From a virus (taxonomy: Duplodnaviria; Caudoviricetes): a stretch of DNA of 33,960 bases. Location of the stretch: the IMG/VR virus record IMGVR_UViG_3300011339_000113, positions 1 to 33,960 of that record; one strand, 5' to 3'. The notes under the pieces were generated by a model. It was given only the letters and a program-made list of their open reading frames with translations, was not told the origin of the DNA and made no database searches. The translations under genes and the position numbers were made by a program. The number at the start of each line of letters is the position of its first letter. Within the stretch, counting starts at the first letter, position 1. Below, piece after piece: positions 1 through 33,960 of this stretch.

Positions 1-127
1 ACAATTGCTGACTGCTGCTGCATGGCCTCACGATCCATAGCCTGCCGCGCTTCGATCTCGGCAGTGCTAATTTGTGTGTTGTACTTTAACTCAAGTTCAT
101 ATTTCTTGAGCATTAAGTCTTGCGCCA
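1..127. repeat. Terminal direct repeat (copy 1); circular assembly overlap
   Basis: Bases 1-127 are identical to 33834-33960 and lie inside the portal ORF; 127 is a common assembler k-mer length. Confidence 0.95.
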
Positions 128-2111
128 TTTGATCTCTACGGTAATCGTCATCGCGGATCATTTGCTCGCGTTTCAACTCCAGCTCGGCAGCCTTTTTCTG
201 GATGTCGGCTTGGATCGACTGAGCCTGAACCTGTGCCAGCACCTCCTCTGGCGTTGGCTTTGGCGCATCGGCCTGCGGCATCTGGAAGTCTGCCGGCAGC
301 GTTTGAATATAACTTGATGCATCTTTGAATCCAGACAACTCAATGATCTTTTGGATGCTGCGGATGTACATGGCCGGTGTCACCACCGGATTGCTCAGAC
401 CAAACTGCTGCATGATCTGCTCTTGCTTTCCCGCAATCATGGTCAGTGCTTGGATGCGCTCGTTGGTGTCGCCATTGCCCAAGCCAATATTGACCGTCAC
501 GTCCATGCTGGAATTCCAGACTCGCGGGTCAATCTCAACCCACTCATTTCGCAAGCGCACCATGCGCGGCTTGTCTTGGTGGGTAGTCATCAGGTACAGA
601 ATGCCCTTAAACAGTTTCTTCATGCCCTCGGCCAGTATGCGTGCTTGCAACTCAATACGGCCTTGGCTGGCACCAATGGTGGCCGCCACAGCTGCCTTGG
701 TGCTGGACTGCAATGCGTCAGCATCCAACCCCATCGCGGCCTTGCTCATGCCGGTACGGTCTTCCTTCATGGAATCCATGTAGTCCAGCATGGGGAATGC
801 GGCCTGACCGACAAATGGCGTAGAGAACGGCTGCACCATGCCAGGCGCACGCATCCGGATAATGGCACCGGTTTCGTTGTTCAGTACATCATCAATGTTA
901 ACTTGGCCTTCAACCACGGCAGTGCGTGGGTGGATAGACTGCGCCAGCGAGTCCAGCGTGTTTCGCAGCACCTCGGACTTGATCTCCTGAATGTCATGCG
1001 TCAGATCGAATATCGACATGGCTTCCAGCGGTGAGGTATGCGGCTCTGGATCGCAGGGGAAGTCCACAAATGGGATGTAACTGGACGGCAGATTACGCAC
1101 TACGGTGTAGCCAGAACCCATGCAGCAGACTTTACGCAATTCTGGAATGCCGTCACCGTCAAAGTCCACGCGAATGTAAGACTCAACGTACAGCACGCGG
1201 CGCTGACCAGGATTCAAACTGTCACCGGCACCCATGGTGGTGGACAGCGGCTGACGTGCCAAGTACTCGTCATTGCTGTCTAGGTCGGTGCTGGATATGT
1301 TTTCCTCAATCTCCTCCAACTCGTAGCCCATCTGAATCAGATCGTCCACCGTTGCCATCTGACGGTGAGCAATGATGCCAGCATCATCAAACGATCTGGC
1401 TCGGCGATCAATCACCAACTCTTCAGGTGGCACCGCCATGATCTTGATACGGCCGTCCTTGACGGTGCGCTTAATCTGCACGTCATGCAGCATCGGCTGC
1501 TGCATAGGGCCAGGCTGACCCGTCATTGGATCAATGTTTTGAATGCCTGGTTGCATAGGATCAGGGTAGCTGACCACAATCTTGACCTCGGCCTGCTCAC
1601 TCATCAGCATCTGCACGGTCTGGTCATCGAGGCCAGAATAATCCTCAATCTTGACCTCTTCTGACTCATCCCACCAGTATTTGGCAATGCCGCACTTACG
1701 CACCAACGAGTCCTTGAACAGCGCATAGGTGGTCATGAAACCGTTGTTGTCGTTGCTGAAAATGTAATTTGCGTAGTCAGTCGCCTGCTGTGCGCCAGCA
1801 ACATCTTCCGGTCCACGCGGCACATATTCCACGACATTCTCGGTGCTGAAGAAAACGCGCATCAGACTTGGCAGCATGGCGCTCACCGTGTCGCGCACCT
1901 CCATCGCAACAACCTGGCTGCGGCCATCTTCCTCATTGCCAAAAGGGTCGCCACGGTAGTACTCTGTACCCTTGGCGCGAATCGGTGAGACATCGGCATC
2001 AATGTAGCTGACGGCATCTTCCAACTCACCGGCAACAATGCCCTGCAACTCAGTGTCATCCATCGGATTGACGGCGGCCATGTCGGTGGTCATTTGCAAA
2101 TCGTTGATCAT
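1..2111 (-). CDS. Portal protein, 5' part (about 725 aa in total; continues across the junction to 33767)
   Basis: Absent from the ORF track because it runs off the edge. ATG at 2111 overlaps the upstream stop (ATGA). It reads MINDLQMTTD...YYRGDPFGNEEDGRSQVVAMEVRDTVSAMLPSLMRVFF, typical of podovirus portals, and lies between terL and the scaffold/capsid genes. Confidence 0.9.
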   Translation of the reverse strand, partial: MINDLQMTTDMAAVNPMDDTELQGIVAGELEDAVSYIDADVSPIRAKGTEYYRGDPFGNEEDGRSQVVAMEVRDTVSAMLPSLMRVFFSTENVVEYVPRGPEDVAGAQQATDYANYIFSNDNNGFMTTYALFKDSLVRKCGIAKYWWDESEEVKIEDYSGLDDQTVQMLMSEQAEVKIVVSYPDPMQPGIQNIDPMTGQPGPMQQPMLHDVQIKRTVKDGRIKIMAVPPEELVIDRRARSFDDAGIIAHRQMATVDDLIQMGYELEEIEENISSTDLDSNDEYLARQPLSTTMGAGDSLNPGQRRVLYVESYIRVDFDGDGIPELRKVCCMGSGYTVVRNLPSSYIPFVDFPCDPEPHTSPLEAMSIFDLTHDIQEIKSEVLRNTLDSLAQSIHPRTAVVEGQVNIDDVLNNETGAIIRMRAPGMVQPFSTPFVGQAAFPMLDYMDSMKEDRTGMSKAAMGLDADALQSSTKAAVAATIGASQGRIELQARILAEGMKKLFKGILYLMTTHQDKPRMVRLRNEWVEIDPRVWNSSMDVTVNIGLGNGDTNERIQALTMIAGKQEQIMQQFGLSNPVVTPAMYIRSIQKIIELSGFKDASSYIQTLPADFQMPQADAPKPTPEEVLAQVQAQSIQADIQKKAAELELKREQMIRDDDYRRDQMAQDLMLKKYELELKYNTQISTAEIEARQAMDREAMQQQSAI

Positions 2112-2398
2112 TTCTTGTTCCTTGCAGAAATTGCTTTGGCCTTTGCTTTTGCATCAGCCTTACTTGACGCGCCCCATGCCTTCAGACTCAGACTCAGCCG
2201 AGTCGGCTCACCGTTCTTCATCTCAGGGCCAGGCATATTGCCCATTCTCGCAAGGAATGATGCCCTGCGCGGGTTGTCACCAGACTTCACCGGCGCTTTC
2301 AGATTCATACCTTCGGCCTTGGCGCTGGCGCGTCCCTTGGCATTCAGGCCACCACTCGGACTTTTTCCCTCTTTACGCTGCCATGCCGGTGTTTTCAT
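2108..2398 (-). CDS. Small basic hypothetical protein (DUF6321-like)
   Basis: 96 aa, K/R/A-rich, with AWQRKEGKSPSGGLNAKGRAS and RRASFLARM motifs recalled from aquatic phage proteins. Confidence 0.7.
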   Translation of the reverse strand: MKTPAWQRKEGKSPSGGLNAKGRASAKAEGMNLKAPVKSGDNPRRASFLARMGNMPGPEMKNGEPTRLSLSLKAWGASSKADAKAKAKAISARNKK

Positions 2399-2891
2399 AG
2401 GGTACTTTCTTCAAAATCACATACATGGAGTCAACTGCGCGCGGCAGCCGCAATATCTCATTTTGCGGTAATTCTAGGTGTTGACCGTAGGCACTGAGGC
2501 GCATCTCCAAATGCGTCATCTCAAACTTGCTGCCCTTCCAGCCCAAGTACCACGCCCATTCGCAGTAGTACACCCATGATTTTTCATTGAACGCTCTGAC
2601 GTGTGTCGGGTCTTGCCACGCGCCATGGCTCAAATCGTAAGGCACATGAATATGCATCTCACCACCCATCTCCAGCAAGTCGCGGCAGTTGGTCATGGCC
2701 TGCACTAAGTTCGGTATGTGTTCCAGCACGTCAAATGCCATGATCTTGGCAAACTGACGATCGATCTGCATCGGCGCACCAATATCCACTACCCAATCGG
2801 CACCAACATCTGCACGAATGTCGGCATTCACGCAATCAGGCTTGTAGTCCTTGCCGGAGCCTAAGTTAAGTATCAAACCACTGTTTTGCAT
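2373..2891 (-). CDS. Class I SAM-dependent methyltransferase
   Basis: Motif I (LNLGSG), followed by DVLEHI, GGEMHIHVP and AWQDPTH, as in Methyltransf_11-like proteins. Confidence 0.85.
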   Translation of the reverse strand: MQNSGLILNLGSGKDYKPDCVNADIRADVGADWVVDIGAPMQIDRQFAKIMAFDVLEHIPNLVQAMTNCRDLLEMGGEMHIHVPYDLSHGAWQDPTHVRAFNEKSWVYYCEWAWYLGWKGSKFEMTHLEMRLSAYGQHLELPQNEILRLPRAVDSMYVILKKVPYENTGMAA

Positions 2892-3564
2892 ATTCCGGCC
2901 TGTTCTGTAATATCCACGGTATGGCGGCCTTGGTCAGTGCGTCACCATTCATACCGACAGTCTGGCTGCCAATGTGATGCACATATGACCGGCTCAGGTA
3001 ATGATGAAAGCCAGCCGCGCGCAAATCCTCGCAATGCACGTCATCCGAGTACCAGTTCAGCGGTGGAAATACAGCCGCGCTCCACGCATCGGCACCAATC
3101 CATGCAAAGATAGGGGAGGGGCATTCCATCGGCACAATTGCGTCTTCATACGGGTACTTGAAGTAGTGCAGCCGCTGATCAAATGGGTTAGAGCGAATAT
3201 TCTGCACCGGCCTGGCTGCATCGCACCGCGCTGAAACCCAGCCCACCGGCTCACCAGTTTCAGCCTTCAGCTGTGCTACATCCTCCATCAGCAGCCGGTA
3301 GCTCGTTGGTGTCAGCACAATATCGTCATTGGCGCAGATCACTGACTCAAACCCATCGGCAAAGGCACGGTCAATGATTTCGTTGTAGTCAAGACCGAAA
3401 TTGTGCGCCGCACCAAACACCTTCAGGTCAGCGTCAAAGCCGCCAATGATGGACTCTGGCCCTCGCAAATAGACAGGCACTTCGGGACAGTACTCGGCAA
3501 TGCTTGTGAGCATCACCCGCAAACCTTTGCCGTGTACCGTGCTGATGCAGATCGGGGAGATCAA
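2866..3564 (-). CDS. Glycosyltransferase, GT-A/GT2-like
   Basis: N-terminal beta strand, NFGLDYN, DxD-like motif (ICANDDIV), WYSDD and YVHHIGSQT. Confidence 0.75.
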   Translation of the reverse strand: MISPICISTVHGKGLRVMLTSIAEYCPEVPVYLRGPESIIGGFDADLKVFGAAHNFGLDYNEIIDRAFADGFESVICANDDIVLTPTSYRLLMEDVAQLKAETGEPVGWVSARCDAARPVQNIRSNPFDQRLHYFKYPYEDAIVPMECPSPIFAWIGADAWSAAVFPPLNWYSDDVHCEDLRAAGFHHYLSRSYVHHIGSQTVGMNGDALTKAAIPWILQNRPEYAKQWFDT

Positions 3565-4085
3565 TCCGCTGATCCGATCTTGATGGTGAGCAATGAATCA
3601 GGCTCAGAATCGCTCTCTTCCGCATCCATTCCCCCATTCTCACCGTCACCACCGCCGTCACCCTTGTTCGGGCCGCCGACAACCCAAGCATCACAGGTGC
3701 GCGTGCCGGCGCACTTGAAGTCGAATATCTCGCAGTAGCCCAAGTCTGCCAGCTTAATTGTTCCCCATGGGTCAGCCTCTCGGCCAATGCCGTCAGCAAT
3801 GCACTGCTTGACCTTGTCGGACACATTAAAAGCCGCGCAGTTACCGCAACGGCTCTGCTTGGCATCATCAATACTCACGTCCCATGTGTCGGCCTTCTTA
3901 GACCAGAACGGCGTATTAGGCAGCGCGGGATTCTCAGGGCCGTAATTCGCGCTAGTAATAGCCTTGGCGCGATTCTTCAAATTCAGCGTCACGTCCTGCG
4001 TTGGAGCAGGGCAGCTGGCGCTGGCATCCTGGTAGCCAGGCTTTTGATCCATGGCCTGCGCCATGGTGCGTTGCATGGTAGCCAT
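3561..4085 (-). CDS. Hypothetical Cys-rich, probably metal-binding protein
   Basis: CGNCAAF...GYCEIFDFKCAGTRTCDAW; acidic C-terminus; translationally coupled to its neighbours. Confidence 0.7.
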   Translation of the reverse strand: MATMQRTMAQAMDQKPGYQDASASCPAPTQDVTLNLKNRAKAITSANYGPENPALPNTPFWSKKADTWDVSIDDAKQSRCGNCAAFNVSDKVKQCIADGIGREADPWGTIKLADLGYCEIFDFKCAGTRTCDAWVVGGPNKGDGGGDGENGGMDAEESDSEPDSLLTIKIGSAD

Positions 4086-4267
4086 TACATCTTCCCTTTT
4101 TTCATGCCAGGCTTGGCCTTCATAGGCATCTTGGCTTCGGACATCGCAATGGCAATGGCCTGCTTGGGATTCTTCACAACCTTGCCGCCAGCACCAGAGT
4201 GCAGCTTGCCGGTCTTGAATTCATGCATCACCTTGCCCACCTTCTTCGCCGCTTTGGTCATCTTCAT
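4085..4267 (-). CDS. Small basic protein (DUF6496-like)
   Basis: KVGKVMHEFKTGKLHSG...KQAIAIAMSEA motif; AAGGGG RBS upstream. Confidence 0.75.
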   Translation of the reverse strand: MKMTKAAKKVGKVMHEFKTGKLHSGAGGKVVKNPKQAIAIAMSEAKMPMKAKPGMKKGKM

Positions 4268-4295
4268 AATTTTCCCCTTTAAACAATTACATCAA

Positions 4296-5777
4296 TTATG
4301 CAACCCTAGACAGGTTTCTTTTCAGCGGTTGCCCCCACTTGGTGCTGGCTTTAGACCCCATCATGCCGATTACAGCGTCACTTGCAAACGTCAAGCAGAA
4401 TGCATCAGCCTTGTCCGGTGAGGCTAAACCGCGCTTCTTGATCTCGTCCTTGCTCTCAATCTGAATCTTGCCGTTGGACGTAAACATATACCGAACGGTC
4501 GCCAACTCGGCCACCAGTAGCTCATCCTTTGGCAGCCGACAATCCCGCTGCTCTAGCCACGCCTTGGCCTTGTACCAAAGCTCGGCCTTCAGATTCCGAT
4601 ACGTCCCGCCCATGGCCGGACTCTCGCTGACGTTGATTCCGCGTGCAGGCAGTCCCAACTCTTTCAACCGATCCACGACTCCGGCACCAAGCCCAATGCT
4701 GTCAACCAGTATCTCTTCGGGTCTGTCGCTTGGCGGCAACGCCTCAAACTCAACCACTACCGCGCCCGTCAGCTGCATCAAGTCCAAATTCTTCCACGTC
4801 TTGATCGGCTCAGTCACCGCGTTCCCCCGCCGCTTGCACAGCGCCGAGCGGTCAGAGCCAAAGCGTGCAACGTCCAATCCCCAGACCAGCGGCGCGTAAG
4901 GTGAGGCCACTACATCCCGATTCATCGCCAAGTCCAGCAACTCCATGGGTATAACGGTGTCCTCGTCACTCCTTGGGAATTCCCCCAGCACGCGAATTCG
5001 GTAGGCGTTTGACTCTTCGCCATACCGCGCTTTCATCTCCTCAATGTAAGCCTCAGACACCCTCGGCGAGTCGGCGCAGGAAACCTTCATGGTCACCCAA
5101 TCCCCCGCCAGACGGTTATGGGTGTCATAGAAGAACCCGCTACTCCTTACCGGATTTCCCAGCAGCAACGTGACGGCGTTATGGCCGGACATACTTCCGC
5201 TGGCCGCCTCAAACACCTTCTCCGGTATACCGCTGGCCTCGTCCCCCACCAGCATCACATGGTCGCTGTGTACGCCTTGCAAGGCTTCCGGCTGCTCTGC
5301 CCTCGATGTCCTGGCTGAGATAAACGCCTCCTCGTTGGCATCCTTCACCTCAATGCGGTCCTGCTTCACCTCCAACATATCAGCCAGCATCGGCGGCAGC
5401 ACCTTCACCCACCGCTTGACCTCCGCAAACAGCGCGTCATACAGCTGGCTGCTCGTTGGTGCCGTCACCACCACCTTTACCGGAAATCTCAGCAACAAGT
5501 ACCAGATCATCGCCCAGGCACTGGCCGTGGACTTCCCAACGCCATGGCCTGATCTGACAGAGATACGCCGGTTGCCCTTGGCAATGTGATTCAAGAATTC
5601 CACCTGCCACGGGTCAGGCTCAGTGTTCAGCACCTCTCTGACGAAGAGTACAGGGTTGTTCTTGTACAGCTTGACGAATTCAACAAATGGATTGTTTACC
5701 AGCAAGTCATCGGATTTTTTTTTCGGGATGCGCGGCTTTGTGGGGGCTAGGGGTAGGGGGTCGGTCATGTTCGGCAT
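4296..5777 (-). CDS. terL: Terminase large subunit
   Basis: Walker A (SGHGVGKS), Walker B (LVGDEA), motif III (LLGNP) and an RNase H-like nuclease domain (GLDVARFGSD ... SPDKADA). The start could be 5768. Confidence 0.95.
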   Translation of the reverse strand: MPNMTDPLPLAPTKPRIPKKKSDDLLVNNPFVEFVKLYKNNPVLFVREVLNTEPDPWQVEFLNHIAKGNRRISVRSGHGVGKSTASAWAMIWYLLLRFPVKVVVTAPTSSQLYDALFAEVKRWVKVLPPMLADMLEVKQDRIEVKDANEEAFISARTSRAEQPEALQGVHSDHVMLVGDEASGIPEKVFEAASGSMSGHNAVTLLLGNPVRSSGFFYDTHNRLAGDWVTMKVSCADSPRVSEAYIEEMKARYGEESNAYRIRVLGEFPRSDEDTVIPMELLDLAMNRDVVASPYAPLVWGLDVARFGSDRSALCKRRGNAVTEPIKTWKNLDLMQLTGAVVVEFEALPPSDRPEEILVDSIGLGAGVVDRLKELGLPARGINVSESPAMGGTYRNLKAELWYKAKAWLEQRDCRLPKDELLVAELATVRYMFTSNGKIQIESKDEIKKRGLASPDKADAFCLTFASDAVIGMMGSKASTKWGQPLKRNLSRVA

Positions 5778-5916
5778 ACGTCAGGCTGTGGGATTCGGTA
5801 GGTGTTCGGTTGCATCTTCAGCCGCCCCCGCCGAAATCGCGCAAGGGGGGGGGTCATCGCCGCCCACAGCCAGCGGCACGCTCCAGCGCCAGCCGCGGCC
5901 ACTTTACCGCTGGAAG

Positions 5917-5925
5917 TTATCCACA
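5917..5925 (+). promoter_or_regulatory. DnaA box 1
   Basis: Perfect TTATCCACA. Confidence 0.8.
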
Positions 5926-5939
5926 ATCCACTATTCATG

Positions 5940-5952
5940 CAAGTCATTGATC
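5940..5952 (-). promoter_or_regulatory. IHF-binding-site-like sequence
   Basis: Minus strand reads GATCAATGACTTG against consensus WATCAANNNNTTR (one mismatch), next to an AT-rich tract. Confidence 0.45.
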
Positions 5953-5985
5953 TATATGCTTTCTTACAGAATGCTGACATATTCC

Positions 5986-6013
5986 ATTTAATACGATGTC
6001 CATTATGTTAAGT
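5986..6013 (+). other. dif-like XerC/XerD recombination site
   Basis: ATTTAATACGA-TGTCCA-TTATGTTAAGT has the 11-6-11 architecture; the right arm matches the XerD arm TTATGTTAAAT at 10/11. Confidence 0.65.
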
Positions 6014-6017
6014 CAAT

Positions 6018-6026
6018 TGTGGATAA
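6018..6026 (-). promoter_or_regulatory. DnaA box 2
   Basis: TGTGGATAA, a perfect box on the minus strand. Confidence 0.8.
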
Positions 6027-6063
6027 CTGACCAGTATTTGCTCAACAAACAGGCAGAGTTGCG

Positions 6064-6072
6064 TTATCCACA
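6064..6072 (+). promoter_or_regulatory. DnaA box 3
   Basis: Perfect TTATCCACA. Confidence 0.8.
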
Positions 6073-6094
6073 GGGCAATGTGTTCAATCATGGC

Positions 6095-6526
6095 TTAATC
6101 GTGCCTATCGCCTGTGGATAACTCATCGACAACCTCAACATGGCGCAGTGCCGCCATGCGTAAATCTTGGATGTTGATGTTGATCGAGGCTGCTTTTTGT
6201 AGGCCGTAAGTCTTCTGATCCCATCGCTCGGCCAGCCACTGCCTCGTTCTGATGCGCTGGACATCGCGCTGCGGATGCTCCACGTCCATGTCATCCGCAA
6301 TGGACATTGTCTCTACCGCCAACTTATCGGCGGCTATCGCGCGCGCACGCGCAATTATAGAGGGATCGGTATCTTCGATCCATTGCTCTAGCGCCCTGCG
6401 CCCGATGCCAAGTTCGTAGCAGATCGTGGTCTGTGACTTGCCTGCCTCAAACATGGACACGATCATGTCGTGAGGCAGATCCTCAAGCAGAGCCATGTCC
6501 TGTCTGAATTTCGGTCTTCCTGCCAC
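6095..6526 (-). CDS. terS: Terminase small subunit
   Basis: N-terminal GRP and HTH, then ARARAIAADKLA...IADD and RIRTRQWLAERWDQKTYG (P22/Sf6-like TerS); GTG start with GAGGAGG RBS; upstream of terL. Confidence 0.85.
   Translation of the reverse strand: MAGRPKFRQDMALLEDLPHDMIVSMFEAGKSQTTICYELGIGRRALEQWIEDTDPSIIARARAIAADKLAVETMSIADDMDVEHPQRDVQRIRTRQWLAERWDQKTYGLQKAASININIQDLRMAALRHVEVVDELSTGDRHD
6113..6121 (-). promoter_or_regulatory. DnaA box 4 (within the terS 3' end)
   Basis: TGTGGATAA; encodes L-S-T of TerS. Confidence 0.75.
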
Positions 6527-6583
6527 GCTCAGACCCTCCTCAGAGCCGTTTTAATCCGCTGGACTATATCCAGTACCCATTGT

Positions 6584-7267
6584 TTAATTCGCTGCATTCT
6601 TGAGCCTTCCTGCGAGTTTGGTGTCGAATTTCTTTTCCATGACTTCATTGTCATCGAATTTCAAGTCGTTTTCAAAGTCATCAAATCCTGTTGCACCGCC
6701 CAGCTTGAATTCTGATGTCGGTTTGAATGCTGTGACTTTGGCCGTTGGGAATAGTGCTTTGATCTTGATGACCTGTTGCATACGCTCATCGGCCATCAGT
6801 GCCTCGATCTCTTCCATGCTCCAGATGTTCTGATTGCTGATGTCTTGACGCTCCCGCTGTATTGCCACGGCCTCGTTGACAGTTCTGGTGATCACCATGA
6901 CCTGGCCGTTTTGCATCTCCCACTCAATCCTTGGGATGCTGTCGCTGGCTGGCGTTATGCCTTGATCGGCTGCCCACTGATCCAGCACGCCATACGCCCT
7001 GATCATTCCCGCCAGGCTTGAATCGAATTTCGCCTGATCCTTTGCCGTGATTGCTTGCTGCAATCTGGCGTTCTGAATCCAGAATTTTTCTCTCAGCCCA
7101 CTGTCAACTAAAGTAATCAGTCGATTTTCTCCCCATTTCCTGTCGCTGACCGCCTTGGCTGACTCCAGTTCCACCAGTTTGGATTGAACGTAAATCGTCC
7201 AAGGGTCTGCTTGTTGGATTGGACTCGTTGCTGGTGGATGCTGTCTGCTCTTTTGCTTTGTTGCCAT
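6584..7267 (-). CDS. Hypothetical protein (227 aa)
   Basis: Long ORF; start reassigned to the ATG at 7267, which follows AAGGAG. Confidence 0.75.
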   Translation of the reverse strand: MATKQKSRQHPPATSPIQQADPWTIYVQSKLVELESAKAVSDRKWGENRLITLVDSGLREKFWIQNARLQQAITAKDQAKFDSSLAGMIRAYGVLDQWAADQGITPASDSIPRIEWEMQNGQVMVITRTVNEAVAIQRERQDISNQNIWSMEEIEALMADERMQQVIKIKALFPTAKVTAFKPTSEFKLGGATGFDDFENDLKFDDNEVMEKKFDTKLAGRLKNAAN

Positions 7268-7303
7268 TTCTGTTCTCCTTATCAAAATTCACTGAAGCGT
7301 CTG

Positions 7304-7409
7304 TCGGAACGATCGGAAACTACGAGTCTTCTAGACTCTCGTTTCCGATTCCGACTTCCGATGATCGGAAGCATCTGATTTCCGATCGCTTCCGATCGCT
7401 TCCGATCGT
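7304..7409. repeat. Iteron-like repeat and palindrome cluster (candidate phage replication origin)
   Basis: Nine TTCCGA/TCGGAA hexamers, including three tandem TTCCGATCG(C/T) 10-mers at 7380-7409 and palindromes centred at about 7331 and 7363. Confidence 0.7.
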
Positions 7410-9490
7410 TACTTATTAAAACTGTACGCTGTTTCATTTGCTATTTTCGTCATGACATCTTGACTGAGCCATGCCACTTTGTCGTAATGTCCACCCGAAT
7501 TATTTCCCTTGAGTCGCTTCTTCGCTTCATAAATTGCGTTATTTATCTGCGTCTTTGATGCATCCGAGGCACTGGCTTGGCGTATAAATTCTTCCTTCCA
7601 ATCATCAATTTTTACCACTTTCATGCTGACCCCATTTACATCCTCAATGAAACCCTTATTCTTAATTGCTCGATAAAGCGATGGAATCTCATATATCTGC
7701 CATTTGCCACCACCTTTGTTGGCTGGAGCTTTTGGCTCGGTCATTTTTGCGTGATCATTTTTGGCTGAATCTGATGCCTGTACCGCCAGACTGGTGATCG
7801 GCTCGCCTATTTGCAGTGATCCAGCTGGCGGCGCGAGTTCGACTTTGACCATCTCAAAGCCGATTCTTGTGCCGTCCTCGCCGTCCTTCTGCTTGGCCGT
7901 GCGGATAATGCCTTTCATGGAGTCCTCAAAGCGGATCAGTTCCAGTTCTGTATCTACCGCGCCTAAGAGGCTGGAGTGGCCGCGCAGTCCTTTGGTGGCA
8001 TCCTTTCCACTGTGGTGCAAGATCATCAAGGCGCAGTCCTGAACGATCTGCTGGATGCGTCCGCAGCTGGAGATAAACGATCCCATATCGCTGGAGTCGT
8101 TCTCGTTGCCGCCGCCAAAGGCTCTGGCTAAGGTGTCGATGATGATCAGCTTGAAATCGATGCCGAGTTCAGTGACAAGGTTTTCCACTGCGATCATCAG
8201 CGCGTTGAAGTCCTCCACGCTTGATCTGAGGTTGAGTTGGTGCCGGATGACGTAGATCGGTGCACCGTCCTCGGTGCCGTGGTGCTGCTTGATGGCCTTG
8301 ATCCTTGCGCCTACTCCACCGAACCCTTCCCCGCACAGGTACAGCACCGCGCCGGACTCTGTCACCTGATTGCCCATCCACGTCCTGCCGGTCGCTATCG
8401 CCTCGGCAATGTCCAAGGCAATGAACGACTTGAATGAGCCTGGCGGCCCGAATAACGCGCTAAACGATCCCACCGGCAGCACCTTGTCAATCATCCACTT
8501 CACCGGCTCGTCTTGTATTGAGTCCCAATGCTCAATATTGATCTGCTTTGGCGGCTTGGTGGGAATCGGTGGCGCTGGCTCTGACTCAAATTCCTTAGCG
8601 ATGTCCTCCGCTGGCGGTGTTGCTGTTTGCACTTCATTGGTGATCGGATTCAATCGTTCGGGCATCGTTACCTGATCCACGCTGGTGATGATTTGCGCTG
8701 CCTTGACCAGCGCCACCAGCTTCTCTCTACCCGCGCCAGCCTCAATGAATTCATAGGCATCATCGCCCTGCCCTTGCAGCCCGAGGTCAACTACCTTGAC
8801 CGACTTGGCGATGGGCAATATGGCGGCGGCTGCCTTGTGCGCGTACTGCCAGCCTGGTACATCGTTGTCCGGCAGGATGATGACCTGAGCGCCAGCGAAG
8901 TACTCGGTGATGGCCGCAGGCCATGATCCGGCGCCAGTGTGCGCGGTGGTTGCAATCATGCCAATGCTTGTGATGGCATCCGCTGCTTTTTCGCCTTCCA
9001 CCAAGAAAATGTTCCTGCCTGCCGTCTTCGCGTCCAGCAGCGCGGGTAAGTTGTACGGGACTATGCGTGCATCGCCAAGTGTTGAATGCCTGCGGCCGTC
9101 AGCGTCAACCTTGTACAGCCGGTAGGTTTTCCCTGTCTCGCCTACCTTGTACCGCTGCTTGACGAACACCGTCTGCCTGTCCTCGTCCTGATATTGCCAC
9201 TCTTGTTCTAAGACGTTGCGCGGTATCGGTTTGATGTTGGCGAGTGGATTGGGGCGCTCCATGAGTTCCGGCAACAGGTGCAATTCCCTGATGGTCTGGA
9301 ACACGTCCTCCTGTGAGCATCCACCGTGACAGTGGAACAGCGGTTTGCCGTCATCATTGATGTCTATGCTGAGAGATGGATTCTTGTCGCCATTGCCTTT
9401 GCCGTGACCAGGTACAGGGCAGCTGGCTACCCACTGACCATTTGCTTTCTTTGCGTTGCCGAGCGTCTTGGCTATTTGTTCTGCTTGCAT
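7409..9490 (-). CDS. Primase-helicase (Zn finger + TOPRIM + RepA/AAA_25 helicase)
   Basis: CPVPGH...HCHGGC Zn finger, TOPRIM (LVEGEKAAD, LPDND), Walker A (GPPGSFKS), Walker B (IIIDT), LHHSGKD and RGHSSL. Confidence 0.92.
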   Translation of the reverse strand: MQAEQIAKTLGNAKKANGQWVASCPVPGHGKGNGDKNPSLSIDINDDGKPLFHCHGGCSQEDVFQTIRELHLLPELMERPNPLANIKPIPRNVLEQEWQYQDEDRQTVFVKQRYKVGETGKTYRLYKVDADGRRHSTLGDARIVPYNLPALLDAKTAGRNIFLVEGEKAADAITSIGMIATTAHTGAGSWPAAITEYFAGAQVIILPDNDVPGWQYAHKAAAAILPIAKSVKVVDLGLQGQGDDAYEFIEAGAGREKLVALVKAAQIITSVDQVTMPERLNPITNEVQTATPPAEDIAKEFESEPAPPIPTKPPKQINIEHWDSIQDEPVKWMIDKVLPVGSFSALFGPPGSFKSFIALDIAEAIATGRTWMGNQVTESGAVLYLCGEGFGGVGARIKAIKQHHGTEDGAPIYVIRHQLNLRSSVEDFNALMIAVENLVTELGIDFKLIIIDTLARAFGGGNENDSSDMGSFISSCGRIQQIVQDCALMILHHSGKDATKGLRGHSSLLGAVDTELELIRFEDSMKGIIRTAKQKDGEDGTRIGFEMVKVELAPPAGSLQIGEPITSLAVQASDSAKNDHAKMTEPKAPANKGGGKWQIYEIPSLYRAIKNKGFIEDVNGVSMKVVKIDDWKEEFIRQASASDASKTQINNAIYEAKKRLKGNNSGGHYDKVAWLSQDVMTKIANETAYSFNK

Positions 9491-9513
9491 TTATGGCTGC
9501 CAATATTTAAAGG

Positions 9514-9543
9514 AAAAAAAAGCCTGGGGTTTTACGCCCAGGC
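9514..9543 (-). terminator. Rho-independent terminator after the putative SSB gene
   Basis: Minus strand GCCTGGG-CGTAAAAC-CCCAGGC-TTTTTTTT. Confidence 0.8.
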
Positions 9544-9559
9544 ACTTGACTGCTAAGTC

Positions 9560-10156
9560 TTAAAACATCTCGTCATCAGCCACTGCCGCGGCCATCGCAG
9601 TTTTCGCTGGCACTGCCACTGGCGGTATGAACGGTGGCCTTGCTTGCGCCACCGGCGCTGGTGCCGCCTCCTGAGCCGCATCAGCATCCATGCCAGCGGG
9701 ACGGTCGATCCATGACACGATATTGAAGTTCGGGATGCGGGTAGTGCCTTTGCCGATCTTCTCCAGCTTGGAGCCGGTGTACTCCAGCACAGGTAACTTG
9801 CCAGCATTGGCGGCTTGCTGCGCGGCGCAGTCCATGTACAGCTTCTCCAGCCCCATATTTGGGCCTACGCCGGAAGATGACCACTCGCACAGTCCGAGCG
9901 CCTTGTTGTAGAAGTGGATGATGAATCCGCGCTTGTGGTCAGGTGTCGGCTGCGGGCCTTTCTTGCCAAGGCTTGCATCGGCCTGCCAATCGCGTACACC
10001 AACACCAAGTTGCAGCCAGCCGGTTTGCACTGCATTGATGTCAAAGACAACCTTACCGAGTTGGATTTCCTCGCCGAGGTTGTTTGTCCAAGCGTTGGCT
10101 TGGGGAGAGAAGCGGATGTAGTTTCCAGAGCCGCCAGCAGAAGAGAGGTTTAGCAT
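9560..10156 (-). CDS. Putative single-stranded DNA-binding protein
   Basis: Beta-rich core, Pro/Ala linker and acidic-aromatic tail (ADDEMF); lies between the DUF2800 nuclease and the primase. Start set at ATG 10156. Confidence 0.6.
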   Translation of the reverse strand: MLNLSSAGGSGNYIRFSPQANAWTNNLGEEIQLGKVVFDINAVQTGWLQLGVGVRDWQADASLGKKGPQPTPDHKRGFIIHFYNKALGLCEWSSSGVGPNMGLEKLYMDCAAQQAANAGKLPVLEYTGSKLEKIGKGTTRIPNFNIVSWIDRPAGMDADAAQEAAPAPVAQARPPFIPPVAVPAKTAMAAAVADDEMF

Positions 10157-10190
10157 TTTGCGTTTCGCTTTCAAAGTTACAGGGGTTGCA

Positions 10191-11306
10191 TTATTGACTC
10201 AAACTGCGATCTCTCGCAAGCGTGAGTCCACTTGATACCTTGACCGATAGCTCGTCCAAGATAACTCTTTGTTCCTTTGGCAGTAGCTTTTCCGCTGCCG
10301 CAGGAGTAATTAGGGTTGTTTCAAATATGTCGCTGTCAGACAAACCTATTGATGTCAGTTGTTCGCGCGCGGCATTGCCATCAATCCATTTGCGGGTTGC
10401 ACGCTTTGGTGCCAACTGCCAGCCTGGCACCACCATGCCGTCCTTCTCCATGGCTTGTAATGCGTGTTCCTGCACCGCGGCTATGAATTTCTCTACCAGC
10501 GGCGCTTTGTCCAGAATGGCGCTGATCTGTGCTGGTGTCAGCGCCAGCATGACTTCCTTGATCTCTTCCTTTTTCATGACGGTGATGTCTGGTTGCGCCG
10601 CCACGATATCGAATTGCTTTTGCTGCGCTGGACAGATTGTTTTTGCATCGCACCACTGGCAGGCTGACTCTGACGGTTTAAATGATGGCGCGTCACTGAC
10701 CACGTCATCAATTGCCGGCATCAGAATATTCTCTTCCCACTCGCCGAGTTCATCGGCGGTCATTATGTGGATGCGCTTTTCACCGTGAAACGGCTGGATG
10801 ATCTGTAGTTCGACTTCATCAATGTCAAGCCGCAGCGTTGCAATGGCGGCCAGCGCATAGATTTTCAGTTGCTCAGTGTCAGCGTCCACCCAGCCTTTGC
10901 CGGTCTTTAAGTCGGCAATGACGAGTTTCTTTTGGCTGATTGAGTGGCCGATAACGTCAGCTGTGCCGCCGAGTTTAAAGAGCGCCGTGCTGAACAGCGT
11001 CACCGGCACTTCCACCTTGACCATGCCGAGTTGGTCTTGAATCGCCCATATGGCTTTCATGTGTTCCAGCGCATACAGACAGTTGTCCTCGGTCATTGTG
11101 ATGCCTTCCACCGTCTGGCCGACAAACTGGAGTGGGTCTGATCCAAGTTGAAAACAGGTTTCTGCCAGCGCATGGATGGCGGTGCCAATATTGGCAGCCT
11201 CACCGGATGGGCGTTTCGGGACTTGCTCGCACAGCTTTGCTGATGCTGGACAGGCGATCCAGCGAGATGCTGCTGACGGTCTGAGTCTTAATTGCTTTGT
11301 TGCCAT
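10191..11306 (-). CDS. DUF2800 PD-(D/E)XK nuclease (Cas4/AddB-like)
   Basis: PSAASRWIACPAS, GTAIH, GTAD, DLKTG, QLKIYA and CQWCDAKTIC. Confidence 0.88.
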   Translation of the reverse strand: MATKQLRLRPSAASRWIACPASAKLCEQVPKRPSGEAANIGTAIHALAETCFQLGSDPLQFVGQTVEGITMTEDNCLYALEHMKAIWAIQDQLGMVKVEVPVTLFSTALFKLGGTADVIGHSISQKKLVIADLKTGKGWVDADTEQLKIYALAAIATLRLDIDEVELQIIQPFHGEKRIHIMTADELGEWEENILMPAIDDVVSDAPSFKPSESACQWCDAKTICPAQQKQFDIVAAQPDITVMKKEEIKEVMLALTPAQISAILDKAPLVEKFIAAVQEHALQAMEKDGMVVPGWQLAPKRATRKWIDGNAAREQLTSIGLSDSDIFETTLITPAAAEKLLPKEQRVILDELSVKVSSGLTLARDRSLSQ

Positions 11307-11512
11307 GAATCTCTTTCTAAGTGATGTTCGTTGATGATGATCTGGTACGCCAGCTGGCGTACCTCAGTGCTTGTCGCATGACCTAAGTCCTCGGGATCAA
11401 GCAGCCGCTTGAGGAATACGACTTTGTCCTGGTTGGCTTTGCGCTGCTTTTCCAGCATCTCGGCCAGCCAGACTATGTGCTGGCGCATGATCTGTCGTTC
11501 CTTGTCAGCCAT
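11288..11512 (-). CDS. Hypothetical protein (74 aa)
   Basis: ORF coupled to its neighbours; contains LLDPEDLGHA. Confidence 0.65.
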   Translation of the reverse strand: MADKERQIMRQHIVWLAEMLEKQRKANQDKVVFLKRLLDPEDLGHATSTEVRQLAYQIIINEHHLERDSWQQSN

Positions 11513-11975
11513 TGCGGATACCCCACATTGCAATCAGCGTTGCCTCGGCGCGGCCTTCATCCTTGACGCGCTTGAAGTGTTCCGACATCTCTGGGAATAA
11601 CTCAATGGCGCGTTGACGGGATGCGTCCTTGCCGGCAGCCTTGCCCATGGCCTTCGTCCAAGTCGCTGGTGCCACATAGGTCACTGGCACACTGAGTCCA
11701 GCCAGCACGCCTTCAACGACACCGAGGCTGCGGCCAAAGCCAAACATGGCCGTCACGCCCTGACCTGGCCGTGCGGCAGGCCGTTCCACAATGGCTTGGT
11801 CTGGTTTGAGGTTGCCAATGATCTCAGCCAGCAGCTGCGGTGAAACTTGCCGCTTTGACTTCTTGTTGATGTCCACCGTGAGCGTTGGCATATCGTGTAC
11901 CGACAGCAATTGACCGTCAACCAGCACCGCTATTGCGCCATTTAAGCCGCAGTCAATACCCAATGTGACCTTCAT
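11505..11975 (-). CDS. RuvC-like Holliday junction resolvase
   Basis: LGIDCGLNGAIA, AIVE, FGFGRSLG, PATW and DEGRAEA. Confidence 0.88.
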   Translation of the reverse strand: MKVTLGIDCGLNGAIAVLVDGQLLSVHDMPTLTVDINKKSKRQVSPQLLAEIIGNLKPDQAIVERPAARPGQGVTAMFGFGRSLGVVEGVLAGLSVPVTYVAPATWTKAMGKAAGKDASRQRAIELFPEMSEHFKRVKDEGRAEATLIAMWGIRNG

Positions 11976-12208
11976 TTAACGGCATCCTCCATGGCCTTGT
12001 TGAGTACCTGTAGCCGCGCTGTGATGAGCGCGTCTGCGGCCTGCTCCAAGCGGATGACGGTGCTGTAGAGTGGCTCTGTTTGACCGTTTACCCAGCGCGA
12101 GAGCTGCGCCTGGTCGATTTCTGCGACACGGCAGAGATCGGACATCCGATAACCGGCTGACTCAATCTTGTGCTTGATGTCCTGAATGGCTTGCTGTGAG
12201 ACTTTCAT
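11972..12208 (-). CDS. XRE-family HTH regulator (Cro-like)
   Basis: MSDLCRVAEIDQAQLSRWVNGQTEPLYST forms an HTH; first gene of the leftward arm; probable start at ATG 12208. Confidence 0.85.
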   Translation of the reverse strand: MKVSQQAIQDIKHKIESAGYRMSDLCRVAEIDQAQLSRWVNGQTEPLYSTVIRLEQAADALITARLQVLNKAMEDAVK

Positions 12209-12215
12209 GTTTACA

Positions 12216-12245
12216 ATGTTAACCATGTTTTGTGGAAAGCGTCAA
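12216..12245 (-). promoter_or_regulatory. Leftward sigma70 promoter
   Basis: TTGACG-N18-TAACAT; the predicted +1 falls at or near the ATG at 12208. Confidence 0.55.
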
Positions 12246-12255
12246 GTGTACAGCG

Positions 12256-12285
12256 AAAAAAGGGGATCAGCGTAAACCGATCCCC
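12256..12285 (-). terminator. Rho-independent terminator (leftward) with no upstream CDS
   Basis: GGGGATC-GGTTTACGCT-GATCCCC-TTTTTT. Confidence 0.75.
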
Positions 12286-12317
12286 AAAGGCAACTGCTGG
12301 AAAGCAAAGACCAGCAG
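12256..12317 (-). ncRNA. Candidate two-hairpin antisense small RNA
   Basis: TACAAT -10 at 12327-12322, CTGCTGG/CCAGCAG hairpin and terminator; contains UUUGCUUUCC, complementary to 12425-12434. Confidence 0.45.
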
Positions 12318-12371
12318 GGACATTGTAGTGGCTGAATACTTGACTGACTTATAAGGTCTAAATAATAGTTG

Positions 12372-12399
12372 TTGACGAGTTAGTCAAAGATGATATGAT
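12372..12399 (+). promoter_or_regulatory. Rightward sigma70 promoter with an overlapping palindromic operator candidate
   Basis: TTGACG-N16-TATGAT with an extended -10 (TGn); inverted repeat TTGAC-N6-GTCAA at 12372-12387. Confidence 0.65.
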
Positions 12400-12434
12400 T
12401 CATCCATCAACAACGCAACTTAAAGGAAAGCAAA

Positions 12435-12815
12435 ATGAACACAACTTACAAAGCATACGCAGTATCTGATCTGTACGAAGCTGGCATCTCTTGTGACGGT
12501 CACCCATTTATTGCTGAAAAATATTATGTCTTGATTGAGAACGCAGCTGGCCGCCGTTTTCGTCATGAAAAGTCTTTTGCTGGCGTAGAAGTTGTAGAGT
12601 GCGAAGAAACTGGCGAAACAGGATTTGCTGATATTCGTCAAGATGCTGTAGCCATTGTTGAAGAGTTAGCCGCCAAAGTTAATGTTGTTTTGGCTTTAGG
12701 TAAGCCTTTGACAGCATCTTGCTGGTTTGAAGTCGATCCAGCTTATGGCTCTGATGCCTACATTGATCAAGGTACAGAGTCAAAGCGTCTTTTTGCAGAA
12801 AAGTTAGCCGCCTAA
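12435..12815 (+). CDS. Hypothetical early protein (126 aa)
   Basis: AAGGA RBS, AT-rich codon usage, first rightward gene. Confidence 0.8.
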   Translation: MNTTYKAYAVSDLYEAGISCDGHPFIAEKYYVLIENAAGRRFRHEKSFAGVEVVECEETGETGFADIRQDAVAIVEELAAKVNVVLALGKPLTASCWFEVDPAYGSDAYIDQGTESKRLFAEKLAA

Positions 12816-12824
12816 TCAACCCAA

Positions 12825-12846
12825 GGGGGCGCAAGCCCCCATCTTT
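12825..12846 (+). terminator. GNRA hairpin; weak terminator or processing site
   Basis: GGGGGC-GCAA-GCCCCC-ATCTTT. Confidence 0.5.
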
Positions 12847-12859
12847 AAGGAGTCCCTAC

Positions 12860-13000
12860 ATGAATCACACACAACACGCCATGACGGCAGCCAGCCACCG
12901 TAGGCTTGGCAAACGCGCAGAGGCTTGCGCTGACCTCTTGCTGGCGCTGGTAATCGGCATCGGCCTCGCCGCACTGCTCGTAGCATGGTGGTCATCATGA
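12860..13000 (+). CDS. Small membrane protein (46 aa; not in ORF track)
   Basis: AAGGAG RBS; MNHTQH...LLLALVIGIGLAALLVAWWSS; ATGA overlap with the next gene. Confidence 0.7.
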   Translation: MNHTQHAMTAASHRRLGKRAEACADLLLALVIGIGLAALLVAWWSS

Positions 13001-13233
13001 ACAACCCATCAGCATTTCCAGTTTCTGCTGATACAAAAACTTTTCAAGGCATGACATTGCGTGACTACATGGCGGCTCAAGTGTTGCAGGGAATGCTGGC
13101 TGCGAAAGGATGGCATCCTGATTTCATGTTCCCAGCAGATTTCAATTTTGACGCGGGACAGCGTGCCGCAGATGCAGTAGCTGTGGCGGCTTACAAATAT
13201 GCAGATGCAATGTTGAAAGCGAGGAAAGCATGA
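12997..13233 (+). CDS. Conserved phage hypothetical protein
   Basis: AFP...GMTLRDYMAA...AYKYADAMLKAR motif, common in proteobacterial phages. Confidence 0.8.
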   Translation: MNNPSAFPVSADTKTFQGMTLRDYMAAQVLQGMLAAKGWHPDFMFPADFNFDAGQRAADAVAVAAYKYADAMLKARKA

Positions 13234-13484
13234 CTGACCTCCAAGACTTCTGCCAAGAACCGCGCACCATGGAAGACTTGGAGAATGCTGGATTCAAGCC
13301 GCACGCGGTCTACAACGCCGTCAAACGCAATGAATTGAAGAATGCCAATGCCATGGACGCATGGGGGCGCAAACAGCGCGGCAAAGGCTTGTTTGTGTCC
13401 ACTGTCACGCCCATCCCATACAACGCCAGCCTGCTGGTGCAAGCCTGGAACAACACACAACCACAAGGAGAAAACCATGTCTGA
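13230..13484 (+). CDS. Hypothetical protein (84 aa)
   Basis: ATGA-coupled ORF. Confidence 0.7.
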   Translation: MTDLQDFCQEPRTMEDLENAGFKPHAVYNAVKRNELKNANAMDAWGRKQRGKGLFVSTVTPIPYNASLLVQAWNNTQPQGENHV

Positions 13485-13746
13485 AAAAATGCAGATTGAG
13501 ATTGACCGCGCAGTAAACAAGTGCACGCCACCAATGGAAGTCTACGGTGGATTCCTCACCCGCGAGGAATATGCCAAGCTCGCTCGCATGGCGGTGACTG
13601 ATGGCACGTTCATCGGCTGGACGCACGCGGAGAACATGACCCGTGAGCGTATGCAGCGCAAGATTGACTCGCTTGAGCATGAGTTGACCATCTTGCGTGA
13701 TCGCGTTAAGGAAGTGGAGATGGAGTTGCTGGCGGCTCAGAAGTGA
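13477..13746 (+). CDS. Hypothetical coiled-coil protein (89 aa)
   Basis: AAGGAG RBS before ATG 13477; C-terminal heptad pattern. Confidence 0.7.
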   Translation: MSEKMQIEIDRAVNKCTPPMEVYGGFLTREEYAKLARMAVTDGTFIGWTHAENMTRERMQRKIDSLEHELTILRDRVKEVEMELLAAQK

Positions 13747-13806
13747 AAATCATATTACTGGTGCTGGCGGTGCTGGCACTGTTCTATTTTGACTCGGAGG
13801 ATTTCT

Positions 13807-13917
13807 ATGGAAACAATGATGAATTTCGTGCTGGTCTGTCTACTCGGCATTGCACTGGTGGTGATCGTGCTTGCGTGCGCGGTCAAATTCCTGCTCGATG
13901 AAACAGAGGTGAAGTGA
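13807..13917 (+). CDS. Small membrane protein (36 aa; not in ORF track)
   Basis: GGAGG RBS; METMMNFVLVCLLGIALVVIVLACAVKFLLDETEVK; TGATG overlap with the next gene. Confidence 0.6.
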   Translation: METMMNFVLVCLLGIALVVIVLACAVKFLLDETEVK

Positions 13918-14339
13918 TGGTCAACGCATTCGATTGGAAAGCATACACAGATGAAGAACACGCCAGGCGCGGTGACCCATTTGCTGACATCAAGCGCAAT
14001 GCAGTGATCAGCGCACAAGTCACTGCTGGCGTTCACCGGCTGCGCGAAAAGAATCCAGCGCATGGCACCATCCACGGCCTGACCGACAAGGTGTTGCAAC
14101 CCAGAGCGCCAGAGATGATGAAGAGCAAAGGTGGTGCGCGTCCCAATTCTGGCCGCAAGATGCCGGAGTTTGACCAGCGCAGAGCCATGTCATTGCTCAG
14201 TGAGGGATTGACCAAGAAAGAGATTGCTGACCGCTTTAACGTCAACTACAAGTCCATGCTGACGTTCTTCAAGAAGATGGGGGCCAAGCAGCCACGCGGT
14301 GAATACGTCTGGTCTGGCAAATACAAAAAGGTGGCGTAA
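13917..14339 (+). CDS. HTH DNA-binding protein
   Basis: KGGARPNSGRK basic motif followed by an HTH (GLTKKEIADRFNVNYKSM). Confidence 0.7.
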   Translation: MVNAFDWKAYTDEEHARRGDPFADIKRNAVISAQVTAGVHRLREKNPAHGTIHGLTDKVLQPRAPEMMKSKGGARPNSGRKMPEFDQRRAMSLLSEGLTKKEIADRFNVNYKSMLTFFKKMGAKQPRGEYVWSGKYKKVA

Positions 14340-14575
14340 TGACACAAGCCGAATATAACGCATGGATTAGAGCGCGATTTAATCTGTGGACAAAATCTGA
14401 TGTAGATGCAGAGGTACGCAAAGCAGTAGAGCAAGCCTTAGCACAGCGCACATGGGTAGGGCTGACGGATGAGCAGATTGATGCTTGCTGGAACAAAGAC
14501 TTGTGGAAAGAGAAGCAACCTCACCATATTTTTGCCAAAGCCATTGAAGCCAAACTCAAGGAGCGCAACACTTGA
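14339..14575 (+). CDS. Hypothetical protein (78 aa)
   Basis: WVGLTDEQI...FAKAIEAKLKERN motif, recalled from betaproteobacterial phages. Confidence 0.7.
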   Translation: MTQAEYNAWIRARFNLWTKSDVDAEVRKAVEQALAQRTWVGLTDEQIDACWNKDLWKEKQPHHIFAKAIEAKLKERNT

Positions 14576-14757
14576 TTGAAACGATACGCACAATGACCGG
14601 CAAGCAGCACGGCCTGCGCGGTGACAGACAGACGCTGGTCACCACCGGCAGACTATGGCGGTGCAGCAAGTGCGGCAAAGTTTTTACCGACAAGGAAGAG
14701 GCCAACAGACACGACAGGCGCGAGCATGAAATCAGCAAGACTACCGAAAATAATTGA
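14572..14757 (+). CDS. Small C2H2-type zinc-finger protein
   Basis: TTG start after AAGGAG; CSKCGKVFTDKEEANRHDRREH. Confidence 0.6.
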   Translation: MIETIRTMTGKQHGLRGDRQTLVTTGRLWRCSKCGKVFTDKEEANRHDRREHEISKTTENN

Positions 14758-15106
14758 CTTGCTACAGCGCACCGGCTGCACAGCGCCAGAGCTGGCGGCC
14801 AAGGTGTACTGCACCGAGAGGTCAGCGCAGCAGATGATCAAGCGGCTGCGGCTGGCTGGCACCGTACACATTCAGGAATGGTCTAGATCAGGCCGCATAC
14901 TGGTGGCCGTGTATAGGTACGGCATTGGCACTGATGCAGACAGACCGCTACCGCTGACACCTGTAGAGCGTTTGCGTAAGCATCGAGCGCGTGAGACATT
15001 GGACGATAAGGCTTTCCGCTTGGCGCGTGAAAGAGGTCATAGGCTTAAGCCACGGCGCGATCCGCTGGTGGCTGCGTTTTATGGGAATAGCAAGGAAGCT
15101 GGCTGA
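14726..15106 (+). CDS. Winged-helix DNA-binding protein (126 aa)
   Basis: TAPELAAKVYCTERSAQQMIKRLR HTH plus wing; basic C-terminus. Confidence 0.7.
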   Translation: MKSARLPKIIDLLQRTGCTAPELAAKVYCTERSAQQMIKRLRLAGTVHIQEWSRSGRILVAVYRYGIGTDADRPLPLTPVERLRKHRARETLDDKAFRLARERGHRLKPRRDPLVAAFYGNSKEAG

Positions 15107-16572
15107 CGGCGCTGCAATTCTTCTGTTGTAGGCTCTGCCGCCAATAGATCAGGCAATGCAACTCCCGCAGCAATTGCTGTTGCAACGTCTTTACGCAATG
15201 GGTCAAAGGCGGCAAATTTAGATCTTATCTGATCGGGTTTAAAGACAACCCCAACATCTACTAGTTTTGCAGGGCCACCGCCAGGATCAAATGTGTTTTT
15301 CAATATCAAAGCATCATGACCGCCAGCCAAAGCCTGATCAATCAAATCAGAATATGTTTGCTCTCTATATGATTTGCCGCCAAAGTCATGAACCATAGGG
15401 TTTTTGTAGCGTAATGCAACAGGCATGACGTTGCCACCTGTTTGGGTTTTTTCAATAAGAGCACGTTCATTCTTAACAGCTCTAAATTTATCTATTTCGT
15501 TTATTGCAGATTTAGCTGCATCTTCACCAACTAATTGGCTTATTTCTTTTTTTAATCCTTTGAGTTGGGCATCTGAATAACTGTTATACCAACCATAAGG
15601 CATTAATTCTTTATATTTCTTATCTAACAATTCAGCTTGCGCTTGTGGATGTTGCAAACTGTAAAATGTTTGGTTAATCTTTTCGGTCATGGTGTCTCTG
15701 GTATCACCATACTTTGCAACCAAAGATTGTGCTTCTTGCATTCTTTGTATTTCAGAATCTTCCGCAATTTGCATTTGCTTGTCGTGTTCGTTCCAATCGC
15801 CACGCTTTTCTGCTGATTTTGCTTTACGCATAGCTTCTCTGTATTCTCTAGAACCGCCAATCTGAGCATATCCAGATGCGGTTTCTGCCCCATGTCCTTG
15901 CATTGAAACTTGATTTAATTTGGCAATTTGATCATCAGGTATGCCTAATTTTTTAAGCATATCAATACTTGATTGATCTGTTGTTCTTGTCATCATTGAT
16001 GCAGGAGGATTTTGAGGGTCTCTAGCAAAGAAAAATCCTTTTTTTGCACTTTGAGCGCCAGTGGCTTCACCAAGCAAATTTGGATTAAAATTGGTTATAT
16101 CCCCAGTAGAACCGTGATACCAATCATGCTCATACCCTTGTTGCAATGATCTTGGATATGGATCTAAAGATTGACCAGTTTGCATTGCATTTTGTTTTGC
16201 TAACTCTAAAGCTGCCTCTTGTGGAGTTTTAACCGCTTTAATACTCATCCCAACAGGCATACCCTCAGTGGCGCGAATAGCACGACTCGCCAATCTACCC
16301 ACCACTGGCGCAAATGGCGCAACATTCATTAAGGCATCAGCAGTCTCAGGTTTGAGCAATGGCACATTGGCTCGGCCAATGTTGGTGAGTGGCTCACCAT
16401 ACGCCATGCGCTGAGTGGTTTTCGGAATGCCAGTAGATTCCAGCAGACCCGCCAAGCCTTGCATCTGTTGCGCTCTTTGCGGAGACTTCATCCAATCCAG
16501 ACCACCATACATGGCATCAGATAAGAGTCCCAGCAACTCGTTGCGCGGTGTGGCTTGTAGGTTGTCTGCCAT
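15079..16572 (-). CDS. Putative ejected protein with an ADP-ribosyltransferase-like (ART-PolyVal) domain
   Basis: WYHGS...F, GFFFA, ASGYA, GGNVMPVALRYKNP, GHDALIL and VVFKPDQIRSKFAAFDP. Confidence 0.7.
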   Translation of the reverse strand: MADNLQATPRNELLGLLSDAMYGGLDWMKSPQRAQQMQGLAGLLESTGIPKTTQRMAYGEPLTNIGRANVPLLKPETADALMNVAPFAPVVGRLASRAIRATEGMPVGMSIKAVKTPQEAALELAKQNAMQTGQSLDPYPRSLQQGYEHDWYHGSTGDITNFNPNLLGEATGAQSAKKGFFFARDPQNPPASMMTRTTDQSSIDMLKKLGIPDDQIAKLNQVSMQGHGAETASGYAQIGGSREYREAMRKAKSAEKRGDWNEHDKQMQIAEDSEIQRMQEAQSLVAKYGDTRDTMTEKINQTFYSLQHPQAQAELLDKKYKELMPYGWYNSYSDAQLKGLKKEISQLVGEDAAKSAINEIDKFRAVKNERALIEKTQTGGNVMPVALRYKNPMVHDFGGKSYREQTYSDLIDQALAGGHDALILKNTFDPGGGPAKLVDVGVVFKPDQIRSKFAAFDPLRKDVATAIAAGVALPDLLAAEPTTEELQRRQPASLLFP

Positions 16573-16575
16573 GAT

Positions 16576-18438
16576 TTACTGTCCTTGTGCGGCACCAATT
16601 GCAGTGCCATATCCGAGTTGAGTCGCCTTGTCACGCAATGATGTTGCCAGAGGCTGCACCTTGGTGATGTTGGCTTTTGCCATCATCATGGCGGCCATCT
16701 TAGGATCAAGCATTGCCTGCACCAGCAGCTGCTGAATCTGCTCATCAGGCAACTTGTACAGGAAGTCCAAAGGCCGCGTCATGGTACGCAGTGTGGTGTT
16801 GGTCGCCATGGACTCGCTGAACACTCGCCCGATCAGGTTACCCATGCTCATATTCTTGAACGTATCAGAGCCTGGCGCACGCACGCCTGGCGCAGTCGCT
16901 GCCATGCCACGGTTGATCTCGTCAATGATGTTATCCAAGCGCGTCTGTGCCGGCACTGACAGTTTCAGATCGAGTTCATCAGCCTTGTTTGCCAGCTGGC
17001 GGCGCAGACTACCAGCGGCCAGCACCGGCTCTTGCGTTATCAGGTTGGGCTGGCCGGTGGTGACACGGCGCTCAATCTCTTGCAGCATCTTCATCTGGTC
17101 AATGGGGCCGGACATCTTGGAATACTTGTCCATGTAGGCTTTAAAGCCTGGCGCAGATGCCTCAATCACGTCATCCACGGCGGCAATGACTTGCTTTAGC
17201 TGGCCGCTTGCAAGTCGCAGGCTTGGATTCTCTTGGTTGTACTTACCCTGCGCTGCACCGGCCAAGTCCTTGCGGATTTCGTACAACTCCATCGGAGACT
17301 TTGCGCGCGCAACTCGATCTGCCGCAAACTTCATGGCCGTTTCAACGTCCTGACGTACACCAACAGGGCTTGTCATTACATTGTTGATGGCCTGATTCAC
17401 CACCAGTTTGATGCCGCTTTGGAATGTGTCAGGGTTGACCGTCACACCCTCAAATGCAGCCTCACGCATAGGCGCTGTGACTGCCGTGCGCTTTGCCTCG
17501 GCCAGCGGGACTGAGCCAGGCTTACCAGACAGACGGCGGTATGCGTCAAGCAAAGCCTGCTGGTTGGCAGATAGGCGCGTAGCAAATGCACCTGACTGAT
17601 CCAGCGCCCTGATTGCGGTTTCTGCGGATGCCAAGCCAGGATCAAACGCTGTAGCGGCAGTCATCGGTGACACGCCAGGAACAAGCGGCTCGGCGCGGCT
17701 TAGGTTTTGTTGCGCTCGTTCTGGATTTGTCGCCAGTTTATTTAGCAGGCTTCCAATGATGGTTTCTCTGCCTGCTTGTGTGAATGGCTGCACTAAAGAC
17801 ACCGGCGCGGATAAAGCGCGTTGCGTTGTCGGCAGACTTGGCCCACCAGGGGCTACCATACCGGCTGTCAATGCGCCAGCAACTTGCGCCCATGGTGGCG
17901 CACCACCTTCGCGCAATGCACCGCTGGCAGCAGTTGCTGCTGTGGCCGCTGACGCTTGTGCTGTGGGACTTGTAGCCAGCATCTTGAGTAATTCTTGCGC
18001 TGTCTGAGACTGCGCCATGGGTAGTGCCTTTTTAGCCAGATTTGCGGCTGTTCCAACGCCATATCCAGCCGTTGCCATGTCCTGCACTACTCGCTCTTGC
18101 GCTGTCTGTGGCTCAGGCAAGCCCATGGCTGACAGCGTTTTAGGCACTGCCTGAGTCATTGTCGGCACATTGGTGCCTGCCGCCAGATTGAATAAATTGA
18201 CAGCAGGATCAACTACCAACGGCAGCATACCGCCAGCAGTCAACACTGACTGCGCCATAGGACGTACAGACAAACCCGCTTGGCGTTTCAAGTCCTCAGT
18301 CATTGACGGTGCTGGCGTTGGTGCTGGCGCTTGTAATGACCTGATGTAATCAGCCAACATCTGAGCAGATTGCGTGTCACCGGCTGCATCCGCAGCAGCT
18401 AAAGACTTGTAAAGATCGTCAATAGTTGGGTTAGCCAT
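16576..18438 (-). CDS. Internal virion / DNA ejection protein
   Basis: 620 aa, Ala/Gln-rich and helical; position after the tail genes as in podoviruses. Confidence 0.6.
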   Translation of the reverse strand: MANPTIDDLYKSLAAADAAGDTQSAQMLADYIRSLQAPAPTPAPSMTEDLKRQAGLSVRPMAQSVLTAGGMLPLVVDPAVNLFNLAAGTNVPTMTQAVPKTLSAMGLPEPQTAQERVVQDMATAGYGVGTAANLAKKALPMAQSQTAQELLKMLATSPTAQASAATAATAASGALREGGAPPWAQVAGALTAGMVAPGGPSLPTTQRALSAPVSLVQPFTQAGRETIIGSLLNKLATNPERAQQNLSRAEPLVPGVSPMTAATAFDPGLASAETAIRALDQSGAFATRLSANQQALLDAYRRLSGKPGSVPLAEAKRTAVTAPMREAAFEGVTVNPDTFQSGIKLVVNQAINNVMTSPVGVRQDVETAMKFAADRVARAKSPMELYEIRKDLAGAAQGKYNQENPSLRLASGQLKQVIAAVDDVIEASAPGFKAYMDKYSKMSGPIDQMKMLQEIERRVTTGQPNLITQEPVLAAGSLRRQLANKADELDLKLSVPAQTRLDNIIDEINRGMAATAPGVRAPGSDTFKNMSMGNLIGRVFSESMATNTTLRTMTRPLDFLYKLPDEQIQQLLVQAMLDPKMAAMMMAKANITKVQPLATSLRDKATQLGYGTAIGAAQGQ

Positions 18439-20135
18439 TACGGTTTCCTTGCTGGATATTTGTTCAATATATCTTGAATATTTATCGGTGGAGCATTAGC
18501 GCCAGGTGTTCTGACAATTGACGGTAGCTTTGCAGGCTCACCAAGTGCCTTATCCAAAGTCACTCCAGTGCTATTACCAAAGTCAATGTATTCACCACGC
18601 TTCTGGTTGTAAGCCTGACCAGCAGCCGCATACAACTCGTTTGACAATTGTTTGAAGTCTTCGCGTTGTGTAGGTGTCAGTTTCTCACCTGTCGCCCAAT
18701 TGTTGAAATAAAATTTAAGTCTGTCCATACGGCCTGATGCCGCCATCGCAATACCCAATTCAGACTCGCGTACAACAGAGCCAGGATCAAGCAATTTCAT
18801 GACCTTGGTAGCGCCAGCAACATCACCAATTGGTGAGCCTTGATCAAGTGCAGTCAGTACTTGTCCATAGGCAGACTTCATGTCGTTGAAATCTTTATAG
18901 ATCGGCTCAGACATGAATGTCTTCTTGGCGGTCATCTTGTTTTCAAATCCTTTTTGACCTGTATCAACAGTTACATTTGCTGCCGCAGACTTGCGAATTG
19001 CTTGAACATTTTCAAATGTAATTGGCATATTTGTAGCCTTGAGCAATTGAATCTCATGTGGCAAAGCCTCTGGCTTATCCAACTGACGTAAATTCTCAAG
19101 CGTGATAGGCATATTCAATGCCTTCAAATATTTAATTTTTTCAGGATCAGCCTCTGGCTTTTCAAGCAGGCGCAGATTCTCCAACGTAGGTTTCATTCCA
19201 AGTTCTGCCAACAACTTGGCTTTCTCTGTTGGCTGAGTCAATTTCAACATTTCAGGGATACCCTTGTCTGCTGACAATTGAGACAACATGGCGCGTTGCA
19301 TTGGTGTCAATACTGATGCGCCACCAGTTGCAGTGCCATCAGACGGCATCGGCTGACCGATCATCGCAGCACGTTCAACGGTTGGGCCAACTTGCATACC
19401 TGGTACTGACAAAGCCTGCTGTGGCGTGATCTCAGTACCAGCGGTAGGCTGACCCATCAAGAAGTTCTGATATGCCTGCTGCTGCGCCTGTGCGCGTTTC
19501 ATTTCATCCAGTTTCTGCTTTGTTATCAGCTGCTGGATAGCACCCTGCTGCGCCTGCTGATAACCGGCTGTGCCAGCGCCGTATGCCTCACCCAATGCCT
19601 GACCTATTGAGATGGGTTGCGTTGTCCTACCACTTGATTTAAGCAGTGAGGCTGCGGCCTGCATCATTGCTTGATTCTGGATGGCCTTTTGCTGTTTCTC
19701 TGACAGATAACCTTCCATGCCATCACCTCCACCGCCAAACAACAGGCCGCCAAGGTTATCCATAAAACTAGAGTTTGTTTGTGTATCTGCCATTTTGGGA
19801 CTCACATAAGGTTCAATTGGAATTGGTGAATTTGCAATGCGCTGATCAATTGCCTGTATTCTTCTATTGCGGTCACTGAGAACATCCACTGGTGCAACTG
19901 TTGTCATCAATGAAATAGGTGTGACATTCCCATCTCTTGAAATGTTTTCCGCATCAGATAAAGATGGGAAAGGCATTGGATAAACATATGGATTCATTGG
20001 CACAGCATTTCCATACCCTGGACGTGTATTCACATTTACGTTAAAGGCAGAAACCTCTGGATCATTGTATAAATCTTGATATTGACCATACTGCCCAAAT
20101 AATCCATTAAAGCCAGAATATAAAGAATCTGCCAT
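18438..20135 (-). CDS. Internal virion / DNA ejection protein
   Basis: 565 aa, Gln-rich; KLLDPGSVVRESE motif; short internal repeats (MPITLEN-like). Confidence 0.6.
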   Translation of the reverse strand: MADSLYSGFNGLFGQYGQYQDLYNDPEVSAFNVNVNTRPGYGNAVPMNPYVYPMPFPSLSDAENISRDGNVTPISLMTTVAPVDVLSDRNRRIQAIDQRIANSPIPIEPYVSPKMADTQTNSSFMDNLGGLLFGGGGDGMEGYLSEKQQKAIQNQAMMQAAASLLKSSGRTTQPISIGQALGEAYGAGTAGYQQAQQGAIQQLITKQKLDEMKRAQAQQQAYQNFLMGQPTAGTEITPQQALSVPGMQVGPTVERAAMIGQPMPSDGTATGGASVLTPMQRAMLSQLSADKGIPEMLKLTQPTEKAKLLAELGMKPTLENLRLLEKPEADPEKIKYLKALNMPITLENLRQLDKPEALPHEIQLLKATNMPITFENVQAIRKSAAANVTVDTGQKGFENKMTAKKTFMSEPIYKDFNDMKSAYGQVLTALDQGSPIGDVAGATKVMKLLDPGSVVRESELGIAMAASGRMDRLKFYFNNWATGEKLTPTQREDFKQLSNELYAAAGQAYNQKRGEYIDFGNSTGVTLDKALGEPAKLPSIVRTPGANAPPINIQDILNKYPARKP

Positions 20136-20143
20136 TTTTCACC

Positions 20144-20488
20144 TCATCCAAGTAAGCCGGTCATGCCGTACATCTTCATCAATTGCGCGTAGGTCAGATT
20201 GCTACCGCCTGGCAGTTGCGGCATCTGCATACCAGCAGACTTCTCTTGCCCAGCACCCAGCAGAGATATTGCCAGACCAGCATCCATGTTTGGCTTTGCA
20301 GCAGGCATCTGTCCAAAGGACTCAGGTGCTTTAACGCCAAGGCCATCACCGTAATCAGGTGACGGCATAGTCATGTCAAGGCTTGCGTTCTTTACGCCAC
20401 CATACAGGTCAAAGCCTTCACCCATCATCGGCTTACGCAAACCGCTGGCGGGATTGTTTTTCCGCAGTAAGTCTAGGTAGTTGGTCAT
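20144..20488 (-). CDS. Hypothetical protein (114 aa), probably internal virion
   Basis: Start at ATG 20488, overlapping the upstream stop; G/M/P-rich. Confidence 0.6.
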   Translation of the reverse strand: MTNYLDLLRKNNPASGLRKPMMGEGFDLYGGVKNASLDMTMPSPDYGDGLGVKAPESFGQMPAAKPNMDAGLAISLLGAGQEKSAGMQMPQLPGGSNLTYAQLMKMYGMTGLLG

Positions 20489-21213
20489 CCAAATGCTCCC
20501 AACAAACCACCAGCAGCTGCGCCCCATGGTCCGCCAAGCTGATATCCAGCCATTGCACCGCCCAATGCGCCTGATGCAACATTGCGTGACGTTGGCTGAG
20601 TCATTGTCTGACCTACGTTTGCTGGCTGCGCTGACAGTGCCGCCTGAGTGATACCAAGACGCTGCAACTCAAGGTTTCTAGCCGCGTCCAGCTGCTGCTG
20701 TGCAAATGACTGTCGGCCTAAACCTAAGTTCATGGCGGTCTGATAGCCTTGCTGATTCATGCCGCGTGCAGCCTGCGCCAGTGCAGCTGATTGGCCGTAG
20801 CCAGCAGAGCGCAACTGAGCAGACGTTCTGGCCGCAGTCTTCAGCGCCGCCTCATTGCTGAGTGCTGATTGCACAGCCTGGCGTGAACCTCCAAAGGCTT
20901 TTGCGCCAGTGGCTTGCTGTGCATCGCTCAGAGCTTGCATCTGGCGTGCCTCTTCAATATCCTTAAGCGATGTATTGACAACATCCTGCTCATAAGGATT
21001 TTGAAACGCCATGATGTCTTCAGCACCAAATGGTTTCATGCTTGCTTCGTAGGACGCTTTTTCAGCCGCCTGATACATAGGATCAAAGCCAGCAAACTCT
21101 TGTACTCCAAGATTACCGGCTGCTGTTTCAGCTTTACCTACTTGCTCTAAGTACTTGGCCTTGATCTGAGGATCAATGCTCGTTGAACTTTGTTGTGAAC
21201 CGCCTTTAGACAT
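20485..21213 (-). CDS. DNA ejection / pilot protein
   Basis: MSKGGSQQ N-terminus, NPYEQDVV, AFGGSR and a Gly/Ala-rich hydrophobic C-terminus. Confidence 0.65.
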   Translation of the reverse strand: MSKGGSQQSSTSIDPQIKAKYLEQVGKAETAAGNLGVQEFAGFDPMYQAAEKASYEASMKPFGAEDIMAFQNPYEQDVVNTSLKDIEEARQMQALSDAQQATGAKAFGGSRQAVQSALSNEAALKTAARTSAQLRSAGYGQSAALAQAARGMNQQGYQTAMNLGLGRQSFAQQQLDAARNLELQRLGITQAALSAQPANVGQTMTQPTSRNVASGALGGAMAGYQLGGPWGAAAGGLLGAFG

Positions 21214-21223
21214 ACATTACCCC

Positions 21224-22174
21224 TTAAACCGTTTGACCGTTTTCACGAATGAATTGTGTATCAGTGCCAAGCACATTAAACACCTTCATCCAGAATTTTT
21301 CCACTGGCTTGAATAGCCAGCCATACTTATTTTGACCATAGTGCCATTTCCCATAGGACACCAGTGGATCAGCAAATGTCTTTGCCACCATGAATTTGAA
21401 CAACTTTGACTCACGCATCAGCGGAACGAATACCTCTGCCAGCTTGTAGTAGCCGCGCTTGTTGCGCTCAGTGATCTTCTCATCACGGTATCGGCGTACC
21501 ACGGTGTCCATAGTGCCGTCACCGTATCTAGCCTCCAGCATGATGAAACAGCATCCAGCACCGCCACCGCCACCGGCTCCACCACCACCACCGCCTGATG
21601 CGCCACCACCATCACCACCAGACGCACCACCGCCATCACCTCCAGATGATGCACCACCGTCACCACCTGAAGATGGCCCGCCACGGCCACCACCGCCAGC
21701 ATTCATGCCACCCTCGCCAGAGCCTGAGTTTGATGCAGATTGACCTGACGGTGCGCCAGCACTCATACCCATGCCAGACATACCGCTGGCGGCAGTACCG
21801 CCAAAGCCAACGCCAGTGCCTGGTGCGCCTGGCGTGCTTCCAATTCCAATGCCCAACCCATTCGGGCCAAGCAGTGCCTGCATTATTTGTACTGCAATTG
21901 GTGGAGAGGTCAGCATTGCCATCATTGCTTTACCTATGGCCTCACCAGTAGTTCCAAGGCTTTGCGCGTTGGACTCGCCATTTGCCATCTGTGCAGCAAA
22001 TGCAGCATCACTCATTGGCGCAGTATTACCGCCAGTAGTTGGTAAATTTAATGATCTTGGAGTTACAGACAGTAAGTTAGCAGGCTGCTCAATGACATTC
22101 TGTTTCATTGTTTCCAAAGTGGATGCCGGATTAGATAAATCCAACAAGCCGTTCGGTAATTGTGTGTACGCCAT
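21224..22174 (-). CDS. Gly-rich protein with a C-terminal CFI-box-CTERM-like domain
   Basis: Long Gly/Ser linker followed by CCFIMLEARYG...VRRYRD...GYY. Confidence 0.6.
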   Translation of the reverse strand: MAYTQLPNGLLDLSNPASTLETMKQNVIEQPANLLSVTPRSLNLPTTGGNTAPMSDAAFAAQMANGESNAQSLGTTGEAIGKAMMAMLTSPPIAVQIMQALLGPNGLGIGIGSTPGAPGTGVGFGGTAASGMSGMGMSAGAPSGQSASNSGSGEGGMNAGGGGRGGPSSGGDGGASSGGDGGGASGGDGGGASGGGGGGAGGGGGAGCCFIMLEARYGDGTMDTVVRRYRDEKITERNKRGYYKLAEVFVPLMRESKLFKFMVAKTFADPLVSYGKWHYGQNKYGWLFKPVEKFWMKVFNVLGTDTQFIRENGQTV

Positions 22175-22543
22175 TTACAAGTCCTTGCACAGAATGAACC
22201 ACTTCGGCTCGTATCCCTCGCCTTTCAAGAATGTTCTCTCCCAGCCTTTACGGCCAGCGAGAGACACTCGGCTGCAACCTATTTCTTTTCCCCATGATTC
22301 GATAATAGGTCGCATCAATCGGAGTTCATCTAGGTCGCCGCCAGCAAGGAAGTAGTGCAAGTCCTTTAACTGCGGGTAGACAATGATCTCGGTAACCACC
22401 ACTGAATTCTTGCCAGGCCAGAGTTGAAACTGTTCCCGCCTGATCCCTTCAGCAATGTCCTCAACTTTATGAGTGCCGCCAGAGTATTCTAAGGCTGCTG
22501 CCACATGATGGCGCAGTCTTTCAAACTCTTCCTCTTCGCTCAA
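22175..22543 (-). CDS. GNAT-like phage protein
   Basis: WGKEIGCSRVSLAGRKGWER; typical position between tail nozzle and ejection genes. Confidence 0.6.
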   Translation of the reverse strand: MSEEEEFERLRHHVAAALEYSGGTHKVEDIAEGIRREQFQLWPGKNSVVVTEIIVYPQLKDLHYFLAGGDLDELRLMRPIIESWGKEIGCSRVSLAGRKGWERTFLKGEGYEPKWFILCKDL

Positions 22544-24024
22544 CGCTTACCCGCCGCCACTGCCTCAATCCGGTTGACACCAACCCGCCAATCTTCCAGC
22601 ACGGCACCGGTGTACCTGATCTTCACCTGACGGCCAGAGAACCGGACATCAGTCGGGATTGCAGCTGAGTATGGCCCATAGGTGTACTCAGTATCCATCG
22701 GATAAAAACGCGTCTTGAACGAAATCTGCACCTCTCCCAGCGTCTGCTCATCCGGTATCACCTGACGCACAGACATGATGTTGTCGCCGTTTCCGATCTC
22801 CATCGGGCCAGACTCAGCGTAGACAGAGCCAGAGTCATAGGCATAGCCCACTTCATGCTCATAGATGTAGCCTGATGCATCTACCATCAAAGGATTGGTA
22901 AATACTCCACGGTCAGTGCCGGCAGTACGCCCCATTACGCCAATATTCCAGTGGTTTTCACGGTAGTTAAAGGTGACATAGGAATCAACCTCATTGCTGG
23001 CGCTCGATGGATAGAACCACCAGACTTCACCATACTTGCTGTTGTGGACGGCGTAAACCTTACTGGCCTGTGCATAGTTCATGTTTTGAAAGACGTAGTC
23101 AGAGACATCGCAAGGGATAGGCTTGACATAACCGTCAAATATCCAGAATCCTGATCGAGACATCCACATGGCGGCCGTATCAATGGCGGCAACAGCTTGC
23201 GCTGAAATCACCCCGCAGCCTGCGCCTACACGCTCAAAGGAATAGACGTATGGCAGGCCGACATAGCTGGCGGTATGCACGTCAACGTCAGTAAACAAAA
23301 GATTGATGCCCCTGACACGCTTACCGCACTTCAGTGAGCCACTGCTATTGATTTCAAAGTCACCGGCCTGATTGGTTGCCAATGGTGTCCATACCGTATT
23401 ATTTTCTTGATCGCACCATTTCACTAGACGGCCATTGCTGGATGCACCAAGCGCAAACAGGAATCTTTCAGCAGTTGCATGAACTGCGGCGCAGCCAGTT
23501 GGCGCGTTGGTGATGACTGCGGCCAGTGTGGGTGTTGTGAATTCCAACTGCCACTCGTACAGCTTTCCGTCATAGTTAGAGCAGCCAACTAAATATTCAC
23601 CCCATGCGTCAAGGCTCCATGTGGTTGCAGGCGTAAATGTGTCGGATGCTGGACGCTGAATACCGTATGCAGCTGTGCCATAGGTGTTATAGCCATAACC
23701 GGTGATGACAGTAGCGTCAGCAATACCAGAAGTAAATCCGGTTGGCGTAATGTCTTTTACAACAGCAGTTGTGCCACTCATGACGTATAGCTTTGAATGC
23801 GTACCAAAGGCAGCCCAAGCAGTACCGCTATTGTCACGCCATGTCAGCAACCCACGGCACTTGCCGGTCATTGCCGTTTCTGACTTCTTGCGCCAGCCGC
23901 CAATTGGACGCAAGGTATTCTCATACCAGCGCACAAGGTTAGCGTCATACCAGCGTCCGGCAGACTGATACTCAGTACCGTTGCGGTACACGCCTGGTGG
24001 AATTTTTAAGGGTATGAGTGCCAT
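22540..24024 (-). CDS. Tail nozzle / DNA stabilization protein (P22 gp10-like)
   Basis: 494 aa, beta-rich; VGAGCG, AMWMSRSGFWIFDG and EVWWFYP. Confidence 0.7.
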   Translation of the reverse strand: MALIPLKIPPGVYRNGTEYQSAGRWYDANLVRWYENTLRPIGGWRKKSETAMTGKCRGLLTWRDNSGTAWAAFGTHSKLYVMSGTTAVVKDITPTGFTSGIADATVITGYGYNTYGTAAYGIQRPASDTFTPATTWSLDAWGEYLVGCSNYDGKLYEWQLEFTTPTLAAVITNAPTGCAAVHATAERFLFALGASSNGRLVKWCDQENNTVWTPLATNQAGDFEINSSGSLKCGKRVRGINLLFTDVDVHTASYVGLPYVYSFERVGAGCGVISAQAVAAIDTAAMWMSRSGFWIFDGYVKPIPCDVSDYVFQNMNYAQASKVYAVHNSKYGEVWWFYPSSASNEVDSYVTFNYRENHWNIGVMGRTAGTDRGVFTNPLMVDASGYIYEHEVGYAYDSGSVYAESGPMEIGNGDNIMSVRQVIPDEQTLGEVQISFKTRFYPMDTEYTYGPYSAAIPTDVRFSGRQVKIRYTGAVLEDWRVGVNRIEAVAAGKR

Positions 24025-24031
24025 GGCTTGA

Positions 24032-24697
24032 TTATGCGGTTTCTGTTGACAGATTGGACACGAATGAGACAGTCGTAATCACTGATGGAGTTGCTGGCCT
24101 TGTTGGTGATGTACCGGCGGCATAGGTTTGAATCGTCACTCCGACATTGGATACACGCCACATGATCTGTACATAGTCATTGGCAGCCATGCTGGTAAAA
24201 AAATTCAATGCAACAATGCAATGCGATGGGTCACCAGCTGCTTTTCTTGGCGGCAATCCATAGACACTGTTTGATTTTGCAATATCAGTGCCGTTTTTAC
24301 GAAACCAAATGTCAATGTCTTGCGTGTCATTAGTGGTATTTTCAACTTGAATGCTGAATTGGATGTTGTAGATTCCAGCCTGAGATACATTTAGTCTTGA
24401 CGAATTTGACAATGTCACGCCATTGCTGAAGTCGGTGGTGTCAAATGTGACGGCATAGGCCGTAGTGGTGTTGACCGCAGTCTGGTCTGTTCCATCTTGG
24501 AACGCACCATATGGATTATTGATCCACTTACCACCGCGCGGCCCGAACAGCGCCGCAAACAGCGCCGTCAGCTTGCTGAAGTAGGTGTTAAGCGCACCGA
24601 ATGACTGAGACTGAAACCTCTCGTCATAGGACGCACCAGGCGAGCCAAGATTAGGCTGCGCTGGTGTCGTGATCTGCTGACCAAGGTTAAGCGCCAT
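24032..24697 (-). CDS. Tail spike or needle protein with a C1q-like beta domain
   Basis: YGAFQD...VTFDTTD...AGIYNIQFSIQ...NDYVQI. Confidence 0.55.
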   Translation of the reverse strand: MALNLGQQITTPAQPNLGSPGASYDERFQSQSFGALNTYFSKLTALFAALFGPRGGKWINNPYGAFQDGTDQTAVNTTTAYAVTFDTTDFSNGVTLSNSSRLNVSQAGIYNIQFSIQVENTTNDTQDIDIWFRKNGTDIAKSNSVYGLPPRKAAGDPSHCIVALNFFTSMAANDYVQIMWRVSNVGVTIQTYAAGTSPTRPATPSVITTVSFVSNLSTETA

Positions 24698-24700
24698 GGA

Positions 24701-25165
24701 TTAAGCCACCAAGCCAGCCAAATAGGTAGTCTTACCGGCAACCTTGACGGCAGTTAACTCCTGCATTTTGAGATTAGATGGGTCATAGCTGACGTGTACC
24801 CAGCCAGAGTTCGGCTGACCCTGAGTGTAAAACTCCAGAATCAATTGCGTGTAGTCGCAGTTGTCCATGATCCAGTGCGCCAGATCAGGGTTGGAGATGC
24901 CCTCAATCTCAATATCGGCTGCTTGTCCCTTGCAATGGTCTGAGGTTTTCGATCCTCCGGTAGCCTGGTTTGTTTCGGGAGAGCGAAAACCGCTATTCAC
25001 CGTCACTGACTTGCCAAAGTGATCTCGCACCGGCTGTAGGACGTTCTCGCAAAGCAGCTTCAGGCTTTCAATGACGGACTCATCTGGCGTATTGTCAATG
25101 CCAAGGCGGGTTGCAGTGTCTGACTTGGTCAACTCTTTCAAAGTGAAATTGGCTGATAGATTCAT
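24701..25165 (-). CDS. Endolysin, peptidase M15 family
   Basis: NSGFRS, SDHCKGQAADI and WVHVS zinc-peptidase motifs. Confidence 0.9.
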   Translation of the reverse strand: MNLSANFTLKELTKSDTATRLGIDNTPDESVIESLKLLCENVLQPVRDHFGKSVTVNSGFRSPETNQATGGSKTSDHCKGQAADIEIEGISNPDLAHWIMDNCDYTQLILEFYTQGQPNSGWVHVSYDPSNLKMQELTAVKVAGKTTYLAGLVA

Positions 25166-25635
25166 TTCATGTTCCTCATTTGTTCGTAGGTTTGGATGCA
25201 GGCGTTGAGCTTTCGGATGGCGGCATCTCCTTCGGCGGCGATGGAGACAAGATCGTCAGCAGTCTTTCGGTCAAGTTCGGCTGATGCTGTTCCGCTGTGA
25301 TCTCCACCGGCAGCGGCGGTATCTGTGGCGGCTGATACGGCGCACTCGGCGGCTTTGACAGGAATGAACAGCTTGCGCTCACCAGTGGCAATATCAGCAC
25401 GCAGCTTTGTCTCTTTAACTTTTGCAGCATTATTCGCCTTTCGTAATGTGTCACCGTATGTCTGCGCCACTTGCGCCATAGCCTTCTCAGTCTCCCTAGC
25501 CTTGGCGTTCAGCGCGGTAATCTCCAGCTGCTGGCGCTGATACTCAGCGTCCTTACCCTTGGAGTATCCACCGCCAAAGGCAGAGCCAATGGCAATTAGG
25601 ATGCTCAAAATCACCCAAGGGTTAAGCAAACTCAT
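25162..25635 (-). CDS. Rz: i-spanin (Rz-like)
   Basis: N-terminal TM segment, coiled coil, AEGDAAIRKLNACI. Confidence 0.85.
   Translation of the reverse strand: MSLLNPWVILSILIAIGSAFGGGYSKGKDAEYQRQQLEITALNAKARETEKAMAQVAQTYGDTLRKANNAAKVKETKLRADIATGERKLFIPVKAAECAVSAATDTAAAGGDHSGTASAELDRKTADDLVSIAAEGDAAIRKLNACIQTYEQMRNMK
25176..25430 (-). CDS. Rz1: Embedded o-spanin (Rz1-like)
   Basis: Nested in an alternative frame of Rz; basic and hydrophobic leader ending LVSASC, then a Pro-rich mature part. Confidence 0.6.
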   Translation of the reverse strand: MLQKLKRQSCVLILPLVSASCSFLSKPPSAPYQPPQIPPLPVEITAEQHQPNLTERLLTILSPSPPKEMPPSESSTPASKPTNK

Positions 25636-25952
25636 GGCTTTGGCGGCTCATCATTGTCAATTGCTTCGGCTTTGGCAACTGCCTTGGCGCTGGCTGAGAT
25701 TACAGATCGGCCAGCAACACCGCCCAACACGCCAGTGCAAAGCAGCATGATGTTGGAGAGTTGTTGTGTGTACACCTTGTCAATTGGGGCCATACCCGCC
25801 ATAGGCTGGGTGACAAATGAAACTGAGTACAAGTACATACCGCAAGAACCCACCAGAATCAACGTGATGGAGAAAATAACGAATGCCCATACTCTGACCT
25901 CGATTTCCTCTGGAGTCAGTCTGCTGGACGGTTTATAGCCTATGGTGGTCAT
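25632..25952 (-). CDS. Holin-like membrane protein
   Basis: Two hydrophobic segments; upstream of the spanin and endolysin genes. Confidence 0.55.
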   Translation of the reverse strand: MTTIGYKPSSRLTPEEIEVRVWAFVIFSITLILVGSCGMYLYSVSFVTQPMAGMAPIDKVYTQQLSNIMLLCTGVLGGVAGRSVISASAKAVAKAEAIDNDEPPKP

Positions 25953-26134
25953 TTCTTTTCCTTCTCTGGTGTTACAAGCATCTCAGGACAAGTCGCTGTA
26001 GCTGTACAGATCGGCGGCTTGCATTCGGCATTGTCCCAATTCCTTGGGTCTTGACAACTATATCTAAACCGATCTTGACAACCTGTTAGCAATACAAAAA
26101 AAATCGAAAGTCCCCAAATGCAGTAGATATTCAT
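25949..26134 (-). CDS. Small Cys-rich lipoprotein
   Basis: Lipobox LLTGC plus four further Cys residues. Confidence 0.65.
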   Translation of the reverse strand: MNIYCIWGLSIFFVLLTGCQDRFRYSCQDPRNWDNAECKPPICTATATCPEMLVTPEKEKK

Positions 26135-26135
26135 T

Positions 26136-26366
26136 TCAATCTTTCAAATATTTTCTATGACGGTCAAAGACAGGATTATCAGTAATGGAATCAGGAGTCT
26201 TGTCACGATTTTTCCTTTCGATCTCACGGCGTAATTTTTCCACCTTTTCCAGCTGTTGTTTCACCTCTTGCTTTTGCTCTAAGGTATCCAACAGCATAAA
26301 TGCTAACAATGGCAGCATCAAGGCAACGAGAATTACTGAAACTATCCAGCCTACTGCTCCCATCAT
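26136..26366 (-). CDS. Membrane-anchored coiled-coil protein (76 aa)
   Basis: Start at ATG 26366 (GAGGA RBS, ATGA overlap); N-terminal TM segment. Confidence 0.6.
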   Translation of the reverse strand: MMGAVGWIVSVILVALMLPLLAFMLLDTLEQKQEVKQQLEKVEKLRREIERKNRDKTPDSITDNPVFDRHRKYLKD

Positions 26367-27070
26367 GTGATCCTCTGGCTCGTCAGGACGAGAAACAGGA
26401 GCCAGAGGTATAGGATAAGAATAAGGGTCAGGACGCTTACTCCCAACTTTAATCGTTGGCCTGCTTCCCTTTGCTGACGTTGCCATCGCTTCCTCTCAGC
26501 CTTTGACTCCTGCGCCAGCCTAGCGGCTTCCTGTTCTGCGCCAACAATTTCACGCATTTCCATGACCTTGGAATACAGCGCCCCGAGTGCCGGTGGAGCG
26601 TTCCAGGTCATCGCCATCCTTATGTCATTGACCATGACTTGCATCTGGTCAGCCGCCCTCACTCGCTTGATGGCCGCTTCAAACAGGTTTGCGTCAGGGT
26701 CATAGACTGTTCTGGACTTCTCCTCCTCAGATCGGATATGGTCAGCCAACTGCTGCTGCAAGTGGAAAAACTGAATGAGCTGATCTACAACTCCATTCAG
26801 TATTTCCTCCTCGTCTACCTCAACAAACTTCTCTTTCTTCTTCTTTGCTACTACCGGATTGGCTTGTTGCTGTTTTGGCTTTGGCTTGCCGCCAAAGAAT
26901 TGCAATAACTGCTTCCAAAATCCATATGCCTCTTTGCCAATTGCAGCAACCTCTTCACTTGTTTTTTTTATTTCAACAAACTGCGTTTTGCACTCACGGT
27001 ATAAATCGCAGCCTGCCTGAATCTGCTTACAGATTCCAGCGGCCAATAAGCACAAGGATATGGGGTCCAC
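26363..27070 (-). CDS. Helical protein with a C-terminal TM anchor
   Basis: 235 aa, coiled-coil-like, hydrophobic C-terminus. Confidence 0.7.
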   Translation of the reverse strand: MDPISLCLLAAGICKQIQAGCDLYRECKTQFVEIKKTSEEVAAIGKEAYGFWKQLLQFFGGKPKPKQQQANPVVAKKKKEKFVEVDEEEILNGVVDQLIQFFHLQQQLADHIRSEEEKSRTVYDPDANLFEAAIKRVRAADQMQVMVNDIRMAMTWNAPPALGALYSKVMEMREIVGAEQEAARLAQESKAERKRWQRQQREAGQRLKLGVSVLTLILILYLWLLFLVLTSQRIT

Positions 27071-27076
27071 ATTGCT

Positions 27077-27268
27077 TTACAGTCCCAGTAACTTAGAAAC
27101 CATTTGAGCCGCAAAGCCTGGACCAAGCAGCACTGCGGCGATGACAATGTAGATCAGGTACTCAATCCGCGTCATGCGAGCTTTACCAGACTCCAGCTTT
27201 TCTTCAATATTCTTATATCGTTGATCGCAAGACGCTTGGTGGGCGTAAAAGTCTGTTTCTAAGCTCAT
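27077..27268 (-). CDS. Small XhlA/holin-like membrane protein
   Basis: HQASCDQRY coiled coil plus a C-terminal TM segment. Confidence 0.6.
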   Translation of the reverse strand: MSLETDFYAHQASCDQRYKNIEEKLESGKARMTRIEYLIYIVIAAVLLGPGFAAQMVSKLLGL

Positions 27269-27538
27269 TTATGCTATCCCCAGTGCCTGTTTAAGTTTTG
27301 CCAACTCTGTCGCATCGGACAAAATCATATCGGTCAATGTTGGCATAGTAGGCATTTCAACCAATTCTGGCGGGTTAGGGTCTGTGAATTGACCATTTGC
27401 ATAAATAAATCCAACATTTGCTCTATCTTCTTGAATTGCAATATGCCCATTTTCAAAACCAGCGGGTGGTGTAGCTGGCTGTGCATCATATTCAATGACA
27501 TTGACAACAACACCATTTTTAACAATTGCGTATTTCAT
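27269..27538 (-). CDS. Tail-fibre-associated small protein
   Basis: [15 protein letters not shown]...[13 protein letters not shown]; follows the fibre gene. Confidence 0.6.
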
Positions 27539-28506
27539 ACGTAATACTCCATAACAATAATCAAACCAGAACCACCACTACCGCCATTTGTTGTGCCGCC
27601 AGTTCCATTTGTTCCCGCTGCACCAACTGCGTATGCGTATGTTGCACTTGGTGATGAAATTAACTTTTCTAAATATGCCCCTGCCGCACCACCACCACCT
27701 GTCAAAGTTGATGTTAAGCCACCACCACCACCACCGCCAGCACCGCTATTTGTTGCTGCTGTTGAACCTGCTGCTCCAGCACATCCTCCAGCACCAGCGC
27801 CACCAAAAGGTGTTGCTCCTCCAGCACCTCCTGTAAAGTTTGTCACGCCACCAACTGCACCAGGTGCTGTTGCACCAGCGATGTTTATATCTCCACCTGT
27901 AGCTGTACCGCCTGCTTGGTTAGTTCCAGTTACAAATCCACCAGAACCACCTGTGCAAGTTAAAAATGATGTTCCAAAAGTAGTAGAACCACCAGCAGTT
28001 CCAGCGGTAGCACTTGTTCCTGTACCTGCACCACCGCCTCCACCGCCAACCATACGAACAAAAATTGATTTGCAGTTTGCTGGAGTTGTATATGTGCCAG
28101 AACCAGAAGTAAATTTTTGAATAGTTATGCCGCCACTTGCGGCTTTTGCAAATGTTGGAACTTGAGTTGAATTAAAAGTAACAGCCGCAGTACCAGCAGT
28201 AGTAATTGCAATGGAGTCAGCAGCGGGAAAGAAAATACCTGTATTGCTGTCGCCTGTGTGAGCTATGGTTGGGGCTGCCGCAGTACCATCTGCCGCAGTC
28301 AATGTTCCGCTTAAAACAACAGTTCCGGCAATTGCCAATGTCTTGCCTGATCCAATGTTCAAGCCAACTGATGTACCTGTACCAGCGGCAGCAAAGACAT
28401 CATCGATTAACCCCATGTCTGTATTTATCTTTGTACCCCAAGTATCAGTTGAGGCACCTACCTCTGGCTTTGTCAGCAGTAGGTTGGTGGTGGTGGTATC
28501 TGCCAT
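27535..28506 (-). CDS. Tail fibre with a glycine-rich domain
   Basis: [16 protein letters not shown] attachment motif, [13 protein letters not shown] and Gly-rich C-terminus. Confidence 0.75.
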
Positions 28507-28519
28507 TCTTTAATCCCCT

Positions 28520-29224
28520 TTACGCGGCTTCTTGCCAAGTTACTGAATTGTCTGCTAAATCTGTCCAAGATTCTGATGTGTCTGAAACTGGTGTCCAGCT
28601 TTCTGAGGAATCTGCTACTGGTGTCCAAGTCTCGCTGTTGTCTGATTGCGCCGTCCATGTCTCGCTGGAGTCAGGCACTGCGCCCCATCCAAAGCCAATC
28701 ATTGTGCCAACAGAGCCAGCAGACTCAACTCCAATTATCGCAACTGATATGACATTTGATACGCTGCCAACTGATGCTGTAGCACTTACGCCAGTAATCG
28801 CTTGAAACGATATAACTTCAGCGCCCATCGTGCCAACAGCGCCGGTGGATACATTACCTGAGACAGATGTAGTGCTGGTGACCCCAACAGTGCCAGCAGC
28901 AGCTGTAGACGCATTACCTGTTAAAGCAATTGCAGCAGACTGAGTGACGCTGCCAACAGACAGGGTTGACGCATTGCCTGTAACTGCCTTACTTGATGCT
29001 GCTAAGACCGAGCCAATAGCGCAAGTAGCTACATTGCCGGTGATGGCAACAGATACGGTTAATCCGACAGTGCCTACATTGCCGGTGGCGATAGTCCCAT
29101 CTTCTTGGATTGATCGGCTGGCTAGTAGCGTACCAACAGCACCAGTTGCCTGGTTACCGCTAATGACAACATTGCCTATGCCATAGACACCCTTGCCGTA
29201 GTAGCCTGTTCCATATGCAGCCAT
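28520..29224 (-). CDS. Putative virion protein
   Basis: ITGN/VG repeats and C-terminal SESWT repeats. Confidence 0.6.
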   Translation of the reverse strand: MAAYGTGYYGKGVYGIGNVVISGNQATGAVGTLLASRSIQEDGTIATGNVGTVGLTVSVAITGNVATCAIGSVLAASSKAVTGNASTLSVGSVTQSAAIALTGNASTAAAGTVGVTSTTSVSGNVSTGAVGTMGAEVISFQAITGVSATASVGSVSNVISVAIIGVESAGSVGTMIGFGWGAVPDSSETWTAQSDNSETWTPVADSSESWTPVSDTSESWTDLADNSVTWQEAA

Positions 29225-29239
29225 GCCGCTGCCCCTTGG

Positions 29240-29695
29240 TTAAGCCAACCGGATTAGGCCGGTGCTTGCGTCATTGGTAGGCATGGTCAGCGTGAACGTA
29301 CCGGCAGTCACGGTCTGGCTGCCAAAGGTATGCACGCTAACCGCCTTGTTTGACTGAGTCGAGTTGTATATCAACGCACAATCAAAGGCAGTGGTTAAAG
29401 TTACAGAGGAATATGTAATGCTGGCGCTTGGCGTGACAAATGCTGTCGTTCCGCTGGTGCTTGGTGCAGTGCCAAATGTCACTGTGACACCACCTGCGGT
29501 GTAGCCTGTGCCTGTTACCTCGCCGGTGGAGCTATAGGCTGTAGTGGCCGCATTGACAGTGGCAGAGGCCAAGTACAAGGCCGCTTTAAAAGTGTCGGCT
29601 GTGGTCGCCGCGCGAACCACGCCAGTACCGAAATTGTGGTGGCCGACAAGTAGCTCGCCCTTGAAACTGGTACACATAGCTTGAGTATTAGCGAT
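29240..29695 (-). CDS. Putative virion protein (probable ATC start at 29695; first ATG at 29677)
   Basis: Beta-rich (FKAALY, EVTGTGYTAGG); AAGGAG lies 7 nt before the in-frame ATC. Confidence 0.7.
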   Translation of the reverse strand: MANTQAMCTSFKGELLVGHHNFGTGVVRAATTADTFKAALYLASATVNAATTAYSSTGEVTGTGYTAGGVTVTFGTAPSTSGTTAFVTPSASITYSSVTLTTAFDCALIYNSTQSNKAVSVHTFGSQTVTAGTFTLTMPTNDASTGLIRLA

Positions 29696-29706
29696 GATAA
29701 TTCTCC

Positions 29707-29895
29707 TTAAATTTGTTGGGTGATGCCATCAGCAAACACGCTGCGCTTGAGCGCCATGTGGACAGATCGGTGAACCATTTCACCATCCAGCCAATACTCT
29801 ACCCAGCTTGTTGTCTCGGTGTCATTGTCCAATGAACCTTCACGCTTTTCCAGCAATGAATCATCCATCTCGCCTTTGGTGGTGGTGACTATCAT
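29707..29895 (-). CDS. Hypothetical protein (62 aa)
   Basis: ATGA-coupled ORF. Confidence 0.7.
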   Translation of the reverse strand: MIVTTTKGEMDDSLLEKREGSLDNDTETTSWVEYWLDGEMVHRSVHMALKRSVFADGITQQI

Positions 29896-30521
29896 CCGAA
29901 TGTCCTTGCACGCGCCAACAGAGCACCGCCAGAGGTTGAACCACGGTCATCAGCAACTTGTAGCTGATCTAAGCCAGCCAGGTATAAAGATGACCACACA
30001 GAGATTCTCGCATCATCCTGCAAGTAGGGCGCAGCCTGTAACAGCGCACCGTACAGGTAAACGTCTGGAGCCTGAGTCAGCAGCCAGTTGGTTGCGACAG
30101 TAGATGACAACTTGGTCAACTTGGCGTAGTAAACCAAGTCGGCAGTGTATGCACCATCAGGAATTGGCAGCAACCTGAATTGATTACCCACCACCGTGAA
30201 GTACAGCGGCTTACCGCTTGACAAGTAGGTGGTATTCGACAGCTGATCCATTGCATCAATGGTCTGGAATGTCAGCGATGTCACCGGATTTGTATCCAGC
30301 TTCATGGATTTAACTTCTAAGAAGTCATCAGGCACCGTACCGTACTCGGCGGCAGCTGCAAATGATGCAGTTGAACGCACAATCATCTGACGTGTACGCA
30401 GCTGGCGCTCCATCTGCGCCTCTGCCAGGCTGATGAAGTCAGCAATAACTGAAGTCAGATCAGACCGGTTAAGCCAATCAGCCAGTGATGATTTGAGTTC
30501 GGTGTAGGTGGTCAATGCCAT
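29892..30521 (-). CDS. Head-tail adaptor / tail tubular protein
   Basis: MALTTYTELKSSLADWLNRSDL...FISLAEA and NWLLTQAPDVYLYGAL. Confidence 0.75.
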   Translation of the reverse strand: MALTTYTELKSSLADWLNRSDLTSVIADFISLAEAQMERQLRTRQMIVRSTASFAAAAEYGTVPDDFLEVKSMKLDTNPVTSLTFQTIDAMDQLSNTTYLSSGKPLYFTVVGNQFRLLPIPDGAYTADLVYYAKLTKLSSTVATNWLLTQAPDVYLYGALLQAAPYLQDDARISVWSSLYLAGLDQLQVADDRGSTSGGALLARARTFG

Positions 30522-31175
30522 TTAGACTGCCTCTTTTTCAAGCTGTTCCTTCATGACCCATGTGTGTTCATGCCGGAATTCAAACGTGCCAATGTGTCCG
30601 ATTTCTTTTGAGACATCATGGTCAATATACACCTTGAAACCCAATTCCTGAGCCTTCTTGCAGAAGAAGACATCCTCGCCCATGTAGCCGCGAGTGTCGT
30701 ACTGCCACGGCATATCAAACCATGGCTCAGACATCCCTTGGAACACTTCGCGCTTGATCAGCATCACGCCAGTACCAACTGAGCCGATTTCCTCTAATCC
30801 GCTGGATTCGGGCATGGTGTAGACCGACTTGCGCTTGCCATTCTCGTCATAGTTCTGCGCGGTTGGCCCTGTAGGCATACGTCTGCGCGCGCAGTTGGTC
30901 GCCACGATATCCACGTCATGCGCCAGCAGCCGCTGAATCATGTCCTGCGGGAAAGTCATGTCGGAGTCGATAAACAGTATGTGGCTGCAACCCTCGCGCA
31001 TCGCGTCAAGGCACAAGTCAGCACGCTGATTCTGGATGAGCGTACCTTGCAGTATCTTGAGACTGACAGCATCAGTGGTGTTCAGCGTGTGGTACGCCAC
31101 CATATTGACCATGCAATAGGTGTAATTGGTATGAACCATGTCACGCGCTGGCGTGCAGACTGCAATGTATTTCAT
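30522..31175 (-). CDS. Glycosyltransferase, GT2-like
   Basis: HILFIDSDM (DxD), VGTGVMLIKREVF, GEDVFFC and GHIG. Confidence 0.8.
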   Translation of the reverse strand: MKYIAVCTPARDMVHTNYTYCMVNMVAYHTLNTTDAVSLKILQGTLIQNQRADLCLDAMREGCSHILFIDSDMTFPQDMIQRLLAHDVDIVATNCARRRMPTGPTAQNYDENGKRKSVYTMPESSGLEEIGSVGTGVMLIKREVFQGMSEPWFDMPWQYDTRGYMGEDVFFCKKAQELGFKVYIDHDVSKEIGHIGTFEFRHEHTWVMKEQLEKEAV

Positions 31176-31486
31176 ACCTGTCCTGGCCTCACTCTAAAGA
31201 ACCTGTTGTCGGGATCGTTCAACCATTTTTTCATGTAAACCGGATCATCCAGCTTGCCCTCGGCCTTCAACTGAAAGTAGATTGACTCAGGGATGCTGGC
31301 AACATGGTGCCATTCACCCTTCCAATTCGCCTTGTTGTCAGTGACGGCAAAGTCTCGCTTGTTGGCCTCAATGACGGCAGTCAAGTCCTGCGTTGTCTGA
31401 ATTGTTGCCTCATCAGTCAGATCGTTGTAGTGCCAGGTGCGGGTGATCCCCTTATCGGGGTTTGCATCAAAAAATCGTTTTTCCAT
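31172..31486 (-). CDS. Conserved phage hypothetical protein
   Basis: HVASIP...KKWLNDPDN motif; directly after the capsid gene. Confidence 0.75.
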   Translation of the reverse strand: MEKRFFDANPDKGITRTWHYNDLTDEATIQTTQDLTAVIEANKRDFAVTDNKANWKGEWHHVASIPESIYFQLKAEGKLDDPVYMKKWLNDPDNRFFRVRPGQV

Positions 31487-31528
31487 GTAAGTAGGGGAGG
31501 ATTTCTCCTCCCCTTTCCTCTTATTTGA

Positions 31529-32491
31529 TTAAGAAGTGATCAAGTCTGCTGCCAGACCGTGAGCGTTTTCAGCCAGCACCTTGTGGCCGAATTCGATCAA
31601 CAGCATACGTTTCTCAGCGTCACCTGTTTTTGCCAATTCGACTTGCTGGTAAGGACGCAGCACAGTCATCTTTGCGTACTCAGGATCAATGATCCATGCA
31701 TCACGCTCGCGCTGGAAGCGGTTAGCGATGACAGAAACTTGACCGAAATCGCTGACGTAGATATCAACAGCGCCGATCAAAGTGGCAGGGCGGTCGCCAC
31801 CATTGATGTTGTAACGTGAAGATGCAATGCCAGAGAAACCGGAAACGCGCTGCTTGTTGACAGGGCCAACCATCAGGATTTTGGGTGTACCGCCAGCAGA
31901 CCATACTTTCTGAATCACATTCTTCAGAATGGTTTCAGTGAAAGTACGCACGTTGCCATCAGTACGCGCACTGTTTGGCAGTGTGGTGTAGCTTGGGTCA
32001 GTGCCGTTGGTTTGCTTATCGGTGTTGGTCTTGATAAACGCACCCAAAGAGGCAGTCACGCGAGCAGTGGTAGTGTTGCCGGCAACAGCAACACCGCCAT
32101 TCAAGAAGATGAATTCTTGATCGCGTTTCAGTTCAGAGCCACGCTTGGCGATCTGGTATGCCAGTTCAGAACGGCGGCCAGCCTTGTTGACAACTTCTTC
32201 AGTGTTCGACAAGACAATAGTCTTGCGTGAAATCTGAGCATAGTTAGTCAAGCGGACGGTTGCTGTCACTGAATCAAATGTGCCAACGTCATCACCCTCA
32301 AGCTGTGCGTTAGCAGCAGCGTCAGCGAGTGCATCGGTTTGCCATTCAAACAAAGTGTTTTGAACAGTTTCGCGGCCAATGTTGGATTGGTACGGTGTTT
32401 CTTCGGGAGAAATGTTTGTGATCACATTGCTCAAATCTTCACGAATACCCTTTGCAGAGTATGTGGTGAACGTGTTACTTACGATAGACAT
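31529..32491 (-). CDS. Major capsid protein (DUF5309/SU10-like)
   Basis: REDLSNVITNISPEETP, EWQTDAL, NYAQI, ELKRDQE and YVSDFG. Confidence 0.9.
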   Translation of the reverse strand: MSIVSNTFTTYSAKGIREDLSNVITNISPEETPYQSNIGRETVQNTLFEWQTDALADAAANAQLEGDDVGTFDSVTATVRLTNYAQISRKTIVLSNTEEVVNKAGRRSELAYQIAKRGSELKRDQEFIFLNGGVAVAGNTTTARVTASLGAFIKTNTDKQTNGTDPSYTTLPNSARTDGNVRTFTETILKNVIQKVWSAGGTPKILMVGPVNKQRVSGFSGIASSRYNINGGDRPATLIGAVDIYVSDFGQVSVIANRFQRERDAWIIDPEYAKMTVLRPYQQVELAKTGDAEKRMLLIEFGHKVLAENAHGLAADLITS

Positions 32492-32501
32492 GGTGAATTC
32501 C

Positions 32502-33494
32502 TTATTTCAATAGTTTGTAGATGGCATCAGCCGCGTCATCGACACGGCCAGTTTTCGCAAGACGCTGTTGTGCTCGCAATGCCTCAGTATTGTTAGAAAC
32601 TCTTCCCGCTGCACCAGGCTTTGCGGGTCTTGGCCCATTGTTCGTTACCGGCTTGATCTGTCCACGCTTGGACACCATCTGGTCGTACAGCGCCGCTTTT
32701 CGCAGCAGTACAACCGCCCTGTGATCGAGAACATTCTTAAGTTCATCAGGTGAGAATCCAGCCTTTTGGCCGAATTGAACGAGCATGGCTTTTTCAGCCG
32801 CAGCCTTTTTGGAATCTTTCCATTCTGGAATAGCCGCCACCAAAGCCTCTTGCTCTTGCTGCAACACCATCTGGTGATGCTGCATTTGTTCCTGTTGCGA
32901 CAACTGAGACAGACGCTGCTTTTCGCTTTGAATAGCCGCATTCTTCTCTTGGTTTTCTCGCATCACCTCGCGCTGCCGTACCCACTCAATGGGGTCTTCT
33001 TGGTAAAGACGTTCCCAATCAATGTTTGGCTGCGTTGCCTGCTGAACCTGAGCCTCTAAAGCTCCTAACAAATGAGCGTATTGCTCGCGCTCGGCACGCA
33101 CTGCCTGCAACTCTGCCTCGGCGTGCTTTCGCACCTCGGCAATTTGCTGCGTTTTGCGTGTGTAATCCTGAGTCCTTGAATATCCCTTTTGGAGTTCCTC
33201 CAGCGTCACCTCGACTTCTTTACCGTCAACCTTGACGGTGAAGACTTGTGGCTGTTCTTCCTCTTCAGAATTCTCATCTTCTTCGGATTGTTCGGGATCA
33301 GTTTCGTTGCTATCCGCGTCTGCATCGGTCAGCAACTCATCTTCTCCCGCCGCGCCCTCTTCGGGCAACTGCGACTCGCCTGAATCCTCTTGTCCCTCAT
33401 CGGGGAGCATTCCTACAAGTGCATCGGCTGCTTCAGCCATATTCATATGACCTTGAACGGCACTGCCTGCTGGCGTTGGTGCTACTGTCTGCAT
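32502..33494 (-). CDS. Capsid scaffolding protein
   Basis: Acidic N-terminus, VKVDGKEVEVTLEELQKGYSRTQDYTRKTQ and coiled coil; upstream of the capsid gene. Confidence 0.85.
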   Translation of the reverse strand: MQTVAPTPAGSAVQGHMNMAEAADALVGMLPDEGQEDSGESQLPEEGAAGEDELLTDADADSNETDPEQSEEDENSEEEEQPQVFTVKVDGKEVEVTLEELQKGYSRTQDYTRKTQQIAEVRKHAEAELQAVRAEREQYAHLLGALEAQVQQATQPNIDWERLYQEDPIEWVRQREVMRENQEKNAAIQSEKQRLSQLSQQEQMQHHQMVLQQEQEALVAAIPEWKDSKKAAAEKAMLVQFGQKAGFSPDELKNVLDHRAVVLLRKAALYDQMVSKRGQIKPVTNNGPRPAKPGAAGRVSNNTEALRAQQRLAKTGRVDDAADAIYKLLK

Positions 33495-33509
33495 GGTCTA
33501 TTTCCCTAT

Positions 33510-33770
33510 TTAAACAAGATTCTTTTGCGCGCGCTCAATGGCACGCTGTGCCACCTTGCCGTTGTCGATCATTTTGGTGAGTTCATTCTTGAAATTCTCA
33601 ATGGCACGCAACTGCGCCCAACAAATTTCACGCTTTGCAGCCTCTTCCGGCTTGCTGTTCTCAAACTCCCAAAGCAAATCGCCACGCATCTTCTCCAAGG
33701 CCGTTGCAAATACCTCGTCCTGCATAAACTGCTCAGACCGGCGGCCTTTTCGTACTTGTTCTTCGTTCAT
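33510..33770 (-). CDS. Conserved small protein between portal and scaffold
   Basis: 86 aa, helical, ATGA-coupled to the portal stop. Confidence 0.75.
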   Translation of the reverse strand: MNEEQVRKGRRSEQFMQDEVFATALEKMRGDLLWEFENSKPEEAAKREICWAQLRAIENFKNELTKMIDNGKVAQRAIERAQKNLV

Positions 33771-33960
33771 TGAGCCATTCCATTAAGGTTGATGGGTGGA
33801 GGCACATTGGCCGCCGTCTGCACTGCCTGCTGGACAATTGCTGACTGCTGCTGCATGGCCTCACGATCCATAGCCTGCCGCGCTTCGATCTCGGCAGTGC
33901 TAATTTGTGTGTTGTACTTTAACTCAAGTTCATATTTCTTGAGCATTAAGTCTTGCGCCA
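33767..33960 (-). CDS. Portal protein, 3' part
   Basis: In frame with the 1-2111 part across the junction; ends ...VQQAVQTAANVPPPINLNGMAQ-stop. Confidence 0.85.
   Translation of the reverse strand, partial: AQDLMLKKYELELKYNTQISTAEIEARQAMDREAMQQQSAIVQQAVQTAANVPPPINLNGMAQ
33834..33960. repeat. Terminal direct repeat (copy 2)
   Basis: Identical to 1-127. Confidence 0.95.

What the first reader, a model, noticed from the sequence alone, without database searches (positions are those of the whole stretch)
5986..6013. dif-like XerCD site in an integrase-less tailed phage
Seen: ATTTAATACGA-TGTCCA-TTATGTTAAGT, an 11-6-11 pseudo-palindrome with a 10/11 match to the XerD arm TTATGTTAAAT and a divergent XerC arm, 4 bp from DnaA box 2. 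I recognised no recombinase gene in the genome. Known: host XerCD acts at dif, plasmid cer/psi/pdif sites and IMEX elements such as CTXphi. Inference: host XerCD could resolve phage circle multimers, maintain a plasmid-like state, or integrate the phage at chromosomal dif. Integration here would separate terS from terL and act as a genetic switch. An origin-type and a terminus-type signal within 100 bp of each other may be an undescribed system.
Basis: partly seen in the sequence, partly recalled or inferred. Interest (0 to 1): 0.85.

Follow-up and report, generated by a model that had tools for sequence, protein, structure and literature searches.

The report
Host dif site at phage ends
A common lake phage with no recombinase gene of its own carries a close copy of its probable host's chromosome-untangling site (dif), flanked by DnaA boxes, in the stretch predicted to be repeated at both ends of its packaged DNA, so it likely borrows the host's XerC/XerD enzymes to join its own ends rather than to insert into the chromosome.

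Summary
The 28-bp site is unique in this complete 34-kb podophage and conserved in 78 of 80 terS relatives. The XerC arm is not divergent: both arms match the dif of Limnohabitans-type genomes (9/11 and 11/11). Only the spacer differs (TGTCCA; host mostly TGTATA), and it varies freely among the phages. Integration is unsupported: no prophage or hybrid junction was found, whereas inovirus-like elements carrying the host spacer were easy to find. The site lies about 175 bp inside the right genome end projected from phiM5 (terL 55%, annotated 357-bp terminal repeat ending just after the same C/G hairpin). Contig depths step up near that point (weak support). With an IHF-like motif and 2-6 DnaA boxes it forms an optional cassette, found in either orientation and in unrelated terminase lineages. 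Best reading: host XerCD likely recombines the two repeat copies to circularise the genome, a loxP without Cre; multimer resolution is the main rival. Neither the ends nor recombination were shown. My paper searches did not find this, but this scan noted similar sites earlier in other phages.

The parts
5986..5996 (+). XerC-type arm ATTTAATACGA
   Evidence: 9/11 to the dif arm of the Limnohabitans-labelled MAG; inner TACGA is the commonest inner arm among listed host matches
5997..6002 (+). 6-bp spacer TGTCCA (host mostly TGTATA)
   Evidence: 14 spacer types among 38 distinct phage sites, none TGTATA
6003..6013 (+). XerD-type arm TTATGTTAAGT
   Evidence: 11/11 to many Limnohabitans-genus dif sites; TTATGT invariant in 38 of 38 distinct phage sites
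5917..5925 (+). DnaA box 1 (XerC side; not kept in all relatives)
6018..6026 (-). DnaA box 2, 4 bp from the XerD arm
6064..6072 (+). DnaA box 3
6113..6121 (-). DnaA box 4, inside the 3' end of terS
5940..5951 (-). IHF-like motif ATCAATGACTTG (consensus recalled), starting about 45 bp from the XerC arm
   Evidence: the motif alone is not rare: 5 found, 2.9 expected; same offset in 59 of 59 distinct terS loci
5824..5854 (-). C-run/G-run hairpin shared with the end of phiM5's terminal repeat; predicted right genome end near 5812
   Evidence: inferred by homology
6095..6526 (-). terminase small subunit; the predicted left end of the repeat lies in it
   Evidence: PF20901, phrog_1482; repeat position inferred
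4296..5777 (-). terminase large subunit, 55% identical to phiM5 TerL
11505..11975 (-). RuvC-like Holliday junction resolvase (possible finisher of a XerC-made junction; no link shown)
   Evidence: phrog_1770 E 3e-33

Best explanation
The site is a host-type XerC/XerD site that likely lies inside a short direct terminal repeat, where host XerCD would recombine the two copies of the injected linear DNA into a circle. Shown: the site, its match to Limnohabitans-type dif arms, its conservation, the lack of a phage recombinase and the lack of any detected prophage. Inferred: (1) the packaged genome ends near 5812 and begins inside terS, so site, IHF-like motif and DnaA boxes occur at both ends; (2) the spacer only has to match its own twin, which explains why it drifts among phages and differs from the host's, and this would hinder crossover with the chromosome; (3) IHF and DnaA would help bend or pair the ends or time the reaction, and a XerC-made junction would be finished by replication or by a resolvase such as the phage's RuvC-like protein.
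For: Arms match host dif while the spacer varies. phiM5's annotated 357-bp repeat runs from inside its terS to 12 bp past the same hairpin, upstream of terL. Projected onto the window this gives an end at about 5812, and a repeat of that length would cover the site and all four boxes. Single-contig depths in two runs of one study imply a step at 5790-5820 inside unbroken contigs. A C6 or G6 run lies within about 250-300 bp of the site in 59/59 terS loci, 39/39 terL loci and 52/59 pattern loci, against 2/56 host loci. The cassette occurs in both orientations relative to the terminase genes, as expected if only direct repetition matters. 0 of 18 site-bearing near-complete records have PF00589, and the 3 integrase-bearing relatives among 30 records lack the site.
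Against: No genome end was observed: only contigs were available, depth sums include relatives, and contig ends near the site do not pile up at one base. The terminal-repeat inference rests on one cultured relative with 55% TerL identity and a different TerS family. The cassette is dispensable: it is absent in 3 of 50 close and 21 of 21 more distant terL relatives, several of them integrase-less too. The phage encodes an exonuclease that could circularise repeats by annealing instead. No XerD activator is evident: no DUF3653, and KOPS-like octamers are not clearly polar genome-wide (31 toward, 15 away; 20 to 13 beyond 400 bp). An active site in every unit of a concatemer could excise circles and harm packaging. 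Sequence cannot separate circularisation from multimer resolution.
Confidence: 0.45

Rival explanations
1. Host XerCD resolves dimers or multimers of the replicating phage circle, in lytic growth or in a plasmid-like carrier state, as at cer/psi; the position near the ends is incidental.
For: Same arm and spacer data. The IHF-like motif sits at a fixed offset on the XerC side, like an accessory sequence. A site with the same spacer lies inside an integrase-plus-primase element of genome G457 that has no obvious terminal repeat.
Against: No partition or plasmid Rep family among 56 ORFs. No capsid-gene match in 127 genus genomes (no positive control). It does not explain the tight link to the hairpin across unrelated terminase lineages.
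Confidence: 0.25
2. Binding without productive recombination: XerCD, IHF and DnaA coat the genome end (end protection, tethering, help for terminase) or are titrated away from the host's oriC and dif.
For: Sites for three host proteins cluster within about 200 bp. DnaA-box arrays occur in the T5 terminal repeat with no dif mentioned (bioRxiv 10.1101/866236, passages). No activator of XerD was found.
Against: The exact 11-6-11 geometry with both arms is kept in 38 of 38 distinct sites scored (the scoring pattern itself required that spacing). One site per genome is a weak sink.
Confidence: 0.2
3. IMEX-type integration at chromosomal dif, splitting terS from terL.
For: Arms match the host. The spacer's first three bases (TGT) match the host's on the XerC side, the configuration described for VGJphi (PMC5357621, passage). 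A few host dif sites have TGTGCA, one base from the phage spacer. dif-integrating elements exist in this host group.
Against: A terL scan of 185,579 species genomes gave only three hits of 72% or more, all on contigs of 3-13 kb, and the two with the site have terS-site-terL intact. The hybrid pattern had 0 matches in both collections, while the control pattern found 30. Both terminase genes flank the site in 67/68, 41/41 and 20/22 loci; the three exceptions are a fold-back chimera and another phage lineage. Close relatives have spacers such as CGGGCA, GGTTCA and CATTCA with no XerC-side match.
Confidence: 0.07

Closest known systems
P1 loxP/Cre cyclisation of terminally redundant DNA (recalled, not read here)
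   Same: A tyrosine-recombinase site placed so that both ends of the virion DNA would carry it.
   Different: No phage recombinase; the site is the host's dif type; predicted short fixed repeat rather than headful redundancy; lox activity is proven and this is not.
Chromosomal dif of Comamonadaceae/Burkholderiaceae (XerC/XerD/FtsK)
   Same: 11-6-11 layout; arms 9/11 and 11/11 to the Limnohabitans-labelled MAG site.
   Different: Different and variable spacer; no genome-wide KOPS polarity (host loci 34 toward, 0 away); DnaA boxes nearby (52 of 56 host loci have none).
Plasmid cer/psi resolution sites
   Same: Host XerCD site on an extrachromosomal replicon with a conserved protein-binding motif on the XerC side.
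   Different: The candidate accessory motif is IHF-like rather than PepA/ArgR; sits in a phage packaging region; resolution untested.
IMEX attP sites (CTXphi, VGJphi, TLCphi, gokushoviruses)
   Same: Integrase-less element with a dif-like site; VGJ-like XerC-side spacer match in this member.
   Different: Tailed dsDNA phage; no integrated copy found; no DUF3653; spacer not held to the host's.
Sinorhizobium phage phiM5 terminal repeat (MF074189)
   Same: Related TerL; terS 3' part, IHF-like word and C/G hairpin just before terL.
   Different: phiM5 has its own integrase and no dif-like site or DnaA box in the repeat.
T5 iss DnaA-box array (Davison, bioRxiv 10.1101/866236)
   Same: Clustered DnaA boxes in a phage terminal repeat.
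   Different: The paper's main text has no occurrence of dif or Xer; long repeat with two-step injection.

Membership tests
XerC/XerD core site | 11-6-11 layout with conserved inner XerD arm | tested here: met
XerC/XerD core site | Arms match the dif of a plausible host | tested here: met
   host itself inferred from this match and from MAG bins
XerC/XerD core site | Binding and strand exchange by XerC/XerD | not testable with these tools
   needs experiment
IMEX attP | No element-encoded integrase | tested here: met
IMEX attP | Integrated copies at host dif with hybrid junctions | tested here: not met
   negative result in mostly incomplete genomes
IMEX attP | Spacer homology to host dif (full, or XerC side) | tested here: inconclusive
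   TGT matches here, absent in several relatives
IMEX attP (TLC type) | XafT/DUF3653 activator | tested here: not met
Chromosomal dif/FtsK system | KOPS polarised towards the site | tested here: not met
   genome-wide 20 toward, 13 away beyond 400 bp in 17 phage records. Within 3-4 kb the own clade is all 'toward' but from a few shared positions, and other lineages are mixed.
cer/psi plasmid resolution site | Accessory sequence on the XerC side | tested here: inconclusive
   IHF-like motif at fixed offset; protein and need unknown
cer/psi plasmid resolution site | Plasmid replicon (Rep, par) | tested here: not met
   none among 56 ORFs
P1 lox-type cyclisation system | Site present in both terminal repeats | tested here: inconclusive
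   inferred from phiM5 and depth
P1 lox-type cyclisation system | Phage-encoded recombinase | tested here: not met
DnaA-dependent origin | Box cluster above chance | tested here: met
DnaA-dependent origin | Skew switch or fixed box architecture | tested here: not met
   no skew switch near 6 kb; 0-6 boxes in varying places

The most novel reading that the evidence does not exclude
Many integrase-less tailed phages carry a portable genome-end cassette (host dif + IHF site + DnaA boxes) inside their short terminal repeats and use host XerCD, without FtsK, to circularise on entry: a general loxP-without-Cre route, with DnaA and IHF as a new kind of accessory control, and a spacer kept different from the host's to avoid integration.
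Probability: 0.35. Interest if true: 0.85.

Novelty: new variant of a known kind. Interest (0 to 1): 0.66.

Why it matters
How short-repeat phages close their DNA into a circle is usually ascribed to unspecified recombination. A host-XerCD route would give a concrete mechanism, testable with one host knockout, and would extend Xer exploitation from integrating filamentous and small phages to tailed phages that appear not to integrate. Practically, the arms track host dif (TACGA in this host group), so the site may help assign hosts to uncultured phages, and the cassette may mark genome ends in assemblies.

Tried and rejected
Integration: no junction or prophage. The contig break at 5991/5993 in run X13 coincides with a T/C variant among relatives, not a junction. 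L032, the one terS locus without terL, folds back on phage DNA at the hairpin. Contig-end pile-up as evidence of termini: ends are scattered, so not used. KOPS polarity: rejected genome-wide. Origin by skew: none. Promoter or terminator reading of 5700-6600: 0 hits. BLASTN of the region against cultured phages gave chance hits only; terS has no match there. Cultured relatives of two other site-bearing terL lineages gave no terminus data. The phiM5 paper is not held, so its repeat is taken from the GenBank annotation. Three host matches with TTATGTCAACG lie in repetitive coding DNA and were discarded. No structure or complex prediction was run.

Full report
Observation. The site is at 5986-6013 exactly as reported. 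The window is a whole phage genome: it has a 127-nt end overlap and is rated 100% complete. It is a podophage with SU10-type portal, capsid and adaptor, a primase-helicase, an exonuclease, a RuvC-like resolvase and one HTH protein. No integrase, resolvase-type recombinase or DUF3653 protein was found in 56 ORFs or in six frames. The only four perfect DnaA boxes lie within 205 bp around the site (none of 100 shuffles reaches four). The site sits between terS (6095-6526) and terL (4296-5777).

Conservation. The site is present in 78 of 80 terS-anchored IMG/VR loci; the two misses end 2 and 106 bp after terS. Among 79 terL-anchored loci, 8 were dropped for having under 400 bp upstream. The site is in 47 of 50 loci at 78% identity or more and in 0 of 21 at 68-77%. 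Among 38 distinct 28-mers the TTATGT of the XerD arm and the AC of the XerC arm are invariant (the search pattern required these), while the spacer takes 14 forms. A pattern scan estimated about 400 stored stretches in IMG/VR and returned 120. Many belong to phages with TerL only 26-30% identical or unrelated. In these the site still lies near terminase genes in most loci inspected and near a C/G run (52 of 59 distinct loci). It occurs in either orientation relative to the terminase genes. Some close relatives run from terS to the hairpin with no site, so the cassette is optional. These locus sets overlap and are related, so the counts are not independent events.

Host match. The same pattern finds a match in 108 of 127 genomes of the genus of a Limnohabitans-labelled MAG and in 226 of 401 of its family, usually once per genome. 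KOPS-like octamers around 60 stored host loci point to the site 34 to 0, which supports these being real dif sites. That MAG's site is ACTTTATACGA TGTATA TTATGTTAAGT: 9/11 and 11/11 to the phage arms. The XerC arm is therefore host-like, not divergent, and points to a Comamonadaceae or Burkholderiaceae host (inferred). The host spacer is TGTATA in 19 of 30 genus loci and 23 of 30 family loci. None of the 38 phage sites has it.

Integration. A scan of 185,579 species genomes with a terL alignment found 234 relatives, of which the best 80 were examined. Only three were at 72% or more, on contigs of 3-13 kb, and the two with the site keep terS-site-terL intact. The capsid gene was not found in 127 genus genomes (no positive control). 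A host-arm/phage-flank hybrid pattern had no match in metagenome or viral contigs, while the phage-flank control found 30. The hybrid pattern covers one junction type and one flank only. Where both flanks were 500 bp or longer, both terminase genes were present in 67 of 68, 41 of 41 and 20 of 22 loci; the exceptions are a fold-back chimera and two contigs of another phage lineage. As a control, 35 viral contigs carry the host spacer. None matches the window's proteins within 1.5 kb, and 16 of 33 flanking ORFs tested hit Zot or Rep_trans, i.e. inovirus-like integrating elements. A VGJ-type XerC-only route remains formally possible for this member (PMC5357621, passage), but many relatives lack even that homology.

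Position at the genome end. The nearest relative with annotated ends is phiM5 (TerL 55%). Its 357-bp repeat starts inside a terS-family gene and ends 12 bp after a C-run/G-run hairpin, just upstream of terL. The window has the same hairpin at 5824-5854, which projects a right end near 5812, about 175 bp from the site. A repeat as long as phiM5's would hold the site, the IHF-like motif and all four boxes. In runs X3 and X8 (one study), unbroken contigs crossing this point have depths between flank and peak, implying a step at 5790-5820 if depth is two-level. X5 shows 66 against 36-39 and X2 90 against 51-75. X1 has one contig across the region and shows nothing. This is weak evidence: the data are contigs only, relatives add depth, and X2 and X3 may be the source sample. 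Phage C72C1 (TerL 47%, no integrase) has a CATAA-type dif-like site between terS and a similar hairpin. The three integrase-bearing records among 30 lack the site, all 18 site-bearing ones lack an integrase, and 9 scored as having neither under the strict pattern, C72C1 among them.

Accompanying motifs. An ATCAANNNNTT word (IHF consensus recalled) lies about 45-60 bp from the XerC arm in 59 of 59 terS loci, 19 of 39 terL loci and 33 of 59 pattern loci. Alone it is not rare. DnaA boxes number 0-6 with shifting positions and there is no skew switch, so an origin is not shown. KOPS are not clearly polar over 17 whole records.

Mechanism. Shown: a host-type Xer site kept in a cassette next to the terminase hairpin of recombinase-less phages, with no integrated copy found. 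Inferred: both virion ends carry it, XerCD pairs the twin sites, and a crossover yields a circle; the spacer needs to match only itself. Against this, the cassette is dispensable, no XerD activator is evident, and sequence cannot separate circularisation (0.45) from multimer resolution (0.25) or binding only (0.2). Integration gets 0.07.

Literature. Full-text searches (listings only) returned filamentous, microvirus, tectivirus and plasmid-prophage papers but none on host dif sites in tailed-phage terminal repeats. Subscription papers are mostly not covered. Passages only were read from PMC5357621, PMC2731167, PMC9226527, PMC6744903, bioRxiv 10.1101/866236, PMC12195039 and PMC13299392; no supplements were opened. 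P1 lox/Cre is recalled. This scan had earlier noted dif sites in or near terminal repeats of rV5-like and other phages. These are unchecked notes, not support. My P1-like reading was stated before seeing them; the terminal-repeat and IHF leads came partly from them and were then tested here.

Verdict. The feature is real and widespread: a new variant of Xer exploitation, most likely acting on the phage's own ends. Function and terminus position remain untested. Interest 0.66.

Noticed in passing
L434:1252-10010 (G457:C2, site at 116080): An integrase-plus-primase element (P4/satellite-like) in a Limnohabitans-genus genome carries ACTTTATACGA TGTCCA TTATGTTAAGT, the same spacer as the phage, just after its primase gene and without DnaA boxes; the chromosomal dif is on another contig.
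   Followed up: partly
L439:8515 (G011) and L441:8005 (G089): dif-like sites with non-host spacers (CGGGCG, GTGGCG) and nearby DnaA boxes in bacterial genomes, each before a small ORF; perhaps other mobile elements using the same cassette.
   Followed up: no
L032:1040-1060: Fold-back chimera whose junction falls in the C/G hairpin; a single case, compatible with a physical end there.
   Followed up: partly
L215, L224, L244, L259 (MAG contigs, TerL 46-63%): CATAA/GATAA/TATAA-type dif-like sites 220-430 bp upstream of terL in distant relatives, suggesting the arms follow different hosts.
   Followed up: no
L478-L512: 35 viral contigs, many inovirus-like, with Comamonadaceae-type dif; six of the flanking ORFs tested are KfrA_N-domain genes starting within about 450 bp of the site.
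   Followed up: partly
window 15079-16572: 497-aa ORF with a weak ART-PolyVal (ADP-ribosyltransferase) hit, E 7.5e-4, below the Pfam cut-off, at the end of the virion gene block.
   Followed up: no
window 11972-12435: HTH gene and a divergent early transcription unit, resembling a regulatory switch despite the lack of an integrase.
   Followed up: no
L475 (MW202483), about 1.1 kb upstream of terL: Two near-palindromic 28-mers with TTATGTAAACA arms 75 bp apart.
   Followed up: no
genus and family of G003: The dif XerC arm of this host group has inner TACGA/TACAA/CACGA rather than E. coli's CATAA, so E. coli-based scans misjudge it.
   Followed up: yes
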